Positions 1-64,000 of a DNA stretch of 64,000 nucleotides are shown piece after piece. The position numbers and the translations under genes are program-made. Every line of letters begins with the position of its first letter. The first letter of the stretch is position 1. The notes beneath the pieces were generated by a model. That model did no database searches. It was not told the origin of the DNA and saw nothing but the letters and a program-made list of their open reading frames with translations. The DNA is from an uncultured Candidatus Binatia bacterium (GTDB taxonomy: Bacteria; Desulfobacterota; Binatia; UBA9968; JAJDTQ01), in contig OZ244617.1 of the NCBI GenBank assembly GCA_965218305.1, positions 715,776 through 779,775 on the forward strand. The letters are read 5' to 3'.

Positions 1-756
1 GCCCTCCACGTCGGAGAACGTATCCATCATCAACTGCTGGCGTGCGGCCACGAGTTGATCCGTGCGCATGGCCTGTGACAGTGGAAGGTCCTTGCCCATC
101 TGGACGGCGATCTTGGCGCTGGCCAGGGCCGCGGGATGGCGCGAGCCGATCTCCTTGGCCAACTCGAGGGTCACCGCTTCGAGTTCGCCCTCGGGCACCG
201 CTGCCGACACCAGCCCGAAGCGGTCCGCCTCGGCCCCCGAGAAGTTCCGCCCGCTGAAGTGCATCAGGGCCGCCTTCTTGGCCGTTATGCCGGTATGATA
301 GAGGGAGCTCAGGGCCATCTGGCCGAAGCTGCCCCGGACGATCTCGGGCATGCCGATCTTCGCGGTATCCGCGGCGATGGCGATGTCGTGGGCGGTCATG
401 AGCGCCATGCCCCCGCCCAGGCAGTGGCCGTGCACTTGGGCGATGGTGACCTTGGGGTAGTTCCTAAAACTCTCGTAGAACATCATATTCGGGTGGGAAC
501 GGTCCCAATCTCGCGGCGGTTCCGCGTGGATCGCCCGTAGGTCGCGCAGGTCCGCCCCGGCACAGTAGCACGGTCCGTTTCCCCGGGTGATGACCACACG
601 GACTTCGGGATCCGCCCGGACCGTCTCGAGGGCGTCGAGAATCTCGCCGGTCAGGGTCTGGCTCAGGGCGTTGCGCTTCTCGGGCCGGTTGAAGTTCAAC
701 CGCACCACGCCTTCGCCGATCCGTTCCAGCACCAGCGTCGACCACTCCTTTGTCAT
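1..756 (-). CDS. Enoyl-CoA hydratase/isomerase (crotonase) family protein. The C-terminus runs off the window edge, so the gene is partial.
   Basis: Reverse-strand translation begins MTKEWSTLVLERIGEGVVRLNFNRPEKRNAL...CYCAGADLRDL...AQVHGHCLGGGMALMTAHDIAIAA. This is the crotonase fold with the oxyanion-hole motifs. ATG at 756-754. The frame stays open to position 1. Confidence 0.85.
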   Translation of the reverse strand, partial: MTKEWSTLVLERIGEGVVRLNFNRPEKRNALSQTLTGEILDALETVRADPEVRVVITRGNGPCYCAGADLRDLRAIHAEPPRDWDRSHPNMMFYESFRNYPKVTIAQVHGHCLGGGMALMTAHDIAIAADTAKIGMPEIVRGSFGQMALSSLYHTGITAKKAALMHFSGRNFSGAEADRFGLVSAAVPEGELEAVTLELAKEIGSRHPAALASAKIAVQMGKDLPLSQAMRTDQLVAARQQLMMDTFSDVEG

Positions 757-808
757 TCCCGTGTCCTCCCGGCCTGATTGGCGGCCCCCAACCGAGGAAG
801 CGCGGCCA

Positions 809-1703
809 CTAGTCCTCCACGCCGGCCGGAGCCTTGTAGTAGTGCTGGTAGTACCAGTCGGCGATCTCGCCCGCGGTGGTCTTCCAGACGCCGTCGTGGG
901 AGCAGATGTAGTCCAGGGCCCGGTCCAGGGCGCCGATGCGAAAGGGCATGGCCGTGACGTAGGGGTGCAGCGGAATGGCCATGACCCGTCCGCCGTTCTC
1001 GCTCTCCCGGTAGAGGGTGTCGAACTGGTCGCAGACGATCCGGTAGTAGTCCGCCGGCGTGTGGTTGGCGTGGATGAACATGGAGATGTCGTTGATTCCC
1101 TGCTGATACGGCACCGTGATCATGCGGCCGGCCTCGACCCGCATGGGCGTGGGCTGATCGTCGTGGCCCCAGTCGCACAGGTACTCGAACCCCTCCGCGG
1201 CCAGGTAGTCCGGCGTTTCGTAGGTCTCGGAGAGCCCGGGTCCCAGCCAGCCCTTGGGGGCCTTGCCGGTGGCGTGGGCGATGATGTCACGGACCTTGCG
1301 TATGACCTTGCGCTGCTTCTTGTCGCCGTACGAGTTCATCCGCGTGTTGTTGTTCATGCCGTGGCCCAGCCACTCCCAGGAACGCTTGTTGCCCTCCTCG
1401 ATGATGGCCGGGTGCTGCGCGCACACCTCGGCGTTGAGCAGCACGCTGGCGCGCATGCCGTAGCGGTCGAACACCTCCATCATGCGGAACACGCCCACCC
1501 GCGACCCGTAGTCCCTCAAGGAATAGGACTGCACGTCCGGCAGCGGCTCCGGGACCCTCGGCAGGGCCTTGTCGATGTGAAAGCATTCGACGTTGGGGCC
1601 CAGCCAGAGCGCCACTCGCGCTCCGCCCGGCCATTCCAGCCGCGGCCGGTGGATGATCGGACTGTAGTCGTAACGTGTGCTGAACATCGGCGTTGCCTCC
1701 ATA
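809..1703 (-). CDS. Polysaccharide deacetylase family protein (PuuE/allantoinase-like).
   Basis: 334-aa ORF on the minus strand. Body motifs WPGGARVALWLGPNVE and HDDQP...IPLHPY fit the NodB/polysaccharide deacetylase fold. The start is ambiguous. ATG at 1703 lacks a Shine-Dalgarno. ATG at 1689 is preceded by GGAGG at 8 nt. Confidence 0.75.
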
Positions 1704-1878
1704 ACGGGTTCTGCGGTTGTCCGTTTGTGTGGTCTACCAGATACCACCGCGGGTGGCGAGGGCGGAGGTCCGTCCGCTGTTCGCACGGGACGGCGGTTCT
1801 TGATTTCGGTCACGGTCGCGATATGATGAGCAGAGCCCCGGACGTTCAGCCCAAGGGCTGAACACCAGGAGAACGGCT

Positions 1879-2172
1879 ATGACCAAGAAGTCCAGACACA
1901 CCGGCGTCCGCGAGGGTCTGGTCAACGACCCCGACATCCTTGCGAAACTCCGAGAGTTCCGTGCCCGCGTAGACCGGATGGAGTCACAGCGGGAGAGGTT
2001 GACAAAGAACTACCCAAATCATTGGGCCGCGCTGTATGGCGGTGACTTCGTCGTTGCCGAGTCTTTGGAGGACCTCCTTGAGAAGTTGGATGACCAAGGG
2101 GTGCCGACACACGAGACGGTGATCCGGTTTCTCGATCCGAAACCGGAACACATGATCCTTTGCCATCCGTGA
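1879..2172 (+). CDS. Hypothetical small protein (97 aa).
   Basis: ORF preceded by CAGGAGAACGGCT-ATG. Coding-like composition. No recognisable family. Confidence 0.45.
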
Positions 2173-2249
2173 TCCGGGGACGATTCGACCACTACCGACG
2201 ACCCTATGTCCTGGGTCGGCTCATCCTGCCTCGTTGGAACATTCAAGGA

Positions 2250-2426
2250 GAAGTCGACTTTCTCGTCGACACCGGAGCGGTCCTGCTGGCGTTCGCCTTC
2301 TCCGCGGCCATCGGCGTGTTCTTCGGCTTCCAGCCCGCCAAACGGGCCGCCCGGCTCAACCCCATCGAAGCGCTGCGCTACGAGTGGGGCGGTTTCGCCC
2401 CCCCTGGTGCGGGCCTGCGACACTAG
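2250..2426 (+). pseudogene. Remnant of the C-terminus of an FtsX/MacB-type ABC transporter permease.
   Basis: Translation ...[35 protein letters not shown] matches the invariant C-terminal tail of MacB/FtsX permeases. No upstream permease body or ATPase gene is present. The frame reads on past the canonical end. Confidence 0.55.
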
Positions 2427-3148
2427 GGTGCCTTGAAGGAATAGGCGGTGCGGAAGGCTTCCGTGGCCTGCATCCGCGCCCACCACGCGCCCAGCCCGGG
2501 CCGGGCATTCCAGTCCACCAGCCGCTCCAGTTTGTTGGCCTCGAAGCGCTCGATGAAGGGCGCGATGGAGCAGTCCGCCAGTGACATCCTGTCGCCGTTG
2601 AGCCAGGGCCGGTCCGCCAGGGCCTTCTCCACGTCGTCCAGGATCTCGGCGAGCCGCGCCTCGGCATAAGTCATTTGCTCCTCGGAGATGCCGTTCCTGA
2701 GCCGATCCGCCAGCAGCGCCCGTTTCGGTTCGGTGGGCTGCTGCATGATGGCGGCCTGCCGCTCTTCCTCGGACATGTTCTCGTAGCGCTTGATGCGGCC
2801 CTGCTTGATGAAGGAGATGACGTTGACGTTGCGGTGCAGCTCATGCTCGAACCGGTCCATCCAGATACGCATTTGCGCCCGTTCGTAGGGGTCGTCCGGC
2901 CTCAGCGGCACCTCCGGCCACATGTCGTCGAGGTACTCGAGAATGAAATTGGACTCGATGATGATCCGGCCGTCGTGCACCAGGGTGGGCACCACGCCGT
3001 TGGGATTCAGCTTGACGTACGAGGGGTCGAGATTCTCGAACTTCGCCAGATTGACGTAGACGCTCTCCCAGGAGAGTTGTTTCGCCGCCAGGGCGATCCG
3101 TACGCGGCGCGAGCAGGTGGAACTCCACCAATGATAGAGCTTCAGCAT
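2423..3148 (-). CDS. Glutathione S-transferase.
   Basis: [23 protein letters not shown]...VPTLVHDG carries the N-terminal GST thioredoxin-like motif. GGAGGTGTTTC-ATG Shine-Dalgarno. The 281-aa track ORF is trimmed to the ATG at 3148. Confidence 0.85.
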
Positions 3149-3343
3149 GAAACACCTCCGAAACACAGGGGATTCAACAACCCCTCGGGCAGTCGCCAGC
3201 TTACTGCGAACCGGACAAGTGCGTCCACCGGCGGTCCGGGCTGCGGCCGCGCGGGGAGTTGCCAACATGGACCCGCGCTGGCATACAAGTCACTGTGGTT
3301 CGGCCGCATGCCATTTTACCAGCGGAACAGAAAAGGATCTTAC

Positions 3344-3748
3344 ATGAGCGCTTCCAGGCATGGGACTTTCAGTTGGTGTGAGCTTCTGACCACTGACGTC
3401 GAAGCGGCAAAGAGCTTCTACGCCGAGCTTTTCGGGTGGACCATGGAGCCCGTAACCCACGAGTGCGACGAAGGCAACGAGACTTTTGAATACAATCTCG
3501 TGAAAGTGGATGGAACCGAGGTCGGCGGAATCATGGCCGTGCCGCCCCAGGCCGAGGGAATGCCGCCGTGCTGGGGGGCCTATGTGACGGTGGACGATGT
3601 GGACACGGCGGCGAAAAAGGTCCGGGATCTCGGGGGTGAGATCATGGTGCCGTTGAAGGATATACCGGGCGTGGGGCGGTTTTGTGTCATCCGGGACCCC
3701 CAGGGTGCCACACTCACCATGATCACCTACTTGCCGGGGCACGAATAG
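3344..3748 (+). CDS. VOC (glyoxalase/bleomycin-resistance) family protein.
   Basis: 134 aa. ...FSWCELLTTDVEAAKSFYAELFGWTMEP... and ...GRFCVIRDPQGATLTM are typical of the VOC fold. AAAAGGA Shine-Dalgarno. Confidence 0.8.
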   Translation: MSASRHGTFSWCELLTTDVEAAKSFYAELFGWTMEPVTHECDEGNETFEYNLVKVDGTEVGGIMAVPPQAEGMPPCWGAYVTVDDVDTAAKKVRDLGGEIMVPLKDIPGVGRFCVIRDPQGATLTMITYLPGHE

Positions 3749-3792
3749 GCGTCGTCTACGGGGATCGCCGCTGCACCGATGGGTGCGATACG

Positions 3793-4398
3793 ATGTCTCG
3801 AGTTCCACCGCCCTCGCCGGAAGATTCGCTGGTCCGTTGCGGATGGGCCGGGACCGACCTGTCCCGGGCGTACCACGACACGGAGTGGGGGGTGCCGTGC
3901 CATGATGACCGGACGTTGTTCGAGTTCCTGATCCTCGAGGGCGCGCAGGCGGGATTGAGCTGGGAGACCATTCTGAGAAAGCGGCATGACTACCGCCGAG
4001 CGTTCAGCGGCTTCGACCCGGTCGCCGTGGCCCGCTATGATGAACGGAAGCGGGGCGAACTTTTGAAGGATGCGGGTCTGGTACGGAACCGCCTCAAGAT
4101 CAACGCGGCGGTCATCAACGCCCAGGCGTTTCTCCGGGCGAGGGAGGAGCACGGCACGTTCGACCGCTACATCTGGCAATTCGCCGACGGACGTCCTCGG
4201 GTCAACCGGTGGCGTGCCCATGAGGAGGTACCGGCGCGCACGCCGGAGTCGGAGGCCATGAGCCGTGATCTTTCGGGCCGTGGGTTCCGGTTCGTCGGCC
4301 CGACCATCTGCTATGCTTTTATGCAGGCGGTGGGGATGGTGAACGATCACCTTGTGCAGTGTTTCAGGCATCGCGCGGTCACGACCCTGGGCTGCTGA
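3793..4398 (+). CDS. tag: DNA-3-methyladenine glycosylase I.
   Basis: ...RCGWAGTDLSRAYHDTEWGVPCHDDRTLFEFLILEGAQAGLSWETIL... is the hallmark Tag sequence. Confidence 0.9.
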   Translation: MSRVPPPSPEDSLVRCGWAGTDLSRAYHDTEWGVPCHDDRTLFEFLILEGAQAGLSWETILRKRHDYRRAFSGFDPVAVARYDERKRGELLKDAGLVRNRLKINAAVINAQAFLRAREEHGTFDRYIWQFADGRPRVNRWRAHEEVPARTPESEAMSRDLSGRGFRFVGPTICYAFMQAVGMVNDHLVQCFRHRAVTTLGC

Positions 4399-4458
4399 TC
4401 GTCCGCCGGTTGCGGCGACGGGGATTGCCATGAATCGAGCACGGAGGAGGAGAACGCT

Positions 4459-4857
4459 ATGACGGAAGGCTTGTTTCGCAGGGGTTCGCGTTACGTCTAC
4501 GCGCTTATGCGAATCGTCGTCGGGCTGGCGTTCGCGCAGCACGGCGCGCAGAAGCTGTTCGGTTTCTTCGGCGGCATGGACGGAAGCGGCGCGTCGGTGG
4601 AGATGCTCTCGCTCATGGGGGCCGCGGGCGTCATCGAGTTCGGCGGCGGTCTGCTGGTGGCGGTGGGAATTTTCACGCGCCTTGCGGCCTTTCTCTGCAG
4701 CGGCCAAATGGCCGCGGCCTATTTCATAGCCCACGCCGGTCGCGGTTTCTGGCCCATTGAGAACGACGGGGAGCTCGCTGTGCTCTTCTGCTTCGTGTTC
4801 CTGTATATCGCATGCCGGGGCGGCGGCGCATTGAGCGTTGGCAGATCCGGCCGGTAG
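4459..4857 (+). CDS. DoxX family membrane protein.
   Basis: 132 aa with hydrophobic segments and a ...AQHGAQKLFGFFGG... DoxX-like motif. GGAGGAGGAG Shine-Dalgarno. Confidence 0.75.
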   Translation: MTEGLFRRGSRYVYALMRIVVGLAFAQHGAQKLFGFFGGMDGSGASVEMLSLMGAAGVIEFGGGLLVAVGIFTRLAAFLCSGQMAAAYFIAHAGRGFWPIENDGELAVLFCFVFLYIACRGGGALSVGRSGR

Positions 4858-4861
4858 GCTC

Positions 4862-5662
4862 ATGGCAACCTACGCCATCGGCGACGTACAAGGCTGCTAC
4901 GAGCCCCTCCGGCGGCTGCTGGACGTTGTCGGCTTCGACCCGCCGACCGACCGGCTGTGGTTCGCCGGCGACCTGGTGAACCGCGGTCCGGACTCCCTCT
5001 CCGTGCTGCGCTTCGTCAGGGGGCTCGGCGCGGCCGGGATTGCCGTTCTCGGCAACCACGACCTTCACCTCGTCTGCCGCGCGGAGGGCATCTCCGCCGC
5101 CAAGCGCCACGACACCCTTGATGATGTCCTGGGCGCCGCCGACCGTGACGAGATCATCGATTGGCTGCGCCGTCTTCCGCTGATCCATTGCGAGAACCGA
5201 TACGTCCTCTCCCACGCCGGTCTGTTGCCGCAGTGGACCACCCGCAGGGCTGCGGAGTTGGCGGGCGAGGTCGAAGCGCGGCTGCGGGCCGCCGACTACA
5301 GGGATTTCCTGCGGTGCCAGACGGGTCGCTCGGTCAGCGAGTGGTCCGATGATCTGACCGGGCCGGCGCGCTGGAGCTGCATCGCTGGCGTGTTCACGCG
5401 GCTCCGGTGCTGTGCGGCCGACGGCCGCATGGCGCTGTCGTTCTCCGGGCCGCCGGCGGATGCGCCCGCAGGGTACAGTCCGTGGTTCGTCTGGCGCCGC
5501 GAGAGCGGGAGCGAGACGGTTCTGTACGGGCACTGGGCGGCTATGGGGTTCCACCGCGAGAACGGCACGGTGTGCCTGGACAGCGGCTGCGTGTGGGGCG
5601 GCTCGCTGACCGCCCTTCGCCTCGACGACGGGCAGGTCTTTCAGGTGCCCGGTGGCTTGTAG
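4862..5662 (+). CDS. apaH: Bis(5'-nucleosyl)-tetraphosphatase, symmetrical (diadenosine tetraphosphatase).
   Basis: MATYAIGDVQGCYEPLRRLL...GDLVNRGPDSL...GNHDLHL carries the metallophosphatase motifs of ApaH. Confidence 0.9.
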   Translation: MATYAIGDVQGCYEPLRRLLDVVGFDPPTDRLWFAGDLVNRGPDSLSVLRFVRGLGAAGIAVLGNHDLHLVCRAEGISAAKRHDTLDDVLGAADRDEIIDWLRRLPLIHCENRYVLSHAGLLPQWTTRRAAELAGEVEARLRAADYRDFLRCQTGRSVSEWSDDLTGPARWSCIAGVFTRLRCCAADGRMALSFSGPPADAPAGYSPWFVWRRESGSETVLYGHWAAMGFHRENGTVCLDSGCVWGGSLTALRLDDGQVFQVPGGL

Positions 5663-5742
5663 CGCACGGGCTGTGTCAGTGTTCAGCGCGCGATGACCAC
5701 GATCGGGTTTAAACCCCGCGCCTGCATCTCGTTATCACGCCT

Positions 5743-6831
5743 TTACGACTGCAACGGGTCCGACGCGTCCAACTGCTTGCGGCGCTGCTGCTCCAGCGCC
5801 CACGCCACGTGCTCCCGTACCAGCGGAGACGCATCCTCGCTGCGCTCCTGCAACCCCTGGACGATGAGGGGATCGTAGGGCGCATTGCCCAACGCCACGG
5901 CGACGTTCCGCAGCCAGCAGGCGTGGCCGATGCGGCGAATCGCGCTCCCGCTCATGATGCGCAGGAAATCCGCCTCGCTCCAGCGAAAGATCTGCAGCAG
6001 CGCCGGCGCGTCCAGTTCGTGCCGGGGCAGAAAGCCCGCTTCGTCCGTGGGACGGGCATAGCGGTTCCAGGGGCAGACGAGTTGGCAGTCGTCGCAGCCG
6101 TAGATGCGGTTGCCCATGAGCGGCCGCAGCTCCACCGGGATGGAGCCGCGAAGCTCGATGGTGAGGTAGGAGATGCACCGGCGGGCATCGAGTTGGTACG
6201 GCCCGGTGATGGCGCCGGTGGGGCAGACGTCGATGCAGGCGCGGCAGGTGCCGCAGCGGTCCTCGGCGGCGCGGTCCGTGGGCAGCGCCAGATCGGTATA
6301 GATTTCGCCCAGGAAGAACCACGAGCCGGCGCCGGTGTTGATGAGGTTGGTGTGCTTGCCGATCCAGCCCAGGCCGGCGTTGCGCGCCAGCGGTTTTTCC
6401 AGCACCGGCGCGCTGTCGGTGAACACCCGGTAGCCGAAGGGACCGGCGAACGCGGCAATCCGATCCGCCAGGCCCTGCAGCCGCTTCCGCAGGAGCCGGT
6501 GGTAGTCCCGCCCCAGGGCGTAGCGCGAGACATAGCCGAGGCGAGGGTCGTCGAGGACTTGCCACGGGTCGGTCCCCGTCTCCGGAAGGTAATCCATGCG
6601 GGCGGAGATCACTCGGGCCGTGCCCGGCACCAGCTCGGCCGGCCGCGCGCGCCGGGACCCGTGCCGTTCCATGTAGCCCATCTCGCCGTGCCGTCCCTCG
6701 GCCAGCCAGCGCTCCAGCAGCGCCTCGTCCGCGGCCAGGTCGACGCCGGCGATGCCGATCTGCTGGAAGCCCAGCTCGCGGCCCCATGCCTTGATGCGGT
6801 CGGCCAAACGGCCGAGGTCCGGCTCGGTCAT
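5743..6831 (-). CDS. queG: Epoxyqueuosine reductase.
   Basis: 362 aa. CGTCRACIDVCPTGAI...CDDCQLVCPWN ferredoxin-like clusters plus the C-terminal HEAT-like region typical of QueG. Confidence 0.85.
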   Translation of the reverse strand: MTEPDLGRLADRIKAWGRELGFQQIGIAGVDLAADEALLERWLAEGRHGEMGYMERHGSRRARPAELVPGTARVISARMDYLPETGTDPWQVLDDPRLGYVSRYALGRDYHRLLRKRLQGLADRIAAFAGPFGYRVFTDSAPVLEKPLARNAGLGWIGKHTNLINTGAGSWFFLGEIYTDLALPTDRAAEDRCGTCRACIDVCPTGAITGPYQLDARRCISYLTIELRGSIPVELRPLMGNRIYGCDDCQLVCPWNRYARPTDEAGFLPRHELDAPALLQIFRWSEADFLRIMSGSAIRRIGHACWLRNVAVALGNAPYDPLIVQGLQERSEDASPLVREHVAWALEQQRRKQLDASDPLQS

Positions 6832-6837
6832 GGCGTA

Positions 6838-7926
6838 CTACGACGCCGGCGAGTAGCCCCTGGCGAACCAGGGCTCGAGGTCCGCCGAGAACAGATCGCC
6901 GGGGAGGTCCGTGCCCACGCCAGTCTCACGGGCCTTGTCCAGCATCGCCTTGCCCACGGCGGCGAACTGGATCGCCATGCCCGAGTTGTTCTTGTAGTAG
7001 ATGATTTCCGCGGGGTCCCGGCGGCCGGGCGCGGTTTTGTTCACCACCTCGCCCAGCTCGGCCACCTTGTCCCAGGAGGTCTCGCCGGCCTCGATGGGAT
7101 CCAGCAGTTCCTTCTGGCGGTTGGCGTGCACGCTCTCGCGGCCGTTGACCACGATCAGATCGCTGCGTGTGATGGTCTCCCGGTCCACCTCGTGGCGCTC
7201 GAACACCACGTCGCTGTTGACGATGGACACGACCGTCTGCCCCGGTTCCAGGTCCCTGCCGTCGAACACGGGACCCGACGAGCTGGTGGCGCAGCAGATG
7301 ACGTCGGATCCCTTCACCACCTCGCCCGGCTCGGTAGCGCTGGTCACCGGGATCCTCAGTTCGTCGCCGAATCGTGCGCAGAAATCCTCTCGGTGTGCGT
7401 GGGAGGGGCTGTACACCTTCATGCGTTGCAGGGGAAGGGCGGCCGCCAGTGCCCGGGCGTGCAGCTCCGCCTGGTGCCCCGTGCCGAAGAGGCCGGCGAC
7501 GCGGGAGTCCGGGCGGGCCAGCAGGCGGACGGCGGCGCCGCTGGTGGCGCCCACCCGCAAGGGCGAGATGCTGCCGTCCACGATGATGCCCAGAAGCTCG
7601 GCGGTCTCCAGGCTGTAGATGAGGAACTGGCCCCAGTAGCGCCGGGTGGGGTGCTGGAACTCCACCCGGCGGGTCTCGTCGTCCTTCTCCTGCGCGAGCC
7701 TGGAATTCAGGCGCACCGCCGCCACCCCGTACTTGGGCAGCGCCCCTGCATGGATGTTGGCAAAATATTTCGCCTCCGAGCCGGGCGTCGGACAGGAGTA
7801 ACGCAGCCGTGGCGGGTTGACCCCGTTCCCGCGCCCGAACTCGCGGAACACGTCCTCCATGAGATCGATACACTCACCCATGCTGAGCAGGTCCTTGCCT
7901 TCCTCTTCGTTGATGATCATCACCAT
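6838..7926 (-). CDS. Ornithine cyclodeaminase/mu-crystallin family protein.
   Basis: ...GLFGTGHQAELHARAL... Rossmann motif of the OCD/mu-crystallin family. ATG at 7926 with GGAGG 10 nt upstream. The longer track ORF begins at a TTG. Sits 6 bp upstream of queG on the same strand. Confidence 0.8.
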   Translation of the reverse strand: MVMIINEEEGKDLLSMGECIDLMEDVFREFGRGNGVNPPRLRYSCPTPGSEAKYFANIHAGALPKYGVAAVRLNSRLAQEKDDETRRVEFQHPTRRYWGQFLIYSLETAELLGIIVDGSISPLRVGATSGAAVRLLARPDSRVAGLFGTGHQAELHARALAAALPLQRMKVYSPSHAHREDFCARFGDELRIPVTSATEPGEVVKGSDVICCATSSSGPVFDGRDLEPGQTVVSIVNSDVVFERHEVDRETITRSDLIVVNGRESVHANRQKELLDPIEAGETSWDKVAELGEVVNKTAPGRRDPAEIIYYKNNSGMAIQFAAVGKAMLDKARETGVGTDLPGDLFSADLEPWFARGYSPAS

Positions 7927-8227
7927 GAGCTCTGGTCCTCCACGGCTTTTCGCCAATCCCGATGAAATCCCTGCCTGCCTCGCCGGTCCGTAACGAATCT
8001 ACCGGAAACGGTCACTCGGGTCCATTTGCACGAATCCCCATCTCCTCGTCACCCCAGGCCAAGCCCGGGGTGACGGTTACTATAGCCGGGGTGACCGGGT
8101 CACGCCCGGGATCAAGGAGAGGGACCTGGAACCGGGTGCGGTACCGGTTTGATGCGGGCCGGTGGGTGCAGTAGAAAGACCGTGCGAGGTCGCCGGCAGC
8201 CATGGGCTGCACGGCCGGAGCCACTCC

Positions 8228-9844
8228 ATGCCGGACCAGCGTACGACTCTGCAGGATGCCATCTCGCGCTACATGCCGCTCAAGACCGCGGCGGACTTCT
8301 GCGACGACAACGCGCGCCGCGTGGGGGAGCATGAGGCGCTGGTGGACGCCCGGCGGCGCCTCACCTGGGGGCAGATGGCAGAGCTTTCCGATGCCCTGGC
8401 GTTGGGTCTGCTGGATCTGGGCCTGGAGCACGACGCCCGTGTGCTCATTCAAATGCCCAACTCCGCCGAGCTCTTTCTGGCGCGGCTGGCTTGCGAGAAG
8501 GCGGGCCTCAGGCTCGTGACCGTGGCCCCGAGCCTGCGCCGGGCCGAGCTCGATCCCATCATCCGCTTCACCCGTCCAGAGGTCGCCATCCTTCCCAACG
8601 TCTATCGCGGGTTCCGCCATCTGGAGTTGCTGGAACAGGTCCGCGTCCCCGAGTTACGCCACGTCCTGGCGGCTTGGGACGAGGTCCCGGACGGCTGCCT
8701 TTCCCTGGAGGAGATCCTTTCGGGCGCCGTTTCCGACGAACGGCGGCGGCTCCTGTCCCGGACGCATTACGGAGTCGAGGGCGTCTGCCAACTCGCCACC
8801 ACCAGCGGCTCCACCGGGGTGCCCAAATGCGCGGCGGTGCCCCTTTACACGCGGCTCCTGACGGCCTGGCTGCACCTCCGGCGGTTCCGCGTGGGCGGCG
8901 ACGACACCCTGTGCGCGGTCACCGCCATCATCTCGGGCGTGGCGGACGGGCTGGTCTACAACGGCGTCTGTCAGGCGGGCGCCCGGGTGGTGCTGATGGA
9001 TCACTTCGACCCGCGGCGCACGTGTGAGGCCGTGGCCCGGGAGCGGGTGAACGTCCTGCCCATGGTTCCCACGATGATCTCCCGGCTACTGGCGCTGCCG
9101 GATCTGGACGACCACGACATGGGCTCGCTGCGCATCATCGTCAGCCACGGCTCGTCTCTGCCCCACGAGGTGGGGCACGCGGCCGAGGCGAGGTTGGGTT
9201 GCCGGATCATGCAGGGCTACGGCAGCGTGGACTGCGGCGGCCTGTGCGCCACCTCCTGGGAGGATCCGCCTGACGTCCGCATCGGCTCGGTGGGCCGGCC
9301 CCTTGACGGCAACGAGATGCGGATCATGGACGGGGACGGCAACGAGGTCCCCCGGGGCGATACCGGACGGCTGTGGGTCCGGGGCCTGCCTTCGGATGCC
9401 CGCTTCTTCGAAAACCCCGAGCTCAACGCGCGCCGGCGCGCCGACGGCTTCCTGGATCTGCAGGAATGGGGCCGGATGGACGAGCACGGCAACGTCTATC
9501 TCATGGGCCGGGATCAGGACCTGATCATCCGCGGCGGACAGAATATCTTTCCGGCCGACCTCGAGAACCTGTTGATTCGCCACCCCAAGGTGCGGGAGGC
9601 CGCGGTGGTGGGTTATGCGGATCCGGAGATGGGCGAACGCATCGCCGCGTGCGTCGTGGCCGAGGGCGGCGAGTCGTTAACCCTGGAAGAGGTGACGGAG
9701 TTTTTGAGGGGCCAGGGGCTGGCCCCTTTCAAGCGGCCGGACCGCCTGGAATTGATGGACGCCTTCCCCAAGGTCGCGTCCGGGGACAAGGTGGACAAGC
9801 GGGCGCTCAGGGAGAGTCTGCCTCAGCCGCCGCCGGGTCGTTGA
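8228..9844 (+). CDS. AMP-dependent synthetase/ligase (acyl-CoA synthetase family).
   Basis: TTSGSTGVPK AMP-binding motif, ...YGSVDCGG..., and C-terminal ...GDKVDKRAL. ATG at 8228 with GGAG upstream. Confidence 0.85.
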   Translation: MPDQRTTLQDAISRYMPLKTAADFCDDNARRVGEHEALVDARRRLTWGQMAELSDALALGLLDLGLEHDARVLIQMPNSAELFLARLACEKAGLRLVTVAPSLRRAELDPIIRFTRPEVAILPNVYRGFRHLELLEQVRVPELRHVLAAWDEVPDGCLSLEEILSGAVSDERRRLLSRTHYGVEGVCQLATTSGSTGVPKCAAVPLYTRLLTAWLHLRRFRVGGDDTLCAVTAIISGVADGLVYNGVCQAGARVVLMDHFDPRRTCEAVARERVNVLPMVPTMISRLLALPDLDDHDMGSLRIIVSHGSSLPHEVGHAAEARLGCRIMQGYGSVDCGGLCATSWEDPPDVRIGSVGRPLDGNEMRIMDGDGNEVPRGDTGRLWVRGLPSDARFFENPELNARRRADGFLDLQEWGRMDEHGNVYLMGRDQDLIIRGGQNIFPADLENLLIRHPKVREAAVVGYADPEMGERIAACVVAEGGESLTLEEVTEFLRGQGLAPFKRPDRLELMDAFPKVASGDKVDKRALRESLPQPPPGR

Positions 9845-10025
9845 CGTGTACGCGGATGGCCCCGTAGGCGCAGTCCCACTGGCACACGAAGCATCCCTGG
9901 CAGTCGCCGGGGTAGGCCATTACGGCCTTTTGGTTCGGGTCCAGGCGCAGGACGTCGGTGGGACAGGTCTCGACGCACACGCCGCAGCCGGTGCACGCCC
10001 TCCCGTTCACTTCAACGTGAGGCAC
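9807..10025 (-). CDS. 4Fe-4S ferredoxin.
   Basis: 72 aa with CTGCGVCVETCP and CQGCFVCQWDCAYGAI cluster motifs. GTG start with CAGGAGG 7 nt upstream. The start overlaps the stop of the upstream FAD oxidoreductase. The 3' end overlaps the convergent ligase gene by 38 nt. Confidence 0.75.
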   Translation of the reverse strand: MPHVEVNGRACTGCGVCVETCPTDVLRLDPNQKAVMAYPGDCQGCFVCQWDCAYGAIRVHVNDPAAAEADSP

Positions 10026-11742
10026 GAGGGGCCTCCTGGTTGCGAAACACCAGATGCAGGTTCTGCGTCGGCCGCACCGGAAAGGGATCGTGCCAGGACT
10101 CGGGCAGGGGCTCGTCCCACAGCCGGAGAGCCCCGTTCTCCTGCTTGACCACCACCATCTTCACCCAGTTCACGTTGTCGATGACGGGATAGTCCTCGCG
10201 GATGAAGGCGACCCGACTTTCGGTCCGGTACCGGTAGGCGCGCAGCGTCGCTTCCAGCACTTGGACGTACTGCGTGAGGCCCCATACCTTGGCCAGCTCG
10301 TGGGGGTCCTGGGCGGTGAGCCGGGGCACGTCGCGTTCACGCATCTCGCACAGCTCGTCCAACGCCGCGTCGATGCGGTCGGCGTGGAGCACCAATCCGA
10401 TCTTTTCCATCAGCAGCTCGCCGAGCCGGCGATGGACCGCGGAAAAGCCGACGCCGTCCCGGCGCAGGAGCGGCTCGCCGATCGCCTTGGTCACCCGCTC
10501 GATCTGTTCGGGCGCCGGTTGCGGAGAACCCGCCGACCGAACGTCCGCCCCCGCGGCCCGTCCCGTCCAGTCGCCCGTAACCGAGCAGAAGGGCAGGTTA
10601 CCGCCCGGCAGATAGGTCATGTCGGTGCAGGTGCCGGCCGCGTACAGCCCCGGTACGGTGGTCTCGCCGCGTTCGCTGACCCGCGCCCCGGCGCCGAAGA
10701 TGCCGCTGGTGCCGGCCACCTGGTAGGTGTAGGGGACCGGGTTCTCGGTCAGGTCGCCGGCCACGGCTTCCTGGTTCGACACCACGATGGGGATCACCCG
10801 CCGGATGAGCTCCATCCGTTCCGGCGACAACTCCCGCAAGTCCATGGCCGGGACCGTTCCCAGTTCCTTCTGATGGGCGATGGCGAAGTAGAGCAGCGCA
10901 CGGCTGGTCATCTCCATCCGCTTGGGGTCGTAGTCTTCCAGGAAACGCCGGCCGTCCTTGTCCACCCACTTGGCGCCCGACGGCATCAACGACTCCAGGC
11001 CCGGCGCGGAAAGCGCGTTGTCGGGGTTCAGGTTGATGCCCCCCAGCTCCAGCCGTGAAAGCTCCGCGCCGGCGCGCATCATCATGGCGATGCCGTCGCC
11101 GGAAAGGTCGACGGGCATGTAGCCCAGGGTGCTCCCGGGCCACGGGTAGGGGAACTTGTAGGGGCCGGTGCACACCACCGTGGCCTTGGCCAGGATCTCG
11201 TGGACTTCCCCGGTGCGCGTATGGAAGCCGCAGGCGCCGACCACCCGCCCGCCCGTGGGTAGCTGCCCGTCCGACGTCAGCAACTCGGTCAGTGCCACGC
11301 GGTTCAGCACCTCGACGCCGCTACCGATCACCCCCGAGCGCACCGCCATCATCATCTGCGGACCGCCTTCCGCCATCCACGCGCCGTTGGCGAAGGCCCG
11401 CCCGGGAGCGCCCATGCGGACGATCTTGCGCCCTTCCTTGATCCACTTGACGCCCCAGCCGTCCATGAGCATCAGGTGCTCGTACATGACCGGGAGCGAC
11501 CTGGCCACCAGGGGCTGGTTCACCAGGGGGCCGCCGAAAGCCCGGCCCCAGGCGTCCACGTCGTCGCCCGGCATGTAGGACGGGTACACCCCGGAAGCCA
11601 GCGCGCTGCAGCCGCTGCGGCCGAAAAACGAGCGGTCCACCAGCAGCACCCGCGCCCCCGCCTCCCGCGCCCGATAGGCGGCGAAGGCCCCGGCAATGCC
11701 GCCGCCGATGACCAGCACATCCGTTTCCAGCCGAACAGCCAT
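10012..11742 (-). CDS. FAD-dependent oxidoreductase (fumarate reductase/succinate dehydrogenase flavoprotein-like).
   Basis: VLVIGGGIAGAFAAYRA dinucleotide-binding motif. About 575 aa. Co-transcribed with the downstream ferredoxin. Confidence 0.75.
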   Translation of the reverse strand: MAVRLETDVLVIGGGIAGAFAAYRAREAGARVLLVDRSFFGRSGCSALASGVYPSYMPGDDVDAWGRAFGGPLVNQPLVARSLPVMYEHLMLMDGWGVKWIKEGRKIVRMGAPGRAFANGAWMAEGGPQMMMAVRSGVIGSGVEVLNRVALTELLTSDGQLPTGGRVVGACGFHTRTGEVHEILAKATVVCTGPYKFPYPWPGSTLGYMPVDLSGDGIAMMMRAGAELSRLELGGINLNPDNALSAPGLESLMPSGAKWVDKDGRRFLEDYDPKRMEMTSRALLYFAIAHQKELGTVPAMDLRELSPERMELIRRVIPIVVSNQEAVAGDLTENPVPYTYQVAGTSGIFGAGARVSERGETTVPGLYAAGTCTDMTYLPGGNLPFCSVTGDWTGRAAGADVRSAGSPQPAPEQIERVTKAIGEPLLRRDGVGFSAVHRRLGELLMEKIGLVLHADRIDAALDELCEMRERDVPRLTAQDPHELAKVWGLTQYVQVLEATLRAYRYRTESRVAFIREDYPVIDNVNWVKMVVVKQENGALRLWDEPLPESWHDPFPVRPTQNLHLVFRNQEAPRASR

Positions 11743-11834
11743 CGGACGGATCTTAGACAGGGCCGGGTGATTGTTCAAGGCGTAGTGCACAACGTGATTG
11801 CCGTTCGTCACGCCGGCAGGGGATACCTTCTGTC

Positions 11835-11871
11835 TTGACGTCCGTGGCTTACTTAGCTATACGTTTAGCTA
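11835..11871 (+). promoter_or_regulatory. Sigma70-like promoter (TTGACG-17-TATACG) with two TTAGCTA palindromic half-sites bracketing the -10. Likely an autoregulated operator for the toxin-antitoxin pair.
   Basis: TTGACG at 11835-11840, 17-nt spacer, TATACG at 11858-11863. TTAGCTA occurs at 11853-11859 and 11865-11871. TAGCTA is self-complementary. Confidence 0.5.
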
Positions 11872-11891
11872 GATTGGTGCCGGAGGGAACG

Positions 11892-12125
11892 ATGCTAGTC
11901 GTAAACGTACACCAGGCCAAGACGCAACTCTCGCGATTGTTGGCGAAAGTCGAGGCGGGCGAGGAAGTCGTCATCGCCCGTCGGGGTGAACCCGTCGTGC
12001 GGCTTGTCGGCTGCAAGATCCGAAGCCGGCGGCAGCCGGATGTCCTCAAGGGGAAGATCGTTATTCCCGATAGCTTCTTCGATCCCTTGCCGGCGGAGGA
12101 AGTCGAGGCATGGGAAGGTAGATGA
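11892..12125 (+). CDS. Type II antitoxin, Phd/YefM family.
   Basis: MLVVNVHQAKTQLSRLLAKVEAGEEVVIARRGEPVVRLV is the canonical Phd/YefM N-terminus. GGAGGG Shine-Dalgarno. Overlaps the toxin gene by 4 nt. Confidence 0.85.
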   Translation: MLVVNVHQAKTQLSRLLAKVEAGEEVVIARRGEPVVRLVGCKIRSRRQPDVLKGKIVIPDSFFDPLPAEEVEAWEGR

Positions 12126-12514
12126 CGGTGCGGGTCCTCCTGGACACCCATGCGTTTCTCTGGTGGCTTACGGACAGCAAGCGGCTTTCGGAGGCTGCAA
12201 AACGCGTCATTGCGGACGAGACGAACGACATCTCCGTAAGCGCTGTATCCGTCTGGGAGATTGCCACCAAGCACCGGCTCGGCCGACTCCCTGAGGGTGA
12301 AGCCGTGATTGACGATATTGTTGGCAGTATCGCCGGCCAGGGTTTCAAGGAACTGACAATCGATGTCGCCGACGCACAGCGCGCGGGACAGTTGCCCGGA
12401 CCTCATCGCGACCCCTTCGACCGGATGCTCATCGCCCAGGCTCTGGCGCGAGATCTGGTGGTGGTGTCAATAGATGCCGTATTCGACCGCTACGGCGTCA
12501 AGCGGCATTGGTGA
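12122..12514 (+). CDS. vapC: Type II toxin VapC (PIN-domain ribonuclease).
   Basis: LLDTHAFLWW...VSVWEI...DPFDRMLIAQA carries the conserved acidic residues of PIN domains. ATGA overlap with the antitoxin gene. Confidence 0.85.
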   Translation: MTVRVLLDTHAFLWWLTDSKRLSEAAKRVIADETNDISVSAVSVWEIATKHRLGRLPEGEAVIDDIVGSIAGQGFKELTIDVADAQRAGQLPGPHRDPFDRMLIAQALARDLVVVSIDAVFDRYGVKRHW

Positions 12515-12608
12515 CGGTGCATCCTAAGAAGCAAACACGGCAAGAAGGTTAAGAGGAGTGATCAGGGCGTTGAATATGAACAGGGTGTTGGAAGAGGGAG
12601 GGCGTTTA

Positions 12609-13571
12609 ATGAGCACGATACTGGGAAGCGGCGAGTTTCGTTACGAGGTTCAGGACGGCTGGGCGCAATTGCCCGACGGCATGAACTTCAAGGAGGTGGC
12701 GGCGGTGGGCGTGGACAAGGCCGACAACGTCTACTGCTTCACCCGTGGCGAGCACCCCATGATCGTCTTGGACAAGGACGGCCGCTTCCTGCGGACCTGG
12801 GGCGAGGGGGTGTTCGCTCGTGCCCACGGCGTCACCATGGGGCCGGAGGACACGATCTTTCTCACCGATGACGGCGACCACACGGTGCGCAAGTGCACCC
12901 TGGACGGCAAGGTGCTCATGACCCTGGGGGTTCCCGGCAAGGCCGCGGCCTTTCAGGAAGGGGATCCTTTCAACCGCTGCACCCACGTGGCCTTTTCGCC
13001 CCAGGGTGAGATCTACGTCTCGGATGGCTACGGCAACTCGCGGGTCCACAAGTATTCGCCGGACGGCAAGCTGCTCTTTTCCTGGGGCGAGCCCGGCACT
13101 GATCCGGGCCAGTTCAACCTGGTGCACAACATCTGCACCGACAAGGACGGCTGGGTCTACGTGGCCGACCGGGAGAACCACCGCATCCAGGTGTTCGACG
13201 GCAAGGGCCGGTTCGAAACCCAGTGGTGCGACAACCTGCACCGGCCGTGCGCGCTGTACATGGAGAACATGGACAACGGCGGCAAGCCCGTCTGTTATAT
13301 CGGCGAGCTGGGCCCCGGCACTTCTCAGAACGGCGCCTATCCGAACATCGGCCACCGCATCGTCATCCGCAATGGCGAAGGCGTGGAGCTGGCGCGCTTC
13401 GGCGATCCCGTCATGGGGGAGGGGCCGGGACAGTTCATCGCGCCCCACGGCCTCTGCCTGGATTCGAGCAGGAACCTCTACGTGGCGGAGGTTTCCTGGA
13501 CCATCATGGGAAGGCGGCTGGAGCCGCCGCGGGAGATGCGCAGCCTGCAGAAGCTGGTCAAGCTGGACTGA
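12609..13571 (+). CDS. NHL-repeat beta-propeller protein (peptidyl-alpha-hydroxyglycine alpha-amidating lyase-like).
   Basis: Repeated ...VYVSDGYGNSRVHKYSPDGK... and ...VYVADRENHRIQVFDGKG... NHL blades. Strong GGAGGGAGGG Shine-Dalgarno before the ATG at 12609. Confidence 0.75.
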   Translation: MSTILGSGEFRYEVQDGWAQLPDGMNFKEVAAVGVDKADNVYCFTRGEHPMIVLDKDGRFLRTWGEGVFARAHGVTMGPEDTIFLTDDGDHTVRKCTLDGKVLMTLGVPGKAAAFQEGDPFNRCTHVAFSPQGEIYVSDGYGNSRVHKYSPDGKLLFSWGEPGTDPGQFNLVHNICTDKDGWVYVADRENHRIQVFDGKGRFETQWCDNLHRPCALYMENMDNGGKPVCYIGELGPGTSQNGAYPNIGHRIVIRNGEGVELARFGDPVMGEGPGQFIAPHGLCLDSSRNLYVAEVSWTIMGRRLEPPREMRSLQKLVKLD

Positions 13572-13584
13572 TTCCCGCCGCGCG

Positions 13585-14817
13585 CTATTCGCCCGTGGGC
13601 TCCCGCGGCGCCTCATCCCCATGCGTGACCGAGGGAAGGATCCAGGGAATCGCCAGCCCCACCACGAGGGCGCCTACGCCGCCGATGAGGTACGGCGCGT
13701 TGGCGTTGACGTTGTCGAGGAGCCAGCCGGCCGCGGTGTTGGAGGCGATGCCGCCGATGCCGAGCCCCACCATGGCCGCGAGGCCCTGGGCGGTGGAGCG
13801 CAGGCGCCCTGGGGCTACCCGGTCCACGTACAGCGGCCCACCCATCATCAAGCCGGTCACCATCACGCCGTGGAGCATCTGCACCGGATAGATCCAGTAG
13901 GGGTTGGCGGTGAGGCCGCACACCGTCCAGCGGACGCCGCCGGCCAGGACGCCGGCGGCCAGCAGTCCTCGGGCGCCGATGCGCTTGAGACCCATGCCGG
14001 TGCACAGGATGAGGGGGATCTCGACGATGAGCATGAGGATCCACATGTTCTGCACCGTCTCCAGGGTGCCGCCCTGGGCACGGACGTACACCGGCAACAG
14101 CCCCATGGGGCCCGTGACGAACAGGTAGGCGCTGAAGGCGAAAACGAGCATACGGCGCATGGGGCCCCTGCGAAGCAGAACGCGCCACTCGCCCCGGGCG
14201 GCCCGTAGCGACGCGATGCCCTCCCTGGGGAGGGCGAGGCCGATGGCCGAGGCCAGCAGCACGATGACGGCGGTGCCGAGGAACATGACTCCCAGGCCCG
14301 GCTCCGAGGGGCCGCCTGCGCCTGGGCTCAACCCCTGCCATTGCTGCACCCGGTCCAGTGCCATCGGGAAGATCAGCACCGAGGCCAGGAAGCCCACGGT
14401 TCCCCAGGAGCGGGCGAAGCCGTAGGCGTGGGGCCCGGAATAGCGAAAGGCCGCCAGCGCGACGGAAACCGAAAGTGGTATGACCGGGGTCGAGAAGCAG
14501 GCCAGGAAGACCGCGGCCAGAAGAATGAGCACGAATCCGTGCGCCAGTCCCAGCAGCACGAAGCCCGCGGCGGACACCATGGAGAGAAACGCCACGAGCC
14601 GGCCCCGGGCGCCGGTGCGATCGGCCACCTGGCCCCAGAACGGCTGCGCGACGATGCCCACCAGCGGCATGACGGAGAGGACCATGCCCAGTTGGGTCCC
14701 GGTCAAGCCGGCGTTCTCCTTGAGATAGAGGCTGTAGTACGGGAAGAAAATACCCAAGGCCCCGAAGAAGGCGAACCAGAAAACAGAAATAGAGAAGCTG
14801 GGGCGCCGGAGGCTCAT
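13585..14817 (-). CDS. MFS transporter.
   Basis: 410 aa with about 12 predicted transmembrane segments and MFS-like loop motifs. Confidence 0.8.
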   Translation of the reverse strand: MSLRRPSFSISVFWFAFFGALGIFFPYYSLYLKENAGLTGTQLGMVLSVMPLVGIVAQPFWGQVADRTGARGRLVAFLSMVSAAGFVLLGLAHGFVLILLAAVFLACFSTPVIPLSVSVALAAFRYSGPHAYGFARSWGTVGFLASVLIFPMALDRVQQWQGLSPGAGGPSEPGLGVMFLGTAVIVLLASAIGLALPREGIASLRAARGEWRVLLRRGPMRRMLVFAFSAYLFVTGPMGLLPVYVRAQGGTLETVQNMWILMLIVEIPLILCTGMGLKRIGARGLLAAGVLAGGVRWTVCGLTANPYWIYPVQMLHGVMVTGLMMGGPLYVDRVAPGRLRSTAQGLAAMVGLGIGGIASNTAAGWLLDNVNANAPYLIGGVGALVVGLAIPWILPSVTHGDEAPREPTGE

Positions 14818-14883
14818 GGAGCCGCAGTCTAGCCGGGATCAGACGAGGAATGAAACTTGCGGTGTTTTGCTATAGATTGGGAC

Positions 14884-14918
14884 CCACTATACTCACGTGA
14901 TCCACTATACTCACGTGA
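14884..14918 (+). promoter_or_regulatory. Tandem direct repeat of 2 x 17 bp (CCACTATACTCACGTGA) in the divergent MFS/VOC intergenic region. Putative regulator binding site.
   Basis: Copies at 14884-14900 and 14902-14918 separated by 1 nt. Each contains a CACGTG palindrome. Lies between a TGcTATAGA extended -10-like element at 14868-14876 and the RBS/ATG of the VOC gene at 14949. Confidence 0.45.
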
Positions 14919-14948
14919 AACAGCACACTCGCGTACAGGAGGGTTGAG

Positions 14949-15338
14949 ATGGCACGACTCAAGCATATTGCGATAAGGACCGGGGATGTGGCGAAGACGG
15001 CGGCCTTTTACAAGGACGCGTTCGACCTCCAGGAGGTGGGCAAGGGCCGGAGCGGCGTCTACCTCTCCGACGGCCACATCAATCTCGCGATCCTGAACCT
15101 GAGAACGCCCACCTCGCCCGCGGGGGTGGAGCATTTCGGCTTCCAGGTGGATGATCTGGAGAAGACGGTGGACCGGGTGTCAGAGCTCGGCGGCGAGCAG
15201 CTCACGGATCTCGCCCGGGTGAACCCGACGGATCCGTCCCATCCCCAGTCGTATTTCGAGGTCAAGGTCACCGGCCCGGACGAGCAGGAGATCGACGTGT
15301 CCGACACCGGATGGGTCGGGGCGCCCCGGCAGGACTAG
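14949..15338 (+). CDS. VOC (glyoxalase) family protein.
   Basis: MARLKHIAIRTGDVAKTAAFYKDAFDL... CAGGAGGG Shine-Dalgarno. Confidence 0.8.
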   Translation: MARLKHIAIRTGDVAKTAAFYKDAFDLQEVGKGRSGVYLSDGHINLAILNLRTPTSPAGVEHFGFQVDDLEKTVDRVSELGGEQLTDLARVNPTDPSHPQSYFEVKVTGPDEQEIDVSDTGWVGAPRQD

Positions 15339-15366
15339 GTGACCTCCTGTGAACGGCGGCAAGCGG

Positions 15367-16173
15367 ATGCGCATGGGTGAGCTCTTCGAGGAGCTCGTCT
15401 GGGTCATGGCCCGCTTGCGGGGCGAGGGCGGGTGCCCGTGGGACCGGGAGCAGACCCATGCATCGCTCAAGCGGTACGCGCTGGAAGAGACCTACGAGCT
15501 CCTGGAGGCCATCGACGAGGACGACAGCGCCGCCATGCGGGAGGAGTTGGGCGACGTCCTGCTGCAGGTGCTGTTCCATTCCCAGTTGGCCGGCGAGGTC
15601 CGGCGCTTCGCCATCGATGAGGTGATGACCGGTCTGCGGGACAAGCTGGTGCGGCGGCATCCCCATGTCTTCGGTGACGAAACCGCGACGGACGCGGACG
15701 CGGTGCTGCGGAACTGGGAGAAGGTCAAGGCGCTGGAGAAACCGGCGAGCGGCGCCCAGGGGCACTCCCTCTTTACCTCGGTGCCGCGGGCCATGCCGGC
15801 GCTGGCGCGGGCCCAGCGCATCGGCGACAAGGCCGCCGGCGTCGGCTTCGACTGGCCGGACGTGGAGCCCGTCTGGCGCAAGGTCGAGGAAGAGCTGGGG
15901 GAGCTTAAGGAGGCGGTCGGAACCGGCCAGGCGCATCGCGTGGAGGCGGAGCTCGGCGATCTGTTGTTCTCGGTGGTCAACCTGAGCCGGTTCCTCAAGG
16001 TCCAGTCCGAGGAGGCGCTGACGGGCACCCTCGAGCGGTTCCAGAAACGCTTCGTTCATATCGAGCGGGAGCTCAAGGCCCGGGGCAAGACCGTGGGCGA
16101 GGCGTCGTTCGAGGAGATGGATGAACTGTGGGAGCAGGCCAAGGCCCTTGGTGAAGGCGAGAAGGGGCGTTAG
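15367..16173 (+). CDS. mazG: Nucleoside triphosphate pyrophosphohydrolase MazG.
   Basis: ...GGCPWDREQTH...EETYELLEAI...ELGDVLLQV... are the tandem MazG domains. The start is uncertain. Candidates are a GTG at 15349 and ATGs at 15367 and 15373. Confidence 0.85.
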   Translation: MRMGELFEELVWVMARLRGEGGCPWDREQTHASLKRYALEETYELLEAIDEDDSAAMREELGDVLLQVLFHSQLAGEVRRFAIDEVMTGLRDKLVRRHPHVFGDETATDADAVLRNWEKVKALEKPASGAQGHSLFTSVPRAMPALARAQRIGDKAAGVGFDWPDVEPVWRKVEEELGELKEAVGTGQAHRVEAELGDLLFSVVNLSRFLKVQSEEALTGTLERFQKRFVHIERELKARGKTVGEASFEEMDELWEQAKALGEGEKGR

Positions 16174-16191
16174 CGGCCCCCGCCGGTGGCT

Positions 16192-16806
16192 CTACAGATG
16201 ATCCCTGAAGACGGTCCAGACCAGGAAGGCGCCGGCCCCGATCAACAGGACGCCCGAGAAGACGTGTACGTAGGGCTCCATGCGGGCGGGCAGGAAACGC
16301 CTGCCGCGGCTTACGAGATACACGACCAGGAAGTTCATGGTGCCGGCCCCGAGCCAGAAACCCGCGGGGAACGACAGCGCCCCTTTCACGCCCTGGGCCT
16401 CGAATCCCTCGCGCACGAACGCAAAACCCACCGTCCCCCAGAAGATGTAGGCATAAGGATTCATGAGTTGGGTCAGAACACCTTTGACGAACGGAGGGAG
16501 CCTTCTCGAGCCGCAGTGACTGCCCGGTGCGACGGCCGCCGATCCGGCGCGGAAGGACTGGAGCCCCAGCCAGCAAAGGAACGCTCCGCCTGCAAGCCCT
16601 ACGGCCACGGCGCCCGACGGAATGGAGGACTGGAGCACCATCACCAGCGGCAGCATCACGCAGGCGTCCACGCACATGGGCGCCAGCGCGGTCTGCGCGC
16701 CCGGCCACGCGCCCCTGCGGAGCGTTTCGGTGGCGATGAGCGCCAGGATGGGGCCCGGCGTGGAGGCGACGGAAAACCCCATCGCGTACGCGAGCAGCAG
16801 GTTCAT
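16192..16806 (-). CDS. LysE/RhtB family amino-acid exporter.
   Basis: MNLLLAYAMGFSVASTPGP... N-terminal LysE signature and a hydrophobic body. ATG at 16806 chosen over an upstream TTG. Confidence 0.7.
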   Translation of the reverse strand: MNLLLAYAMGFSVASTPGPILALIATETLRRGAWPGAQTALAPMCVDACVMLPLVMVLQSSIPSGAVAVGLAGGAFLCWLGLQSFRAGSAAVAPGSHCGSRRLPPFVKGVLTQLMNPYAYIFWGTVGFAFVREGFEAQGVKGALSFPAGFWLGAGTMNFLVVYLVSRGRRFLPARMEPYVHVFSGVLLIGAGAFLVWTVFRDHL

Positions 16807-16898
16807 GGCGAGAGCGTAGCAACGCAACGCTTCAAACAAAATGGCCCGCTACAATCCAGGCCGGCCAGGAACCACATGAACGTCAGGGAGGATCACTG

Positions 16899-17417
16899 AT
16901 GAGCCACAAGAATATCGTCCACATCTCCGATGTCCCTTCCGAGCCGCTGCCGACTCCGGAGGGAACGTCTTTCGGCGGCTTGCGGCAGCGTGTCGGCGTC
17001 GCCGTTGGCGCGCAGAAGCTGGGGTACGGACTCTTCACCGTTCCCCCGGGTAAGACCGCTTTTCCGCTTCACGTCCACACCCTCAACGAGGAGCTGATTC
17101 ATATTCTCGGGGGCGAGGGGACGTTGCGGTTCGGGGACGAGACGGTGGCTGTGCGCGCCGGGATGTTCATCGCCTGCCCGGGGGGCGTGGACATGACCCA
17201 TCAGCTCGTGAACACGTCTGATGCCGACTTGCGCTACCTGTGCGTGAGCACCATGCAGTATCCCGACATCGTCCACTACCCGGACTCCGGCAAGGTCGGC
17301 GTTTACGCCGGGCCCGGCGCGTCCGGCCAAAAGCCTTTTCGCGGCATCTACAAGAAGGGGACCGAGGTGCCGTACTTCCAGGACGAGACCGGTCCCGAGG
17401 TAAAGGAACGGCCGTGA
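16899..17417 (+). CDS. Cupin domain protein.
   Basis: ...FTVPPGKTAFPLHVHTLNEELIHILGGEGTLRFGD... double-stranded beta-helix motif. GGGAGGA Shine-Dalgarno. Confidence 0.75.
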   Translation: MSHKNIVHISDVPSEPLPTPEGTSFGGLRQRVGVAVGAQKLGYGLFTVPPGKTAFPLHVHTLNEELIHILGGEGTLRFGDETVAVRAGMFIACPGGVDMTHQLVNTSDADLRYLCVSTMQYPDIVHYPDSGKVGVYAGPGASGQKPFRGIYKKGTEVPYFQDETGPEVKERP

Positions 17418-18379
17418 GCGCATTCCGCGTGGCGTTTCTCGACGCGGCGACTTTCGGCGTCATTTCCCTGGCCCGGTTCGAGGAAGCCGTCGAGTGCGCC
17501 GTGCACGAGCTGACGGAGGCGGACGAGCTGCCCGCGCGGCTCGAGGGCTGCGAGTGCGCGGTGGTGAACAAGTTCGTTCTCGATCGGCCGCGGCTGGAGC
17601 ATCCTTCGGCCGGGCAGCTCCGGCTTATCGGTGTGGGGGCCACGGGGACGGACAACGTCGATGTCGCATGCGCCAGGGAACGCGGGATCGCGGTGTGCAA
17701 CGTCCCGGGCTACGCGACCTCCGCGGTGGCCCAGTACACCCTGGCGCTGATCCTGGAGCTGGCGACCCAGGCGGCCCGATACGCCCAGGGGACACGCATG
17801 GGCCACTGGCAGGAGAGCACGATCTTCACGCGGCACGACTATCCGAGCTTCGAGCTTCAGGGACGGGTGCTGGGGATCGTCGGCTACGGCAACATCGGCC
17901 GCAAGGTAGCGGAGATGGCCCGCGTCTTCGGACTGCGCGTGATCGTGGCCGGTCGCGTGGGAGAAGACCGGCAGCCGGAACGGCTGCCGGTGGAGGAGGT
18001 GCTCCGACAGGCCGATTTCGTCAGCCTGCATTGCCCGCTGACGCCCCTCACCGAAGGGTTCATCAACCCGCATACCCTGTCTTTGATGAAGCCCACCGCC
18101 TACCTGGTGAATACCGCGCGAGGCGGCCTCGTGGAGGAAGCGGCTTTGATCGAGGCGCTGGAACAAGGCTGGATCGCGGGCGCGGCTCTGGACGTCATCT
18201 CGCAGGAACCGCCGGATGAAGGCCACCCGATGATGGCTGCGGCGGCCCGGCTGGACAACCTCCTGATCACCCCCCACTGTGCCTGGGCCGCCCGGGAGAC
18301 CCGCCAACGGCTGATGGACGAGGTGTTCGAGAATATTCAGGCCTTTCGGCGGAGCGAGAGGCGGAACCGCGTGGACTAG
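17414..18379 (+). CDS. D-isomer-specific 2-hydroxyacid dehydrogenase (glycerate/hydroxypyruvate reductase-like).
   Basis: GIVGYGNIGRKVA NAD-binding motif and ...ARGGLVEEAALIEAL...DV.SQEP... GTG start with AAGGAA Shine-Dalgarno. Overlaps the cupin stop codon. Confidence 0.85.
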   Translation: MSAFRVAFLDAATFGVISLARFEEAVECAVHELTEADELPARLEGCECAVVNKFVLDRPRLEHPSAGQLRLIGVGATGTDNVDVACARERGIAVCNVPGYATSAVAQYTLALILELATQAARYAQGTRMGHWQESTIFTRHDYPSFELQGRVLGIVGYGNIGRKVAEMARVFGLRVIVAGRVGEDRQPERLPVEEVLRQADFVSLHCPLTPLTEGFINPHTLSLMKPTAYLVNTARGGLVEEAALIEALEQGWIAGAALDVISQEPPDEGHPMMAAAARLDNLLITPHCAWAARETRQRLMDEVFENIQAFRRSERRNRVD

Positions 18380-18590
18380 TGTTGTGTCTCACAAACAGGT
18401 TTACAAAGATGCGCAGGACTTTTTGTTGTCGGCAAGGCGCGATGACGGGTCGGGACGACTGGCAGTCGCCCTCCCTCAGTGGCGTGCACCACGCGAGGAA
18501 GACCCCGGGTCAAGCCCGGAGGTGACGTACGCAGCCGGCGGCGAAAAGGACCAGCAGATTTGTAAACCTGTTTGTGAGACACAACACTAG
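18376..18590. mobile_element. MITE-like non-autonomous element (215 bp) with about 31-bp perfect terminal inverted repeats that begin and end in CTAG.
   Basis: Left end CTAGTGTTGTGTCTCACAAACAGGTTTACAAA at 18376-18407. Right end TTTGTAAACCTGTTTGTGAGACACAACACTAG at 18559-18590, its perfect reverse complement. No ORF. The terminal CTAGs supply the TAG stops of both flanking convergent genes. Confidence 0.7.
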
Positions 18591-19450
18591 CGGCCGGTGA
18601 TGAAAATCGCGCCGCCGAGCAGGGACAGCGCCCCCAGGACGATGTTGAGCGTGACCTTTTCGAGATCCCTGAGGAAGATGAGGCTGAAGAGCACTGAGAA
18701 GAGCGGGGTGGTATTGAGCAGGGGGATCATGGTGGAGACCTCGCCGAGGTTCAGGGAGACGAACACCAGGAGCTGCGAGCCGGCAGAGACGAAGGCGGTA
18801 GGAATGAAGTAGGGCATGCTCTCCCGGCTGGGAACGACCACGGAGAATTGCCGCTTGATCGACAGGTAAATCAGGAAGATCGTGAGAGAGGTTCCCGTTG
18901 TCACCGCACCGGCGACGAATGGATTCGGCAGTATGAGCAGTCCTGCCCTGCGTAAATTTTGTGAAACGCCGGCCAGAAAAGCCGCTCCCAGTGGATACAT
19001 CGCGTCGATGAGCCGCCAACCGCCGTTGGTCTCGCCTTTCCGATAGAGCACCATCCATCCTCCGGCCACGATGAGAAGCCCGCCCAGATAGACGGATGCC
19101 GCGGGGCGCTCGTAGAGGAAGAGCACTGCGATAGCCACCGAAAAAAGGGGTCCGGTGCTGCGAATCGGCATCGCACGGGCGACCCCCAGACGGTCGATGC
19201 CGATGTAGAGCAAGATACGGGCAAGGAGGGGTTGCAGCGTGCCGCTCAGCATGAAGTAGAACGCCGCAGGAGACCGTACGATGGACAACGGAAAGTTCAA
19301 AGCCACGTAGAGCCACATCAGGATGGTCGTGACCACGAAGCTGAGAAAAGCGGCGCTGAGAACGCTCGATGTGCGCGCCCCCCGGCGGACCAGGATCGCG
19401 TCCACGGCCCAACCCATGGCGGAGATGATGGGGACGATTTCAGGGCGCAT
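18587..19450 (-). CDS. DMT (EamA) family transporter.
   Basis: 287 aa, 10 predicted transmembrane segments, EamA-like repeats. The stop codon lies inside the repeat terminus at 18587-18589. Confidence 0.8.
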   Translation of the reverse strand: MRPEIVPIISAMGWAVDAILVRRGARTSSVLSAAFLSFVVTTILMWLYVALNFPLSIVRSPAAFYFMLSGTLQPLLARILLYIGIDRLGVARAMPIRSTGPLFSVAIAVLFLYERPAASVYLGGLLIVAGGWMVLYRKGETNGGWRLIDAMYPLGAAFLAGVSQNLRRAGLLILPNPFVAGAVTTGTSLTIFLIYLSIKRQFSVVVPSRESMPYFIPTAFVSAGSQLLVFVSLNLGEVSTMIPLLNTTPLFSVLFSLIFLRDLEKVTLNIVLGALSLLGGAIFITGR

Positions 19451-19716
19451 CCAGTGTCCTGTCTCAGATATTCATTTCCGAGTTGGTCGTCACGAAAAAC
19501 GGGGTTCGGAGCTGTCGTCAGCCCTCGGGGCGGTGGCTTTCTCGGGGGCGTGCAACTTTCCCTGTAGCCGATACGAGCGGGATAGGCAAATACGGACGGA
19601 AGGTCTTGACTGTGGCTGTGGGGAAACGCTAGTGTCCTGTCCCACGAGACATCAGGATACGTTCTTCGCACAGAGCCGGTTCACGAAGCGATCAGGTTTT
19701 GAGAGGAGGGATAGTG

Positions 19717-20733
19717 ATGAATGAAGACAGAAGAGAGTGGAGAAGACGCGAGTTCTTGAAGCAGGGCATGGTGGTCGGAGCGGCCGCGCTGGCATCTCCC
19801 CTGCTGCCTTTTCTGGTGGGTGAATCCAGGGGCGCGAGTGGCATGCCCCAGATCGACCTGCCGATTACGTCGCTGCCGTCGCTCAACGAGACGGTGTCTT
19901 TGATCATTCGCGCCGGCAAGTTCGATGAGAAGAACGGCATCAAGATCAACTTCAAGCCCCGGCGTCTCGGGCCGGCCCTTAACGACTACCGGAGCGGCGC
20001 AACGAGTCTTAATGCGGCAGCCACCATCGTCCATGAAGGGGACCACATAAACCGCGGAATCCCGACACGCGCGCTTTTCGGCACGCTGGACTACTACGGC
20101 ACCGTCCTCACTGCGGATCCCGATATCAAGACGCTGAAGGATCTGGAAGGCAAGAAGCTCGGGGCTGCGACGGTTTCCGGAAACTACGCGATCTTTCGCT
20201 GGTTCGCCAAAAGGGCGGGCGTGGATCTTGCCAAGGCGGAAGTCCTGTCCCTGGGCGTTCCCGCCCTGGTGACGACGCTTGTGGCGGGACGCGTGGACGC
20301 CCTCCAGTGCTGGGAGCCCGGCGCGTCCATCGCGCAGCACAAGCAGCCGGGCAAGTACCATCGCATCGACTATGCGTACAAGTGGAAAGACTACACGGGG
20401 TTCGACATCCTTCCTTACCTCACCGTGGCCGCCAAGGCGGATTGGGTCAAGGCCAACGAGAAGCACATTCCCAAGCTGTACGCCACCTACAAGGACGCCT
20501 CCGACTTTCTCTATGCCGATCAGAAGGAGGGGGTTGCCATGATGGCAAAGGCGGCCAAGGGCAAGATTCCCGCGGAAGTGCTCCAACAGGTAGTCGAGAA
20601 GGACACCCTGCAGTTTCATCCGCACCGGTTCAAGGACATCCGCAAGGAGGCGGAGGCGGTGTTCAAGGCCATGGTCGAGGTCGGCCGCCTGAAGAAAATG
20701 CCGGGCCCCGAGCTTTTCGCAGCCTGGGGTTGA
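19717..20733 (+). CDS. ABC-type periplasmic substrate-binding protein, NMT1/SsuA (sulfonate/nitrate/taurine) family, with a Tat signal peptide.
   Basis: MNEDRREWRRREFLKQGMVVGAAALASP twin-arginine motif, followed by an SsuA/NMT1-like body. GAGAGGAGGG Shine-Dalgarno. Confidence 0.8.
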   Translation: MNEDRREWRRREFLKQGMVVGAAALASPLLPFLVGESRGASGMPQIDLPITSLPSLNETVSLIIRAGKFDEKNGIKINFKPRRLGPALNDYRSGATSLNAAATIVHEGDHINRGIPTRALFGTLDYYGTVLTADPDIKTLKDLEGKKLGAATVSGNYAIFRWFAKRAGVDLAKAEVLSLGVPALVTTLVAGRVDALQCWEPGASIAQHKQPGKYHRIDYAYKWKDYTGFDILPYLTVAAKADWVKANEKHIPKLYATYKDASDFLYADQKEGVAMMAKAAKGKIPAEVLQQVVEKDTLQFHPHRFKDIRKEAEAVFKAMVEVGRLKKMPGPELFAAWG

Positions 20734-20769
20734 TGCGGCATCGGCTCGAAGTCGAGACCCGGGCACCAC

Positions 20770-20843
20770 GGGAGGAGGAGCAACGCAGCCGACGACAAAA
20801 AGGACCAGCAGATTTGTAAACTTGTTTGTGAGACACAACACTA
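20770..20843. repeat. Truncated second copy (right end only) of the CTAG-TIR MITE-like element.
   Basis: 20782-20843 (ACGCAGCCGACGACAAAAAGGACCAGCAGATTTGTAAACTTGTTTGTGAGACACAACACTAG) matches 18528-18590 closely. Weaker similarity extends to about 20770. No left TIR is present. Confidence 0.7.
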
Positions 20844-20868
20844 GGCACCACGGTTCAAGCACCCGGTC

Positions 20869-21756
20869 ATGAAACCGCCGCCGTTCCGCTACCATACGCC
20901 CCGGTCCCTGGCCGAGGCGCTCGACCTCCTGCAGAACCTGCCGGGTGAAACCAGGGTCCTTGCCGGGGGGCAGAGTCTGGTTCCGCTGCTCAATCTGAGG
21001 CTGGCCTATCCCGAGGTCCTCATCGATCTCAATCAGGTGGCCGGGCTTTCCTATATTCGCGACACGGACTCCCATCTTCGCATCGGCGCCATGACCCGCC
21101 AGCGCGAGGCGGAGTTCTCGGAGCTCTTGGTGGCACGCTGTCCGCTCCTGATCGACGCGCTGGCCCAGGTGGGTCACCCCGCGATCCGCAACCGCGGCAC
21201 CATCGGCGGCAGCCTGGCACACGCCGATCCCGTGGCCGAGTTGCCCTGCGTGATGACGGCGCTGGACGCGGAGTTCGTGGTGGCCGGCCCGGGTGGCGAG
21301 CGGGTGGTGGGCGCGAGCGACTTCTTCCTGGCGCCCTACGAAACCGCGTTATCGCCGGGAGAGATCCTGGTGGAGGTGAGGATTCCCCTGGCTCAAGCGC
21401 CTCCGGCCGCGGGCTTCCTGGAGTTCAGCCGCCGCCACGGCGATTTCGCCCTGGCGGAGGCGGCGGTGGTGCTGGAGGGTGACGGAACCTGTACCGGTGC
21501 GCGGGTGGTGGCGGCCGGTCCGGCATGGACGCCGTCCCGGATCGAGCCCGTCGAGCGGCTCGTGGCCGCGGCCGGGGTAGCAAGAACGGACAGCGCGAGG
21601 CAGCGCGAGTTGGTGGAAGAAGTGGGTCGGACGGCGGAGGCCGCGGTGGCGGCGCTGGAAACCCACGCCGACGCCACGGCATACCAGCGGCGCCTGACGG
21701 CGGTTCTCGTGACCCGCGCCGTGGCACGGGCGCTGGAGCGATGGAACCGAAATTGA
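20869..21756 (+). CDS. Xanthine dehydrogenase family FAD-binding subunit (CoxM-like). Cluster 1.
   Basis: ...RVLAGGQSLVPLLNLRL...RNRGTIGGSLAHADP... FAD-binding PCMH motifs. Confidence 0.85.
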   Translation: MKPPPFRYHTPRSLAEALDLLQNLPGETRVLAGGQSLVPLLNLRLAYPEVLIDLNQVAGLSYIRDTDSHLRIGAMTRQREAEFSELLVARCPLLIDALAQVGHPAIRNRGTIGGSLAHADPVAELPCVMTALDAEFVVAGPGGERVVGASDFFLAPYETALSPGEILVEVRIPLAQAPPAAGFLEFSRRHGDFALAEAAVVLEGDGTCTGARVVAAGPAWTPSRIEPVERLVAAAGVARTDSARQRELVEEVGRTAEAAVAALETHADATAYQRRLTAVLVTRAVARALERWNRN

Positions 21757-22241
21757 AGGATGAATCGACGGACAAACGCACCATCTCGGTGACGGTTAAC
21801 GGAACGCGTTGCGACGGCGAGGTGGACGTGCGCAAGACCCTCGCCGATTTCCTGCGGGAGGACGCGGGCTTTACCGGCGTCCACGTGGGCTGCGAGCACG
21901 GCGTCTGCGGAGCCTGCTCTGTGCTGATGGACGGCGAGGTGATCCGATCATGCATCCTCTTCGCCGTGCAGGCGGACGGTCACGAGATCACCACCGTCGA
22001 GGGCTTGGGCAGCGAGGATGAGCTGAGCCCGCTACAGCAGGCCTTCGTGGACCACCACGCGCTCCAGTGTGGTTTCTGCACCCCGGGCATGCTGCTGGCC
22101 GCCGTGGACCTGCTGAAGCATTGCCCCGACCCCACGGAGACCCAGGTGCGCGAGGCCCTGTCCGGCAACCTTTGCATGTGCACCGGCTACACCGGCATCA
22201 TCCGGGCGGTGCGCGCCGCCGCGCCGCAAATGAAAGGCTGA
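21741..22241 (+). CDS. (2Fe-2S)-binding subunit (CoxS-like). Cluster 1.
   Basis: ...CEHGVCGACSVLMDG... and ...QCGFCTPGMLL...CMCTGY... two [2Fe-2S] motifs. Overlaps the FAD-subunit gene by 16 nt. Confidence 0.85.
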   Translation: MEPKLKDESTDKRTISVTVNGTRCDGEVDVRKTLADFLREDAGFTGVHVGCEHGVCGACSVLMDGEVIRSCILFAVQADGHEITTVEGLGSEDELSPLQQAFVDHHALQCGFCTPGMLLAAVDLLKHCPDPTETQVREALSGNLCMCTGYTGIIRAVRAAAPQMKG

Positions 22242-22251
22242 CTGTTCCGGC

Positions 22252-24660
22252 ATGGAAGCTGCATCCACGCAATGGAAGGGCCGGGCGGTTCCGCTCCGTG
22301 AGGACCTGAGATTCTCCACCGGCAGGGGCATGTACATCGACGACATGAAGTTCCCGGATATGCTCCATGTCGCGATGCTGCGGAGCGTCCACGCCCATGC
22401 GCGCATCCAGCGGGTGGACTTGAGCGAGGCGCTGCAGGTGCCCGGCGTGGTATGCGGCCTCACCGGAGAGGACGCGGGGCGCATGTCCGAGCCGCTACGC
22501 TCCCTCATCCCCATTCCCGTTCAGCTCGACGCCTATTGCCTGGCCTACGGGAAGGTCACCCACGTCGGCGAGCCGGTGGCCGCCATCCTGGCCACCAGCC
22601 GTTACCTGGCGGAAGACGCGCTGGAGAAGATCCGGGTGGAGTACGAGCCGCTGCCCGCGGCGGTGGACCCCGAGGCGGCCATGGAGCCGGATGCGCCGCT
22701 GCTGTTCGAGTCCATGGGCACCAACGTGATGTGGCAGGACCGCTTCGACTACGGCGACGTGGACGAGGCCTTCGGCCGTGCCGCGCATGTCTTGAAGAAA
22801 CGCTTCTCCATCCAGCGGTACTCGTCCACCGCCCTGGAGACCTTCGGCTGCACCGCCGTCTACGACAATCGCCGGGAGCAGCTCACCATCTGGTCCAACG
22901 ACCAGCGCCCCGGGCAGGCCATGCCCATCGTCGCCCACAGCCTGGGCCTCACCCACGCCCAGATCCGCTTCGTCACGCCCGACGTAGGCGGCGGCTTCGG
23001 CAACAAGCGCAAGGCCCAGTACCTGATCATCGCGGCCCTGTTGTCCAAGATGAGCGGCGGCAAGCCGGTGCAGTACCTGGAGGACCGCCGCGAGAACCTG
23101 ATGGCGCTCATCCACGCCTGCAACGGCGTCATGGACCTGGAGACGGCGCTGGACAGCGAAGGCCATATCCTCGGCATGAAGGTGCGGGACATCGCCGACG
23201 AGGGAGCCAACGTCCTGAACCCCACGGTCCACTCGATCCTGAAGCTCGGGAACCTGACCAACTGCTACCGCATCCCGGTGGTGCGCTACGAGGTCAACTC
23301 GGTGATGACCAACAAGTGCCCGTCCGGCGCCAATCGCGGCATCGGCAAGCCCTTCATGTGCCTGGCCATGGAGCGGATGATGGATTACCTGGCCGGGCAA
23401 CTCGGCATGGACCGCATCGAGCTGCGGCGGAAGAACCTGGTGCCGCCGGACGCCATGCCCTACACGGGACCCAGCGGCGCGCTGATCGACAGCGGCGACT
23501 TCGGCGGCACCCTGGACAAGCTGTTGCCGCTCATCGAGTACGAAGCGTTTCTGCAGGAGCAGCGGGAGGCCCGGGCCCAGGGACGGTATCTCGGCATCGG
23601 CATCGCCATCGGCCTGGAACCCAGCACCTCCAACGCGTCGGCCTACATTCTCTCGTCGGGGCGGCGGAGCGCCTCGGGCGCGGCCGAGGCGGCCATGGTG
23701 CGGGTGGAGCACGACGGCAGCATCCTGGTGCTGCTGGGCGACGTAGGCAGCGGGCAGGGGCATGAGACCGCCGCGGCGCAGATCGTCGCCGACGAGCTGG
23801 GGGTGCCGATGGACGGCGTCCGGGTATCCCCGTTCTTCGATTCCGCGGTGACGCCCTGGCTCTACGCCACCGGCAACTACTCCAACAAGTTCGCGGGCAC
23901 CGACGTGGGGGCCATCCTTGGCGCCGCGGGCAAGGTGCGCGGCAAGCTCCTGGAGTTGGGGGCATACCTGCTACAGGAACCCGCCGAGAATCTGGAGCTG
24001 GCCGAAGGCGGTGTGCGCTCCCGGGACCGGCATGAGCACCGGAAGACCCTGGGTGAGCTGGCCTTCGTGGCCTACCGCGACCTCTTGTCGCTGCCGCCCG
24101 ACATGGAGCCCGGCCTGGAGGGCCGCTTCTACTACCGGCCGGCCATTGCCAACGTGCCCGACGAGAACCGCCGGGTCAGGAACCAGCTCTTCGCCAGCAA
24201 CGCCGCCCACGGGGTCATCGTCGAGGTGGACCCCGACACCGGCGGCATCACCATCCTCAAGTACGGCGTGGTGCACGACTGCGGCACCGTGCTCAACCCG
24301 TCCATCGTGGAGGGGCTGGTGCAGGGGGCCACCGCCCACGGCATCGGCGCGGCGTTGTACGAGGAGTTTGACTATGATGATGAGGGCAACCTGAAGGCCA
24401 CCACCTTCGTGGACTACCTCAAGCCCACCGCGGTGGAGATCCCCGACGTGCGGATGGACCACCTGGTCACGCCGTCGCCTTACACGCCTCTGGGGATGAA
24501 AGGGGTGGGGGAGGGCGGCGCCATTCCCGCGCCGGCCGCCATCGTCAACGCGGTGGAGAACGCGCTGGAACCGCTGGGCTGCGCGTTCGACCATCTCCCG
24601 CTCACGCCCGAGCGGGTCTGGGCAGAAATAGAAAAGGCCCGCGCTTCACGGCGCGGGTAG
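22252..24660 (+). CDS. Xanthine dehydrogenase family molybdopterin-binding large subunit (CoxL-like, not bona fide CODH). Cluster 1.
   Basis: 802 aa with aldehyde oxidase/xanthine dehydrogenase a/b-hammerhead and Mo-cofactor-binding regions (GGGFGNK). The CODH active-site loop position reads CPSGANRGIGKP. It matches neither VAYRCSFR nor AYRGAGR. Confidence 0.8.
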   Translation: MEAASTQWKGRAVPLREDLRFSTGRGMYIDDMKFPDMLHVAMLRSVHAHARIQRVDLSEALQVPGVVCGLTGEDAGRMSEPLRSLIPIPVQLDAYCLAYGKVTHVGEPVAAILATSRYLAEDALEKIRVEYEPLPAAVDPEAAMEPDAPLLFESMGTNVMWQDRFDYGDVDEAFGRAAHVLKKRFSIQRYSSTALETFGCTAVYDNRREQLTIWSNDQRPGQAMPIVAHSLGLTHAQIRFVTPDVGGGFGNKRKAQYLIIAALLSKMSGGKPVQYLEDRRENLMALIHACNGVMDLETALDSEGHILGMKVRDIADEGANVLNPTVHSILKLGNLTNCYRIPVVRYEVNSVMTNKCPSGANRGIGKPFMCLAMERMMDYLAGQLGMDRIELRRKNLVPPDAMPYTGPSGALIDSGDFGGTLDKLLPLIEYEAFLQEQREARAQGRYLGIGIAIGLEPSTSNASAYILSSGRRSASGAAEAAMVRVEHDGSILVLLGDVGSGQGHETAAAQIVADELGVPMDGVRVSPFFDSAVTPWLYATGNYSNKFAGTDVGAILGAAGKVRGKLLELGAYLLQEPAENLELAEGGVRSRDRHEHRKTLGELAFVAYRDLLSLPPDMEPGLEGRFYYRPAIANVPDENRRVRNQLFASNAAHGVIVEVDPDTGGITILKYGVVHDCGTVLNPSIVEGLVQGATAHGIGAALYEEFDYDDEGNLKATTFVDYLKPTAVEIPDVRMDHLVTPSPYTPLGMKGVGEGGAIPAPAAIVNAVENALEPLGCAFDHLPLTPERVWAEIEKARASRRG

Positions 24661-24722
24661 GGGCGGGTTTCAAACCCGCCCGCCATCGGGATCCGTAGGG
24701 GCGACCGGCCGGTCGCCCCTAC
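24657..24722. repeat. REP-like GC-rich hairpin elements: GTAGGGGCGGGTTTCAAACCCGCC plus the perfect palindrome GTAGGGGCGACCGGCCGGTCGCCCCTAC.
   Basis: Family consensus recurs at 29687, 39053 and 62845 (the last inverted). The TAG stops of CoxL-1 (24658-24660) and of the convergent minus-strand gene (24719-24721) lie inside the two hairpins. Confidence 0.65.
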
Positions 24723-25630
24723 ACCGTCACGTTGCACACCAGCTCGGTGTACTCCGCGTTCTCCGGGATCAGGTTCCAGGTCAGCATCCACCTGTACTGG
24801 CGCTCGAACTCTTCCTCGGTGTAGGGCTCGGGATCCACGTAGCGCAGCCGCGGCAGGTAGAAGTCGTCCGGCGTAAGCTCGTTGGCGTAGTGCTCCGGGA
24901 TCTCCGCCAGCATGTGCTTGATGTACTTCTTGGGGTTCTTGTTGATGTAGGTGACGGACTTCTTGATGGCCCGCAGCATGCGCTTGAGCAGCTCGGGGTC
25001 CATGTCGGCGGGTCCGTTCTCGACCCCCAGGTAGTGGCCCTCGGTGATCTTCTTGTAGCCGCGCTTCTCGGCCAGGGAGATCCACGGTTCCATGAGCGTG
25101 GCGGCGTCCACGTCGCCGTTCTCCAGCGCTATGAACCGTTCATGCACGGTGCCGGCGTGCACCACGTTCATCTCCTCGCGGGCGACGAAACCCTCGAGCA
25201 GGGACAGGGTGTGGTAGTGCGAGCCCTGATGGTACTGGACGCCGACGCTCTTGTTGGCGAGCTGCATGGGCGCGTTGACCGGGGAGTCGGGGAGCACGTA
25301 GATGCCCTGGCACACCACCGCCGGGCGCTTGGTCCAGATGGGGGCGCCGCGTTCGCTGTCGTAGGCCCGCCGCACCTGTCCCCATGAACAGGCCCGCATG
25401 ATGTCCACCTTCTTCTGTTCGTACAGGAACTGGTAGTTGGTGGACTTCACCAGGGTGTGGTCGGTGCGGCGCGGGTCGTCGTCGTCGAACTTGGTTTCGC
25501 GGACGCCGGGCAGGAAGATCTCGACCTCCATGCCTTCCTCCTCGAACAACCCTTCCTCCTGCGCCACGAACCAGTGAAGCCCGAGCACCGCCTCGGCGCT
25601 CTCTACGTTTATCTTGACCAATTCAGCCAT
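24719..25630 (-). CDS. NMT1/THI5-like domain protein (cytoplasmic SsuA/THI5 family).
   Basis: MAELVKINVESAEAVLGLHWFVAQEEGLFEEEGMEVEIF... No signal peptide. GGAGAG Shine-Dalgarno before the ATG at 25630. Confidence 0.7.
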   Translation of the reverse strand: MAELVKINVESAEAVLGLHWFVAQEEGLFEEEGMEVEIFLPGVRETKFDDDDPRRTDHTLVKSTNYQFLYEQKKVDIMRACSWGQVRRAYDSERGAPIWTKRPAVVCQGIYVLPDSPVNAPMQLANKSVGVQYHQGSHYHTLSLLEGFVAREEMNVVHAGTVHERFIALENGDVDAATLMEPWISLAEKRGYKKITEGHYLGVENGPADMDPELLKRMLRAIKKSVTYINKNPKKYIKHMLAEIPEHYANELTPDDFYLPRLRYVDPEPYTEEEFERQYRWMLTWNLIPENAEYTELVCNVTV

Positions 25631-25817
25631 GGTTTCGCTCTCCTTTCGAGCCACGGGGATGTGAGCCTGTCCGCAGCCGGCATGCCGGCGCGGTCGCTGG
25701 CGGCTCAAGCCCCTTTTTCTTACAACCGGCATCGGCAGGGGTCAAGGTCGAGGGGCCGGTGCAGCGGGACGTTGCTTCCATTCCAGCCCGGTAATCTGAT
25801 ACGCATGCCGGACACCC

Positions 25818-26690
25818 ATGCTGATCGATGCGGCACTGCTGTTCGCCCTGGGCACCGCCATCGCCTATGCTTTCGCCGACGTCACCGCGCGCTTCGGCCT
25901 GCAGCGGGCCGACCCGTTGGTGGGGGCGACGATGGCCCTTACCGCCTCGGTGATGCTCTTCCTGCTGGTCGTTCTCGCGACCGGAGCCCGTTTTCCCGCC
26001 TTTGGCCCCCACTACTTCTGGATGGCCGCGGGAGGGGCCTGCAACCCTGGCCTCTTCTTCGTCCTGTTCTTCACCGGCATAGCCAAGATCGGGGTTTCCC
26101 GTGCCGCGCCCATCAAGGGAAGCTCGGCCATCTTCGCGGCCTTGATGGCCATGGTCTTTCTGGGAGAGGAGCCTGCCTGGTACAACCTCGCCGGCATCCT
26201 GCTGGTGGTGGGCGGCATCGCGGTGATCTCGTCCGGCGCCCAGACCGGCCACTGGCGCCGGGTGGACATGCTGTGGCCGCTGGGCGCCGCGGTGGTGGCT
26301 GCCATCGCCGCGCTGTGCTGGCGCACCGGGATTCAGGCCTTCCCGGACACGGTGGCGGGGACGGCGGTGGCGATCGTCTCCGCCCTGGTGGTGGTCGGGG
26401 CCTACACCCTGGCGGTGCGCAGGGACCGTATCCTGGAGAACGTCCGGGCGAGTTGGAAGTTCTTCATCGTCGCGGGCTCCATCGAGGGCTTCGGCAAGTT
26501 CCTGTACGCCAGCGCCCTTCAGCTCGGGGAGGTGTACCGGATGCTGCCGGTGATCCAGACCTCGCCCCTGTTCGTGGTGCTGCTCTCGCTCGTGGTGCTG
26601 CGGAGGGCCGAGGGGATCACCTGGCGGGTCCCCGCCGGGGCGGTGCTTACCGTCGGCGGGGCGATCCTGGTGAACGTGCGTCTTGGGTGA
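25818..26690 (+). CDS. DMT (EamA) family transporter, paralog of 18587-19450.
   Basis: 290 aa. Hydrophobic body with EamA repeats. Confidence 0.8.
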   Translation: MLIDAALLFALGTAIAYAFADVTARFGLQRADPLVGATMALTASVMLFLLVVLATGARFPAFGPHYFWMAAGGACNPGLFFVLFFTGIAKIGVSRAAPIKGSSAIFAALMAMVFLGEEPAWYNLAGILLVVGGIAVISSGAQTGHWRRVDMLWPLGAAVVAAIAALCWRTGIQAFPDTVAGTAVAIVSALVVVGAYTLAVRRDRILENVRASWKFFIVAGSIEGFGKFLYASALQLGEVYRMLPVIQTSPLFVVLLSLVVLRRAEGITWRVPAGAVLTVGGAILVNVRLG

Positions 26691-26711
26691 GGAGTCCTTC
26701 CGGGCTGCTGG

Positions 26712-27575
26712 TCAAAGCGTCCGCGCCATCCACCGCACCTCGCCGATGACCTCTGCGTCATCGGGCCACGGCACCGGTTCCCACGCGGGATTGTCGCTTT
26801 CCAGCAGCCACTTGCGGGCCTTGTCCCTGCCCGCGCGCCCGACTATCAGACCACGCGCTGTGCGCAACGCGTAGATGCGGCCTTCCCGCCGTCGGCGCTG
26901 CCCCCGGTTCACCAGTATCCAGGACCCTTCCGGCAGAGCGGGCTGCATGGATTCGTCCCGGACCCTGACCAACAGGCATCGGGTGGAATCGATCTCGTTG
27001 CGGCGGAGCCAGTCGCGTCCGAACCAGAAGGATTCCCGGGCGGTCAAGGAGCCGCCGGGGGGTTCGTCGTATTCGGCTCCAAGGTCGTGAATCTCCACGG
27101 GCCGCGCGGCGGAATGGTCCGCGGGGGTGTCGGTGTAGGGCGCCGCGGTGTCGTCGTCCGCGAACTCCCTGGGCGTGAGTCCCTGCCTGTCCGTGATGTG
27201 CCGGCGTAACAAGGCGGCGAGGTCCTCGCGCAGCCCGCTCCGCAGAGTCCTCGTCTCGGCCTGCAGGGCGCGGACGATATTCTCCTCAAGGGAATCCAGC
27301 GTCCCGCCCCCTGACGGCGTTGTTTCCGCTTTCCTTCCGCGCTCTTCGAACAGCCGCGCCAACGGCACACCCAGAAACTCCGCGAGCTTCTGCAGGTGAG
27401 TGAGCTTCCACTCGTTTCTTCCGTTCAGCAGGTTGGAGAAGTGGCTCGGTTGGATGCCGATGGCTGCCGCGATTTCGCTTTTGGTTGCCCGCCCAAGTGA
27501 TTTTTCGTCGTCTACGAAATCCTTGATCCGGTTCGCGTGGTGCCGCGAATCCAGCGGGAGATCTTGTCGGTCCAT
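26712..27575 (-). CDS. LexA/CI-like transcriptional repressor: XRE-type HTH plus a C-terminal S24 self-cleaving peptidase domain.
   Basis: N-terminal ...EIAAAIGIQPSHFSNLLNGRNEWKLTHLQKLAEFLGV is an XRE HTH. C-terminal ...VRVRDESMQPALPEGSWILVN...RIYALRTARGLIVGRAG is an S24 domain with the DESM serine motif and a downstream Lys/Arg region. GGGAG Shine-Dalgarno. Confidence 0.75.
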   Translation of the reverse strand: MDRQDLPLDSRHHANRIKDFVDDEKSLGRATKSEIAAAIGIQPSHFSNLLNGRNEWKLTHLQKLAEFLGVPLARLFEERGRKAETTPSGGGTLDSLEENIVRALQAETRTLRSGLREDLAALLRRHITDRQGLTPREFADDDTAAPYTDTPADHSAARPVEIHDLGAEYDEPPGGSLTARESFWFGRDWLRRNEIDSTRCLLVRVRDESMQPALPEGSWILVNRGQRRRREGRIYALRTARGLIVGRAGRDKARKWLLESDNPAWEPVPWPDDAEVIGEVRWMARTL

Positions 27576-27915
27576 CACACGCTCCCAATCCAAGCCTCCC
27601 ATACAGCAAGAACCGTGCAAACGAGCATCCTTGATTATATAGTGAAATCAACTCCTATTATTGCCTTACAGGTGAACTTGGTGGAGCCAACTCACCGCCG
27701 GGCCTTTGCATAGCCGTCAAGACGGCGACATCTGCCTTGACGGAGCTCAAGCTACGGTGTGTCGAAGGTACGAAGGGACTCGTGCGGCGTTGGAGGGTTC
27801 GGCAGGCAGGTACGACCGGCCAGGGCCGTTGCGGCTCGTCACCGGAACGGCCGACGGAGCCGCAACCGCGCCGAGCTCCGGTTCGTCAGCAGTTCTGATG
27901 CGGGACGTGGGGACG

Positions 27916-28353
27916 TCAGAACGGGATGTCGTCGTCGATGGGCGGCGATTGGAACGAGGACGAGGCTTCGCCGAAGCCCTGGTCCTGGGGTTGATCCTGG
28001 GTTTCCTGGGAGGCTCTGGTGCCGCCCGCGCCCCCGAGGAACTGGACCCGCTGGGCGACAATTTCGGTGATGTAGCGCGTGTTGCCGGTCTTGTCCTCGT
28101 ACGAGCGGCTCTGGATCCGGCCCTGGACGAATACCTGCCGTCCCTTGGCCAGGTACTGGCCGCACGACTCGGCCTGCTTGCCCCACACGACGATGCGGTG
28201 CCACTCCGTCCGCTCCTGGGGGTTGCCGTCCTGCCCGGTCCAGGACTCGGAGGTGGCGATGGAGAAATTGGCTACCGCGCGGCCGCTCTGCGTGAAGCGG
28301 ACCTCCGGGTCCTTGCCAAGATTCCCTACGACAATTGCCATGTTCACCGACAT
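27916..28353 (-). CDS. ssb: Single-stranded DNA-binding protein.
   Basis: [38 protein letters not shown]... OB-fold, Gly/Gln-rich linker and acidic C-terminal tail DDDIPF. Confidence 0.9.
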
Positions 28354-28471
28354 AACGACCTCATCCGAATGGTTTCGACGGCGTTTGCGTGGACCTTATC
28401 GCTTGCGCCGTCCTTAGTCAATATGAACTTTCCGAGGGACCTTGCCGCGCTCCCGCGACGAATATGCGAGG

Positions 28472-28517
28472 CCCTCGAACCCCGAGGTCCTTCGAATCCC
28501 CAGGTCCCTCGAACCCG
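28472..28517. repeat. Imperfect tandem repeats (about 17-bp unit, TCGAAYCCCCRAGGTCC, about 2.5 copies) in the divergent ssb/tctC intergenic region.
   Basis: CCCTCGAACCCCGAGGTCC / TTCGAATCCCCAGGTCCC / TCGAACCCG. Sits about 120-165 bp upstream of ssb and about 190 bp upstream of tctC. Function unknown. Confidence 0.4.
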
Positions 28518-28703
28518 TTTGTTTCCGGCAACTTTCAACAGACAATTTCGGCATGACCCTTGACAAGTCCGGGGGACATCCATAAAAGATCATGTTTATT
28601 GCCCTCTTTTAGATATCGGCAGCCATCGGCAAAACTTTAGCCCATTGCAACGACCGAAGCGGACCTCGAACGCATTCCAGCCAAAATGACGGGAGGAAAG
28701 AAC

Positions 28704-29690
28704 ATGCGCAATCTGACGAACAGAATTCTGTTGGGCGCCGCCGCGCTTTGTCTGGCAGCGAGCTTGCCGCTGTCCCAGGCCGCTGCCGCCTTTCCCGACC
28801 GCAACATCAACCTGATCGTGCCGTTCTCGCCCGGCGGCGGCTACGACAGCATCGCCCGCGCGACCGCCCGGAGCATGAAGAAGTTCCTGCCCAAGGGCGT
28901 GAACGTCATCGTCAAGAACGTCACTGGCGCCGCCGGCCAACGCGCCAACGTGTTCGTGTACCGCGCCAAGCCCGACGGCTACACCATCGCCCACCTGCAG
29001 TCGTCCGGGATGCTCGGGCAGGAGATGATGTCGGAAAAGCCCGTCGGCTTCGAGACCGGCAAGTACACTTGGCTGGCCCGTGTGGGCGCGGACCCCTACG
29101 GTCTTCACGTATCGGCCAAGGGCCCCTACAAGTCCATCGAGGATCTCCAGAAGGCCAAGCGGATCACCTGGGGAGTCGAGGGCATCGGCGTGGGACGGTG
29201 GTTAGGCTGTTTCCTGGCCGCCAAGGCCTTCGGCATCGACTTTCACGTGGTGGCCGGCTACCGCGGCACGGGAGAGTCGCTGCCGGCGCTCCTGCGCGGC
29301 GACTTCGACGTCTGGGCCCAGCCCATCGACCATCCGTCCGTCACCTCCTACCTGGGGACGGACCTGCGCCCGGTGGCTCAACTGGACAAGAAGCGCGCGG
29401 TCCACGCCCCCGACACGAAGACGTCCTACGAGATGGGCTATGACCTGTACTTCAGCGACCTGCGCGCCTTCGGCGGCCCGCCGGGAATCCCCGAGGACCG
29501 GGCGAAGTTCCTCGAGGACCTTCTGCTCAAGGCGTTGAGGGACAAGGCCTACGTCGACTGGAAGAATTCGTCTAACTACGTGCTGGTGGAGGGGCCGGGA
29601 TCCACCGTGGCCCAGGACCTGAAGTACTACCAGAACCTGTTCGAGGCGAATATCGAGGAGATGCGGGCAGCCGCTAAAGCCACCCAGTAG
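28704..29690 (+). CDS. tctC: Tripartite tricarboxylate transporter substrate-binding protein (TctC/Bug family).
   Basis: Signal peptide MRNLTNRILLGAAALCLAASLPLSQAAAAFP, then the Bug-family motif ...NLIVPFSPGGGYDSIARA... GGGAGGAAAG Shine-Dalgarno. Confidence 0.85.
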   Translation: MRNLTNRILLGAAALCLAASLPLSQAAAAFPDRNINLIVPFSPGGGYDSIARATARSMKKFLPKGVNVIVKNVTGAAGQRANVFVYRAKPDGYTIAHLQSSGMLGQEMMSEKPVGFETGKYTWLARVGADPYGLHVSAKGPYKSIEDLQKAKRITWGVEGIGVGRWLGCFLAAKAFGIDFHVVAGYRGTGESLPALLRGDFDVWAQPIDHPSVTSYLGTDLRPVAQLDKKRAVHAPDTKTSYEMGYDLYFSDLRAFGGPPGIPEDRAKFLEDLLLKALRDKAYVDWKNSSNYVLVEGPGSTVAQDLKYYQNLFEANIEEMRAAAKATQ

Positions 29691-29760
29691 GGGCGGGTTT
29701 CAAAACCGCCTGTGCCCGGGTATCAAACCCGTGGCCGCTTGTTTGTGACGCGGGCCACGG
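29687..29760. repeat. REP-like hairpins inside the tctC-tctA intergenic spacer.
   Basis: GTAGGGGCGGGTTTCAAAACCGCC at 29687-29710, whose TAG is the tctC stop. A second imperfect hairpin CCCGTGGCCGC...GCGGGCCACGGG lies at about 29728-29762. Confidence 0.6.
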
Positions 29761-29804
29761 GCGATAACCCGGAACCGTAGGGGCCGCGTTCGAGGATCGA
29801 AGCC

Positions 29805-31298
29805 ATGTGGGAACCTTTCGTGCAGGCAATGGGTGAGCTCAGCCAGCCGGCGAATCTGCTGGTGCTCGCCGTCGGCGCCGTGGCCGGCCTGATCCTTGGG
29901 GCGCTCCCCGGGCTGTTCCTGGCGGGCTTGACCATCGGCATGACCTTCACCTTCGGGTGGGACGCCGGCACCGCCATGTTCCTCATGGCGGGGATGATGG
30001 GGGCGGCCACCGAAGGGGGATCGGTTCCCGCGATCCTGCTCAACATCCCGGGGGAGGCGCCCAACGCCGCCACCTGCTTTGACGGCCATCCCATGGCCCG
30101 CCGCGGCGAGGCGGGCCGGGCCGTGGGGCTGGCCGCCGCCTCATCGTTTCTGGGCGCCGTGGTGGGCATGTGCTTCCTGATGATCCTGCTCCCCTTCGTG
30201 AAGATCATCGTGCTGTCCTTCGGTCCGCCCGAGTTCTTCATGCTGGTGGTCTTCGGCCTCCTGACGGTGGCCTACGCGGCCCGTGGCAACATGCTCAAGG
30301 GGCTCGTGTCCGCGGGCATCGGCGTGCTGCTGTCACTCATCGGCTTCAGCCCGGTGCACGGGGTGCTGCGGTTCAACTTCGGCAGCGACCTCTACCTGTG
30401 GGACGGGATCCCGCTGGTGCCGTTCTTCATCGGGCTGTTCGCCATCGCCGAGCTGGTCAACCACGTGCTGCGCGGCGATACCATCGCCGCGGGCGGCGCG
30501 CGCATCAGGGTGGGCCTGTTCGGCGCCTTCAAGGGATTCGGGGAGGTCTTCCACCACAAGACCACGCTGGTACGGAGCTCGGCCATCGGAATTTTCGCGG
30601 GCATCATCCCCGGCATCGGCGGCGTGCTGGCGAACTTCCTTTCCTATTCCATGGCGGTGCAGTTCTCCAAGACCCCGGAGAAGTTCGGCACCGGCACTCC
30701 CGAGGGCATCATCGCTTCCGAGGCCTCCAATGATGCCAAGGACGGCGGCGCCCTGTTGCCCACCATCATCTTCGGCATCCCCGGCAGCGCCGGCATGGCG
30801 GTGCTCCTGGGCGCCTTTATCCTCCATGGGCTCCAGCCCGGTTTCTTTTTCATCCGGGAGCACATGGACATCGTGTTCGTGCTGATCTTCGGCTTCGTGA
30901 TCTCCAACTTCCTCGCCAGCCTCATGGCCGCGTTCGGCGCCGACATCCTCGCCCGGGTCACGACGCTACGCGTGGGATACGTGGTCCCCGCCGCGTTCCT
31001 GCTGTCCATCGGCGGCGCCTACGCCGCCCGTGAGAACGTCTGGGACATCGGCATCGCCATCGCGGCGGGCATCCTCGGTTTCGCGTTCAACCGGTTCGGC
31101 TTCTCGCTGGTCACGCTGGTCATCGGTTTTCTGCTGGGGGTTCGCGCGGAACTCTCCTTCGTCCAGTCGCTGCAGATTTCCGCGGGCAGCTACGCCATCT
31201 TCTTCAATCGACCCGTCACCATCGTGCTGATGCTGCTGAGCATTCTGCTGCTGTGTCTGCCGTGGTTGTCGAGCCGGAAAGCGAAGGCGTCGTCATGA
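29805..31298 (+). CDS. tctA: Tripartite tricarboxylate transporter permease TctA.
   Basis: 497 aa polytopic membrane protein with a TctA-like duplicated architecture. Confidence 0.85.
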   Translation: MWEPFVQAMGELSQPANLLVLAVGAVAGLILGALPGLFLAGLTIGMTFTFGWDAGTAMFLMAGMMGAATEGGSVPAILLNIPGEAPNAATCFDGHPMARRGEAGRAVGLAAASSFLGAVVGMCFLMILLPFVKIIVLSFGPPEFFMLVVFGLLTVAYAARGNMLKGLVSAGIGVLLSLIGFSPVHGVLRFNFGSDLYLWDGIPLVPFFIGLFAIAELVNHVLRGDTIAAGGARIRVGLFGAFKGFGEVFHHKTTLVRSSAIGIFAGIIPGIGGVLANFLSYSMAVQFSKTPEKFGTGTPEGIIASEASNDAKDGGALLPTIIFGIPGSAGMAVLLGAFILHGLQPGFFFIREHMDIVFVLIFGFVISNFLASLMAAFGADILARVTTLRVGYVVPAAFLLSIGGAYAARENVWDIGIAIAAGILGFAFNRFGFSLVTLVIGFLLGVRAELSFVQSLQISAGSYAIFFNRPVTIVLMLLSILLLCLPWLSSRKAKASS

Positions 31299-31816
31299 AG
31301 GGGTCCACGCTTCTCGGTGTGATCCTGGTGGCCACCTCCCTGCTGTTCTTCGGGTGGTCGTTCTCGTACCGCGGCATGGCGGGCTTCGTTCCGCTGGTGC
31401 TGTCGTTACCGACGGTCGCGCTGGCGGTCCTGTGCCTGGCCGGCGAGCGCTATCCCGGTATCCTGAAAGTCTTCGAGGTGAGCCTGGAAGATGTCCTCAC
31501 CTCGGCCGCGGGAGCCGAAGGGAGCGTCGAGGTCCCGGGGGCGCAGGCAGGGCCCAAGGCCGGCGAGATGGGCCTCATCACCCGAATGTTCGGGTGGTTC
31601 GCCGTCTTCGGGTTGCTCGTCTTCATCACCGGGTTCTACATTTCGACCACCGTGTTCGCCCTGTCATTCACGCGTATACAGGGCGGCATCAACTGGTTCG
31701 GAGCGGTCTTCATCACCGCCCTGGCGCTGGGCTTCTTCTACTTCATCTTCCAGGAGACGCTGTCCGTCGACCTTTTTGAGGGCGTCCTGTTCGGCGCCTT
31801 CATCCCGCCGCTGTAG
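31295..31816 (+). CDS. tctB: Tripartite tricarboxylate transporter TctB family small membrane protein.
   Basis: 173 aa with 4 transmembrane segments. ATGA overlap with tctA. Confidence 0.7.
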   Translation: MKGSTLLGVILVATSLLFFGWSFSYRGMAGFVPLVLSLPTVALAVLCLAGERYPGILKVFEVSLEDVLTSAAGAEGSVEVPGAQAGPKAGEMGLITRMFGWFAVFGLLVFITGFYISTTVFALSFTRIQGGINWFGAVFITALALGFFYFIFQETLSVDLFEGVLFGAFIPPL

Positions 31817-31844
31817 CGTCCCTGCCGGGCGAGCGCAGTCCGGC

Positions 31845-31895
31845 ATCCCACCTCCCCGTCATCCCGGACTTGATCCGGGATCCAGGAGGGGCGTG
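31845..31895. repeat. Variant copy of the GTCATYCCSG...CSGGAATCCAGG hairpin repeat family.
   Basis: CGTCATCCCGGACTTGATCCGGGATCCAGGAGGGGCG, compared with GTCATTCCCGCGAAAGCGGGAATCCAGG elsewhere. Confidence 0.5.
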
Positions 31896-31930
31896 GCCGA
31901 TTCCCACGGAGGCGGGAAACCCAGCGCCCC

Positions 31931-33031
31931 TTACAAAGTGATCCAGCGTTGTTCCTCAGACGAATTCAGCGCGGCGTCCAACACCCGCTGGGCGGCCAGA
32001 CCGTCGGCGAAGCTGGGCGACGCCGGGGTGCCGTTTCGGATCGCCCCCACGAAGTCGCGCGTGAGCTTGGCGAAGATGAACTCCCCCTGGGCCCGCTGCG
32101 GGTTCAGGGCGTCGAGCCCCCGGGTGTAGCGTTCCGGGATCTCCAGGGGCTCCGGCGAACGGGTGTCGCCACGGGCGCCCCACAGATGGCCGCGCACCCA
32201 CCCTTCCACGTTGCGGTCGAACGTGAACCGCAGCATCCCGGCATCGCCGTATATTTCCAGGTTCTGGTAGTTGCTTTTTCGTGCCACCGCGCTCACGCGG
32301 ACGCACGCCGAGGCGCCGCCGCCGAGTCGTCCCATCAGCGTGAAGCTGTCGTCCACCGTCACCGGCTGCACCGTGCCCCGCTCATCCATCCGTTCCGGTA
32401 TGAAGGTGTCGGCGTGCCCCCAGATGCTCTCGAACTCCCCGACGAGCCAGCGGAGCCGGTCCACCACGTGCACGCCGATGTCGCCGAGCACTCCGAAGCC
32501 GGCCAGCTCCCGGCGGTGGCGCCAGTAGTGGGTCTGGTTCGGGGCCGCGCGGTTCTCGCTGAACCAGCGGCTCTCGACCTGGAGCACCCGCTCGCCCACG
32601 TAGCCGTCGTCCATGAGCTCCTTCATGTAGGCCAGGGCCGGGATGTGGCGGTGGTTGAAAGCGGTCATGTGCACCCGCCCGGCTGCCTCCGCCTGCTTCA
32701 GCATGGCCTCGGCCTCCGCCGCGTTCATGGCCAGGGGCTTTTCGCACAGCAGGTGGAGCCCCTCCCGCACCGCCGCGGCGGCGATCTCGGCATGGACATG
32801 CGGCGGCGCGACGATGCTCACCGCATCGAGCCCCTCGTGGGCCAGGAGCCCGCGGTAGTCCGTGTACACGTGGGGCACGCCGAATTCCCCGGCCAGCGCC
32901 TCGGCCTTGTCCTTCGTCCGCTGGCAGAAGGCCACCACCTCGGCGTCCTCGGTGGCGCCGAAGCCCTGCAGATGCTGGATACCGAAACCGCCGCCGATAA
33001 CGCCGATTCGCACCGGTTGACCCGTTGTCAT
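31931..33031 (-). CDS. Gfo/Idh/MocA family oxidoreductase.
   Basis: MTTGQPVRIGVIGGGFGIQHLQGF...EKPLAMNAAEAEAM... NAD(P)-binding Rossmann fold plus the GFO C-terminal domain. AGGAGGAAAC-ATG. The 755-aa track ORF is an upstream read-through artefact. Confidence 0.85.
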   Translation of the reverse strand: MTTGQPVRIGVIGGGFGIQHLQGFGATEDAEVVAFCQRTKDKAEALAGEFGVPHVYTDYRGLLAHEGLDAVSIVAPPHVHAEIAAAAVREGLHLLCEKPLAMNAAEAEAMLKQAEAAGRVHMTAFNHRHIPALAYMKELMDDGYVGERVLQVESRWFSENRAAPNQTHYWRHRRELAGFGVLGDIGVHVVDRLRWLVGEFESIWGHADTFIPERMDERGTVQPVTVDDSFTLMGRLGGGASACVRVSAVARKSNYQNLEIYGDAGMLRFTFDRNVEGWVRGHLWGARGDTRSPEPLEIPERYTRGLDALNPQRAQGEFIFAKLTRDFVGAIRNGTPASPSFADGLAAQRVLDAALNSSEEQRWITL

Positions 33032-33072
33032 GTTTCCTCCTGTTGTCCCTTGTGACGCACTCGGGTCACGGT

Positions 33073-34305
33073 TCAGGTTTTTATGGGAGTTGTCGCCCTG
33101 GGAATTCCCAGAACGGTGACCGCGGCCAGAAGATTGACGGCGCCGAACAGATAGAAGGTGTAGCTCAGGCCGTAGTGGTCGGCGACGGCGCCGACAATCA
33201 GCGGGAAGAGCAGCGACAGCGAGGACCGGCCGACGTCCATGAAGGTTTGGGCCGCGCCCCAGATCTCCTTGGGCGCGTGCTCCAGGCCGCTGGCCTGGAT
33301 GATGGGTCCCACCGCGAAGAGCGCCATCCCGCCCAGGGACACCACGGGCAGCAGCAGCCAACCGGACGGAAACAACGGGATCGAGCCGATCAGCAGTCCG
33401 CCCGTGAACAACGAGACGAAGATCGTGCTCTTTCGCCCCCACCGGTCCGACAGGTGCCCCACGATGGGGGCGAAAACCGTCCCCACCAGCGCCAGGCACC
33501 CTAGATAGACGCCGATGGCGGCCGTGCCCATCTTCATCTCCACCGAAAGGTAGAGCGGCAGAAAGGTCGGAATGAGATTCTCGCCGATGGATCGCAGACC
33601 GGCCACAACGGTCACGCCGATCAAGGGGAGATTGGTGAGGACGTCGCTGCGTAGCGCCCGGCCATAGGATCCGCTCTGCCGCTCTTGCGGCACGTGTCCC
33701 AGGCGCGGCAGCAAGAGCCAGAGAAAGACCGCGGTGACGATTCCGGGCAGGAACTGGAAAGTGAAAACCGCGCGCCAGGTCACCCAGGCGAGCACCGCTC
33801 CCACAATGGCGGGGCCGGCGGCGGCGGCGAGATTGCCGCCCATGGCATGGATCCCCAGGGCGAACCCCATGCGGTCCGGGAACCTGTCGCCGATGACGGC
33901 GCGCGCCGGTGCGTGCCACAGGAACCCCCCCAGCAGCGCCTGGATGCAAAGGAGCGCTCCGAAGATCCAGAACGTGGTGGAGAACCCCTGAAGCGAGAAG
34001 AACAAGGAGGGCCACACCAGGGACAACAGCAGGATGCCCTTGCGATCCTTCAAGAAGTCCGTTGCCAGGCCGCCGACGGTGATACTGATGATATGCGATA
34101 CGCGTTGAATCGAGCGAAGCGCGCCGAGCTGAGTGTAGGTGATGCCGAAGTCTTGGGTGATCAGCGGCAGGGACACCGTCAGGATGCCCTGGAACCAATG
34201 GGTGACGCCGTGGCCCGCCGCCAACAGCGTCAGGATGCGGCCCCGCGGCGGCTCCGGTGCGGCAGCGGCAGATGCGGAGGCGGAAGGGTCGGATGAAGCG
34301 TTCAC
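33073..34305 (-). CDS. MFS transporter.
   Basis: 410 aa, about 12 transmembrane segments. The apparent start is a GTG at 34305. Confidence 0.75.
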   Translation of the reverse strand: MNASSDPSASASAAAAPEPPRGRILTLLAAGHGVTHWFQGILTVSLPLITQDFGITYTQLGALRSIQRVSHIISITVGGLATDFLKDRKGILLLSLVWPSLFFSLQGFSTTFWIFGALLCIQALLGGFLWHAPARAVIGDRFPDRMGFALGIHAMGGNLAAAAGPAIVGAVLAWVTWRAVFTFQFLPGIVTAVFLWLLLPRLGHVPQERQSGSYGRALRSDVLTNLPLIGVTVVAGLRSIGENLIPTFLPLYLSVEMKMGTAAIGVYLGCLALVGTVFAPIVGHLSDRWGRKSTIFVSLFTGGLLIGSIPLFPSGWLLLPVVSLGGMALFAVGPIIQASGLEHAPKEIWGAAQTFMDVGRSSLSLLFPLIVGAVADHYGLSYTFYLFGAVNLLAAVTVLGIPRATTPIKT

Positions 34306-34345
34306 TGCGGATGCCCCGCCCGCGTTCCGGGCGTCAGCCCTGGCG

Positions 34346-34440
34346 GTGGCGGAGAAGGGAGGGAGTCGAACCCTCCGAGAACCTTACGGCCCTCAGACTG
34401 GTTTTGAAGACCAGCGGCACCACCGGGCACCTTCCTTCTC
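34346..34440 (-). tRNA. selC: tRNA-Sec (selenocysteine, anticodon UCA).
   Basis: Minus-strand sequence GGAGAAGGAAGGTGCCCGGTGGTGCCGCTGGTCTTCAAAACCAGTCTGAGGGCCGTAAGGTTCTCGGAGGGTTCGACTCCCTCCCTTCTCCGCCA. 95 nt, 8-bp acceptor stem, anticodon loop CUUCAAA, long variable arm, GGTTCGACTCC T-loop, encoded CCA. Confidence 0.85.
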
Positions 34441-34601
34441 CGGAGAAGCATGGATTCGTTCGGGTGAATAAGGGATGGGTATCGCCACTACCCTAGACAA
34501 TCCATGATGATTTGGCAAAACGGACACCTTGGCAACGTACCATGGGTGTCGTGAAGGCGTTCTCCATCATTCCCGGCGTCCGTTCGAACCTCCCAGGGAG
34601 C

Positions 34602-36929
34602 TCAGGTTCCCACCGCGCGGCGCCCAAGGTCGGGCGGGGTGAAAGCCTGTACTTCCGGTAGGCTCTCCTCAAACGCCTGAACCTCGACCAAGGTCGTCTG
34701 GGAGACCGGACCCTGCGCGAGGCGTGAGGTGCCCTTGTCCAGAGTCAGAACGTTGGGATTGCCGTGTCGTTCCAAACCGCCCGGCGCCGCGGGGTCGAAC
34801 CATGCTCCGGTTGCGAGCACGACGACGTTGGGCGATACGTTCCCGGTGATGCGGGCGCCGGCGAGACAGGCTCCGCGATCGTTGTACACACGCACGACGT
34901 TCCCGTCCTCGATCCCCCTGGCGGCGGCAGTGGCGGGGTGGATCAGGATCGGCTCGCGGCCCTGTACCTTGTTGGCCAAGCTGACGGCTCCCGGGTCATG
35001 CTGACTGTGAAGTCTCGTGGTTGGCTGATGGGAGATGAGGTGGAGAGGAAAACGGCCGGCCGTCTCTCCGCCCAGCCACTCCTGCGGCTCGATCCAGGCC
35101 GGATGCCCGGGGCAGTCGTCGTAACCGAAGCTCGCAATGGTTTCCGAGAAGATCTCGATACGCCCGGACGGCGTCGGCAAAGGGTGCGCGACGGGATCCT
35201 CCCGGAATTGGGCAAGCAGCACTTTCTCCTCTCCCTCCGTCGGCAGGGTGATATGACCGGCATCCCAGAATGCATCGAATCGTGGCAGCGTAATATCTTC
35301 GCGGATCAACCGGCGGCGAAACCCGTCGTAGAGGTGGCGTAGCCAGTCTTGCTCCAGCCGGCCCTCGGTGAAGCCGTCCTTGAACCCCAATCGCTCGGCA
35401 AGGCCCGAGAAGATGTCGTAGTCGTTCCGTGCCTCACCGACCGGAGGGATTGCCTGAGCCATGGCGAATACCATGGGATCGGTCGGCTGCCAGCCGATGT
35501 CGTTGCGTTCCAGGGAGGTGGTGGCCGGCAGCACGATGTCGGCATGCCGCGCTTGAGGGTTCCACCAGGGCTCGTGGACGATGATCGTTTCCGGACGCTG
35601 CCATGCCTCCACCAGCCGGTTGAGGTCCTGGTGGTGATGAAAGGGGTTGCCGCCGCACCAGTAAACGAGACGGATGTCGGGATACCGCAGTCGCTGTCCG
35701 TTGTAGTCAAACGGTTCTCCGGGGTTGAGGAGCATGTCCGCAATCCGCGCCACCGGAATAAAGGCCTTTACGGGGTTCGCGCCTTGCGGCAGCGCCATTC
35801 CACTGACGGACCTCACGGGATTGCCGATGGAGCCGGTGGAGCCGTAGCCGTAGCCGATGCCGCCTCCGGGAATCCCGATTTCGCCCAGCATCGCAGCCAG
35901 AACCGCCGCCATCCAGTAGGGCTGTTCGCCATGGTCGGCACGCTGTAGCGACCAGCTCGCCGTAATGAGGGTCCGCTTCGCGGCCATGCGTCGGGCCAGC
36001 TTGCGGATGGTGTTCGCGGGGATGCCGCATACGGCGCCTGCCCATTCCGGGTCTTTTGGTTGACCGTCCTGCTCACCCATGAGATAGGCGCGAAAGGATT
36101 CGAACCCGATGCAATATTGGTCCAGGAACGTCCGGTCGTGGAGGCCCTCGTGAACCAGCGTGTGGGCCAGACCCAACATCAGCGCGGTGTCGGTGTTGGG
36201 GCGTGGCGCCAACCATTCCGCCTCGAGGAAATCCGCGGCGTCGTCCCTTAGGGGGCTGACGTTCACGAACTCGACGCCGTTCTCCTTGCAGCGTTCGAGC
36301 CAGCCGCGTGTGGCATGCTTGCCCAAGCCGCCGGCGCTGACCTGGGTATTCTTGAGCGGGAGTCCCCCGAAACTGACCACAAGCTTCGTATGCCTGGCGA
36401 TCACCGGCCACGAGGTGGCTCCGCCGCGGATGGCTCCCCAGCCGTATCCGAAGACATGGGGGACGATGACTTCCCCCGCCGCAAAGCTGTAGGTGTTGAC
36501 GGACCGGACATAGCCGCCCAACTGGTTCAGGAAGCGGTGCAGTTGACTCTGGGCGTGGTGGAAACGACCCGCGGAGGCCCAGCCGTAGGAGCCCCCGAAA
36601 ATTCCCGAGTTCCCGAAGGACTCCCGTACTCGCCGCAGCTCGCCGGCGACCAGGTCAAGCGCTTCGTCCCAGCTCACGGGAATGAAGGGCTCCGTACCGC
36701 GGCCCCCTCGATGATTCCCGGGTCCTCGCTCCAGCCAACCCTTGCGTACCATTGGCTGTGCGATCCGGCAGGCGTGGTGCACGACGTCGGGAATCGAGCG
36801 CCCGATTGGCGACGGATCCGGGTCATCGGCAAACGGGTGTGCCGCCACGATGCGCCCGGCCCGGACCTCGACCTGGTAGGCACCCCAGTGGAGGGATGTT
36901 TGAACGTGTTTCGAATGCGTACTTTCCAT
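34602..36929 (-). CDS. Molybdopterin oxidoreductase of the DMSO reductase family (biotin sulfoxide/TMAO reductase BisC/TorZ-like, cytoplasmic).
   Basis: MESTHSKHVQTSLHWGAYQVEV... No Tat signal. Molybdopterin-binding domains throughout. No in-frame TGA. Confidence 0.8.
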   Translation of the reverse strand: MESTHSKHVQTSLHWGAYQVEVRAGRIVAAHPFADDPDPSPIGRSIPDVVHHACRIAQPMVRKGWLERGPGNHRGGRGTEPFIPVSWDEALDLVAGELRRVRESFGNSGIFGGSYGWASAGRFHHAQSQLHRFLNQLGGYVRSVNTYSFAAGEVIVPHVFGYGWGAIRGGATSWPVIARHTKLVVSFGGLPLKNTQVSAGGLGKHATRGWLERCKENGVEFVNVSPLRDDAADFLEAEWLAPRPNTDTALMLGLAHTLVHEGLHDRTFLDQYCIGFESFRAYLMGEQDGQPKDPEWAGAVCGIPANTIRKLARRMAAKRTLITASWSLQRADHGEQPYWMAAVLAAMLGEIGIPGGGIGYGYGSTGSIGNPVRSVSGMALPQGANPVKAFIPVARIADMLLNPGEPFDYNGQRLRYPDIRLVYWCGGNPFHHHQDLNRLVEAWQRPETIIVHEPWWNPQARHADIVLPATTSLERNDIGWQPTDPMVFAMAQAIPPVGEARNDYDIFSGLAERLGFKDGFTEGRLEQDWLRHLYDGFRRRLIREDITLPRFDAFWDAGHITLPTEGEEKVLLAQFREDPVAHPLPTPSGRIEIFSETIASFGYDDCPGHPAWIEPQEWLGGETAGRFPLHLISHQPTTRLHSQHDPGAVSLANKVQGREPILIHPATAAARGIEDGNVVRVYNDRGACLAGARITGNVSPNVVVLATGAWFDPAAPGGLERHGNPNVLTLDKGTSRLAQGPVSQTTLVEVQAFEESLPEVQAFTPPDLGRRAVGT

Positions 36930-37059
36930 TTGTCTCGACTCCCGCTTCCCAACATTTCCTATTGCATGAACGAAATCAATGGAACTAGTGTGATTTGTAG
37001 CGCCCATGCAACAGGGTCAACTTGAGGAGAAGGTCGATTACGAACCGGGGGAGGTGACA

Positions 37060-38292
37060 ATGAAACGGATAGATGCCCTTGAGGTGCTGTTGAAGCACCG
37101 GACGGATGAGCCGATCATTGTGGGTGTCGGCTACCAGACATCCGAGTTGAACTCTCTGGGACACAATGACTTGAATCTCTATCAGGTCAATTTCCCATAT
37201 CCATCACCCCTGGGCCTTGGTCTGGCCCTGGCGATTCCGAACCAGAAAGTCATCATCAGCGATGGGGACGGATCTGCCGTCGCCGGCATGTCCACGCTCT
37301 GCACGATCGCCAATGCCGCTCCTCCCAACCTGATCCATATTGTTTGGGACAACGAGTCCTGGATGACGTGCGGGAAAATCAGGGGAGGCCACATGGGCCC
37401 CATGCCGACCCCGACGGCGGGGCGCTGTGATTTCGAGCTATTGGCCAAGGGTGCGGGTATTGAGCACGCCTATACGGTTCGAGATGAGAGAGAGTTCGAA
37501 GATGTCCTCGTTCGGGCTCTCCGGGATGACAAACCGTACGTCATCGTTGCGAAGGTCGACACGAGTACTCCTGCCGCGGTGCCGGTTTCCTTTGGCATGA
37601 CCGAAAACGCCATCAGGTTCCGCAGGGCCCTGGTGGACAAGGGCTGGGTCGACCCCATGCATGCAGGTGCGACAACGTACAAGGACGTGGGCTTTGATTT
37701 TGGCGCCGGCGGCGACAAGGGCCGGATCGAAGCCATCTACCGGAACCTTCGCGAAGTCGTGCCTCGCGAGCCGGGCAATCTCAGTCTGGATTATGCGCGC
37801 GCCATTTACGAAGGAGTCAAGGCCGCGGGAATCAATATGTTCGTCTATCTTCCGGACAGCTCGAACTATCTCGTCCAGCGGTTCGCCGCGGAAGATCCCG
37901 GGATGCTGAGTGTATCGGTCACCAGGGAAGATGAGGGAATGGCCATTGCCATGGGGGGGTTCATGGGAGGGAGGACGAGTTGCATCATGATGGAGGCGTC
38001 GGGGTTGGGGATGTCTTACCTCGCACTGGCCTGGCTCGGCATACAGCAGAGAATGGCGACGCTGATTCTCACGAGCCACACGGACGGACTGGGGGAATAT
38101 ACAGACTACCATGTGGTCACGCGATACCTTGCGGAGCCCCTGCTGCGGGGCATGGGTATACCGCACCACACCCTGATGGACGTGTCCGAAGCGAAGAGAA
38201 TGCTGAAGTATGCGACCATGACCGTGAGAGGTCACATGTTCCCGGTGGTCATTCAGCTCCCACGCCAGGTCCTTTGGCAAGACCCCGAATGA
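37060..38292 (+). CDS. Thiamine pyrophosphate-dependent decarboxylase, fused beta-alpha (sulfopyruvate/phosphonopyruvate decarboxylase family).
   Basis: N-terminal half carries the TPP-binding motif ...ISDGDGSAVAGMSTLCTIA.... C-terminal half carries a PYR-domain ...VYLPDSSNYLVQRF...EDEGMAIAMGGFMGG... GGGGGAGGTG Shine-Dalgarno. Confidence 0.75.
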   Translation: MKRIDALEVLLKHRTDEPIIVGVGYQTSELNSLGHNDLNLYQVNFPYPSPLGLGLALAIPNQKVIISDGDGSAVAGMSTLCTIANAAPPNLIHIVWDNESWMTCGKIRGGHMGPMPTPTAGRCDFELLAKGAGIEHAYTVRDEREFEDVLVRALRDDKPYVIVAKVDTSTPAAVPVSFGMTENAIRFRRALVDKGWVDPMHAGATTYKDVGFDFGAGGDKGRIEAIYRNLREVVPREPGNLSLDYARAIYEGVKAAGINMFVYLPDSSNYLVQRFAAEDPGMLSVSVTREDEGMAIAMGGFMGGRTSCIMMEASGLGMSYLALAWLGIQQRMATLILTSHTDGLGEYTDYHVVTRYLAEPLLRGMGIPHHTLMDVSEAKRMLKYATMTVRGHMFPVVIQLPRQVLWQDPE

Positions 38293-38413
38293 TCGGAGGG
38301 GCAACTTCATACGACCGACCGTCGTTGCCGGGTGTCAAGCGGGACGCTGTGGCACGCGAGCGGGCCCGCTGGTCACTGGCATTTCCCGGGAGCCGGTACT
38401 ACAATCCCGCGTC

Positions 38414-39016
38414 ATGAAGGTGCAGCGGCGGGCAGTGCTGGAGCGGCTTCGGGATCACCTCACCGAGAGCGATATCGTGGTGGCCGCCCTGGCCGGTACT
38501 ACGGCGGATACCTATCAGGTGGCCCACCGGCCGGAGAACCTCTACCTCGTGGGCCTCGGCATGGTCACCCAGGTGAGCCTCGGACTGGCCCTGACCCTGC
38601 CCGACTCGAAGGTGGTTGCCCTCGACACCGACGGGAGCCTGCTGTTGGCTCCCAGCATCCTTTCGGTGGTGGGCGCATCCGGAGCGGAGAATCTCCGCAT
38701 CATCGTTTTTGACAACGAGCAGCTTTTCGGCAGCCGTGGCGGCGCCCCCAGTCAGACGGCGAAGGGCGCCGATCTCACCGCAATGGCCCGTGCGGCAGGC
38801 ATCAGGCGCGCCGACACGGTGGTCGATGACGGCGGTGTGGGCCCAGGGATGGACTGGCTGTTCTCGCAGCAAGGCCCGGCGCTTCTGACCGCCAAGATCG
38901 AGATGGGGGCGCGGGGTGAGGGGCCGGGCATGGACGGGCAGGAGAACAAGTACCGGCTGGTGCGGCGCATCGAGGCTATCAAGCAGCGCGCGATCCTGAC
39001 GCCGGCGAAGCCGTGA
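38414..39016 (+). CDS. TPP-binding (PP domain) subunit, sulfopyruvate decarboxylase beta-like.
   Basis: ...LDTDGSLLLAPSILSVV...IIVFDNEQ... diphosphate-binding motif. Confidence 0.7.
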   Translation: MKVQRRAVLERLRDHLTESDIVVAALAGTTADTYQVAHRPENLYLVGLGMVTQVSLGLALTLPDSKVVALDTDGSLLLAPSILSVVGASGAENLRIIVFDNEQLFGSRGGAPSQTAKGADLTAMARAAGIRRADTVVDDGGVGPGMDWLFSQQGPALLTAKIEMGARGEGPGMDGQENKYRLVRRIEAIKQRAILTPAKP

Positions 39017-39052
39017 TCGGCCACGACGGCGCATACGCATGCCGGGGCCGTT

Positions 39053-39110
39053 GTAGGGGCGGGTTTCAAACCCCCCCGCGCCCGGGCCGGCACTTCGCAG
39101 GGGGGTTTGA
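39053..39110. repeat. REP-like hairpin element (copy 3) in the spacer between the split TPP-subunit genes.
   Basis: GTAGGGGCGGGTTTCAAACCCCCCCGCGCCCGGGCCGGCACTTCGCAGGGGGGTTTGAA. Confidence 0.6.
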
Positions 39111-39176
39111 ATTGTTGCAGGTCGGATTGGCGAAGCGCGATCCGATACCCAGACCGCTCAGGGAGGGTGACCGGGA

Positions 39177-39677
39177 GTGAAGGACGAGGTTGCGGCTGAA
39201 GCGCACCGGTCCCTGACGGGGGCGGGTATCGACTTCGTGGCCTGTATGCCCGATTCGGCCTTCCTCGAGCTCTACCAGAGGTTGGAGGCGGATTCCGGCA
39301 TCCGCTACGTTCAGGTGGCCAACGAGAGTGACGGCGTGGGCATCTGCATGGGGGCGTGGTTGGGCGGGGCGCGGCCGGCGCTGCTCATGGAGAACACCGG
39401 CTTCGCCCTGTCCTGCTATGCGCTGCTGCGGGGCCCGGCGGCCTTCGGGGTCCCCATGCTGTTGCTCATCAGCTACCGCGGCGGCTTCGGCGATCAGCGC
39501 TGGTTCTCGGTGCCCTTCGGCTGGGCTACGGAGCCGTTGCTGCAGAGCCTGCGCATCCAGTACAGCGTGGTGAACGAGGCCGGAGACTTGAGCCAAGCCA
39601 TCAGCGGTGCGGTGGACTCCATGAATGCCATGCAGGCGCCGGTGGCCGTGCTGTTGCCGCCGAAGCTCTTTTTCTGA
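39177..39677 (+). CDS. TPP PYR-domain subunit, sulfopyruvate decarboxylase alpha-like.
   Basis: ...CMPDSAFLELYQRL...ANESDGVGICMGAWLGG... GTG start with GGGAGGG at 9 nt. Confidence 0.7.
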   Translation: MKDEVAAEAHRSLTGAGIDFVACMPDSAFLELYQRLEADSGIRYVQVANESDGVGICMGAWLGGARPALLMENTGFALSCYALLRGPAAFGVPMLLLISYRGGFGDQRWFSVPFGWATEPLLQSLRIQYSVVNEAGDLSQAISGAVDSMNAMQAPVAVLLPPKLFF

Positions 39678-39763
39678 GACGTGGACACGTTGTCGGCTTG
39701 CGGACCGGAAAGGGTCCGCGCACGTTCAACGACCGATGCGTGCCGCAGGATATCGAGGATGGC

Positions 39764-40639
39764 ATGAAACCGGCGGGCTTCGACTATCACGATCCCACGA
39801 CCCTGTCCGAGGTGACGGCCCTGCTCGCCCGGTTGGGGGAGGAAGCGCGGGTGCTCGCGGGCGGCCAGAGTCTGGTCCCGCTCATGAACTTCCGGCTGTC
39901 CCGGCCCGCGCACCTGGTGGACCTGAACCGCGTGGACGAGTTGGATTCCCTCGCCGTCGCCGATGGCGAGCTGCGGATCGGCGCCATGACGCGGCAACGC
40001 GCGCTGGAACGTTCTCAGGAAGTGGGCGCCGGCTGGCCGCTGCTGCGCGAGGCCGCGGGATACATCGGCCACGTCCAGATACGCAACCGCGGCACGGTGG
40101 GCGGCAGCCTGGCCCACGCCTTTCCCTCCGCCGAGCTGCCCGTGGCCATGGTCACCCTTGACGCCGCTTTCGTGTTGCGGCGGGAGGGCGGCGAGCGCAC
40201 CGTTTCGGCCGAGGACTTCTTTCTCGGCACCATGACCACGGTGCTGGAGCCGGGGGAGTTGCTTTCCGAAGTGCGCGTCCCGGCCGTCCCCGCCGGGAGC
40301 GGCGCATCGTTCCAGGAGGTGAGCCGCCGCTACGGCGACTTCGCGCTGGCGGGTGCCGCGGCGCGGGTCACCCTGGACCGGGACGGCGCGGTCGCCGGTG
40401 CCCGGTTGACGCTCACCGGCTCCGCACCCATTCGCGCTCACGCGGCCGAGGCGGCCGTGCTGGGGGAGAAGCCGTCGGACGCGCTGTTCCGGGAGGCGGC
40501 GCGCCGCGCCGTGGCAAACATCGAGCAGGATACGGACATGCACGCCAGCGCCGACTACCGCTGCCGCGCGTGCGAAGTGATGGCCCGGCGCGCGCTGGCG
40601 CAGGCCGCGCAACGGGCCGCGGCACCAGGATCGCGATAA
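39764..40639 (+). CDS. Xanthine dehydrogenase family FAD-binding subunit (CoxM-like). Cluster 2.
   Basis: ...RVLAGGQSLVPLMNFRL...RNRGTVGGSLAHAFP... Paralogous to 20869-21756. Confidence 0.85.
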   Translation: MKPAGFDYHDPTTLSEVTALLARLGEEARVLAGGQSLVPLMNFRLSRPAHLVDLNRVDELDSLAVADGELRIGAMTRQRALERSQEVGAGWPLLREAAGYIGHVQIRNRGTVGGSLAHAFPSAELPVAMVTLDAAFVLRREGGERTVSAEDFFLGTMTTVLEPGELLSEVRVPAVPAGSGASFQEVSRRYGDFALAGAAARVTLDRDGAVAGARLTLTGSAPIRAHAAEAAVLGEKPSDALFREAARRAVANIEQDTDMHASADYRCRACEVMARRALAQAAQRAAAPGSR

Positions 40640-40983
40640 CCCTTGAGGGCTACATGAAAATGATGACGCTTCGCGTCCGTCATGCCGGCGAATCAGGCTG
40701 TGCCGAAGCTTCATCCGACAGAGGCAACGACCCCCGAACTCGTCATTCCCGCGAAACAGGCGGTGTCAAAACGCCATCCGGGAGAGGCAACGGCCCCCGA
40801 AATCGTCATTCCCGCGAAAGCGGGAATATCCAGGCGGAGTGGGGCCGGGAAACGCGGCGTAGCGCCCCTCCAGGACCGCCTGGATTCCCGCTTTCGCGGG
40901 AATGACGGAGGGAGTGCGAGAATGACGGACGCGGGCATTTGCTGGCTGTTTTCATGGTAGGGTCCTATCGGACAAGGACGATA
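40640..40983. repeat. Cluster of at least 4 copies or half-copies of the GTCATTCCCGCGAAAGCGGGAATCCAGG hairpin repeat. It sits inside the coxM2-coxS2 intergenic spacer.
   Basis: CGTCATTCCCGCGAAACAGGCGG at 40749, CGTCATTCCCGCGAAAGCGGGAATATCCAGGCGG at 40808, and inverted CCTGGATTCCCGCTTTCGCGGGAATGACGG at 40876. Flanking CATCCG.AGAGGCAACG.CCCCCGAA units occur in tandem. Spurious ORFs here read SFPRKRES / IPAFAGMT. Confidence 0.65.
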
Positions 40984-41496
40984 CAGATGAGCAGGCGAAC
41001 CATACGGATCCGGGTCAACGGCGCCGAACATACCGGCGAGGCGGAGCCGCGCCGGCTCCTGAGCGATTTCATCCGCGACGACCTCGGCCTCACGGGTACC
41101 CACGTGGGCTGTGAGCACGGCGTGTGCGGCGCCTGCACGGTCCTCCTCAACGGCGATCCGGTGCGTTCCTGCCTGATGTTCGCGGTGCAGGCCGACGGGG
41201 CCGAGATCGACACCGTGGAGGGGTTGGCGCCGGACGCGGGCACGCTGCATCCGCTCCAGGAGAAGTTCCAGGAGCGGCACGGCCTGCAGTGCGGTTTCTG
41301 CACGCCGGGCATCCTGCTCACCGCCCGGGCGCTGCTGCGGGAGAATCCTGCTCCCGACGAGGTCGAGATCCGCGAGTGGATCAGCGGCAACCTGTGCCGC
41401 TGCACGGGTTATCGGAACATCGTGACGGCCATTCGCGAGGCCGCGGAGGAGATGTCGGACGGGCAGGCGGACACGCCGGCGCCCCGAGAGGATTGA
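40984..41496 (+). CDS. (2Fe-2S)-binding subunit (CoxS-like). Cluster 2.
   Basis: ...CEHGVCGACTVLLNG...QCGFCTPGILL...CRCTGY... Confidence 0.85.
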   Translation, partial: QMSRRTIRIRVNGAEHTGEAEPRRLLSDFIRDDLGLTGTHVGCEHGVCGACTVLLNGDPVRSCLMFAVQADGAEIDTVEGLAPDAGTLHPLQEKFQERHGLQCGFCTPGILLTARALLRENPAPDEVEIREWISGNLCRCTGYRNIVTAIREAAEEMSDGQADTPAPRED

Positions 41497-41505
41497 AGAA
41501 CGTCC

Positions 41506-43809
41506 ATGCCGTACATCGGTTCGAGCGTGAAACGAAAAGAGGATGTGCCGCTGCTTCGGGGCATCGGCAAGTACGTGGGAGACATCCGCCGGCCGGGCAT
41601 GGTGCACGCCGCGGTGCTGCGGAGCAGCCGCGCCCACGCCCGCCTCGCCGGTATCGACGCCCGCGCGGCGTTGGAGCTGCCCGGGGTCGTGGGCGTGCTC
41701 ACGGCCGCGGACATGCCCGGTCTCAAGACCATTCCCATGCGCACCGGCCAAATCCCCGGACTCGAGCGGTCGCAGCAGACGCCCATCGCCACGGACCGGG
41801 TGCGCTACGTGGGCGAGCCCGTGGCTGTCGTGGTAGCCGTGGACCGCTACGTGGCCGAGGACGCGCTGGAACTGGTGGAGGTGGCCTACGAGGAGCTGCC
41901 CGTGGTGACGGACGCGCGCGGGGCCATGGGACCGGAGGCCCCCCGGCTCCACGACGCGGTGCCGGACAACGTGCCCGCCGAGTTCCAGGTGGAAACGGGC
42001 GACGTCAAGCGCGCGTTCGCCGAGTGTGACCTGGTGGTGGAGCAAGCCTTCGAGACCCAGCGCCACGGCGCGGTGCCGCTGGAAACCCGTGGCCTGGTGG
42101 CGGAGTTCGACGAGGGTCGCGACATGCTCACGGTGTGGGGTCCCACCAAGATGACCCACACCAACTGGCGCATCCTTTCGGAACTGAGCGGCATTCCCCA
42201 GAGCGCCATCCATTTCCTCGAGCCGGCGGTGGGGGGCGGGTTCGGCGGCCGCGGCGAGTTCTATCCCGAGGACTTCCTGATCCCCTTTGCCGCCAAGCAC
42301 TTCCGCCGGCCCGTGTGCTGGATCGAGGACCGCTCGGAGAACCTCAAGTCCATGAACCAGTCGCGGCAGCAGTCCTACCGGATGCGGCTGGGTCTGCGCA
42401 AGGATGGCACCGTCCTGGCCATGGACGCGGAGATTCTGTTCGACATGGGCGGCTACACGCGCACCCACGGCGGCGTGCCGATCGTCGCGTCATCGGCCAT
42501 GCTGCGGGGCCCGCTGCGCATCAAGAACTACCACTGTCAGGTCCATTGCGTGCTCACCAACAAGACCCCGGTGGGCACCTACCGGAGCCCGGGCCGCTAC
42601 GAGGCCAACTTCGTGCGCGAGCGGTTGCTGGACATGGCGGCGCATCGCCTCGGGCTCGATCCCGCGGAGCTGCGCAGGCGCAACCTCATCCGCCCGGAGG
42701 AGATGCCCTACGACCACGGCAAGACCCCGTACCACTACACGGTGTACGACAGCGGCGATCTGCCCGGCCAGCTCGATGCGGCGTTGCGGCACATGGACTA
42801 CGAGGGGCTTCAACAGCGTTGCAGCGCCGCCCGGACGGAAGGCCGGGCCATGGGCGTGGGCATCGGCTGCTTCGTGGAGACCAGTGGCATCGGGCCCTGG
42901 GAGTACGCCCGGGTAGAGGTCGACAACAGCGGCGGCGTGGTGTTGTACACGGGAATCAACTCTGTAGGACAGGGCATCGCCACGGCCTTGAGCCAGATCG
43001 TCGCCGATGAGATGTGCGTGTCCATCGACGACGTCCGGGTCGTGCACGGCGATACCGCCAAGGTGCCCTACGGCAACGGCAGCAACGCCAGCCGCTCCAC
43101 CGTCATGGCCGGGAGCGCCGCGGTGGGCGCGTCGCGGAAGGTCAAGGAGAAGCTCCTGCGGCTGGCATCCGCGGAGTTGGAGATCGACGCCGGCGACCTG
43201 GAACTGGCGGACGGCCGCATCAGCGCCAGGGGAGCGCCGGAGCGGGGCCTGGACTTCGCGGCGCTGGCCCGGCTGGCGCTGCCCGGACCGGCCCTGGCCC
43301 AAGGCTTCACCCCCGGCATCTCGGAAGAGGACTTCTTCGCCACCGACAAACGGCCGTTCCCCTACGGCGTCCACGTGGCAGTGGTGGAGGTGGACCGGGA
43401 AACCGGCATGATCGAGATCCTCGACTACCTCGTGATGGAGGACGTCGGCCGCAAGATCAATCCCATGATCGTCGAGGGACAGATGGCCGGCGGCCTGGCC
43501 CAGGGCATCGGCGGCGCGCTGCTGGAGGAGTTCGCCTACGACGAGGACGGGCAGCCCCAGTCCACGAGCTTCATGGACTACCTGATGCCCACCGCCATGG
43601 ACGTGCCCCAAGGACAGTTCATCTCCACCGAGGACTTCCCGTCGCCGCACAATCCCCTGGGAGTCAAGGGAGCAGGGGAGGGCGGCATCACCGCCGCCGG
43701 CGCCGCCCTGGCCAACGCCGTCTCCCACGCGTTGGGGGTGGAGATCACCCGGCTGCCGCTCAAGCCCGGCTACCTGCTGGAGCTCATGGACGCGGCGGAC
43801 GAGGGCTGA
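41506..43809 (+). CDS. Xanthine dehydrogenase family molybdopterin-binding large subunit (CoxL-like). Cluster 2.
   Basis: 767 aa. GGGFGGRG Mo-cofactor motif. The loop at the CODH signature position reads VGTYRSPGRYEA. Confidence 0.8.
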   Translation: MPYIGSSVKRKEDVPLLRGIGKYVGDIRRPGMVHAAVLRSSRAHARLAGIDARAALELPGVVGVLTAADMPGLKTIPMRTGQIPGLERSQQTPIATDRVRYVGEPVAVVVAVDRYVAEDALELVEVAYEELPVVTDARGAMGPEAPRLHDAVPDNVPAEFQVETGDVKRAFAECDLVVEQAFETQRHGAVPLETRGLVAEFDEGRDMLTVWGPTKMTHTNWRILSELSGIPQSAIHFLEPAVGGGFGGRGEFYPEDFLIPFAAKHFRRPVCWIEDRSENLKSMNQSRQQSYRMRLGLRKDGTVLAMDAEILFDMGGYTRTHGGVPIVASSAMLRGPLRIKNYHCQVHCVLTNKTPVGTYRSPGRYEANFVRERLLDMAAHRLGLDPAELRRRNLIRPEEMPYDHGKTPYHYTVYDSGDLPGQLDAALRHMDYEGLQQRCSAARTEGRAMGVGIGCFVETSGIGPWEYARVEVDNSGGVVLYTGINSVGQGIATALSQIVADEMCVSIDDVRVVHGDTAKVPYGNGSNASRSTVMAGSAAVGASRKVKEKLLRLASAELEIDAGDLELADGRISARGAPERGLDFAALARLALPGPALAQGFTPGISEEDFFATDKRPFPYGVHVAVVEVDRETGMIEILDYLVMEDVGRKINPMIVEGQMAGGLAQGIGGALLEEFAYDEDGQPQSTSFMDYLMPTAMDVPQGQFISTEDFPSPHNPLGVKGAGEGGITAAGAALANAVSHALGVEITRLPLKPGYLLELMDAADEG

Positions 43810-43864
43810 GCCGTTGTGAACTCATGCTATGGCTGCGGCACGCGCGTCAGTGGAGGAGACGGAC

Positions 43865-44896
43865 ATGGAAGTCCCCAGCATCGTACCGGGCCACATCGTC
43901 GACATGCACGCCCACATCTATCCCGAGGGCTGCTTCGAAGAGGTCCTTAAGGCCCGGCCGGAGTTCGCCATGGCTCGCTCGGAACGCGGCCTGTCGCTCA
44001 CCTGCCGAGGCAGCCACACCATGTCCGCGCCCGTCGACGCCGACCTGAGCGCCCGCCTGCGGACCATGGACGAGGCCGGGGTCAAGGTCCAGGTACTGTC
44101 CGTCGGTGCCCTCAACACGGGTTGGGCGGGCACCGCCACCGCCCGGCTCGTCAACGACGGCTTGGCCGAGGTGTGCCGCCAGTACCCGGACCGCTTCCGT
44201 TTCGTCGCCGCGCTGCCGTGGGACAGCACCGCCGCACTCATGGACGAGCTGGACCGGGCCATGGGTCTGGGCGCCGTGGGGGCCGGCATCACCACCACCG
44301 TAGCCGATCACACCCTCGACGCTCCCGAGCTCCGGGAGTTCTGGCGCCAGGCCCACCGGCGCAAACTCCTGGTGCTCGTGCACCCGACGTTCCCCCTCGA
44401 CGGGCCGGCGAACGATCGGGGCGAGTACCTCGCCGTCGGCTACCTCGGCGAGACCGCCATGGCCGCTACCAAGCTCACCCTGGGCGGTGTGCTCGAAGAA
44501 TGCCCCGACGTCCGCATCGTTTGGTCCCACTGCGGCGGCAGCCTGTGCATGGTGCTGGACCGCATCGACCGCGGCTACCGCCGCTACGAGAAGTGTCTGC
44601 GCCCCCCGAGCGAGTACCTGCGCCAATGCTACTACGACACCGTCACCCTGTCCGGCCCCGCCCTCGACTGCGCCCGCGCCACCTTCGGCGCCGACCGGCT
44701 CGTCTACGGCACCGACGAGCCCCATGTGCCCAACGCCAGCAAGGGCGTGTTGGCCGCGCTGCGCGCCCGGTCGTGGCCGGAAGCGGAGTTGGAGGGGGTG
44801 CTCGGCGGCATCGCGCGAGATCTGCTGGAGCAAGCCCCAGACGGACCTCAGGTTGAACCGGCGAAGCCAGTCGAGACGAGGCATAGGCCCAAATAG
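43865..44896 (+). CDS. Amidohydrolase-2 family protein (ACMSD-like metal-dependent hydrolase/decarboxylase).
   Basis: MEVPSIVPGHIVDMHAHIYPEG...VHP...HCGG...GTDEPH metal-binding pattern. GGAGGAGACGGAC-ATG. Confidence 0.8.
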   Translation: MEVPSIVPGHIVDMHAHIYPEGCFEEVLKARPEFAMARSERGLSLTCRGSHTMSAPVDADLSARLRTMDEAGVKVQVLSVGALNTGWAGTATARLVNDGLAEVCRQYPDRFRFVAALPWDSTAALMDELDRAMGLGAVGAGITTTVADHTLDAPELREFWRQAHRRKLLVLVHPTFPLDGPANDRGEYLAVGYLGETAMAATKLTLGGVLEECPDVRIVWSHCGGSLCMVLDRIDRGYRRYEKCLRPPSEYLRQCYYDTVTLSGPALDCARATFGADRLVYGTDEPHVPNASKGVLAALRARSWPEAELEGVLGGIARDLLEQAPDGPQVEPAKPVETRHRPK

Positions 44897-44956
44897 TGTG
44901 TCGGCAAATCTTGATCTAACACGAATTCCAACTACAATTGTGAGTTTGGGCGTCGT

Positions 44957-45215
44957 CATGGCAAACGGTATCTGTCAAAACAAGGCTAGGTTTCGCGCTC
45001 CCTTGGAGAGTGAGACAGATGAGGTTCCCGCCATCGACACGGGTCTCAACACCCGTGACGGCGAGTCACGAACCAAGTTTATCGGTGACCAGGATTGGAA
45101 TCATCTTCGAAACGTGCCATCTTTTGGCCGGCTGCTGCTGTCTGCGCCACTTGAGGATGGGGACTTGGCGCCGCGCCTCATGAGCCCAACACGTGACAAC
45201 GTGTTCGACGCTTGA
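44957..45215 (+). CDS. Possible small ORF (86 aa) at the islet edge.
   Basis: ATG at 44957. No clear Shine-Dalgarno. No family recognised. It may be non-coding. Confidence 0.2.
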
Positions 45216-45262
45216 GTTATGAGAGCGTGCCTATTTCCAGTACAAACTGACGGGCAGGTATT

Positions 45263-45682
45263 TTGAAGCGGCCGCAGAAGCGCAGTAAGCCGAAAAGGAA
45301 GATCGTGCTGGTTGCGGTGGGCTCAATCAGTCGGCGTGAGTTGGAAAGGATGGCGCAAGAAGCGCAGTATCGTTCCAGCGACTATCACAAGTCGGGCCCG
45401 ACGGCGGTTCCTCGTCCGGACAAGACGGTATGCGATTTGCCTACGTCACACAATGCGATAAATGCGACGGATTTACTGAGGGCGGGGTTTTGTCGAGGCA
45501 TGGTAAGCGAACAGGAACGCGGTGGTTGGCCACAGAACGTGTGGGCGGTCGATGCTGACGGGATTGTATACGAGGCCCAACTCACTAACTCGGGACTTGG
45601 GGAATATCACGGATATCCGATGACAAAGACCGACAGCTTCGCTGCCTTTGTCAGCAAAGAGTGGGAGAACCGCGGGACATGA
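45263..45682 (+). CDS. Hypothetical small protein (111-139 aa) with a conserved-looking ...VWAVDADGIVYEAQLTNSGLGEYHGYPM... motif. Possible toxin or effector component.
   Basis: ORF upstream of the ImmA-like gene with an ATGA overlap. The start is uncertain. Candidates are TTG at 45263, GTG at 45305 and ATG at 45350. Lysine-rich N-terminus if the longest form is used. Low GC. Confidence 0.5.
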   Translation: MKRPQKRSKPKRKIVLVAVGSISRRELERMAQEAQYRSSDYHKSGPTAVPRPDKTVCDLPTSHNAINATDLLRAGFCRGMVSEQERGGWPQNVWAVDADGIVYEAQLTNSGLGEYHGYPMTKTDSFAAFVSKEWENRGT

Positions 45683-46995
45683 CCCTCAATATCGGAACCA
45701 ACTGGTGCCGTGACCTCGATGGGGAATTTCCCGGAAGTCTGGAACCCGTGGAGGACGAGGCGACCCTCAGTGAGATCGTTATCGAGGCCGCGGAGGATAC
45801 CCTTACTCAAGCATTCGATCTTGAGAAGGGAAGTGTTCGCGATGGTGTTAATCTTTCAGCCTACCGATTGGCCGAATGGCTGATCTGGAACTGGTGGCGT
45901 CTTCGCTGGGAACCCGCACACCAGAACGCTCAACGTGATCGGAGCCTGGAGTGGCGACAGGCGCACGAGATGGCAGGTATCGGTCGCGGGTGGTTGTGGC
46001 CAAACATTGTGATAATGTCCGACGGTCTTCGAATCGAGTTGGACGTGAGACCGACATCGGAGACTCGTACAGAGCGCCTGCGCTATATGACGGACAAGAG
46101 AACGGTGGTTTCCGCCGAAGCTTTCGAGGCCGGGGTCGACGCCTTGGTAGGACGCGTCCTGGAAAGGCTGGGCCGTAGTCCGGTTCCTGATTCCGACCTT
46201 GTCATCGCATGGAGGGAGCTTGCCGCCGAGCGAAATGACGCCGAACTGACCATGTACCGAATGATTGAGGCGTGCCGGGGCTTCGATGTGGACGAAGCTG
46301 ATCCAGAGCAGATTGAGCAGATTATTGCGGATGGCGACGAGTTGGGAACCAGCGCGATTTCGGAAGTGGCGGCGGATCAGTTTCTCACCGCGGAGGAATT
46401 GCACGTGGTAGCAACGCAGTCAGGTTTTGATACTGATCCTGGCAGTGGGGCAGACCCGCTGAACGGCTCATGGAATGGGCTCGGAAACATTGCTCCCTGG
46501 CGGGTCGGCGCGGATGCGGCAGGGAGTCTCCGGTCTCGAGAGAAGTTGGGCGATGACCGGGTGTCTGATGTACGATTGGCCGAGTTGTGCGGGATTGACG
46601 ACCGTGCCTTGGGTGAATTGGGTATCGGTGGCCCGATGGCGTTTACGCTCCATGCAAAAGACGGTCCTCGAAGTCACGTCGTTTTGCGCTCGAAATGGCG
46701 AACTGGGCGGCGCTTCGAGTTGGCGCGCTTGCTCGCCGACCACCTTCTCGTAGACAACGAAGAGAGTCTCCGGCCCGCGACTCGTGCGTCCACATACAGA
46801 CAAAAAATGCAGCGCGCATTTGCGGCCGAGCTTCTTTGTCCTGTTGCGAGTCTGGTTGATTTCCTAAATGACGATTTCTCGGATGAGGCACGGGAAGAAG
46901 CAGCGGAGCGATTCGACGTATCCCCGTTCGCGGTTACGGCGGTGCTCGTAAACAACGGCAGACTCGACCGTGATGAAGTCCGCCCCATGATCTGA
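45679..46995 (+). CDS. Multidomain protein: about 260-aa N-terminal domain of unknown function (Trp-rich), an HTH-like segment, and a C-terminal ImmA/IrrE (COG2856/DUF955)-like domain with a degenerate HExxH.
   Basis: The C-terminus RRFELARLLADHLLVDNEESLRPATRASTYRQKMQRAFAAELLCPVASLV aligns to the ImmA motifs HELGHxLLH ... E.ANxFAAELLMP. The zinc histidines are replaced (F...R...H). ...VRLAELCGIDDRALGEL resembles a helix-turn-helix. The N-terminus contains LIWNWWRLRWEP. Confidence 0.6.
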   Translation: MTLNIGTNWCRDLDGEFPGSLEPVEDEATLSEIVIEAAEDTLTQAFDLEKGSVRDGVNLSAYRLAEWLIWNWWRLRWEPAHQNAQRDRSLEWRQAHEMAGIGRGWLWPNIVIMSDGLRIELDVRPTSETRTERLRYMTDKRTVVSAEAFEAGVDALVGRVLERLGRSPVPDSDLVIAWRELAAERNDAELTMYRMIEACRGFDVDEADPEQIEQIIADGDELGTSAISEVAADQFLTAEELHVVATQSGFDTDPGSGADPLNGSWNGLGNIAPWRVGADAAGSLRSREKLGDDRVSDVRLAELCGIDDRALGELGIGGPMAFTLHAKDGPRSHVVLRSKWRTGRRFELARLLADHLLVDNEESLRPATRASTYRQKMQRAFAAELLCPVASLVDFLNDDFSDEAREEAAERFDVSPFAVTAVLVNNGRLDRDEVRPMI

Positions 46996-47047
46996 CCAAG
47001 TCAAAGAGATACTGCCCGGCTGTCGGCTCTGCACCCATCCGTTAGCG

Positions 47048-47098
47048 GGCGACCTGCCACTCGCTGTCAATCGGAGAAATAGTCTTGGCAGGTCGCCT
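47048..47098. terminator. Perfect 12-bp inverted repeat (GGCGACCTGCCA...TGGCAGGTCGCC) between the convergent islet genes. Putative bidirectional terminator or hairpin.
   Basis: Stem at 47048-47059 and 47087-47098 with a 27-nt loop. No strong T-tract. Confidence 0.35.
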
Positions 47099-47620
47099 CT
47101 ACGAACTGGTTGTATCTTCCCTTCCAAGCAGTTTCGGGAATCTCTCACAAACCTCCGCGACGACCTCGTGCCCGTTTTTCGCCTCATCCTGTGCAATTCT
47201 GATCGTTCCTGTGAAGTTACCGCATTTGTCAGTATGCAGATGAGCTTTTTCGTGCACGAGTTCTTTCCTTGCCTCACGCAGTTGCTCGATTTTTTTCAAC
47301 AACCTCATGTCGCTGCAGCCTAGCAGCCGTAGTTTTTTCTCATACGACATTCTATCAACCTCTTCGTAACGCTCCCGACCGTGCGTCTCTACGATCAGGA
47401 GATGCAGCGCGGCCTCAAGCCAGATGCAGCTGAAGACAACCGAGATTAGCGCGTCCTTGAACGAAGTTTGGTTCGGATCGAATGATTTGACGTGTCCGCT
47501 GTCGACGGATTCGGGACCGCTGCGTAGGTCCCTATCGTCTGTCATCCTCATAAAGGCTGTATCCGCAATCGACCTGAAGACATGGATGTTCGTGAACACG
47601 TACCGTTGTTTTGAACTCAT
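47099..47620 (-). CDS. Hypothetical protein with an Rx4H HEPN-like motif (putative HEPN-domain RNase).
   Basis: 173 aa. ...LLKKIEQLREARKELVHEKAHLH... contains R-KELV-H. Lowest GC of the window (about 47%). GGAAGGA Shine-Dalgarno before the ATG. Confidence 0.5.
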   Translation of the reverse strand: MSSKQRYVFTNIHVFRSIADTAFMRMTDDRDLRSGPESVDSGHVKSFDPNQTSFKDALISVVFSCIWLEAALHLLIVETHGRERYEEVDRMSYEKKLRLLGCSDMRLLKKIEQLREARKELVHEKAHLHTDKCGNFTGTIRIAQDEAKNGHEVVAEVCERFPKLLGREDTTSS

Positions 47621-47736
47621 GTCGTCCTTCCAGCGAGTTCGGTCTGTTTCGGCGGATTTCTGGAGACAGTTCTAACGATGTCGGAGGGCGCGGGCTCAGG
47701 TGGAAGAGCGAACATAACCTTCAGCGTTAGTTTGGG

Positions 47737-48789
47737 CTAGATCCCGTACAGCGCCCTGGCGTTGTCGTCCACGATCTTGCGGCGGGCCTCCGCGCCGACC
47801 GCATCGTTTTCCTGCAGAACCTTCAGCGCTTCGAGCTGGCTGGACGTATCGGCGTGGCCGTAGTCGGAGCCGATGACGATATGGTCCTCGCCGGCGTACT
47901 GGAGGATGTAGGGCAGGTCCTCTTCAGTCTGGCAGGCGACGTAGAAGCGGTTGCGGCGCAGCACGTTCGCCTTTTCATCCAGCTGCCGGGTGCCTGTCCG
48001 GTGGAGACGGGCGCCGAGGTCGGTGATGAGGTAGGGGACCCAGGAGGCCGCGGCTTCGAGAAAGCCCCAGCGGAGGTCGGGGAAGCGGTCCGGGACGCGG
48101 CTTAGAACGAGCGAGTGGAAGGCGGTGATGATGGGCACCTTGGCCATCCACAGGGCAGTGGCGCGGGAGTGAAAGAGGCCGCTCAGCGCGTGGTTCACCA
48201 GTCCCGAGTGAATGCATGCCGCCATGTCCAGCCGGCTGGCTTCGGCGTAGACCGGGAAGTAGTCCTCGTCGATGGGTATGCGCTCGCCCAGGAGGCCCTG
48301 CAGCAGGAAGCCGCAGGCGCCGTTTTCACGGCTGAAGCGAAGCTCCTCCAGGGCCACGTTCATGGTCAGCAACGGCAGCGTCGCCACCCAGCGCAGGCGC
48401 CCTTGGCTCCGGCGCCAGATGTCGGCCATCCAGCGGTTGTAGGCGCGGCACATGGCGATCTGGGTCCGGGGGCGGCTCAGGGTGGCGAGACCCAGAAGGG
48501 TGGTGGGGTAGAGCACCTGGATGTCGGTGCCGAGCTCGTCCATGTGGCGCAGCCGCGCCGCCACGTCCCGCAGCTCGGAAGACTCCGGAGTCGTGCCGGA
48601 GCTGGCGGGCGGGAAGGCCCGTTTGGGCTCCAGGTTGCTGTCGAACAGCCAGAAGTCGTTCCTGCGGAGCGGGTCCGACTGATCCGCGGCCTCCAGGATG
48701 CGGGGCTTGTGGCGCCGGTCCTCGCCTTCCATGTACTCCCAAGTCTCTTCGCATTCGATGACGTGGCAGTCCGCGTCGATGACGGCCAT
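47737..48789 (-). CDS. Amidohydrolase-2 family protein, likely 2-amino-3-carboxymuconate-6-semialdehyde decarboxylase-like.
   Basis: MAVIDADCHVIE...IHSG...HSL...SDYGH metal-ligand pattern. Immediately downstream of a 3-hydroxyanthranilate dioxygenase gene. Confidence 0.7.
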   Translation of the reverse strand: MAVIDADCHVIECEETWEYMEGEDRRHKPRILEAADQSDPLRRNDFWLFDSNLEPKRAFPPASSGTTPESSELRDVAARLRHMDELGTDIQVLYPTTLLGLATLSRPRTQIAMCRAYNRWMADIWRRSQGRLRWVATLPLLTMNVALEELRFSRENGACGFLLQGLLGERIPIDEDYFPVYAEASRLDMAACIHSGLVNHALSGLFHSRATALWMAKVPIITAFHSLVLSRVPDRFPDLRWGFLEAAASWVPYLITDLGARLHRTGTRQLDEKANVLRRNRFYVACQTEEDLPYILQYAGEDHIVIGSDYGHADTSSQLEALKVLQENDAVGAEARRKIVDDNARALYGI

Positions 48790-48823
48790 GGTGTATTCCC
48801 TCCAGCGCGCCGCGGCCCGTGCG

Positions 48824-49368
48824 CTACCCTTTCCAGACGTGGGCCGGCCCCTCACTATTCACCGCTGCTGCGGTCTCACCGCATCGGGCGCAGTGGCGTA
48901 GCGTTTCGTCCGCGGCCATGGCGTCATAGGCCTCCTTCACCGCGTCCGCGGGGTCGTTGAACTGCACGGTGGTTTCGTAGAGCGTGTGGGTGCAGTTCCC
49001 GCACACCCACTCGAAGCGGTCGGTCTCGTCCGGCCGGCGCACCCGTTCCACCACCAGGGTCCAGGAGCCGTCGCCCCGGCGCGGTGAATGGGGCACGAGG
49101 GCGGGCAGCAGGAACATCTCGCCTTCCTTGAGGACCGCCACCTCCGGTTTGTGCTCTGGAGTGAGGTAGTGGAGGTTCAGCTCGCCTTCGAGTTGGTAGA
49201 AAACCTCGTCCCCCGGATTGATGTGGAAGTCGGTGCGGTCATTGGGGCCGCGGGTGACGAAGATGATGAAGTCCGAGTCTTCCCAGATGACTCTTCGTCT
49301 GCCCCAGTCGCCGCGGTTCTCGTCGATCCAGTTTTTCAGATTGAAGCGGGTGAGGTGTGGGAACATGA
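48824..49368 (-). CDS. nbaC: 3-hydroxyanthranilate 3,4-dioxygenase.
   Basis: MFPHLTRFNLKNWIDENR...VIWEDSDFIIFVTRGPNDRTDFHINPGDEVFYQLEG... cupin, plus a C-terminal rubredoxin-like CGNC...CARCG. AAAGGAG Shine-Dalgarno. Confidence 0.85.
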
Positions 49369-49377
49369 CGGCTCCTT

Positions 49378-50253
49378 TCAGGTGTCGGGTCCGTGCCGGG
49401 CGCTGAACCCGAGGGCTTCCCGCGCCTTGTCCGAGGCATAACAACAATAGTTCTCATCCGTCTCGAAAGCTACCTGCCGCACCTCCGGGAGGTGCCGTTG
49501 GAGCAGGGTACGGGTGGGAACCGTCAGATAGGTCGTGGAAGCGCAGATGTTGAAGGCCTGGTGGCCTTCGAAGGCCGTCTCCAGGGCTAGATGGCAGGTC
49601 ATGGCCGCATCGCGCACGTCGATGTAGCTCCAGAAGCTTCCGAAGCCGCGAATCATCGGGTCGTCGCGCCGTTTCGCCAGGCGCTGGTACACGTTGGCAT
49701 CGGCGATGCCGGCAAAGCGCAGACTGGCGATGCTTGCGTCACTGCGCCGGGCGAAGGCCTCGCAGAACTCCTCTCCCGCGAGCTTGGACAGGCCGTAGGG
49801 GTCCTGGGGCCGCCGGGGATGGGCCTCGTCGATGGGAAGGTAGTCGGGAAGCGCGGGACGCAGGGGATAGTACAGGCCGTACACCGCCAGGCTGGAGCCC
49901 ATGACGAGCCTCCGGATGCCCAGGGACGTTCCCACCGCCAGGACGTTGTACGTCATGGCGACATTGCGCTGGAATCTCCGGCTGTCGCCGGCCACGTCGG
50001 GGGTCTGCCAGGTCTGGGCGGCGCGGTCGAACAGGCCCTGCTCGGTGTAGGGGAATCGTTCCCGGGCCAGGTGGACCACCGCCTCCGCGCCTTCCAACGC
50101 CCGCCGCGCCGCGTCGGGGTCGGTGAGGTCCACGGCCCCGCCGGCGTTCCCGGCCGCGAGATCCAGGGGTACGACCTCGTGGCCCCTCCGTGACAGCAGT
50201 TCCGTCACCCGTTGTCCCAGCCGGCCGGCGCTGCCGGTGACGACGACCCTCAT
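49378..50253 (-). CDS. NAD-dependent epimerase/dehydratase family protein.
   Basis: MRVVVTGSAGRLGQRV... Rossmann fold with YxxxK-like ...DPYGLSK... Confidence 0.75.
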   Translation of the reverse strand: MRVVVTGSAGRLGQRVTELLSRRGHEVVPLDLAAGNAGGAVDLTDPDAARRALEGAEAVVHLARERFPYTEQGLFDRAAQTWQTPDVAGDSRRFQRNVAMTYNVLAVGTSLGIRRLVMGSSLAVYGLYYPLRPALPDYLPIDEAHPRRPQDPYGLSKLAGEEFCEAFARRSDASIASLRFAGIADANVYQRLAKRRDDPMIRGFGSFWSYIDVRDAAMTCHLALETAFEGHQAFNICASTTYLTVPTRTLLQRHLPEVRQVAFETDENYCCYASDKAREALGFSARHGPDT

Positions 50254-50274
50254 GCGGCGGCCTCCCGACGGCGT

Positions 50275-51510
50275 CTATCCGCCGGTTTCGGCATCCGGCT
50301 TTTGCGGGTAGGCGCGGATACCCGTGTAGGAATCCATTCGTACCAGCCGGCTGGCGTCCTGCGGGGACACGACGCCCTTGGGCCGGAGCCCCCGCCGGAC
50401 CCGGTCGATGGCGGTCAGGATAATCCGGCGTTGCAGGATGATGCCTTTGTCGGAGGCCGCCAGCCGCTCCTGACGGCCGGCGACGCTTCCCTGGGTGGAC
50501 TGGGTCATGATGTCCTCGAGCCGGACGCTGCCCCGGAACGGCGACAGGGGCCGGTGGTCGTGCTCGGGCTTTTGGCCGGTGGCGACGGGCCGCCGGGAGG
50601 GGGCCAGCCTGGTCATGAAGTCGGGGTCCGGGCCGGTGTAGTGATCCACCGTGTAGAGCGTGAAGTTGTCGTCGTCGTTCGGGGTCAGGAACATCCAGTG
50701 AGCGTTGTGCGAGCCTCGGGCCAGGGCTTCCCTGGGCTCCCTGAAGTGGGTGAACTCGGTGTCGCCGATTTGCATGACGCTGGGCAGCGCGTAGCTCTTC
50801 TCGTCGATGTAGCTCATACCCGGCTCGGAGGCGGGTTTCCGCGACACCACCTTCATGCCGTAGTCCGTCTCCACCGCATCGAACGGAGGCACGTCCTTCG
50901 CGTTGAAGAACCAGCTTCGCCAGGTGCCGTCATCGGGATTGGACCGGTGCAGAGTGGAGAAGTGGGTGGGATCGGCGCCGTTCTCTATGAAGTTGTACCA
51001 GTTGTAGTCGTAGTGGCGCGGCGCCTCGATGCGCCGCTGCCCGCCGGGCTCCGCCAGGGGAGCGTATTGCGGCAGCGGGGGCTCGTCGTCCTGCGGCCCG
51101 AGATAGCCGAAGATGACGCCGCCCAGTTCCCGCACCGGGTAGGAGAGGTGGCGGACCTTCTCGTGGAACATGCTGCCGGGAGGCTCCGCCGGCTGCTCCA
51201 GGCAGGCGCCGCCCACGTCGAAGAGCCATCCGTGGTACGGGCACCGGAGCCCCGAGGGCTCCACGTCGCCGTATTCCAGGGATGTGCCGCGGTGCGGGCA
51301 GTGAAGCCCCAACAGGCCCAGCCGCCCTTGGCCGTCGCGGAACAGCACAAGATCCTCTCCGAGAACCCGGACCCGGACAGGAATATCCCGAAGGTCGCCC
51401 GCGCACCTCACCACCATCCAGTAGCGTCTGAACCACTCCCCGGCGGTCGTGCCTCGCCCCACGTGGGCGAGGTCCGCCACGGTCAGCATTCCCGCACTTC
51501 CCTCGGCCAT
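50275..51510 (-). CDS. Rieske (2Fe-2S) aromatic ring-hydroxylating oxygenase alpha subunit.
   Basis: CPHRG...CPYHGW Rieske motif plus a mononuclear-iron catalytic domain. No beta-subunit gene adjacent. Confidence 0.8.
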   Translation of the reverse strand: MAEGSAGMLTVADLAHVGRGTTAGEWFRRYWMVVRCAGDLRDIPVRVRVLGEDLVLFRDGQGRLGLLGLHCPHRGTSLEYGDVEPSGLRCPYHGWLFDVGGACLEQPAEPPGSMFHEKVRHLSYPVRELGGVIFGYLGPQDDEPPLPQYAPLAEPGGQRRIEAPRHYDYNWYNFIENGADPTHFSTLHRSNPDDGTWRSWFFNAKDVPPFDAVETDYGMKVVSRKPASEPGMSYIDEKSYALPSVMQIGDTEFTHFREPREALARGSHNAHWMFLTPNDDDNFTLYTVDHYTGPDPDFMTRLAPSRRPVATGQKPEHDHRPLSPFRGSVRLEDIMTQSTQGSVAGRQERLAASDKGIILQRRIILTAIDRVRRGLRPKGVVSPQDASRLVRMDSYTGIRAYPQKPDAETGG

Positions 51511-51527
51511 GGCGTCACCCCCGTCCG

Positions 51528-51660
51528 TCATTCCGGCACCCCTCCGTCATTCCCGCGAAAGCGGGAATCCAGGGGTGGTGGAGGGGTGCTGCGCGGTGTC
51601 TCCCGCCCCACCCCACCTGGATTCCCGCTTTCGCGGGAATGACGATCGCGGGGCCTGATT
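51528..51660. repeat. Inverted pair of GTCATTCCCGCGAAAGCGGGAATCCAGG repeats forming a large stem-loop.
   Basis: CGTCATTCCCGCGAAAGCGGGAATCCAGG (51544-51572) ... CCTGGATTCCCGCTTTCGCGGGAATGACG (51618-51646), with a 45-bp spacer containing GGGGTGGTGGAGGGG / CCCCACCCCACC. Confidence 0.65.
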
Positions 51661-51684
51661 ACCATCTTCGCCCCAACGACGTTG

Positions 51685-52515
51685 TTACCGACGCCATGAG
51701 TGTTGCGGCTTCCATCCCAGGATCTCCTTGGCCCGGGCGTTGGTGAAGACGCTCTCGGTGCCGGTGAGCGGCCGGGCGCGGTCGCCGATGGCCGGGTTGA
51801 TGCGTGGCAGCAGATCGCACAAGGGCTCGGCCACGGTGCTGTCATCGGCCACCACGAACATCACCGTGCCGCCGGGTACGGGCCGCTCGACCGCGAGCCG
51901 GAAGGCCACGGCCAGGTCTCTCACGTCGATGTAGCTGTACTCGCGCCAACCCTCGGGCTCCCGGCCGCCGGTGCGGCGGATCTCGTCCAGCGCCTCCGGC
52001 GTCACCACGCCGCTGGGGCGGATGACCACGGTCTCCACGCCTTTCAGGCTGTACGAGCGGGCGATGGTCTCGCCGATTTGCTTCGACAGGCCGTAGGGGT
52101 CGATGGGCCTCAACGGATGTTCCTCGTCGATGGGCAGGTAGTCGGGCATGAACGCGCCGTCGCTGTAGGCCCACCCCACAGCCGCGTTGCTGCTGGTGGA
52201 GACGACTCGCGGGATGCCCAGCCGGTACGCGGCGTGGTGCACGTTGAAGGTGCCGTTGACGTTGGTCTCGAAGACGACGCCGGTGGGCGCGACGTTGGGA
52301 TTGTGGATCGCCGCCAGATGGACGATGGCATCGGTCCCCGCAGCCGCCTCCATGACCTGGCCGAGGTCCTGGATTTCCCCCATCAGGTGCTTCACGCCGC
52401 CGTCCCGTGGCCCCGGCAGGCGGTCCAGCACCGTCACTTCATGGCCGCCGTGCAGCAGTTCGTCCACTACCGACTGGCCGACCTTGCCCAATCCTCCGGT
52501 AACCAGGATCTTCAC
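51685..52515 (-). CDS. NAD-dependent epimerase/dehydratase family protein, paralog of 49378-50253.
   Basis: MKILVTGGLGKVGQSV...DPYGLSK... GTG start with AGGAGG Shine-Dalgarno. Confidence 0.75.
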   Translation of the reverse strand: MKILVTGGLGKVGQSVVDELLHGGHEVTVLDRLPGPRDGGVKHLMGEIQDLGQVMEAAAGTDAIVHLAAIHNPNVAPTGVVFETNVNGTFNVHHAAYRLGIPRVVSTSSNAAVGWAYSDGAFMPDYLPIDEEHPLRPIDPYGLSKQIGETIARSYSLKGVETVVIRPSGVVTPEALDEIRRTGGREPEGWREYSYIDVRDLAVAFRLAVERPVPGGTVMFVVADDSTVAEPLCDLLPRINPAIGDRARPLTGTESVFTNARAKEILGWKPQHSWRR

Positions 52516-52711
52516 GAAGAACCTCCTGAACGCGTTGTTCGTTCACGTAAGCGCCTGACCTCAGGTGGTAACACCGTGTAAGGTTCTCCGTCAACAAATG
52601 GACAATTTGCGTTAACTGCTTTGACAGGAGGGTTGCGAGACGGTAAAAGCAGGAAATTTCGGTTACCGGCGGATGGGCTCCGGTTCGAGAACGGATCCCC
52701 ACGGAGGCAGG

Positions 52712-53224
52712 ATGCAAAGCATAGCGCGGGCCTACGAAAAACTCCTCAACGCGTTCAAGATCGGCGCGGAGATCGTCGTCTTTATGATCTTCTTTCTCAT
52801 CGTCACCGATGTGTTCATTCGTTGGGCGGGTCTCCAACCGTCCACCTATACGATGGGCGTGGTCGAGTACGATCTGCTGTGGTTTACCATGCTGGGGGCG
52901 CCGTGGCTCGTGCGCATGAAGGGCCACGTGTTCGTGGACTCCTTGGTCCAACTCCTGCCCCTGATCGTCCAGTACGTTCTGGCCAAGCTCGTTTATGTCA
53001 TCTGCATCACCTGCTCGCTCTTTTTCGTCTACTATTCTCTGGACCTCACGGTCCAAGCCATCCTTTCGGGGGAGATGGATATCCGGGGTGAACCGCAGCC
53101 CCTGTGGCTCCTCCTCGTGTGCCTGCCGGTGTCCTTCTCCATGGTGGCCATCGAGTTTTTCCGGTTCCTGGTGGGGGTGGACACCATGTACACCTCGCGC
53201 ACCGAGGTCAGGGAGAACGTCTGA
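52712..53224 (+). CDS. dctQ: TRAP transporter small permease (DctQ family).
   Basis: 170 aa with 4 transmembrane segments. GGAGGCAGG-ATG. Confidence 0.75.
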   Translation: MQSIARAYEKLLNAFKIGAEIVVFMIFFLIVTDVFIRWAGLQPSTYTMGVVEYDLLWFTMLGAPWLVRMKGHVFVDSLVQLLPLIVQYVLAKLVYVICITCSLFFVYYSLDLTVQAILSGEMDIRGEPQPLWLLLVCLPVSFSMVAIEFFRFLVGVDTMYTSRTEVRENV

Positions 53225-54534
53225 TGGAATGGTACTGGGCATTCGCTCTCCTGATAGGCATGGTCGTCTGCCTGATGGCCATCGGGGTCCCCGTGGCCTT
53301 CGCCTTCATCACCACGAACTTCGTCGGCATCTTCATCTTCGCCGGCGTCCACGGCTTCATCCAGGTGGCGGACAACTCCACCGTGCTCATCACCCGGTTC
53401 ACCCTGGGTCCGGTGCCCATGTTCATCCTAATGGGGGCGTTGTTTTTTCACACCGGCCTGGCGATTCGCGTCTTCGACGGGCTCGACAGCCTTTTCGGCA
53501 AGCTCCGGGGCCGGCTCTGCTACCTGACAGTGGCCGGCGGCACGATCTTCTCCACCCTCACCGGCTCCTCCATGGCCAATACCGCCATGCTGGGATCGCT
53601 GCTGGTGCCGGAGATGCAGCGGCGGGGTTACAACTGGCGCATGTCCATGGGGCCGATCCTGGGCACCGGCGGACTGGCGATGATCATCCCGCCCTCGGCG
53701 CTGGCCGTGCTGCTGGCCAGTATCGCCAACATCGACGTGGGGCGTCTGCTGATCGCGGGCTTTCTGCCCGGCTTCGTCCTGGCGGGGCTGTATGTCCTCA
53801 TGTTGTATCTCCAGATCACCATCAACCCGGCGGGGGCGCCGGCGTATGACGTGCCGCCCACGACCTTGGCTCACAAGATCAAGTTCGTCTGCTTCAACAT
53901 CCTGCCGGTGAGCCTCGTGATCTTCATGGTCATCGGCTTCATCATCCTGGGCATCGCCACCCCCACCGAGTCCGCGGCCTGTGGGGTGCTGGGCGTCGGC
54001 ATCCTGGCCGTGTGCTTCCGCGTGCTTAACTGGCAGGCCATCCGCACCTCGCTGTCGGGCACCGTGCGCGTGTCCGGCATGGTGTTCTTCATCATCATGA
54101 ACTCCACGGTGTTCAGCCAACTCCTGGCCTACTCGGGCGCCACCGCCGGCATGCTGGAGTGGGCTACCAGCTTTGAGGTGTCCCGCCTGGTGGTGCTTGG
54201 CGTCATGTTTCTGATTCTCATCGTGCTGGGCATGTTCATGGACGGTACGTCCATGATGCTGATCACCGTGCCCATTTTCTTTCCTCTGGCTGAGGCCATG
54301 GGTTTCGACCTGATCTGGTTCGGCCTGTTCGTGCTGATGACGCTGGAGATGGCCGGCACCACGCCGCCGTTCGGGTTGCTGCTCTACGTCATGCTCGGGG
54401 TGGCGCCCCGCGGCACGACCCTGCTGCAGGTGGCCAACGCGGCGGCTCCGTTCCTGATATGTGATCTGATCCTGATCCTGATGCTCATCGCTTGGCCCGA
54501 ACTCGCCCTCTTCCTCCCCGATCTCATGGAGTGA
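53224..54534 (+). CDS. dctM: TRAP transporter large permease (DctM family).
   Basis: 436 aa polytopic protein. Overlaps the dctQ stop codon by 1 nt. Confidence 0.85.
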   Translation: MEWYWAFALLIGMVVCLMAIGVPVAFAFITTNFVGIFIFAGVHGFIQVADNSTVLITRFTLGPVPMFILMGALFFHTGLAIRVFDGLDSLFGKLRGRLCYLTVAGGTIFSTLTGSSMANTAMLGSLLVPEMQRRGYNWRMSMGPILGTGGLAMIIPPSALAVLLASIANIDVGRLLIAGFLPGFVLAGLYVLMLYLQITINPAGAPAYDVPPTTLAHKIKFVCFNILPVSLVIFMVIGFIILGIATPTESAACGVLGVGILAVCFRVLNWQAIRTSLSGTVRVSGMVFFIIMNSTVFSQLLAYSGATAGMLEWATSFEVSRLVVLGVMFLILIVLGMFMDGTSMMLITVPIFFPLAEAMGFDLIWFGLFVLMTLEMAGTTPPFGLLLYVMLGVAPRGTTLLQVANAAAPFLICDLILILMLIAWPELALFLPDLME

Positions 54535-54547
54535 AGCCAGCGGCCCG

Positions 54548-54600
54548 AGTCCGTCATTCCCGCGAAAGCGGGAATCCAGGTGGGGTGGGGCGGGGCCTTA
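54548..54600. repeat. Half-copy of the GTCATTCCCGCGAAAGCGGGAATCCAGG repeat.
   Basis: CGTCATTCCCGCGAAAGCGGGAATCCAGGTGGGGTGGGGCGGGG at 54555-54598. Confidence 0.6.
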
Positions 54601-54616
54601 GCGGCATCCGGAAAAA

Positions 54617-54656
54617 CAAAGCCCCCGATCCGGCCTTGCGGATCGGGGGCTTTGTT
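54617..54656. terminator. Bidirectional rho-independent terminator between the convergent dctM and dctP genes.
   Basis: GCCCCCGATCCG-GCCTTG-CGGATCGGGGGC, a 12-bp stem, flanked by AAAAACAAA and TTTGTT. Confidence 0.7.
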
Positions 54657-54681
54657 ACTCACGCATTCGATGGCTCGGACC

Positions 54682-55680
54682 TTACGGCACCGAGTACATC
54701 TTCTCCTTCAGCTTCGCGAACGGCACGGTGTACTTCGTGTCCTTCCGTACATCCCACGAGCGCTCGTAGATCGTCGTCAGATAGGCGCGCCGGACGTCGC
54801 CCTTGAGCTCGATCTTCTTGAGCCCCGCGGCCCACAGCTTTTCGTTGTCGGCGTTCGCCTTCTTGCGCAGGGTGGGGATGCTGTTCTCCTCGAACGCCAG
54901 CCCCTGCTTGTTCAGCATGTCCTGCACGGACTTGGGAAGCGTCTTCCACTTGTCGAGGTTGACCACCGCCATGGCGGCGCTGCGGTAGAATCCGGGGTAG
55001 ACGCGGTACTTGAGGAACTTCTGCACGCCGTACTTGGCCAGCCCGCCCTCCGGCCAGGCGAGCCCTTCCACCACGCCCCGTTGCAGACCGGTGTACATCT
55101 CGCCGGCGGACATGTTGATGGGGATCGCGCCCATGGCCTTGAAGAACGGGTTGTAAGTCGCGGTGGAGCGCATCTTGTGGCCCGAGAGGTCGAGGCCCGT
55201 TTGGTCGCTCTGTTTCGGCATGAACGTGGTGTAGATATGGAAGTCCACGCCGTAGCAGCACCAGGCCAGGATTCTCCCGTTCATCTTGGCGGCCCACGGC
55301 CCTTGAAGCTGGTCGATGGCGCCGTTCTCCCGGAGCACCTTGGTGTGCAGGTTGGTCACCGACATCAGGCCGGCTTCGGCCACCATTCCCTCGAAGTAAC
55401 CCATGGGACAGAAGATCATGTCCACCAGGCCGCGCTTGAGAGCGTTTCCCTGCTTCTGGCGCGGCGTCACTTCCGGTCCGCCCACGTAGTGGAGCTTGGC
55501 CTCGCCCTTGGCCATCTTGTTGAACGGGTCGTGGAATCCTTCGAAGTACGTCTCCACCTGGGGATGAGTCTTTGCCAGGCAGGTGCTGACCTTCAACGTG
55601 ACCGCAGCCTGCGCGGATGCGGCCAGAACGAACAGGGCGAACGCCACCGCGACGAACGCCCCCAGTGTGATTCGCTTCAT
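54682..55680 (-). CDS. dctP: TRAP transporter substrate-binding protein (DctP family).
   Basis: Signal peptide MKRITLGAFVAVAFALFVLAASAQA, then a DctP-type body. Confidence 0.85.
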   Translation of the reverse strand: MKRITLGAFVAVAFALFVLAASAQAAVTLKVSTCLAKTHPQVETYFEGFHDPFNKMAKGEAKLHYVGGPEVTPRQKQGNALKRGLVDMIFCPMGYFEGMVAEAGLMSVTNLHTKVLRENGAIDQLQGPWAAKMNGRILAWCCYGVDFHIYTTFMPKQSDQTGLDLSGHKMRSTATYNPFFKAMGAIPINMSAGEMYTGLQRGVVEGLAWPEGGLAKYGVQKFLKYRVYPGFYRSAAMAVVNLDKWKTLPKSVQDMLNKQGLAFEENSIPTLRKKANADNEKLWAAGLKKIELKGDVRRAYLTTIYERSWDVRKDTKYTVPFAKLKEKMYSVP

Positions 55681-55819
55681 CCGTATACCCTCCTTTGTCG
55701 GGGCTCTCTTGGCCCCAATTGGTTGATGTCGCCCTTCAAACCGTCAAGTGCTGACCTCTATTAAAGTCGGGAACCGTTGTCAAGTGAACACAAGCGGCGC
55801 AGGACGCGCTGTCGGGCAC

Positions 55820-56878
55820 TCACAAACGCGCGCCTTCACGGTCGAATACCAGCAGCTTTTCCGTGTCGAGCTGACAGTGCACGGTCTGACCCGGCGCAAT
55901 GTCGCTGCGCACCGGCTGGATCGAACGCAGCACGTTGCCGTCGCTCAGCGTCACGTCGTAGAGGTTTTCCCGCCCCTGGGTCTCGACGAAACTGACCTTG
56001 CCCGAGAGCGGGCCCGAGTCGGCGAGCCGCACGTGCTCGGGGCGAACGCCGAGTTGAATCTCGCATCCGTCCTCGAGGCCCTCGTAGCCGCTCGGCACGT
56101 CGATGCCCGCCGTCGAATCGTTCAGGCAGAAACGACCGCCGCGGACTTGGCCCGACATGAAGGCGATCGGCGGGTTGCCCAGGAAGCCGGCTACGAAGGT
56201 GCTGACAGGGTTGTGGTACATTTCGGCGGGCGAGGCGACTTGGTGAATTTGGCCGCGATCCATGATCGCGATCCGGTCGCACATGCTCATCGCCTCGACC
56301 TGATCGTGTGTGACGAGGATGGCCGTGATGCCGGTCTCCTTTTGCAGCCGGCGAAGCTCCGAGCGCATGTCGAGGCGCAGCCGCGCGTCCAGGTTGGCCA
56401 GCGGTTCGTCCAGCAGGAGCACGCTTGGGCGACGGATCAAGGCCCGCGCCAGCGCCACGCGCTGCTGCTGACCACCGGAAAGGTGCGCGGGCAGACGCTC
56501 CAGCAGGTGATCGATCTCGAGCATGGCCGTGATTTCGCCCACCCGGCTGTGAATGGCTGCGCTCGGTTCTCCCTTTACCTGGAGCGGGAAGGCGACGTTA
56601 TTGAACACGTTCATGTGTGGATACAGAGCGTAGGACTGGAACACGACGCCGACGTTGCGTCGCTGCGGCGACCAGCCGGTGACGTCTTCGTCGCCGAAGA
56701 GTATCCGCCCGCCATCGATGACGTGCAGCCCGCACACGGCGAGCAGCGTCGTCGTTTTGCCGCAGCCCGAAGGACCGAGCAGCGCGAGCATCTCGCCGTC
56801 CTCGACTTCGAGATTCATCGCATCGATGACGGTGTCTTCGCCGAAGCGCTTGGTGAAGTTTTCGATCAGAATGCGCAT
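55820..56878 (-). CDS. ABC transporter ATP-binding protein (MalK/UgpC/PotA-like, with a C-terminal TOBE domain).
   Basis: GPSGCGKTT Walker A, LSGGQQQRVALARAL signature, LLLDEPL Walker B. Confidence 0.9.
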   Translation of the reverse strand: MRILIENFTKRFGEDTVIDAMNLEVEDGEMLALLGPSGCGKTTTLLAVCGLHVIDGGRILFGDEDVTGWSPQRRNVGVVFQSYALYPHMNVFNNVAFPLQVKGEPSAAIHSRVGEITAMLEIDHLLERLPAHLSGGQQQRVALARALIRRPSVLLLDEPLANLDARLRLDMRSELRRLQKETGITAILVTHDQVEAMSMCDRIAIMDRGQIHQVASPAEMYHNPVSTFVAGFLGNPPIAFMSGQVRGGRFCLNDSTAGIDVPSGYEGLEDGCEIQLGVRPEHVRLADSGPLSGKVSFVETQGRENLYDVTLSDGNVLRSIQPVRSDIAPGQTVHCQLDTEKLLVFDREGARL

Positions 56879-57702
56879 CAGCCCTTGGTTCCCCCGCCGT
56901 AGATGTTCATCAGCTTGTCCTGGAAAAACAGGTAGAGGATGACAACCGGGATCACGTAGAATAGTCCGATGCTCTTGAACAGGGCGAAGTTCAGGTCCGA
57001 GTCGTCTGCGATGAGCCCGGCGAGGTAGACCGACAGCACCTGCACCTTGTTGTCCGGCGCCAGCACCTGCGGCAGTATGAATTCGCTCCAGCCGGCCAGA
57101 AACGAGAACACGCCCAGCGCCAGGATACCGGGCGTGACCTGCGGCAGTATCAGGCGCCGCCACACCGTGAAGCGACTCGCACCATCCTGCACACCGGCCA
57201 TTTCGATCTCCCACGGCACGGTGTCGTAGAAACCCTTCATGATCCAGATGCCCAGCGGCAGCTCGAGCGAGGCCTTGACCAGGATGACCCCGGTGAGCGT
57301 GTTGTAGAGCCCGATCATCCGCAGCACGAGGAAGATGGCGATGATCAGGGTCACGGTCGGGAAGGCGTGCAGCACCAGAACCCCGGCGAGGAAATAGGCC
57401 CGGAACGGCAGATTGATTCGCGACAGCGCATAGCCCGCGGTGGATGACACCGACAGCACGATGACCGCGGTTGAAGCGGCAAAGATGAACGTATTCAGCG
57501 TGACGGCCCAGATATTGGCCCTGCCGGGCAGGTCCTCCCACAGGAAGTGCCAGTTCTCCAGCGTGAAACCGTCCGGCAGCAGTTGCCCGGGCGGCGCCTC
57601 ACCCACTGTCTCGACAATGAGGAAGAGGTACATGAGCACCAGCGGCGCGGACGCAGCCGCCAGCAGTGCAACGATGATTCTGCTCCCGCGTGTGTTCAGC
57701 AT
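56878..57702 (-). CDS. ABC transporter permease (MalG/UgpE-like).
   Basis: 274 aa with 6 transmembrane segments and an EAA-like loop. 1-nt overlap with the ATPase gene. Confidence 0.85.
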   Translation of the reverse strand: MLNTRGSRIIVALLAAASAPLVLMYLFLIVETVGEAPPGQLLPDGFTLENWHFLWEDLPGRANIWAVTLNTFIFAASTAVIVLSVSSTAGYALSRINLPFRAYFLAGVLVLHAFPTVTLIIAIFLVLRMIGLYNTLTGVILVKASLELPLGIWIMKGFYDTVPWEIEMAGVQDGASRFTVWRRLILPQVTPGILALGVFSFLAGWSEFILPQVLAPDNKVQVLSVYLAGLIADDSDLNFALFKSIGLFYVIPVVILYLFFQDKLMNIYGGGTKG

Positions 57703-57714
57703 CGTCGTGGCCTG

Positions 57715-59055
57715 CTACGTTTCGATGCGCGGACGCGCCACGAGGGCGTCGAAGTTGAAGATCTTCAGGTAGAGGAGCGAGAACGCCACGCCGATGATCA
57801 CCAGCACCAGCGCGAGCGTCGCGCCGTAGCCGTACTGCAGGTTTCCGGCATAGTTGTTGAGCGCCGTGTGATAGGCGGCGAGCGACCAGACCTCGGTCGC
57901 CGAGCCCGGCCCGCCGCCGGTGGCCAGCAGGATGTACTCAAACGAGGTCAGCAGCGACAGCGTCTGGTAACTCGTCACGAACAGGAGCGGCCAGCGCAGT
58001 TGCGGCAGGATGATGCGCCTCACCTGCTGCCAGCGCGAAGCGCCGTCGACCTCGCTGGCCCAGAACAGGGTTTTGGGGATCGCGCGAATGGCGCTGGAAA
58101 AAATGATCATGCCCATGGAGGCGCCGACGAATCCATTGATGAGCACGACGAAGACCCAGGCATTGAACGCAGTGTCGAGCATCCAGTTGCGTGAGGCGAC
58201 GCCAAACCAGACGAGCACCGTGCTGAGAAATCCGGTGTCCCAGGCGAACCATTTCCAGAGCAGCACGTAGAGCACCGGCGGCGTGATGCGCGGAAGAAAC
58301 CAGATGCCGCGGAAAACCGCCGCCTGGGTGCTGGGCAGGTAAAACGTCGTGATGGCGAGTACGAGCGCAAATCCCGTGTTGAAGAGAATCAGCGTGACGA
58401 AGACGTAGATCAGTGTATTGGCGAGCACCTGCGCGGTGTCCGCGGTGCCGAACATGCGCCGCAGGTTGTCCGTGGTCCAGGCCCAGCCGGTGTAGCTCGC
58501 GCGCACCAGGCGCTCGCGATCTTCGTCACTCAACTGCAGTCCGCTTGCGGCCAGTGCCGTCAGCAGGTCGGCACGCTGCCTGAACGTACGATTGACAACG
58601 CTCGTCTCGAAATGCCGGGCGGTCTGCTTCAGCGCGCGCACCGAGCGCGGGCGCTTGTTCAGTGACTTCAGCGCCCGTTCGAAGTTGCGGCGACTGTCGA
58701 AGGTCTTGCCGGCGTGACGTTGCGCGAGTTCATCGAGGGTGCCGGCGGCGACACCGGCAGCGCGTGCCCTGGCCAGCGTTTCCGGATTGACGAGGTAACT
58801 GGTGGCGCCGAGCGATTCGACCACGGAGCGGTCCATACCGCGTTCGGGGAGGCGGCTGAGCGTGGACGGCGTGATCAGGTATCCACCTCCGCCGATACCG
58901 GTGGCGGTGCTCATGCTGGTGAACGCGAACACCGCGGTGAGCACCACCGGTGCGACGAAGAACACCACGACGAAGAGCGTAGCCGGCGTCAGGAACAGGA
59001 CGCCGAGCCATTTGCCGGGAGTCATGACACGCAGTTTTCGGCTGCGGATGGGCAT
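57715..59055 (-). CDS. ABC transporter permease (MalF/UgpA-like, extended N-terminal loop).
   Basis: 446 aa. A long periplasmic insertion after TM1. C-terminal ...ASEVDGASRWQQVRRIILPQL... EAA motif. Confidence 0.85.
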   Translation of the reverse strand: MPIRSRKLRVMTPGKWLGVLFLTPATLFVVVFFVAPVVLTAVFAFTSMSTATGIGGGGYLITPSTLSRLPERGMDRSVVESLGATSYLVNPETLARARAAGVAAGTLDELAQRHAGKTFDSRRNFERALKSLNKRPRSVRALKQTARHFETSVVNRTFRQRADLLTALAASGLQLSDEDRERLVRASYTGWAWTTDNLRRMFGTADTAQVLANTLIYVFVTLILFNTGFALVLAITTFYLPSTQAAVFRGIWFLPRITPPVLYVLLWKWFAWDTGFLSTVLVWFGVASRNWMLDTAFNAWVFVVLINGFVGASMGMIIFSSAIRAIPKTLFWASEVDGASRWQQVRRIILPQLRWPLLFVTSYQTLSLLTSFEYILLATGGGPGSATEVWSLAAYHTALNNYAGNLQYGYGATLALVLVIIGVAFSLLYLKIFNFDALVARPRIET

Positions 59056-59110
59056 AGCAAATAACCGCGCCGGGGTCCGCCCGGCGCGGCCGGCTCCACC
59101 GCTCTACCGA

Positions 59111-60469
59111 TCAGCGCATGATGATGCGATCGCCAAGCGCGTTACGCAACTGGGCGGCAGCATCCTTCGCGGCCTGGTCGGGGCGCTTCTGCCCGGTCCA
59201 GGCGGATTCGAGCCCCTTCCACATGGCGGTCCAGTAGACGCCGAAATCGACATTGTTGGGCATGGCGCTGGCACTGGACAGCAGCCGTTCGGTCGCTTCG
59301 CTGGCCCAGCGGTCGTTGCTGTAGAGCCCGATCGAGGTCTGCGACCTGGTGATGCCCAGGTGCGCCGACTTGATGGCGTGCAGGGTGTTGATACGCGGCT
59401 CGGACGCGATCGTCACGAGCTTGGCGGCAATGAATGCATCGTCGTCCGTACCCCGGTTGGTCACCAGGTAGACGAGCGGATGGGTGATCGTGTTCGGCCG
59501 GCCGTTGGCATCGCCCGCCGGGATCAGCGTGAACTGGATCTTGTCGAAAAAGTCGCCGAGGCCCTCTTTGCCCGTGTAGCGCGCGTAGTGCCAGGTGCCT
59601 CCGTGCCAGAGGCCCGCCTTGCCCGACGCGACCTCTGCGTACCACTGATCCCACGGCGTGCCGATATGGTTCTTGCGGGTGACGCCCGCGGCGACTGCAT
59701 CGGCAAAGAACTTGTAGAACCGCGTCATTGCGCCCTGGTCATAGATCAGCTTGCCCGAGGCGGCATCCTGCATCTCGCCACCGAAAGACAGGTAGAATTG
59801 CCAGTAGTCGGGACCATTGGAGACGCGCGGGTAGAAGCCGTAGCCTGGTTGCACCACGCCCTTGTCCTGCATCTTCTTGGCGTCCTCGATCACGTCGTAA
59901 AGCGTGTAGTCCCCACCGGCGACCCGTTCCGGCAGCGCGGCGAGTTCCGCATCGGAGTAACCGATCGCCTTCATATGCGGAATCCATGCGAAGAACGGAC
60001 GCGATTCCGCATCTTGGGGCAGACCGTAGACGGCACCCTCGTAGGAGGCGATTTCGATCAGATTGGGAAAGATGTCGTTGACCGGCCATGCTTCCATGTC
60101 GATCAGGTCTTCCATCTTGCGAATGATGCCGGCATTCGCCCAGGGAGCGATGTCTTCGTGCCCTGTGACGACGATGTGAGGCGCGTTGCCGGACTCGGCG
60201 GCCAGCGTCACGGCCTGCTTGAAGTCGTCCCAGCCATCGTAGAGCTTCTTGTCGACCGTGATGTTGATCGACTCGCCATTGATCGCGGCTTCGCGCTGGA
60301 GAATGTCGGCGGCCATCTCGATGGCGTCGACCCGGTAGACGTCATTGGCGCTGGAGCCGCCCGCCCACACCGTGATCGTCATGTCGGCCGCGGACGCGGT
60401 CCCCGTCGCAAGCAACACAGTCAACGCAGCAGCAGCAAGCACACGGACAGGTTTGTATGAATTACCCAT
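59111..60469 (-). CDS. ABC transporter extracellular solute-binding protein (family 1, sugar-type).
   Basis: Signal peptide ...VRVLAAAALTVLLATGTASAADMT. About 450 aa. GGAGGTCGGAA-ATG. Confidence 0.8.
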   Translation of the reverse strand: MGNSYKPVRVLAAAALTVLLATGTASAADMTITVWAGGSSANDVYRVDAIEMAADILQREAAINGESINITVDKKLYDGWDDFKQAVTLAAESGNAPHIVVTGHEDIAPWANAGIIRKMEDLIDMEAWPVNDIFPNLIEIASYEGAVYGLPQDAESRPFFAWIPHMKAIGYSDAELAALPERVAGGDYTLYDVIEDAKKMQDKGVVQPGYGFYPRVSNGPDYWQFYLSFGGEMQDAASGKLIYDQGAMTRFYKFFADAVAAGVTRKNHIGTPWDQWYAEVASGKAGLWHGGTWHYARYTGKEGLGDFFDKIQFTLIPAGDANGRPNTITHPLVYLVTNRGTDDDAFIAAKLVTIASEPRINTLHAIKSAHLGITRSQTSIGLYSNDRWASEATERLLSSASAMPNNVDFGVYWTAMWKGLESAWTGQKRPDQAAKDAAAQLRNALGDRIIMR

Positions 60470-60643
60470 TTCCGACCTCCTTTGGTTGGCTGGTATCGTG
60501 ACCATCAGTTTCTTTTACACGTGCGCAAGAGCCATAAGCAAGACCCGCAAACGGCGACCATGGACGGCTTCCCATGGGGCTTCGGCACAGCGTATCGGGT
60601 AAAGTCGATCGGGCTTCTGCACAACGGCCGGCAACATGCTAAG

Positions 60644-62797
60644 ATGAGCGGTCCATTAACTGACCGGATCTCGTATGCCATGAACTACATCGTTGGAGTC
60701 GATATCGGCGGCACCTTTACCGACTGCGTCGTGGTCAACGATCAGGGCGAGATGGTGGTGGGAAAATCCCTTTCCACGCCGCCGGACTTCTCCGCGGGCG
60801 CCGCCGACGCCGTTCGGGACGCGGCCCGGAACATCGGCTTCGGCGACGAGGAGGAGCTGCTCCGACAGACCGCGCTTTTCTTTCACGCCTGCACCATCGG
60901 CGAGAACACCCTGATCACCCGCTCGGGTCCCAGGACCGGCCTCGTGGCCACCCGTGGCTTCCCCGACACCCTGCTGATGATGCAGGGCAAGGTCACTGAC
61001 GGACTCACCGAGGCCGAGGCCGGCCGGCTGGCCTGGCTCCAGAAGCCCGAGCCCTTCGTTCCCCGTTCGCTCGTCGCCGAGGTGAACGAGCGCATGGACT
61101 ACAAGGGCGCGGTGGCCGTGCGGCTCGACGAGGACCAGGCCGCCGCGGCCCTGGACGCCCTGGTTGCGCGCGGCGTGGAATCCGTCGCCGTGTGTCTGCT
61201 CTGGTCCGTGGCCAACGACGCCCACGAGAAGGCCGTGGCCGAGATCCTGAGGCGGCGCCATCCCGGCGTCTACGTCACCCTCTCGAGCGCGGTGGTCCCG
61301 TTCGTCGGCGAGTACGAGCGCACCGCCACCACCGTCTTCAACGCCTACATCGGGCCGCGGATCTCCAGCTATCTGATGAATCTCGATCAGGTGCTCCGGG
61401 GCAAGGGGCTGGCCAAGCCGCCGATGGTCATGCAGTCCTACGGCGGCGTGCTGGACATCGAGTCCACCTGCCGGAACGCCGTGGGGACCATCGAGTCGGG
61501 TCCGGCCTCGGGCGTGGTCGGGACCCGGTTCCTGGGCGAGATGATCGGCGAGGACAATATCCTGGCCACGGACATGGGCGGCACCACGTTCAAGGTGGGT
61601 GTCGTGCGGGAAGGGCGCATCGAGCGGGATTACACGCCGGTGGTGCTGCGCCACCGGGTGCTGGCGCCCAAGATCTGGGTGGAGTCCGTGGGTGCCGGGG
61701 GCGGCAGCATCGCCTGGATCGAGGAGGAGACCGGGCTGCTCAAGGTGGGGCCCGAGGGCGCGGGCGCGAGCCCGGGGCCGGTGTGCTACGGCCTCGGCGG
61801 CGCCGAGCCCACGGTTTCCGACGCCGACCTCATCCTGGGCTATCTCAACCCGGACTATTTCCTGGGCGGCCGGATGCGGCTCGACCGGGAGGCCGCGTTT
61901 CAGGCGGTGAAGCGACGAATCGCCGAGCCCCTCGGAATGAACGAGTCCGAGGCCGCCCTGGGCATCTACCGCATCTCCAACGCGCACATGAGTGACCTCA
62001 TCCGCCGGGCCACGGTGGAGAAGGGCCACGACCCGCGGGCCTTCGTGCTGTTCGCCTTCGGCGGCGCCGGCCCGGTCCACGCCGGCCGTTACGCCGCGGA
62101 CCTCGGCGTCCGGCAGGTGGTGATCCCGCTCACGGCTTCGGTGCACGGCGCCACCGGCCTCATCAACTCCGACGTGGTCCACGAGTACGGCAAGTCGGAT
62201 CACCTGCAGGTGCCGGCGGACGCCGGGCGCGTCAACGAGGACTTTGCGGAGCTCATCCGCAGGGCGGAGGCGGATCTGGGCGCCGCCGGATTCGGCCCGG
62301 CCGACATGGCCGTTACGCGCAGCGTCGACATGCGCTACCGTTACCAGGTCCACGAGCTCAACGTCTCGCTGTCGCCAGGAACGACACCCCTGACGGACGC
62401 CGACCTGGAGCAGCTCTACGCGAGCTTCGACGACGCCTACGAGAAGGCCTACGGCAAGGGCTCGGGTTATCGGGAAGCCGGCAAGGAGATCCTGACCTTT
62501 CGCGTCACCGCGGTGGGGTTGCTCAAGAAGCCCCGCATCAAGGAGGCGCCGGCGCGCAAGATGCCGGCGGATGTTGCGCTGAAGCCGTCGCGTAGGGTCT
62601 TCTTCGAGGAATTGGGAGAATACGCTCCCACGGCCATCTACGATTTCGAGTCGATGCGGCCGGGGATGGAACTGTCCGGCCCGGCGATCATCGAGACGCC
62701 GGTGACCACGGTGGTGGTGAATCCACGGGACCGGGCCGAGATCGACGGGTTCCGCAACATCCGGATCTTCGTGGGCGACAAGGACGCCAGCGTCTGA
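60644..62797 (+). CDS. Hydantoinase/oxoprolinase family protein, HyuA-type (N-methylhydantoinase A-like).
   Basis: ...YIVGVDIGGTFTDCVVV... ASKHA fold N-terminus. About 700 aa. The start is ambiguous between ATG 60644 and ATG 60680. Confidence 0.85.
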   Translation: MSGPLTDRISYAMNYIVGVDIGGTFTDCVVVNDQGEMVVGKSLSTPPDFSAGAADAVRDAARNIGFGDEEELLRQTALFFHACTIGENTLITRSGPRTGLVATRGFPDTLLMMQGKVTDGLTEAEAGRLAWLQKPEPFVPRSLVAEVNERMDYKGAVAVRLDEDQAAAALDALVARGVESVAVCLLWSVANDAHEKAVAEILRRRHPGVYVTLSSAVVPFVGEYERTATTVFNAYIGPRISSYLMNLDQVLRGKGLAKPPMVMQSYGGVLDIESTCRNAVGTIESGPASGVVGTRFLGEMIGEDNILATDMGGTTFKVGVVREGRIERDYTPVVLRHRVLAPKIWVESVGAGGGSIAWIEEETGLLKVGPEGAGASPGPVCYGLGGAEPTVSDADLILGYLNPDYFLGGRMRLDREAAFQAVKRRIAEPLGMNESEAALGIYRISNAHMSDLIRRATVEKGHDPRAFVLFAFGGAGPVHAGRYAADLGVRQVVIPLTASVHGATGLINSDVVHEYGKSDHLQVPADAGRVNEDFAELIRRAEADLGAAGFGPADMAVTRSVDMRYRYQVHELNVSLSPGTTPLTDADLEQLYASFDDAYEKAYGKGSGYREAGKEILTFRVTAVGLLKKPRIKEAPARKMPADVALKPSRRVFFEELGEYAPTAIYDFESMRPGMELSGPAIIETPVTTVVVNPRDRAEIDGFRNIRIFVGDKDASV

Positions 62798-62844
62798 CGG
62801 CGGGCGCTGGCCGCAGGTATCGACCGAATGTGCTACGCGGGCGC

Positions 62845-62868
62845 GGGCGGGTTTGAAACCGCCCCTAC
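62845..62868. repeat. REP-like hairpin element (copy 4, inverted orientation) between the hyuA and hyuB genes.
   Basis: GGGCGGGTTTGAAACCGCCCCTAC. Confidence 0.6.
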
Positions 62869-62898
62869 AACCGCCGCTTCGGGCGGGCGACGGCAGGT

Positions 62899-64000
62899 AT
62901 GAGGATCATGGACGCGACCAACGTGGAATCGACGGACAAGCAGGTGGATCCGGTTACCTTCGAGATTCTTTCGCACCGGCTCCACGAGATCACGCGGGAG
63001 ATGGGCGCCACCCTGGAGCGTGTGGGGGGCACGGTCAACACCACCCAACTGCACGACTACATGGCGTCGCTCTACATGGCCAACGGTGACGTGTTGTCCG
63101 TGGGCGAGTCCATGATCCGGCATGCCGCGTGCGCCGGATTCGCCGTCAAGCGGATCATCGAGCGTTTCGAAGGGAACGGCGGCATCTATCCCGGCGACGT
63201 CTTCCTGCTGAACGATCCCTACCTCGCCGCCATCCACCAGTCCGACATCTACATGATCGCGCCGATCCACTACCAGGACCGGCTGATGGCGTGGAGCGCC
63301 ACCTTCGTCCACGTCATGGACATCGGCGCCATGTCGCCGGGCGGCAATTCACCCGGCGCCACGGAGATCTGCCACGAGGGATTGCGGATCCCGGGCCTCA
63401 AGCTGGTGGAGCGGGGCCGGCTCCGGCAGGACGTGTTCGACACGCTGATCAACATGACGCGGCAGCCGGTGCTGGTCGGGCTCGATCTCAAGTGCGAGCT
63501 GGCGGCCAACAACGTGGCCCGCTCGCGCATGGAAGAGATGTTCGCGCAGTACGGCCCGGAGCTCATCACCGCGGTGTCTGCGGAAATGATCCGTTACTCG
63601 GGCGACGTCCTCAGGAAGCGGCTCCGGGAGATACCGGACGGCACCTGGAGCGACAGCGGCACCATCGCGGCCAACGAGACCTGCCGTGTTTGCGTGGAGC
63701 TGCGCAAGTGCGGCGACCAACTCGTGTTCGACTTCACCGGCAGCGATCCCCAGGCGCGGCAGGGCATCAACCTGCCGTACCACGCCACCTTTGGCGGGTG
63801 CTTCGAGGCGGTGCTCACGGCCCTGGGCTACGACCTGCCCAAGAACTACGGCGCCTTCGGCCCCATCGAGGTCATCGCCCCGGAGGGGACGGTGGTGAAC
63901 GTGCAGTACCCCGGACCGGTGTCCATGAACACCACCTCGGGGCTCAAGACCGTCTCCTACGTGGCCGGCTCGACCCTGGCGCAGATGCTGGCCGGCAGCG
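62899..64000 (+). CDS. Hydantoinase B/oxoprolinase family protein, HyuB-type. The 3' end runs off the window.
   Basis: MRIMDATNVESTDKQVDPVTFEILSHRLHEITREMG... is the canonical HyuB N-terminus. The frame is open to the end of the window. Confidence 0.85.
   Translation, partial: MRIMDATNVESTDKQVDPVTFEILSHRLHEITREMGATLERVGGTVNTTQLHDYMASLYMANGDVLSVGESMIRHAACAGFAVKRIIERFEGNGGIYPGDVFLLNDPYLAAIHQSDIYMIAPIHYQDRLMAWSATFVHVMDIGAMSPGGNSPGATEICHEGLRIPGLKLVERGRLRQDVFDTLINMTRQPVLVGLDLKCELAANNVARSRMEEMFAQYGPELITAVSAEMIRYSGDVLRKRLREIPDGTWSDSGTIAANETCRVCVELRKCGDQLVFDFTGSDPQARQGINLPYHATFGGCFEAVLTALGYDLPKNYGAFGPIEVIAPEGTVVNVQYPGPVSMNTTSGLKTVSYVAGSTLAQMLAGS

Follow-up and report, generated by a model that had tools for sequence, protein, structure and literature searches.

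The window, by which the whole 64-kb stretch of DNA that was analysed is meant, carries a D-2-hydroxyacid dehydrogenase gene and an EamA/DMT transporter gene in convergent orientation, and a short palindromic element lies exactly between them. The features of this locus were as follows.

17414..18379, plus strand: D-2-hydroxyacid dehydrogenase gene, probable GTG start at 17414 (Pfam 2-Hacid_dh and 2-Hacid_dh_C)
18377..18378, no strand: left TA, putative target-site duplication, forming CTAG with the C before it and the first G of the element
18379..18587, plus strand: MITE proper, 209 bp, beginning with G and ending with C, long form with the A end at the left
18379..18407, plus strand: left terminal inverted repeat, made up of a 12-nt conserved tip GTGTTGTGTCTC and a 17-nt subterminal cassette ACAAACAGGTTTACAAA
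18408..18446, plus strand: conserved A arm GATGCGCAGGACTTTTTGTTGTCGGCAAGGCGCGATGAC, common to all subfamilies
18449..18472, plus strand: module 1, a degenerate REP-like GC hairpin (canonical forms GTAGGGGCGACCCGCGGTCGCCCC and GTAGGGGCGGGTTTCAAACCCGCCC)
18503..18528, plus strand: second small hairpin module CCCCGGGTCAAGCCCGGAGGTGACGT, without a counterpart in the orthologous copy of OZ244869.1
18529..18558, plus strand: conserved B arm, partially complementary to the A arm
18559..18587, minus strand: right terminal inverted repeat, matching the reverse complement of the left repeat at every position
18588..18589, no strand: right TA, second copy of the putatively duplicated target
18587..19450, minus strand: EamA/DMT transporter gene, convergent with the dehydrogenase gene, C-terminus ...ITGR*

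The ends of the element were defined by reading of the sequence and with a repeat finder. The sequence CTAGTGTTGTGTCTCACAAACAGGTTTACAAA occupied positions 18376-18407, and its exact reverse complement was found at 18559-18590. The earlier note had described CTAG-ended perfect repeats of 31 bp; the perfection and the CTAG ends were borne out, but the palindromic arms, CTAG included, measured 32 nt, and they stretched to 37 nt at 95% complementarity. The terminal inverted repeats of the 209-bp element itself matched perfectly over 29 of 29 nt, with an imperfect extension to about 60 nt. The 29-nt repeat core occurred three times in the window, versus 0 expected from 100 shuffles. Moreover, the whole element folded as one long hairpin of −134.8 kcal/mol (z = −11.8; −9.5 on the opposite strand). 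Only two ORFs were present inside it, both of 68 aa and mirror images of each other; neither matched a Pfam family, and both are artefacts of the mirror symmetry of the palindrome. The interior, which held no credible ORF, was accordingly non-coding, as had been supposed. In addition, the Rfam 15 covariance models gave no match to the element at the gathering score nor at E ≤ 1, and the search for intrinsic terminators (a GC hairpin followed by a T run) revealed no terminator-like site on it.

Both neighbouring genes have their stop codons within the terminal CTAGs, as the earlier note had reported, the reading frames ending at 18379 on the plus strand and at 18587 on the minus strand. For the dehydrogenase gene, the TAG is composed of the left TA and the first G of the element (18379). 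For the EamA/DMT gene, the TAG is read on the minus strand and is composed of the C of the element and the right TA.

The distribution of the element was studied by scanning 185,579 species-representative genomes for the exact 19-nt tip. Thirty loci were obtained, and 29 of them held the same element type; these came from eight assemblies, of which seven carried the label Candidatus Binatia and one the label Syntrophobacterales. The thirtieth, in a Rickettsiales MAG, had no TA flanks and was rejected as a chance match. The repeat was thus not unique to this locus; uniqueness would, according to the earlier note, have made the element simply a large terminator hairpin. After removal of redundancy, about 28 insertion sites remained in the eight Binatia assemblies, at unrelated loci. 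The 18 complete copies could be aligned end to end and measured 118, 159, about 180 or 203-209 bp, and the same 8-kb loci also held numerous additional half elements and diverged copies. Both insertions of the window were shared by OZ244869.1, with flanks 94.7-99.7% identical, which places the origin of the window in a close relative within Binatia. As far as sampled, the family is confined to Candidatus Binatia. Furthermore, an unrelated organism with a GC content of 46% (L042/L048) had a MITE of 279 bp that shared the 20-nt tip and was likewise flanked by CTAG; this suggests that the lineage of the cognate transposase is widespread. No relevant paper was found in a literature search on the end sequence.

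Direct evidence for mobility and for donated stop codons was provided by the filled and empty junctions of locus L002 (OZ241976.1). There, a 159-bp copy separated the gene of a ROK-family kinase from that of a CHAD-domain protein, and both gene stops were within the terminal CTAGs. At four orthologous loci from other assemblies (L053-L056), which encoded a ROK protein 90-92% identical, no element was present, and the ROK and CHAD genes were convergent with a 4-bp overlap (TTAG). The filled junction read ..gtgcgcTA[GTGTTG..159 bp..CAACAC]TAgttgccc.., and the empty junction read ..ctgcgtTAgtcgtcc.., around gcgtTAgtcg. One TA was counted in the empty site, and L002 had a TA at either end of the element. 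The CHAD stop was TAA in the empty state and TAG in the filled state, with its last base taken from the terminal C of the element, and the G of the ROK stop TAG at L002 came from the first base of the element. The statement that the element donates the stop codons was therefore correct in a precise sense, the duplicated target contributing two bases of each stop and the element the remaining one. The description of the element as MITE-like also held, given its small size of well under about 600 bp, lack of coding capacity, inverted repeats, TA flanks and dispersed copies with a filled versus an empty site. The element belongs to a genuine, previously undescribed MITE family of uncultured Binatia.

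It is extremely unlikely that the sequence is instead an immobile large hairpin specific to this locus, serving as a bidirectional terminator between the convergent genes. The very stable fold (z = −11.8 and −9.5) exactly between convergent genes would suit such a role, but the family was dispersed at unrelated loci in eight assemblies and showed presence/absence polymorphism at one site. In addition, the element bore no hairpin-plus-T-run signature, and orthologous loci do without it. The dispersed copies and the polymorphism at L002 refuted a locus-specific terminator as the sole explanation; a terminator-like side effect of the element is possible.

The flanks of the copies were catalogued as had been proposed earlier. 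Of 50 element ends, 39 had CTA before the first G and hence lay in a CTAG; among the other ends, three had TTA, one had GTA and six had a mutated TA such as CTG, the TA being kept in the TTAG and GTAG ends. TA was almost invariant at both ends, with a preference for CTAG as in IS630. The G and C adjoining the flank were invariant, including at eight partner ends; these had been located with mismatches, so the G and C there were not imposed by the search pattern. Three copies had non-palindromic flanks: L009 (T-TA[G...C]TA-A), L027 (T-TA[...]TA-G) and L018 (C-TA[...]TA-C). A 2-bp TA duplication would explain these flanks with no mutation, versus four mutations for a 4-bp duplication. The search for identical 4-bp YTAR direct repeats failed at all three loci, where the supposed copies were unequal (TTAG/CTAA in L009, TTAG/CTAG in L027 and CTAG/CTAC in L018). 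The TA flanks and the three non-palindromic copies thus favoured the first part of the earlier suggestion of a TA or CTAG duplication, and a 2-bp TA is the favoured duplicated target, with support that is indirect since most targets are palindromic.

The alternative is that the family is an IS5-group type of MITE that duplicates the whole 4-bp CTAG/YTAR, in which case the element proper would run from TGTTG to CAACA. A model for this is MITEPsy1 from Pseudomonas syringae, a 100-nt IS5-family derivative that targets CTAG/YTAA and duplicates CTAG or YTAA (PMC3189936). The filled/empty pair at L002 fits a 4-bp duplication equally well, because with a palindromic target this comparison alone cannot separate 2 bp from 4 bp. 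However, the 4-bp copies differed in L009, L027 and L018, and the inner G and C were invariant even at the eight unselected partner ends. The Binatia element therefore differs from MITEPsy1 in the 2 bp indicated by its informative copies, as opposed to 4 bp, and in its unrelated ends. Its tips are presumably also unlike the GGAAGGT-type ends of IS5-group elements. A 4-bp duplication was considered quite unlikely.

The history of the insertion in the window was examined at ten orthologous loci, which were fetched via dehydrogenase homologues. No element was present in L031, L035, L036, L037/L038, L040 and L057, which had TGA or TAA stops and unrelated spacers of 52-470 bp; several of them held a small ORF or foreign DNA. 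L033 also had no element, and its TAG stop (GAT TAG) was followed by a 437-bp AT-rich spacer. In L032, likewise without the element, the dehydrogenase stop was lost (CAG) and the protein was seven residues longer. The closest relatives, L034 and L039, had sister elements at the same dehydrogenase GAC-TAG. In L034 the sister element was inverted, was of the short type and had another cassette; 27 nt of spacer separated it from the CTAG stop of the EamA gene. In L039 a third cassette was present at the dehydrogenase stop CTAG. More distant relatives had no element at the dehydrogenase stop. Different lineages have thus had different family members at this CTAG.

The dehydrogenase C-terminus RNRVD* was kept in orthologues with and without the element, the EamA orthologues all ended in ...R* in either state, and the end of the EamA/DMT gene of the window had the same position as in relatives. 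The different stop positions in relatives lacking the element, which the earlier note had named as a refutation, were thus not seen, since both genes kept their positions (...RNRVD* and ...R*). The stops are indeed at the element ends, but they were not newly created, as existing stops were re-created from TA and the terminal G or C. Among the ten orthologous loci, there was no clean empty site for the window locus, and metagenomes scanned for the exact pattern of the overlapping-stop junction predicted here gave no match. The exact abutment of the element to both stops leaves two candidate histories: either the genes overlapped by 4 bp before insertion, as in L002, or a spacer like that of L034 was later deleted from CTAG to CTAG. 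An excision allele across the junctions at 18376-18590 would read ..GGACTAGCGGCC...

The landing on stop codons was then considered against the scarcity of CTAG. The 64-kb window contained 17 CTAGs, versus 207 expected from a zero-order model or 69 from a Markov model, and in the genome CTAG was about 12-fold under-represented. Four of the 17 are owned by MITE ends; the 13 others comprised four stop codons of long high-GC3 ORFs, six intergenic sites and three sites in crude ORF calls. Within the family, stops of Pfam-verified genes coincided with nine ends at seven sites among about 28, the genes being 2-Hacid_dh, EamA, ROK, CHAD, Amidohydro_2, CobS, RuvA, CoxG and an ABC ATPase. L024 was rejected as a third case with both stops at the element, its flanking ORFs having no Pfam hit and looking wrong-frame. 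The share on stop codons was about 24% for insertions versus about 31% for ordinary CTAGs. Therefore, the preference for gene 3' ends that the earlier note had suggested was not supported, and no extra gene-end preference is required. Target specificity, the scarcity of CTAG and the silence of such insertions are sufficient to account for the stop landings.

The 209-bp element is very likely a non-autonomous, TA-duplicating DDE-type transposon (MITE) that prefers CTAG and is moved in trans. On the target and duplication only, the transposase family would best be read as IS630/Tc1-mariner-like or possibly IS5/IS427-like. A DDE transposase supplied in trans would recognise the inverted ends (tip GTGTYSTGTC...), excise the element and integrate it at TA, with a strong preference for TA within CTAG, and the TA would be duplicated on insertion, as with IS630/Tc1-mariner elements. 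With termini of G and C, each insertion restores TA-G at the left and C-TA at the right. Where the target TA belongs to a TAG or TAA stop, such termini make a gene from either side stop at the same codon, and an insertion into the 4-bp overlap of convergent genes is consequently silent for both proteins; the genes are moved 160-210 bp apart. As CTAG is nearly purged and about one third of the survivors are stop codons, stop landings are frequent. The stop-codon behaviour is thus explained by known transposition chemistry together with the G...C termini. A direct consequence is a very stable hairpin at the 3' ends of both transcripts, which may influence termination or mRNA stability.

The autonomous partner transposase with the same ends that had been looked for was found neither in the genome scan nor in the metagenome and viral scans, which used exact 18-19-mers that a partner with diverged ends would escape. 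The loci from the scan of 185,579 genomes had no transposase-sized ORF between such ends and yielded only MITEs and half elements. The 18-mer scan of metagenomes gave 12 loci, none of the Binatia type and none with a transposase, two viral scans for the repeat end gave 0 matches, and plasmid sequences compared with the repeat by BLAST shared only 21-mers attributable to chance. Moreover, tip-like pairs 0.5-3.5 kb apart in the retrieved loci revealed no ORF-bearing insertion sequence.

The anatomy of the family differed from that usual for a MITE, in that the interior was conserved more than the subterminal part of the ends. A 12-nt tip, GTGTYSTGTCYS, was common to all subfamilies. It was followed by an AT-rich subterminal cassette of about 17 nt, which was more than 50% different between at least ten subfamilies and was matched between the two arms of each element. 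The A and B arms were nearly invariant over at least ten subfamilies and eight genomes. The long forms had one or two extra GC hairpins, and the 159-bp short forms had no REP unit. The first extra hairpin was REP-like with a GTAG head (either canonical form of module 1). Such REP-like units also occurred elsewhere in these genomes, singly as well as in arrays, for instance at 24657, 29689, 39054 and 62843 of the window.

These units raised the question of a REP/BIME-type composite spread by a RAYT, an IS200/IS605-like Y1 transposase, in place of a DDE enzyme. REP-like units whose 5' GTAG head is of the RAYT type do occur in the long forms, and they also stand solo or arrayed elsewhere; nevertheless, the 159-bp short forms had the same ends and flanks without a REP unit. 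Long inverted repeats between duplicated TAs are also unlike REP placement. The ends of the element were checked for a mobile unit in the form of a 20-40-nt palindrome with a 5' GTAG head and did not have this feature, and the GTAG-headed units were only optional internal modules. A RAYT-driven composite is thus very unlikely. Because REP-like units also stand alone or in arrays and the second hairpin is optional, the long forms are best read as MITEs with nested REP-type passengers.

The conserved interior might also indicate that the host retains the family for a function at the RNA or DNA level, such as a 3'-end hairpin or a protein binding site, with mobility being secondary. The nearly invariant arms next to 17 subterminal nt that differ by more than 50%, and the location of about a quarter of the sites at gene 3' ends, agree with this. 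In addition, the arm-to-arm mismatches were mostly G/A, giving G.T wobble on one strand; this strand bias was rejected as evidence for RNA structure, as it comes from very few independent events. Against a host function, no Rfam match at E ≤ 1 was obtained, half elements and decayed remnants were common, and the conservation may be no more than a result of recent spread. A role of this kind was regarded as unlikely. In view of the invariant interior, the arm-matched cassettes and the lack of a partner with exact 18-19-nt ends in the collections scanned, there is nonetheless an outside chance that the family is not an ordinary derivative of transposase ends. It would then be a hairpin-dependent element moved by an unrecognised enzyme that reads the 12-nt tip and the fold, or a stop-preserving spacer or 3'-end hairpin kept by the host.

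Compared with known systems, the trans-mobilised DDE-type MITE favoured here is most readily placed beside IS630. Insertion of IS630 and of ISY100 takes place at TA and duplicates these 2 bp; for IS630, a preference for TA within CTAG is described (PMC2170065, citing Tenzen and Ohtsubo 1991). IS630-type MITEs, such as RUP from Streptococcus pneumoniae and Nezha from cyanobacteria, are small, non-coding and thought to be moved in trans (PMC3049150). The Binatia element is like these in its TA target, 2-bp TA duplication, CTAG preference and nature as a small non-coding inverted-repeat derivative, but the scans revealed no cognate transposase or ORF-bearing copy, and its repeats are effectively about 60 nt with a variable cassette mid-repeat. 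An IS427-type parent is possible as well, since the IS427 group of the IS5 family has 2-bp direct repeats (PMC3281130, Table 2). However, its members are insertion sequences of 830-865 bp with 13-21-bp repeats and frameshifted transposases, and no IS427-type insertion sequence with the ends of the Binatia element was seen.

The Correia elements (CREE/NEMIS) of Neisseria are 100-160 bp long with 26-bp inverted repeats (PMC3049150). Like the Binatia element, they adjoin genes, are co-transcribed and form long hairpins; they differ in sequence and host, being AT-rich with IHF sites and promoter-forming ends. Correia elements also duplicate a TA target. To our knowledge, exact superposition on the stop codons of both neighbours has not been described as a property of that family. 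REP/BIME hairpin repeats are enriched between or after convergent genes (PMC3184786), and REP-like units are nested in the long forms of the Binatia element. Nevertheless, REP/BIME units are single hairpins of 20-40 nt that do not have the inverted-repeat-plus-duplication architecture. SPRITE, for its part, mimics a Rho-independent terminator.

An undescribed MITE family is thereby documented in Binatota, a phylum known solely from metagenomes. The points of note are the clean stop-preserving insertions, the inverted conservation of ends and interior, and the missing partner. The family is a natural example of a TA-duplicating, G...C-ended element entering overlapping convergent stops with both proteins unchanged, and of genome-wide CTAG avoidance steering a CTAG-seeking element to stop codons and promoters. 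For annotation, it accounts for gene ends that coincide with repeat ends and for short-read contig breaks in these genomes. Presence or absence of the insertions could also be used as a marker to type Binatia populations at strain level.

Further family sequences were found on the other side of the EamA gene, as follows.

19452..19560, plus strand: decayed remnant, about 110 nt, beginning AGTGTCCTGTCTCAG, 2 nt from the EamA start codon
19629..19646, plus strand: solo end of a sister subfamily (CTA followed by GTGTCCTGTCCCACG), on the -10 region of the coxM promoter box
20765..20841, minus strand: half element, B end with terminal repeat and arm, left half absent; also in OZ244869.1

The half element was followed by TA (20842-20843) and G, giving a CTAG at 20841-20844, 24 nt upstream of the coxM-like ATG at 20869. 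Positions 20783-20844 were 94% identical to the right end of the 209-bp element, and similarity reached back to 20765 when a short-form relative was used. The truncated second copy that had been reported before coxM was therefore real. The decayed remnant was absent in L031, L032, L034 and L037. The solo end and the half element bracket a segment of 1210 bp (19632-20841), the cargo of which is a gene for an NMT1/SsuA-like substrate-binding protein with a Tat signal. In all other relatives, this gene was absent between EamA and coxM. The segment resembles a cassette bounded by MITE ends, but a mobile cassette was given a low probability, since the homologues of the protein diverge gradually (99, 81, 72 ... 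62%) with no sign of multi-copy spread. The flanks of the segment were consistent with insertion at a promoter CTAG. Upstream of coxM, a conserved box, CTTGAC-N17-GCTA, was recognised, and the solo end covered its -10 part.

The gap between the convergent dehydrogenase and EamA genes looks like a hotspot for insertions. In relatives, the gap and the neighbourhood of EamA contained the following features:

L057 2754-3782: low-GC ORF of 342 aa, inserted directly after the dehydrogenase stop
L032 4982-5212, L036 2406-2618 and the spacers of L040 and L057: conserved small ORF of ~70-76 aa
L035 5774-7969: type I restriction-enzyme R subunit gene (HSDR_N, ResIII), next to EamA

The dehydrogenase of L057 was the closest orthologue (94% identical). 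After its 342-aa ORF, which had no Pfam match, came a second, remnant copy of the 3' end of the dehydrogenase gene. The ancestral spacer held the small ORF in several relatives; in the encoded product, repeated coiled-coil-like motifs came after a hydrophobic N-terminus, and no Pfam match was on record for it. Furthermore, in one relative (L035), the coxMSL genes beside EamA were replaced by the restriction-enzyme gene.

On the other side of EamA, the window carried three features:

19452-19560: decayed remnant of a sister subfamily, beginning 2 nt ahead of the EamA start codon (19448-19450)
19595-19635: promoter-like box CTTGAC-N17-GCTA(C/G)GT, upstream of the coxM-like gene
19717-20733: Tat-signal NMT1/SsuA-like substrate-binding-protein gene, inside a 1210-bp segment

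The tip of the remnant (reverse complement GACAGGACAC) placed an AGGA ~9 nt before the EamA ATG; judged from this spacing, the remnant may therefore supply the ribosome-binding site of EamA. A different mini-remnant was found at the equivalent place in the relative L033. MITE-type ends in inverted orientation (19629-20844) enclosed the 1210-bp segment, with TA within CTAG on the flanks, and relatives lacked the substrate-binding-protein gene at the matching position. MITE ends may have mobilised the segment as a cassette; the divergence of the substrate-binding-protein homologues gave no support for its mobility. All relatives (L033, L034, L037, L032 and L036) had the conserved promoter-like box 5' of their coxM-like gene, and in the window the insertion CTAG of the segment formed the -10 part of this box.

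Two further loci pairs concerned the MITE family outside the window:

L012 1-139 and L016 1885-2124: a different repeated element, at JAJEAI01 contig ends
L042 3093-3371, also in L048: 279-bp MITE, on JGI metagenome contigs of 46% GC

The repeated element, with the ends TTAACCTC(G/A)(C/A)TGTTGCA(G/A)AAA(C/A)TGG, split a MITE of the Binatia family with an apparent ~10-bp duplication (GTCTGCAAAG), and the short-read assembly was broken on both sides of it. It is probably an insertion sequence. The 279-bp MITE, from an unrelated organism, shared its CTAG flanks and the initial 20 nt of the end (GTGTTGTGTCTCACAAACAT) with the Binatia family, but its AT-rich interior was wholly different.

REP-like units were located as follows:

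Window 24657-24719, 29689-29711, 39054-39079 and 62843-62867
Locus L001 4454-5049 and 6778-7196
Locus L011 9-152

They occurred singly, as adjacent pairs or in arrays (periods of ~59, 109 and 142 nt), and the same units were nested inside the long MITE forms. The units (GTAGGGGCGGGTTTCAAACCCGCCC and GTAGGGGCGACCGGCCGGTCGCCCC) had a GTAG head of the RAYT type.

Among 66 crude ORF calls in the whole window, the stop codons were TAG in 30, TGA in 30 and TAA in 6. A TAG as frequent as TGA is unusually high for a bacterium. Alongside this high TAG use, CTAG was ~12-fold under-represented in the window. In addition, an RNA gene was recorded:

34351-34441, minus strand: tRNA-Sec gene

Follow-up and report, generated by a model that had tools for sequence, protein, structure and literature searches.

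Proteases of the ImmA/IrrE/CapP type are the standard case of protease-triggered derepression, a mode of control that operates in prophages, ICEs, the Deinococcus radiation response and CBASS. The third zinc ligand is a glutamate residue, which is E129 in CapP and E113 in IrrE. A pair formed by an antitoxin with a Zn-peptidase domain and a toxin of undefined function is likewise a known configuration, namely that of RosmerTA (RmrT/RmrA). A large and strictly conserved lineage in which both the catalytic residues and the HTH partner have been lost, and in which a new small partner has been gained, shows the scaffold put to non-catalytic use. Here we describe such a lineage from a 64,000-nucleotide stretch of an uncultured Candidatus Binatia genome (contig OZ244617.1, assembly GCA_965218305.1), referred to below as the window. 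Two overlapping genes at positions 45263-46995 of the window are, in our judgement, rather probably a self-contained and mobile operon of the toxin–antitoxin (TA) type, possibly acting in abortive infection, that encodes a small effector and a large neutraliser.

The large protein and its former active site

The large gene, a candidate antitoxin or neutraliser defined by its ORF, AF2 model and family relatives, is found on the forward strand at 45679..46995. It encodes a protein of 438 aa with a pI of 4.6 and a net charge of about -31, and its ATG start is supported by the N-termini of homologues and by a conserved ATGA overlap with the small gene upstream. This ORF had been picked out in a sequence-only reading of the window, and all of the strings quoted there are present: FELARLLADH at residues 346-355, QRAFAAELLCP at residues 378-388, VRLAELCGIDDRALGEL at residues 296-312 and LIWNWWRLRWEP at residues 68-79. 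Relatives of the protein are encoded in at least 524 GTDB species-representative genomes. The AF2 model has a pLDDT of 82 and a pTM of 0.77. The protein has no Pfam match at E<=1 and no NCBIfam match; indeed, scans with Pfam, NCBIfam, PADLOC and PHROGs returned zero matches for the window proteins or the downstream ORF. In PADLOC (PADLOC-DB v2), no model, those for RosmerTA included, matched the large or the small protein at E<=1, and PDB sequence-profile searches with both family alignments gave chance-level matches only.

The C-terminal ~160 residues of the large protein are homologous to ImmA/IrrE (Peptidase_M78, PF06114, COG2856). When the family profile was compared with 26 bona fide PF06114 proteins using hhalign, a probability of 94.1% was obtained (E 1.2e-7, 149 columns) as against 0.06% for a control with an unrelated profile, and residues 272-432 of the large protein were aligned with M78 residues 120-282. 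The pseudo-M78 domain thus defined is encoded at 46492..46974 on the forward strand. Structural comparison agrees with this assignment: in a Foldseek search of the PDB the first match was CapP (7t5t; E 5.7e-3, prob 1.00), followed by IrrE (3dti/3dte; prob 0.98) and PprI (8slm), and in BFVD the best match was a phage ‘IrrE protein’ (prob 1.00). The window protein itself fails the Pfam gathering threshold for PF06114 (22 bits), and matches below this threshold were seen in 15 of 29 family members; a remote relative from Tistrella, which aligns with the family HMM over its full length (E 6e-32), clears the cut-off with 29 bits. The COG2856-like domain proposed in the sequence-only reading is therefore borne out by the profile–profile comparison, by Foldseek and by the PF06114 matches of relatives. 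Its C-terminal position was placed correctly, but it is not confined to the last 100 residues, the M78-like span being about 272-432. A preceding segment (RLAELCGIDDRAL), which had been called ‘HTH-like’, aligns with the N-terminal helix-strand of M78 (LVELMEERGIKVL in real M78) and belongs, by this alignment, to the peptidase-like fold. No HTH family was detected in the large or the small protein, whether by Pfam scan, by scanning relatives or in the searches made with the small protein.

In the profile–profile alignment, the HELGH of M78 falls on R350-L351-L352-A353-D354 (46726..46740 on the forward strand, as read from the codons), such that the first His is replaced by Arg, the catalytic Glu by Leu and the second His by Asp. 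The third zinc ligand, E222 in the M78 profile and nearly invariant there, has Q375 (46801..46803, forward strand) as its counterpart (E to Q). Conservation was assessed in 210 non-redundant relatives with 38-93% identity: R350, D354 and Q375 are invariant in 210/210, and HExxH is found at the aligned position in 0/210. The zinc ligands had thus rightly been described as substituted, but in a register that was off by four residues (F346-R350 in place of R350-D354), and E347, which would be the catalytic Glu in that register, is variable (E in 153/210, A in 35, D in 19). The strict invariance of R350, D354 and Q375 shows that this is a pseudo-peptidase maintained by conservation rather than a product of decay. 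With both zinc His residues, the catalytic Glu and the third ligand Glu replaced, the large protein would be unable to act as a zinc peptidase: neither bound zinc nor proteolytic activity is predicted from its sequence, and an Arg-Asp(-Gln) network probably fills the former metal site, leaving no metal site behind. RefSeq lists at least one member as an ‘ImmA/IrrE family metallo-endopeptidase’, and UniRef carries another under the name ‘IrrE N-terminal-like domain-containing protein’; judged by their residues, canonical zinc binding is ruled out for both members, and these names would be annotation errors.

Between the two ‘ligand’ helices is a conserved insertion with the pattern LRPATxxxTYR (residues about 362-374; 46762..46800, forward strand), at which point the M78 profile shows a nine-residue gap in hhalign. 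Its residues P366, T368, T372, Y373 and R374 are fully or almost fully conserved, and a strand is predicted at 364-367 in the AF2 model. The same place is occupied in CapP by the cysteine-switch loop.

The acidic N-terminal region and the small partner protein

Residues 1-270 of the large protein (45679..46488, forward strand) have no assigned family, and the earlier description of a large, unassigned, Trp-rich N-terminal domain fused to an ImmA-like domain stands: no significant fold or family match was obtained from Pfam, a PDB profile search, or Foldseek against the PDB and BFVD. According to the AF2 model, considered together with conservation, this region consists of two beta4-alpha units (residues 3-77 and 110-166) and then a helical bundle (173-248); the units include a Trp-rich helix, AEWLIWNWWRLRWEP, and a GWLWP motif. 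The topology of the two units prompted the idea of a PUR/Whirly domain, an identity that was rejected; the Foldseek matches to PUR-alpha were weak (prob 0.18, rmsd 15 Å). The region is very acidic, with a net charge of -28, which argues against nucleic-acid binding. Matches on Acidithiobacillus plasmids, considered as standalone copies of the N-terminal domain, were found to be IS-truncated remnants.

The small partner gene, a candidate toxin gene, occupies 45263..45682 on the forward strand and was delimited from its ORF, from the family alignment and from the upstream position that it holds in relatives. It has a TTG start and encodes a protein of 139 aa with a pI of 9.4, which has a basic N-terminal tail (KRPQKRSKPKRK) and an invariant HK...R..T.C loop. 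The C-terminal half has an alpha-beta-beta-beta-alpha arrangement and carries an invariant E104 and the motif G.YHGYPM (AF2 model, pLDDT 78). The family comprises 911 clusters at 50% identity, essentially all of them standalone proteins of ~140 aa, and together with the N-terminal region of the large protein it constitutes one of two protein families defined here that are without a Pfam model. Neither a Pfam nor a PDB match was found for the small protein, nor any known toxin family or fold, so that its activity is a guess. The only Foldseek matches of its model in the PDB were to NTF2-like proteins and Hsp70 at prob <=0.18, and its fold was for this reason left without assignment.

Several more specific identities for the small protein were tried and dropped. 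These were GIY-YIG (from the spacing of GIVY...YHGY), an H-Y-E ADP-ribosyltransferase (YHG[ST]-like), PD-(D/E)xK, and HicA, RelE or barnase. The protein ends 20 residues past YHGYP, conservation does not extend to every motif residue, and none of these identities gained support from a profile or fold match. The protein was also considered as a C-terminal domain of polymorphic toxins, but an exhaustive profile search returned essentially only standalone proteins, the few longer matches resembling miscalled starts or chimeras. Two divergent branches bear on which parts of the protein matter. In the Tistrella branch YHGYP is replaced by YKGWP, and the His of this motif is thus not universal. In the Allorhizobium branch the entire N-terminal half is missing, which indicates that the conserved disordered loop is not the only binding target of the pseudo-peptidase.

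Pairing, distribution and decay of the two genes

The sequence-only reading treated the large protein alone and so missed the overlapping 139-aa gene upstream, which is its near-obligate partner and the best clue to function. In 75 of 80 genome loci (about 95%, from many phyla) the small gene lies directly upstream of the large one and in the same orientation. The pairing also holds in all of the loci reached from divergent small proteins when searching from the small-protein side, and the plasmid and viral relatives of the large gene likewise carry the small gene directly upstream. No third conserved gene was found around the pair. This near-constant arrangement indicates that the two genes form a widespread, uncharacterised two-gene module. 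In the window, the stop codon of the small gene and the start codon of the large gene share the ATGA at 45679..45682 (forward strand), an overlap suggestive of translational coupling; a 4-nt overlap is seen in 35 of the 75 loci, and nearly all others either overlap by up to 23 nt or are separated by a gap of <=8 nt. A perfect 12-bp inverted repeat, GGCGACCTGCCA / TGGCAGGTCGCC, with 26 nt between its arms, is located at 47048..47097 between the stop codon of the large gene and a convergent downstream ORF, and is possibly a terminator hairpin.

The module has been found in Binatia, Acidobacteriota, Latescibacterota, Pseudomonadota, Nitrospirota, Planctomycetota, Verrucomicrobiota and others, and its GC content is lower than that of its flanks in 66 of 79 loci. 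The flanking genes vary with the taxon and are in some cases associated with defence (DISARM-like genes with AAA_15/DUF4276, an MmeI-type RM system, dptH) or with mobility (an integrase with a RepC-like gene, conjugative plasmids). Several loci, that of the window included, are situated among ordinary metabolic genes and not in defence islands. In IMG/VR only one viral contig carries the module, and among close Binatia relatives it is stably syntenic. The pair thus has the features of a TA module in being an autonomous operon of two co-oriented, overlapping genes with a patchy, horizontal distribution, and it may extend the catalogue of mobile stress or defence systems.

The same can be said of the way in which the two genes decay, one partner being expendable and the other needed wherever the first is intact. 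The small gene is disrupted or absent beside an intact large gene at 13 loci, the reverse is seen at 0 loci, and both genes are disrupted at three. The large gene presents a mutational target three times larger, and whilst some of the disrupted small genes come from long-read MAGs, in which indel errors are common, such errors should strike the larger gene more. This asymmetry of 13 to 0 favours a reading in which the small protein is the toxin and the large pseudo-protease its neutraliser, a polarity that we infer from the pattern of gene loss and that would make the small protein a testable candidate for a new toxin activity.

Proposed function and comparison with known systems

In the explanation that we prefer, the small basic protein of the new family would be the toxic effector and would most likely act on a nucleic acid, as the basic tail at its N-terminus and the invariant His-Lys, Arg, Glu and Tyr-His residues suggest. 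The large, strongly acidic and translationally coupled protein would neutralise it by direct binding, with the ImmA/IrrE-derived C-terminal domain retained as a binding or regulatory module after the loss of catalysis. Neutralisation by binding, the target of the toxin and the trigger that would release it are all inferred. The non-catalytic ‘sensor or scaffold’ of the sequence-only reading is compatible with this as regards both the absence of catalysis and the role, although a toxin-neutralising partner is the better supported description. More tentatively, and with somewhat less confidence than in the operon as such, the module may represent a new and widespread TA or abortive-infection family, with a toxin of undescribed fold and activity and a pseudo-protease antitoxin in which an invariant Arg-Asp-Gln network has taken the place of the zinc site and the old substrate cleft now holds the toxin or senses the trigger. 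Nothing relevant to the motifs or to a pseudo-protease antitoxin was found in the literature.

An unlikely but serious alternative is a sensor-effector system of phage defence, in which the pseudo-M78 protein would detect a signal from a phage or from damaged DNA and, in response, free or switch on the small effector, constitutive sequestration not being its main role. The nearest relatives by structure, CapP and PprI/IrrE, regulate immunity and the response to DNA damage once activated by a signal, CapP and PprI being stimulated by ssDNA; the conserved insertion is placed where CapP has its regulatory loop, some loci adjoin DISARM-like, Dnd/Dpt or RM genes, and the asymmetry of gene decay fits this model as well as it fits an antitoxin. 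Against it, the large protein has no GAF or other known ligand-binding domain and its net charge of -31 argues against nucleic-acid sensing, whilst many loci are outside defence islands and neither protein matches PADLOC. It also overlaps with neutralisation and does not exclude it. Less probable still is a new catalytic centre built from the invariant Arg, Asp, Gln and Glu residues around the former zinc site, modifying or reversing the action of the small protein in the manner of type IV/VII antitoxins, or acting on another substrate. The invariance of R345, R350, D354, T368, Y373, R374, Q375, Q378, R379 and E384 is unusually strict and exceeds what a purely structural plug would need, but a tight protein–protein interface would give the same pattern; moreover, such chemistry on an M78 scaffold is without precedent, and the domain has no invariant His, Cys or Ser nucleophile (C387 is Ser in 37/210, and few relatives have His at position 355). 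A non-toxic regulatory or housekeeping module, in which the large protein modulates a small nucleic-acid-binding regulator as in ImmR/ImmA without cleavage, is just as improbable: the basic tail of the small protein, the DNA-binding repressors that are the usual partners of M78 proteins and the stable synteny in Binatia speak for it, but no DNA-binding family, HTH or otherwise, was detected in either protein, the module is spread patchily over many phyla, is low in GC and occurs in plasmid or integrase contexts, and frequent loss of the small gene alone is atypical of a regulator-modulator pair.

The preferred explanation, a toxin with its neutralising pseudo-protease, can be set beside the known systems as follows. 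With ImmA/IrrE/PprI/CapP (MEROPS M78), the C-terminal 160 residues of the large protein have in common both the fold and a detectable sequence homology, which extends over the N-terminal helix-strand, the ‘active-site’ helix, the next helix ending in ...FAxxFLxP and the terminal F.VS... helix. They differ in that H to R, E to L, H to D and E to Q replacements are present in every member of the family, in that an XRE/HTH substrate gene is absent, as are a fused HTH and a GAF domain, and in that the domain is C-terminal to a 270-aa acidic region and partnered by a small non-HTH protein. A cognate XRE-family HTH repressor is thus lacking, the small protein being the only conserved neighbour. The architecture of CapP/CapH, with M78, an HTH-like linker and GAF, is not seen here, nor is there a CapH-like HTH neighbour. 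RosmerTA and the COG2856-Xre modules linked to RelE or PIN toxins are also mobile, patchily distributed two-gene systems with one M78-type partner and one small protein; in those systems, however, M78 keeps HExxH and an XRE HTH is fused or adjacent, whereas here the domain is dead, there is no HTH and the small gene comes first. From classical type II TA systems such as HicAB, which combine a basic RNase-type toxin with an acidic antitoxin, the module is set apart by an unusually large putative antitoxin (438 aa) without a DNA-binding domain for autoregulation, and by a small protein for which neither sequence comparison nor Foldseek revealed a resemblance to HicA, RelE, ParE or barnase-type toxins. 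It nonetheless resembles them in its gene order, with the putative toxin first as in HicAB, and in its translational coupling, in its combination of a basic small and an acidic larger protein, in the alpha-beta-beta-beta-alpha C-terminal half of the small protein, and in that decay is tolerated only in the small gene.

An ImmA/IrrE-like domain that has lost its zinc ligands

The large gene of the module is an ORF of 438 aa (window 45679-46995, + strand), in which all of the strings quoted by the sequence-only reading are found: FELARLLADH at residues 346-355, QRAFAAELLCP at 378-388, VRLAELCGIDDRALGEL at 296-312 and LIWNWWRLRWEP at 68-79. The likely start codon is the ATG at 45679: the N-termini of homologues coincide there, and it is joined in an ATGA overlap to the stop codon of the upstream ORF. 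The protein has no significant match in Pfam, NCBIfam, PADLOC or PHROGs. The likeness of its C-terminus to ImmA/IrrE proteins that had been read from the sequence is nonetheless borne out by four independent lines of evidence. Firstly, when an AlphaFold2 model built with 29 homologues as input (pLDDT 82, pTM 0.77) was searched with Foldseek, the top PDB match was Thauera CapP (7t5t; E 5.7e-3, prob 1.00), followed by IrrE (3dti/3dte; prob 0.98/0.96) and PprI (8slm/8sln), each match spanning ~175 columns; the best match among viral models was a phage ‘IrrE protein’ (prob 1.00). Secondly, the profile-profile comparison was run by hhalign against 26 PF06114-bearing proteins of the M78 (ImmA/IrrE metallopeptidase) family, seeded with an HTH-M78 gene close to the homologue in locus L002; it paired residues 272-432 with M78 residues 120-282 at 94.1% probability (E 1.2e-7), whereas a control in which the M78 profile was aligned with that of the unrelated small protein gave 0.06%. 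Thirdly, sub-threshold PF06114 matches were correctly placed in 15/29 family members (best E 3.6e-4). Finally, a remote relative on Tistrella mobilis plasmid pTM2, which aligns end to end with the family HMM (E 6e-32), scores 29 bits against PF06114, above the Pfam gathering threshold of 22. The UniRef name of an Afipia member is ‘IrrE N-terminal-like domain-containing protein’.

The proposal that the zinc ligands are substituted holds, though the register is not the one first read. In the hhalign alignment GRRFELARLLADHLL of the large protein lies opposite RQRLTMAHELGHLVL of genuine M78 proteins, so that the first His of HExxH, a zinc ligand, is replaced by R350, the catalytic Glu by L351, the second His, also a ligand, by D354, and the third zinc-ligand Glu (E222 in the template; E129 in CapP) by Q375. 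Among 210 non-redundant family members (sharing 38-93% identity with the window protein), R345, R350, D354, R374, Q375, Q378, F381, L386 and P388 are invariant, HExxH is found at the aligned site in none, and no His or Cys is invariant within the M78-like domain. E347, which the earlier register would have retained as the catalytic Glu, is variable (E in 153, A in 35, D in 19). The loss of catalytic and metal residues is thus complete and conserved, and these sequence comparisons indicate a pseudo-peptidase under strong purifying selection as opposed to a decaying gene; its status as a pseudo-enzyme is solid. The former metal site is probably filled by the side chain of the Arg along with D354, Q375 and E384. 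Between the two ‘ligand’ helices lies a conserved 9-residue insertion, LRPATxxxTY, with a predicted strand at 364-367; its position is exactly that of the regulatory cysteine-switch loop of CapP, a loop that sits within the substrate groove.

The segment taken for HTH-like is not an HTH; its counterpart in the hhalign alignment is the helix-strand at the N-terminus of the M78 domain (LVELMEERGIKVL). The Trp-rich N-terminal region (residues 1-270; net charge -28) is, as had been noted, without an assignable fold: in the model, two beta4-alpha units, the first closing with the Trp-rich helix, are followed by a helical bundle, and the Foldseek matches of this region in the PDB were insignificant (PUR-alpha, prob 0.18; MreB/Hsp70, prob <=0.11).

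A mobile two-gene operon

The large gene is preceded by a small gene (window 45263-45682, + strand) encoding a basic protein of 139 aa (pI 9.4), the stop codon of which overlaps the large gene's ATG. The small-protein family is strongly conserved in alignment and comprises 911 50%-identity clusters in an exhaustive profile search, nearly all of them standalone proteins of ~140 aa; the few longer matches look like miscalled starts. The N-terminal tail is basic. In the AlphaFold2 model the invariant Y..HK...R..T.C segment is disordered, and the C-terminal half forms an alpha-beta-beta-beta-alpha arrangement in which, by the family alignment, E104 and G.YHGYPM are invariant. No relative was found in Pfam or the PDB, nor by Foldseek. 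An Allorhizobium variant is reduced to the beta-sheet half and a Tistrella variant has YKGWP in place of YHGYP; the disordered loop and the His are therefore not shared by all members.

The two genes form an operon and are obligately paired. The small gene lies directly upstream on the same strand in 75/80 fetched loci, with the ATGA overlap in 35/75 and nearly all others overlapping by a few bases or separated by <=8 nt; a reverse search from divergent small proteins (Bryobacterales, Verrucomicrobiota and a metagenome) again found the large gene immediately 3'. A conserved third gene was sought in the fetched loci and none was found. In a genome scan the large protein had relatives in at least 524 species-representative genomes, with hosts including Binatia, Latescibacterota, Vicinamibacterales, Alpha- and Gammaproteobacteria, Nitrospirales, Pirellulales and Spirochaetia. 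The nearest relatives of the window's copy are in Binatia (84-88% DNA identity, flanking genes identical in kind).

The module is horizontally mobile. Its GC content is below that of its flanks in 66/79 loci, and in the window a GC dip is seen at 45.0-47.7 kb (module 57.7% vs 65.5% in the remaining window). The surroundings vary by taxon: one type of flank carries an MmeI-type RM system and an HTH-M78 gene, a Massilia plasmid has dptH and a patatin-like gene, and Afipia and Xanthobacter have a tyrosine integrase and a RepC-like gene. The module is also found on conjugative plasmids and one IMG/VR contig, and other loci, the window included, are in plain metabolic neighbourhoods. In a Latescibacterota MAG (L094, 1-7468) it lies immediately 3' of both an AAA_15/AAA_21 ATPase + DUF4276 pair and a Helicase_C, MZB(DUF1998) and PLDc_2 trio in a DISARM-like arrangement; these surroundings are a clear defence island. 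On Acidithiobacillus caldus pTcM1 (L100, 3109-3597) a 162-aa N-terminal fragment of the large protein adjoins an ISL3-family transposase, close to an IscB gene and an N-6 DNA methylase gene, and is an IS-truncated module remnant on a mobilisable plasmid. On an Allorhizobium pseudoryzae plasmid (L099, 5778-7129) a second overlapping pair (98 aa, then 352 aa), annotated as hypothetical and without Pfam matches, lies just 3' of a divergent module and may be a further two-gene module in a small island. Public annotation of the small gene contains errors: that of Tistrella (NC_017966, 3643-4011) is missing, and that of Massilia sp. H6 (plasmid NZ_CP103373, 3500-3956) is annotated as 80 aa in a frame that encodes the full ~145 aa.

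Neighbouring elements in the window

Convergent with the module and within the same low-GC stretch is a 173-aa ORF (window 47099-47620, - strand), which contains RKELVH, matching the HEPN Rx4-6H pattern, and has no significant family match in Pfam, NCBIfam, PADLOC or PHROGs. L001 and L006, although otherwise syntenic, lack the ~590-bp segment bearing it; the ORF may have been acquired on its own, as a small defence or toxin gene. A 12-nt direct repeat (GTGAGTTTGGGC / GTTAGTTTGGGC; window 44940-44951 and 47726-47737) flanks the entire low-GC insert, module and 173-aa ORF together, between two amidohydrolase genes; because it is absent from L001 and L006, it may be due to chance or peculiar to this genome. 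Intergenic MITE/REP-like palindromic repeats with the core CGTCATTCCCGCGAAAGCGGGAATCC occur at window 40741-40907, 51545-51644 and 54555-54576 (5 copies vs 0 expected by chance), including a 42-nt inverted repeat at 51545-51644, with a 63-nt tandem unit at 40678-40803, and give rise to recurrent ‘SRESGNP / DSRFRGND’ pseudo-ORFs.

Gene decay and comparison with known systems

The two genes decay asymmetrically. When integrity was scored by HMM coverage inside a single ORF (86 loci), both genes were intact at 69 loci and both disrupted at 3; the small gene was frameshifted, truncated or absent beside an intact large gene at 13, and the reverse was seen at 0. Among these 13 is L001, orthologous to the window's locus (86% identical) and at the same place in the chromosome, in which the small gene (5593-6001) is frameshifted right before the YHGYP motif. 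At three times the length of its partner, the large gene would be expected to suffer more from neutral decay or sequencing error; the observed pattern is that predicted for a small toxin paired with a large antitoxin. The proteins are also complementary in charge (small +5, large -31), in keeping with an acidic partner holding a basic toxin that is directed at nucleic acid. We therefore regard the small protein as a candidate toxin, probably acting on nucleic acid via E104, Y115, H116 and the HK/R residues. Binding by the large protein would neutralise it, with the cleft of the dead protease, or the conserved insertion, as a putative binding or regulatory surface, and the small protein might be released upon some stress or infection signal.

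No catalogued system in PADLOC matches the module, and a literature search found no matching paper. COG2856 proteins have a long-standing link to toxin–antitoxin-like modules, and in RosmerTA an antitoxin with a Zn-peptidase domain accompanies a toxin of unknown function; unlike the module described here, these systems keep HExxH and an XRE HTH. The large-protein domain is a divergent M78 homologue, but without HExxH, third ligand or XRE partner, and ‘metallo-endopeptidase’ is therefore an unsuitable annotation. The Tistrella large protein (pTM2, NC_017966), with the motif FARAVGD and no HExxH, is listed in RefSeq as an ‘ImmA/IrrE family metallo-endopeptidase’, an annotation error. The module joins a pseudo-protease, widespread and uncharacterised, to a candidate toxin without an assigned fold, and most resembles a type II-style toxin–antitoxin or abortive-infection pair, with the putative toxin gene first.

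What the first reader, a model, noticed from the sequence alone, without database searches (positions are those of the whole stretch)
47099..47620. Convergent low-GC ORF with an Rx4H (HEPN-type) motif, a putative RNase effector.
REARKELVHEKAHLH contains R-x4-H in a helical, charged context near the C-terminus of a 173-aa protein. HEPN RNases are frequent toxin or abortive-infection effectors, and this would fit a defense reading of the islet. The ORF has a good GGAAGGA Shine-Dalgarno and the lowest GC in the window.
Basis: inference. Interest (0 to 1): 0.55.

Follow-up and report, generated by a model that had tools for sequence, protein, structure and literature searches.

The report
Stand-alone HEPN-like putative RNase gene
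This is a real 173-residue gene from an unannotated, widely scattered family whose most conserved feature is the arginine/histidine motif of HEPN RNA-cutting enzymes; it always travels alone rather than with its neighbours, so it is most likely a new but fairly ordinary family of single-gene RNase toxin or defence proteins.

Summary
The ORF at 47099-47620 (-), its GGAAGGA ribosome-binding site, its RKELVH (R118-x4-H123) motif and its status as the lowest-GC stretch of the window are all confirmed. The motif alone means little, because 51% of shuffles of this protein contain an Rx4H.

What matters is the family. It has 281 clusters at 50% identity, and none carries a Pfam, NCBIfam, PADLOC or PHROGs assignment. 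In 306 aligned homologues R118, H123 and E124 are each kept in 304, as R-[KNR]-x-[LI]-V-H-E-K-A. An acidic residue at position 69 is kept in 99%.

Two AlphaFold models (pLDDT 82 and 94) place the motif at the end of the third core helix, with the acidic residue in helix 2 and a helical insert between helices 2 and 3. That is the published HEPN layout. In Foldseek searches of the PDB, nearly all hits with probability of 0.6 or more are HEPN proteins (HepT toxins and others). However, E-values are 0.13-0.4, TM-scores are 0.46-0.60, and a profile comparison with DUF86 was negative.

No neighbour is conserved across 27 loci, so the adjacent 139-aa and 444-aa genes are not partners.

Best reading: a new stand-alone HEPN-like RNase family, horizontally mobile and possibly defensive. 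RNase activity and toxicity are untested.

The parts
47099..47620 (-). Coding sequence of the 173-aa protein, a member of an unannotated family of single-domain proteins of about 150-180 aa (candidate stand-alone HEPN-like RNase)
   Evidence: - ORF listing.
- 69 homologues at E<=0.01.
- 281 representatives at 50% identity with E<=1e-3.
- AF2 models with pLDDT 82 and 94.
47243..47269 (-). Codons for R118-K-E-L-V-H123-E124-K125-A126, the family's signature R-x4-H-E-K-A motif (putative catalytic Arg/His)
   Evidence: - R118, H123 and E124 are each kept in 304 of 306 aligned sequences; K125 in 94% and A126 in 91%.
- R118 is the only invariant column among 96 diverse members.
- The motif lies at the end of helix 105-122 and the start of the following loop.
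47411..47422 (-). Codons for W67-L-E69-A70 in the long second helix. E69 is the conserved acidic residue expected in HEPN helix 2.
   Evidence: - Position 69 is E in 281 and D in 41 of 325 sequences; A70 is kept in 90%.
- It lies within helix 52-80.
- A conserved acidic residue in helix 2 is the published HEPN feature.
47625..47631 (-). Shine-Dalgarno-like GGAAGGA, 5 nt upstream of the ATG
   Evidence: Read directly from the sequence.
47048..47097 (.). Perfect 12-bp inverted repeat (GGCGACCTGCCA, 26 nt, TGGCAGGTCGCC) between the stops of the two convergent genes. It is a possible shared terminator hairpin, although no U-tract follows it.
   Evidence: - Inverted repeat I9.
- The RNA fold has -36.1 kcal/mol and a z-score of -3.4 against shuffles.

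Best explanation
The ORF encodes a member of a previously unannotated family of small stand-alone proteins that adopt a HEPN-like helical bundle.

**Proposed structure and chemistry**
- Helices 12-32 and 52-80 form the first hairpin.
- Two short helices (82-99) form the insert that is typical of HEPN domains.
- Helices 105-122 and 143-160 form the second hairpin.
- The invariant R118 and H123 sit at the end of the third core helix, next to the conserved acidic E69 of helix 2.
- By analogy with characterised HEPN enzymes, two protomers would pair their Rx4H motifs to form a metal-independent endoribonuclease site.

**Proposed biology**
- The gene has no conserved partner, so the protein must control itself, presumably as an inactive oligomer that a stress or phage signal switches on, as in the solo HEPN protein HepS. 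Once active it would cut tRNA, rRNA or mRNA and stop growth.
- The gene moves horizontally as a single-gene cassette.

**What is shown and what is inferred**
- Shown: the family exists; the motif and the acidic residue are conserved; the predicted helix layout; HEPN proteins are the best structural matches; the gene is solo; its composition is foreign to its hosts.
- Inferred: membership of the HEPN superfamily, RNase chemistry, dimerisation, autoinhibition with a trigger, and a defence or toxin role.
For: **Motif and conserved residues**
- R118, H123 and E124 are each kept in 304 of 306 homologues. R118 is the only invariant column among 96 members that share 24-48% identity with the query.
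- The residue after R is K, N or R, so it is polar.
- Position 69 in helix 2 is acidic in 99% of sequences.

**Predicted structure**
- Two AF2 models were made, one of the window protein (pLDDT 82, pTM 0.76) and one of a relative about 31% identical (pLDDT 93.7, pTM 0.87). Both give the same helix order, with the motif at the end of the penultimate long helix.

**Structural matches**
For the second model 13 of 13 are, in the list shown.
- These include SO_3166 HepT (5yep, 6m6w, 7bxo; probability 0.89-0.95), the Aphanizomenon HEPN toxin (7ae6, 7ae2), TT1696 (1ufb), AF0298 (2hsb) and the Sulfolobus HEPN protein (2q00). YutE (1ylm), HI0074 (1jog), 4nqf and 1wwp appear lower in the lists.

**Weak sequence hints**
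- Sub-threshold Pfam hits of individual members fall on DUF3644 (3 members), DUF4145 (3) and HEPN_RiboL-PSP (2). DUF3644 and DUF4145 are named as HEPN families in PMC3710099; RiboL-PSP-HEPN is a HEPN family by its Pfam name.

**Solo, mobile gene**
- No neighbour is conserved among 27 loci, for ORFs >=70 aa within 4 kb or ORFs >=30 aa within 700 bp.
- Gene GC is below flank GC in 27 of 27 loci.
- The hosts are scattered: Binatia, Chloroflexi, Nitrospira, Alpha- and Gammaproteobacteria, Smithella, Scalindua and a Hodarchaeota archaeon.

**Neighbourhoods**
- An ICE with TraG, AlpA, TacAT and a large DEAD-helicase protein.
- A Mu-like prophage next to HigBA and terminase.
- VapBC plus a resolvase.
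- HipA and PemK.
- Mrr immediately upstream in Nitrospira.
- Dnd/Pbe, type IV and type IIG restriction, and MADS-like hits among the neighbours.

**Precedent**
- HepS is a functional single-gene HEPN abortive-infection protein (PMC13043305).
Against: - No match to HEPN is statistically significant. Foldseek E-values are 0.13-0.4, and TM-scores are 0.46-0.47 normalised by query and 0.52-0.60 by target.
- hhalign of the family profile against a DUF86/HepT alignment gives a probability of 0.2%, and it does not align the motifs.
- Family consensus sequences hit no HEPN model in Pfam even at E<=10.
- The +4 partner of the acidic residue is H or Y, not the K or R of the common Ex3[KR] motif.
- The residue after R is mostly K or R rather than N, D or H.
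- There is no antitoxin or other regulator to explain how a constitutive RNase would be tolerated.
- Many loci sit among housekeeping genes such as recA, prfA/B-like genes, pgi and transporters.
- The family is absent from 50,697 phage records and from IMG/VR at the patterns used. It appears on one plasmid only, as a frameshifted copy.
- No experiment supports RNase activity.
Confidence: 0.55

Rival explanations
1. The protein has a HEPN-like fold with an active Rx4H site, but its role is not defence or toxicity. It could be a housekeeping or stress-related RNA-processing or decay enzyme, or a nucleotide- or RNA-binding regulator, that happens to be horizontally mobile.
For: - No antitoxin or partner is conserved.
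- Many loci lie among housekeeping genes.
- The family is absent from phage and viral collections.
- In the window the gene lies on the same strand directly downstream of a catabolic operon, with no sigma-70-like promoter found in the 116-bp spacer.
- Stand-alone HEPN-T proteins of unknown role exist.
Against: - The distribution is patchy across distant phyla, and GC is foreign in 27 of 27 loci. This is not what a housekeeping gene shows.
- The gene recurs next to TA modules, an ICE, a prophage, Mrr and other restriction genes.
- dN/dS is about 1 against the closest orthologue, with conserved positions spared. This resembles conflict genes more than housekeeping genes.
Confidence: 0.2
2. The protein is not a HEPN domain. 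It is an unrelated helical-bundle protein, for example a ligand- or metal-binding or protein-binding module, whose conserved R...HEK and E/D residues serve binding rather than RNA cleavage.
For: - All HEPN similarities are below significance.
- Helical bundles match one another easily. Hemerythrin, NiSOD, a di-iron protein and CheA P1 also appear among the weaker Foldseek hits.
- E69-x3-H73, H123-E124 and E146 could in principle be metal ligands.
Against: - H73 is H in only 60% of members and is Y, W or F in most of the rest, so it cannot be a universal metal ligand.
- The non-HEPN bundle hits have Foldseek probabilities of 0.06-0.57 and poorer TM-scores, while every hit at 0.6 or above is a HEPN protein, in two independent models.
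- The position of the motif and of the acidic residue matches the HEPN description point by point.
Confidence: 0.2
3. The ORF is the toxin or effector of a three-gene system with the adjacent overlapping 139-aa and 444-aa genes. This is the first reader's defence-islet reading, with the IrrE-like 444-aa protein as its regulator or antitoxin.
For: - All three genes share the low-GC islet, with GC3 of 0.61-0.64 against 0.81-0.89 in the flanks.
- All three are retained together in the closest relative, L005.
- The C-terminus of the 444-aa protein gives a sub-threshold Peptidase_M78/IrrE match (E 0.0015). That domain is often found in regulators of toxin modules.
Against: - L005 is simply syntenic, with 93.6% nucleotide identity over 5.7 kb, so it is not independent evidence.
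- None of the other 25 genomic loci contains a relative of either neighbour by tblastn.
- No neighbour family is shared among the loci.
- The ORF is convergent with the pair and separated from it by a strong hairpin.
Confidence: 0.04
4. The ORF is a decaying pseudogene or a chance ORF in foreign DNA.
For: dN/dS is about 1.07 against the closest orthologue, from 4 synonymous and 15 non-synonymous changes.
Against: - The reading frame is intact and full length, with a good ribosome-binding site.
- All family-invariant residues are present.
- None of the 14 changed residues falls on the 37 positions conserved in at least 80% of the family (P about 0.03 under neutrality).
- Hundreds of homologues share the same length.
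Confidence: 0.01

Closest known systems
HepT toxins of HEPN-MNT (type VII) toxin-antitoxin systems: DUF86/PF01934, for example Shewanella SO_3166 (PDB 5yep, 6m6w, 7bxo)
   Same: - These are the best structural matches of both AF2 models (probability 0.89-0.95, TM by target 0.52-0.60).
- They are small single-domain proteins.
- The Rx4H motif lies at the end of the penultimate helix and is followed by a loop and a last helix: RNIAVH in SO_3166 and R[KNR]x[LI]VH here.
- A conserved acidic residue followed by Ala lies in the long helix 2: GEA in DUF86 and LEA here.
   Different: - There is no detectable sequence or profile similarity (hhalign 0.2%) and no PF01934 hit.
- No adjacent MNT nucleotidyltransferase or any other conserved partner is present.
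- The Tyr two residues after the His (Y104 in SO_3166, the AMPylation site) is an invariant Lys here, in H-E-K.
- This family has an extra conserved N-terminal beta-hairpin or loop (RPKPDGxxG...DP) and a longer loop after the motif.
HepS, the 'HEPN Solo' abortive-infection protein of the Gifsy-1 prophage (PMC13043305; PDB 9OIJ and 9OIK)
   Same: Both are single small HEPN-type proteins with a canonical Rx4H motif and no partner gene. HepS is the working precedent for how a solo HEPN RNase can be tolerated: an autoinhibited oligomer that is opened by a phage protein.
   Different: - HepS structures are not among the top 50 Foldseek hits of either model.
- No PDB chain is similar in sequence at E<=10 apart from spurious uL30 hits.
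- This family is not prophage-borne as a rule. One prophage context was seen, and there were no hits in phage or IMG/VR collections.
- The trigger, the oligomeric state and the RNA target are unknown.
Other HEPN families that often occur outside MNT pairs: DUF4145 (PF13643), EC042_2821/DUF3644 (PF12358) and RiboL-PSP-HEPN (PF18735)
   Same: - Individual members of this family give their only recurrent family-type weak hits to these models (E 0.008-0.09).
- DUF4145 and DUF3644 are linked to restriction-modification contexts. Mrr and other restriction genes recur next to this family.
   Different: - All of these hits are far below the gathering thresholds.
- The query protein and the family consensus do not hit these models at all.
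- Those families are frequently fused to restriction-endonuclease, helicase or other domains, whereas this family is always a single domain.

Membership tests
HEPN superfamily (Anantharaman et al. 2013, PMC3710099) | Conserved Rx4-6H motif | tested here: met
   R118 and H123 are each kept in 304 of 306 aligned homologues, always with a spacing of 4. R118 is invariant among 96 diverse members.
HEPN superfamily (Anantharaman et al. 2013, PMC3710099) | The residue after the conserved R is polar, typically N, D or H | tested here: inconclusive
   The residue is K in 128, N in 89 and R in 80 of 306 sequences. It is polar but mostly basic, and the typical N appears in only 29%.
HEPN superfamily (Anantharaman et al. 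2013, PMC3710099) | The motif sits at the end of core helix 3 and the start of the loop to helix 4 | tested here: met
   In model 1, helix 105-122 carries R118 and H123 lies just beyond its end, followed by a loop and then helix 143-160. In model 2, helix 103-120 carries R116 and H121 lies just beyond its end, followed by helix 135-156. The criterion is quoted.
HEPN superfamily (Anantharaman et al. 2013, PMC3710099) | Conserved acidic residue in helix 2, often as Ex3[KR] | tested here: met
   Position 69 is E or D in 322 of 325 sequences and lies within helix 52-80.
HEPN superfamily (Anantharaman et al. 2013, PMC3710099) | Four-helix up-and-down bundle with an insert between helices 2 and 3, superposable on solved HEPN domains | tested here: inconclusive
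HEPN superfamily (Anantharaman et al. 2013, PMC3710099) | Significant sequence or profile similarity to an established HEPN family | tested here: not met
   - There is no Pfam, NCBIfam, PADLOC or PHROGs hit.
- Only sub-threshold hits of a few members fall on DUF3644, DUF4145 and RiboL-PSP.
- hhalign against DUF86 gives 0.2%.
- Only one HEPN family could be tested profile against profile.
HEPN superfamily (Anantharaman et al. 2013, PMC3710099) | Metal-independent endoribonuclease activity from a dimer that juxtaposes two Rx4H motifs | not testable with these tools
   This needs biochemistry or multimer modelling. Only single-chain prediction was available.
HepT-MntA type VII toxin-antitoxin (DUF86, PF01934) | Match to PF01934 | tested here: not met
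   None of 142 member scans hits PF01934. hhalign gives 0.2%.
HepT-MntA type VII toxin-antitoxin (DUF86, PF01934) | Adjacent MNT nucleotidyltransferase antitoxin gene | tested here: not met
   No neighbour is conserved in 27 loci. Nucleotidyltransferase families are not among the recurrent neighbour families. By contrast, real DUF86 genes fetched as controls overlap an upstream nucleotidyltransferase gene.
HepT-MntA type VII toxin-antitoxin (DUF86, PF01934) | Rx4HxY with the Tyr that MntA AMPylates | tested here: not met
   The H+2 residue is K in 94% of sequences (H-E-K-A). SO_3166 has RNIAVHDY.
HepS-like solo HEPN abortive-infection proteins (PMC13043305) | Single HEPN-domain protein without a partner gene | tested here: met
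   All members are single-domain proteins of about 150-180 aa, and no neighbour is conserved.
HepS-like solo HEPN abortive-infection proteins (PMC13043305) | Homology to HepS | tested here: inconclusive
   9OIJ and 9OIK are not among the top 50 Foldseek hits. No PDB chain gives a meaningful sequence hit. The HepS sequence itself could not be recovered from the Gifsy-1 record NC_010392, so no direct comparison was made.
HepS-like solo HEPN abortive-infection proteins (PMC13043305) | Prophage-encoded, activated by a phage structural protein, anticodon nuclease | not testable with these tools
   One of about 30 contexts examined is a prophage. There were no hits in the phage or IMG/VR collections. 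Trigger and target need experiments.

The most novel reading that the evidence does not exclude
The family is a new, phylum-spanning class of self-contained HEPN RNase sensors-effectors. In this reading the conserved N-terminal hairpin (RPKPDGxxG...DP-x3-SFK) acts as a built-in sensor or autoinhibitory element, replacing the antitoxin of HepT-MntA. A phage or stress cue would then release an Rx4H-E-K active site of distinct chemistry. This would extend the single-gene HEPN immunity seen in HepS from enterobacterial prophages to environmental bacteria and Asgard archaea.
Probability: 0.25. Interest if true: 0.55.

Novelty: new member of a known kind. Interest (0 to 1): 0.35.

Why it matters
If confirmed, this adds an unannotated family to the HEPN RNase superfamily. 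The family has about 280 clusters at 50% identity, is spread over at least eight bacterial phyla and occurs in an archaeon.

It would also be another example of a HEPN nuclease that works without an antitoxin or partner, a class for which only a few mechanisms, such as HepS, are known. Its extended invariant motif (R-x4-H-E-K-A) and conserved N-terminal hairpin give clear mutational targets.

The practical gain is modest. The family would be named in annotation pipelines and defence-island catalogues, which currently leave every member as a hypothetical protein.

Tried and rejected
- **Family libraries.** Pfam, NCBIfam, PADLOC and PHROGs scans of the ORF returned only noise such as ADIP, Ras and MazG-like at E>0.02.
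- **PDB sequence searches.** Searches with the protein and with the family profile returned only a spurious charged-helix match to ribosomal protein uL30.
- **Family consensus sequences against Pfam at E<=10.** No HEPN model was hit.
- **hhalign of the family against a DUF86 alignment.** The DUF86 alignment was built from real plasmid and metagenome HepT sequences. The probability was 0.2% in local, global and low-mact modes. The best alignment, which is not significant, paired the DUF86 helix that follows the motif with this family's N-terminal 'TN..' helix. I do not read this as evidence of circular permutation.
- **Attempt to diversify the DUF86 alignment from IMG/VR.** Only 4 loci were found.
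- **Toxin-antitoxin reading with the neighbours.** Rejected, because the neighbours are absent from all other loci.
- **Small conserved flanking ORFs (>=30 aa).** Only local Nitrospira repeats were found.
- **RNA elements in 44700-47900.** Rfam returned nothing at E<=1.
- **Phage or plasmid carriage.** No phage hit, no IMG/VR hit, and one frameshifted plasmid copy.
- **Recovering HepS from Gifsy-1 (NC_010392) for a direct comparison.** No ORF with R100/H105 was found in that record.
- **Metal-binding bundle idea.** Weakened, because H73 is not conserved.

Full report
**1. Observation**

The minus-strand ORF at 47099-47620 (ATG start, 173 aa) exists as described.
- It contains REARKELVHEKAHLH. 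The Rx4H is R118-KELV-H123, encoded at 47252-47269.
- GGAAGGA (reverse complement of 47625-47631) lies 5 nt before the start codon.
- The ORF has GC 0.506 and is the lowest-GC 522-bp stretch of the whole window. Its GC3 is 0.61, against 0.81-0.89 in the flanking amidohydrolase and 3-HAO genes.
- The motif by itself is not informative. 51% of shuffles of this protein contain an Rx4H, and 88% contain an Rx4-6H.

**2. The family**

The protein has no match in Pfam, NCBIfam, PADLOC or PHROGs. It does belong to a real family.
- There are 69 homologues at E<=0.01, 281 representatives at 50% identity with E<=1e-3 out of 1.84 billion, and several hundred more with a profile search.
- Nearly all are single-domain proteins of about 150-180 aa. 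The few that carry a name are called hypothetical, and none has a precomputed Pfam domain.
- In an alignment of 328 sequences the best conserved positions are R118, H123 and E124 (304/306 each), F63 (99%), A147 (99.7%), D48, N11 and K55 (97% each), Q144 (96%), K125 (94%), and an acidic residue at 69 (E or D, 99%).
- Among 96 members that share only 24-48% identity with the query, R118 is the single invariant column.

**3. Fold**

AF2 with the family alignment gives an all-helical model (pLDDT 82, pTM 0.76). Its helices are 12-32, 52-80, 82-89, 93-99, 105-122 and 143-160. A second model, of a relative about 31% identical (P0319), is very confident (pLDDT 93.7, pTM 0.87). It has the same order plus a small beta-hairpin after helix 1.

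Anantharaman et al. (PMC3710099, read) define the HEPN core as follows:
- two alpha-hairpins, with frequent inserts between helices 2 and 3;
- a conserved acidic residue in helix 2.

Every one of these points is matched here. The insert is 82-99. R118..H123 sits at the end of helix 105-122. E69 lies in helix 52-80.

Foldseek against the PDB gives no hit with E<=1e-3 for either model. However, in both searches every listed hit with probability of 0.6 or more is a HEPN protein.
- Model 1: 5yep_B 0.93, then 6m6w, 7bxo, 6m6u and 2q00.
- Model 2: 7bxo_F 0.95, then 7ae6, 1ufb, 5yep, 6m6w, 2hsb, 2q00 and 7ae2.
- TM-scores are 0.46-0.47 by query and 0.52-0.60 by target. About ten distinct HEPN proteins from at least three HEPN families appear in the top 50 of each list.

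Weak Pfam hits of individual members fall on DUF3644, DUF4145 and HEPN_RiboL-PSP. DUF3644 and DUF4145 are HEPN families, and RiboL-PSP-HEPN is one by its Pfam name.

Against this, a profile-profile comparison with a DUF86/HepT alignment built here was flatly negative, at 0.2%. Consensus sequences also hit no HEPN model. I rate HEPN superfamily membership as likely, at roughly 0.7, but not proven.

**4. Context**

In the window the gene lies in a 2.7-kb low-GC islet between two amidohydrolase genes of a catabolic cluster. It is convergent with an overlapping gene pair of 139 aa (45263-45682) and 438/444 aa (45679/45661-46995), and a strong hairpin separates it from them.

That arrangement recurs only in L005, which is simply a syntenic close relative (93.6% nucleotide identity over 5.7 kb). 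Twenty-five further loci were found in species-representative genomes. They come from Binatia, Rhodobacterales, Chloroflexi, Nitrospira, Smithella, Desulfuromonadales, Scalindua, Alloalcanivorax, Methylotenera and others.
- None of them carries either neighbour.
- They share no neighbour family of >=70 aa within 4 kb and no small ORF of >=30 aa within 700 bp.
- The gene's GC is lower than that of its flanks in all 27 loci, by 3-18 points.

Neighbourhoods are heterogeneous.
- Some are clearly mobile or conflict regions: an ICE with TraG/AlpA, TacAT and a 2052-aa DEAD-helicase protein; a Mu-like prophage between HigBA and terminase; VapBC plus a resolvase; HipA and PemK; Mrr directly upstream in Nitrospira; and Dnd/Pbe, type IV and IIG restriction, MADS-like and TnpB hits.
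- Others are housekeeping, including a release factor, recA, pgi and a transporter.
- The family is absent from 50,697 phage records and from IMG/VR with the patterns used. It occurs on one plasmid, as a frameshifted copy with H123 changed to R.

**5. Selection**

Against the L005 orthologue the gene shows 4 synonymous and 15 non-synonymous changes, giving dN/dS of about 1.07 and dS of 0.036. Genes in the same syntenic block behave differently:

| Gene | dN/dS |
|---|---|
| 173-aa ORF | about 1.07 |
| Amidohydrolase | 0.06 |
| 3-HAO | 0.04 |
| 444-aa gene | 0.21 |
| 139-aa gene | 0.17 |

None of the 14 changed residues is one of the 37 positions conserved in at least 80% of the family (P about 0.03 under neutrality). 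This argues against decay. It is compatible with fast evolution of variable surfaces, or with a recent replacement of the gene. The numbers are small, and this point remains unexplained.

**6. Mechanism proposed**

The most likely reading is a stand-alone HEPN-like endoribonuclease.
- R118 and H123 would be catalytic, assisted by E69 and perhaps by E124 and K125.
- The site would be formed across a homodimer, as in other HEPN enzymes (established knowledge: PMC3710099, and PMC13043305).
- Without a partner gene, control must be intrinsic. The working precedent is HepS, a solo HEPN protein held as a closed tetramer until a phage tail protein opens it.
- The conserved N-terminal hairpin region (RPKPDGxxG...DP...SFK) is a candidate for such a regulatory or sensor element. 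This is inference only.

**7. Comparison and membership**

- HepT of HEPN-MNT systems is the closest structure. Membership fails on three tested features: there is no PF01934 match, there is no MNT neighbour, and the AMPylated Tyr is replaced by Lys.
- HepS is the closest in logic, as a solo gene. No homology to it was detectable, and the family is not prophage-borne as a rule.
- The family is best filed as a candidate new family within the HEPN superfamily. That makes it a new member of a known kind.

**8. Verdict**

The HEPN-type motif and fold are likely, and the claim that this gene is the effector of the islet is not supported.
- Interest is moderate to low. The family is a useful annotation gap and a clean experimental target, but new HEPN families and solo HEPN toxins are already an established theme.

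Noticed in passing
window 45263-45682 (+) and 45679-46995 (+): Two unannotated genes overlap by ATGA (stop of the 139-aa ORF, start of MTLNIG...) and share the low-GC islet. The last ~107 residues of the 444-aa protein give a sub-threshold Peptidase_M78/IrrE match (E 0.0015, 18.8 bits against a cutoff of 22). In that region the HExxH site reads ARLLADH, so the domain is probably an inactive ImmA/IrrE-like module. The 139-aa protein (motif GEYHGYPM) matches nothing. The pair looks like an independent two-gene module of unknown function.
   Followed up: partly
window 44940-44951 and 47726-47737: Near-identical 12-nt direct repeats (GTGAGTTTGGGC and GTTAGTTTGGGC) sit at the two edges of the low-GC islet, just outside the flanking amidohydrolase genes. 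They could be an insertion scar or a chance match.
   Followed up: no
window 47099-47620 compared with L005 6001-6522: dN/dS is about 1.07 (4 synonymous, 15 non-synonymous changes). dS is about five times lower than in the neighbouring genes of the same syntenic block, and all changes avoid family-conserved positions. This could reflect diversifying selection or a recent gene replacement.
   Followed up: partly
L031 4953-5529 (Burkholderia ambifaria plasmid pBMC401, NC_010553.1 around 216 kb): This is the only plasmid copy of the family. It is frameshifted into two ORFs, and its motif reads RKDLVREKA (His to Arg). It lies in a long run of small hypothetical genes on a conjugative plasmid.
   Followed up: partly
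L015 and L017 (the same Nitrospira MAG, DALYJF01); L019 and L021: Two paralogues of the family occur in one Nitrospira genome. In two other Nitrospira loci a full Mrr (Mrr_N plus Mrr_cat) type IV restriction gene ends at the start of the family gene, on the same strand.
   Followed up: partly
L038 (Syntrophus sp. MAG, JARLUC010000003.1): A family member sits inside a Mu-like prophage. It lies between HNH and small early genes on one side and a Gp49/HigB-HTH pair followed by terminase and portal genes on the other. This is a typical accessory (moron) position.
   Followed up: no
L007 2092-3414: An IS605 OrfB/TnpB (Cas12f-like) gene lies 2.6 kb upstream of the family gene in a Rhodobacterales genome.
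   Followed up: no
L005 9582-12056: In the closest relative, the side of the islet that carries the 139-aa and 444-aa genes is followed by a truncated amidohydrolase, a DDE_Tnp_1 transposase and a HigB-like/HTH_3 pair. The window instead has a full-length amidohydrolase there, so the region has been rearranged by mobile elements.
   Followed up: no
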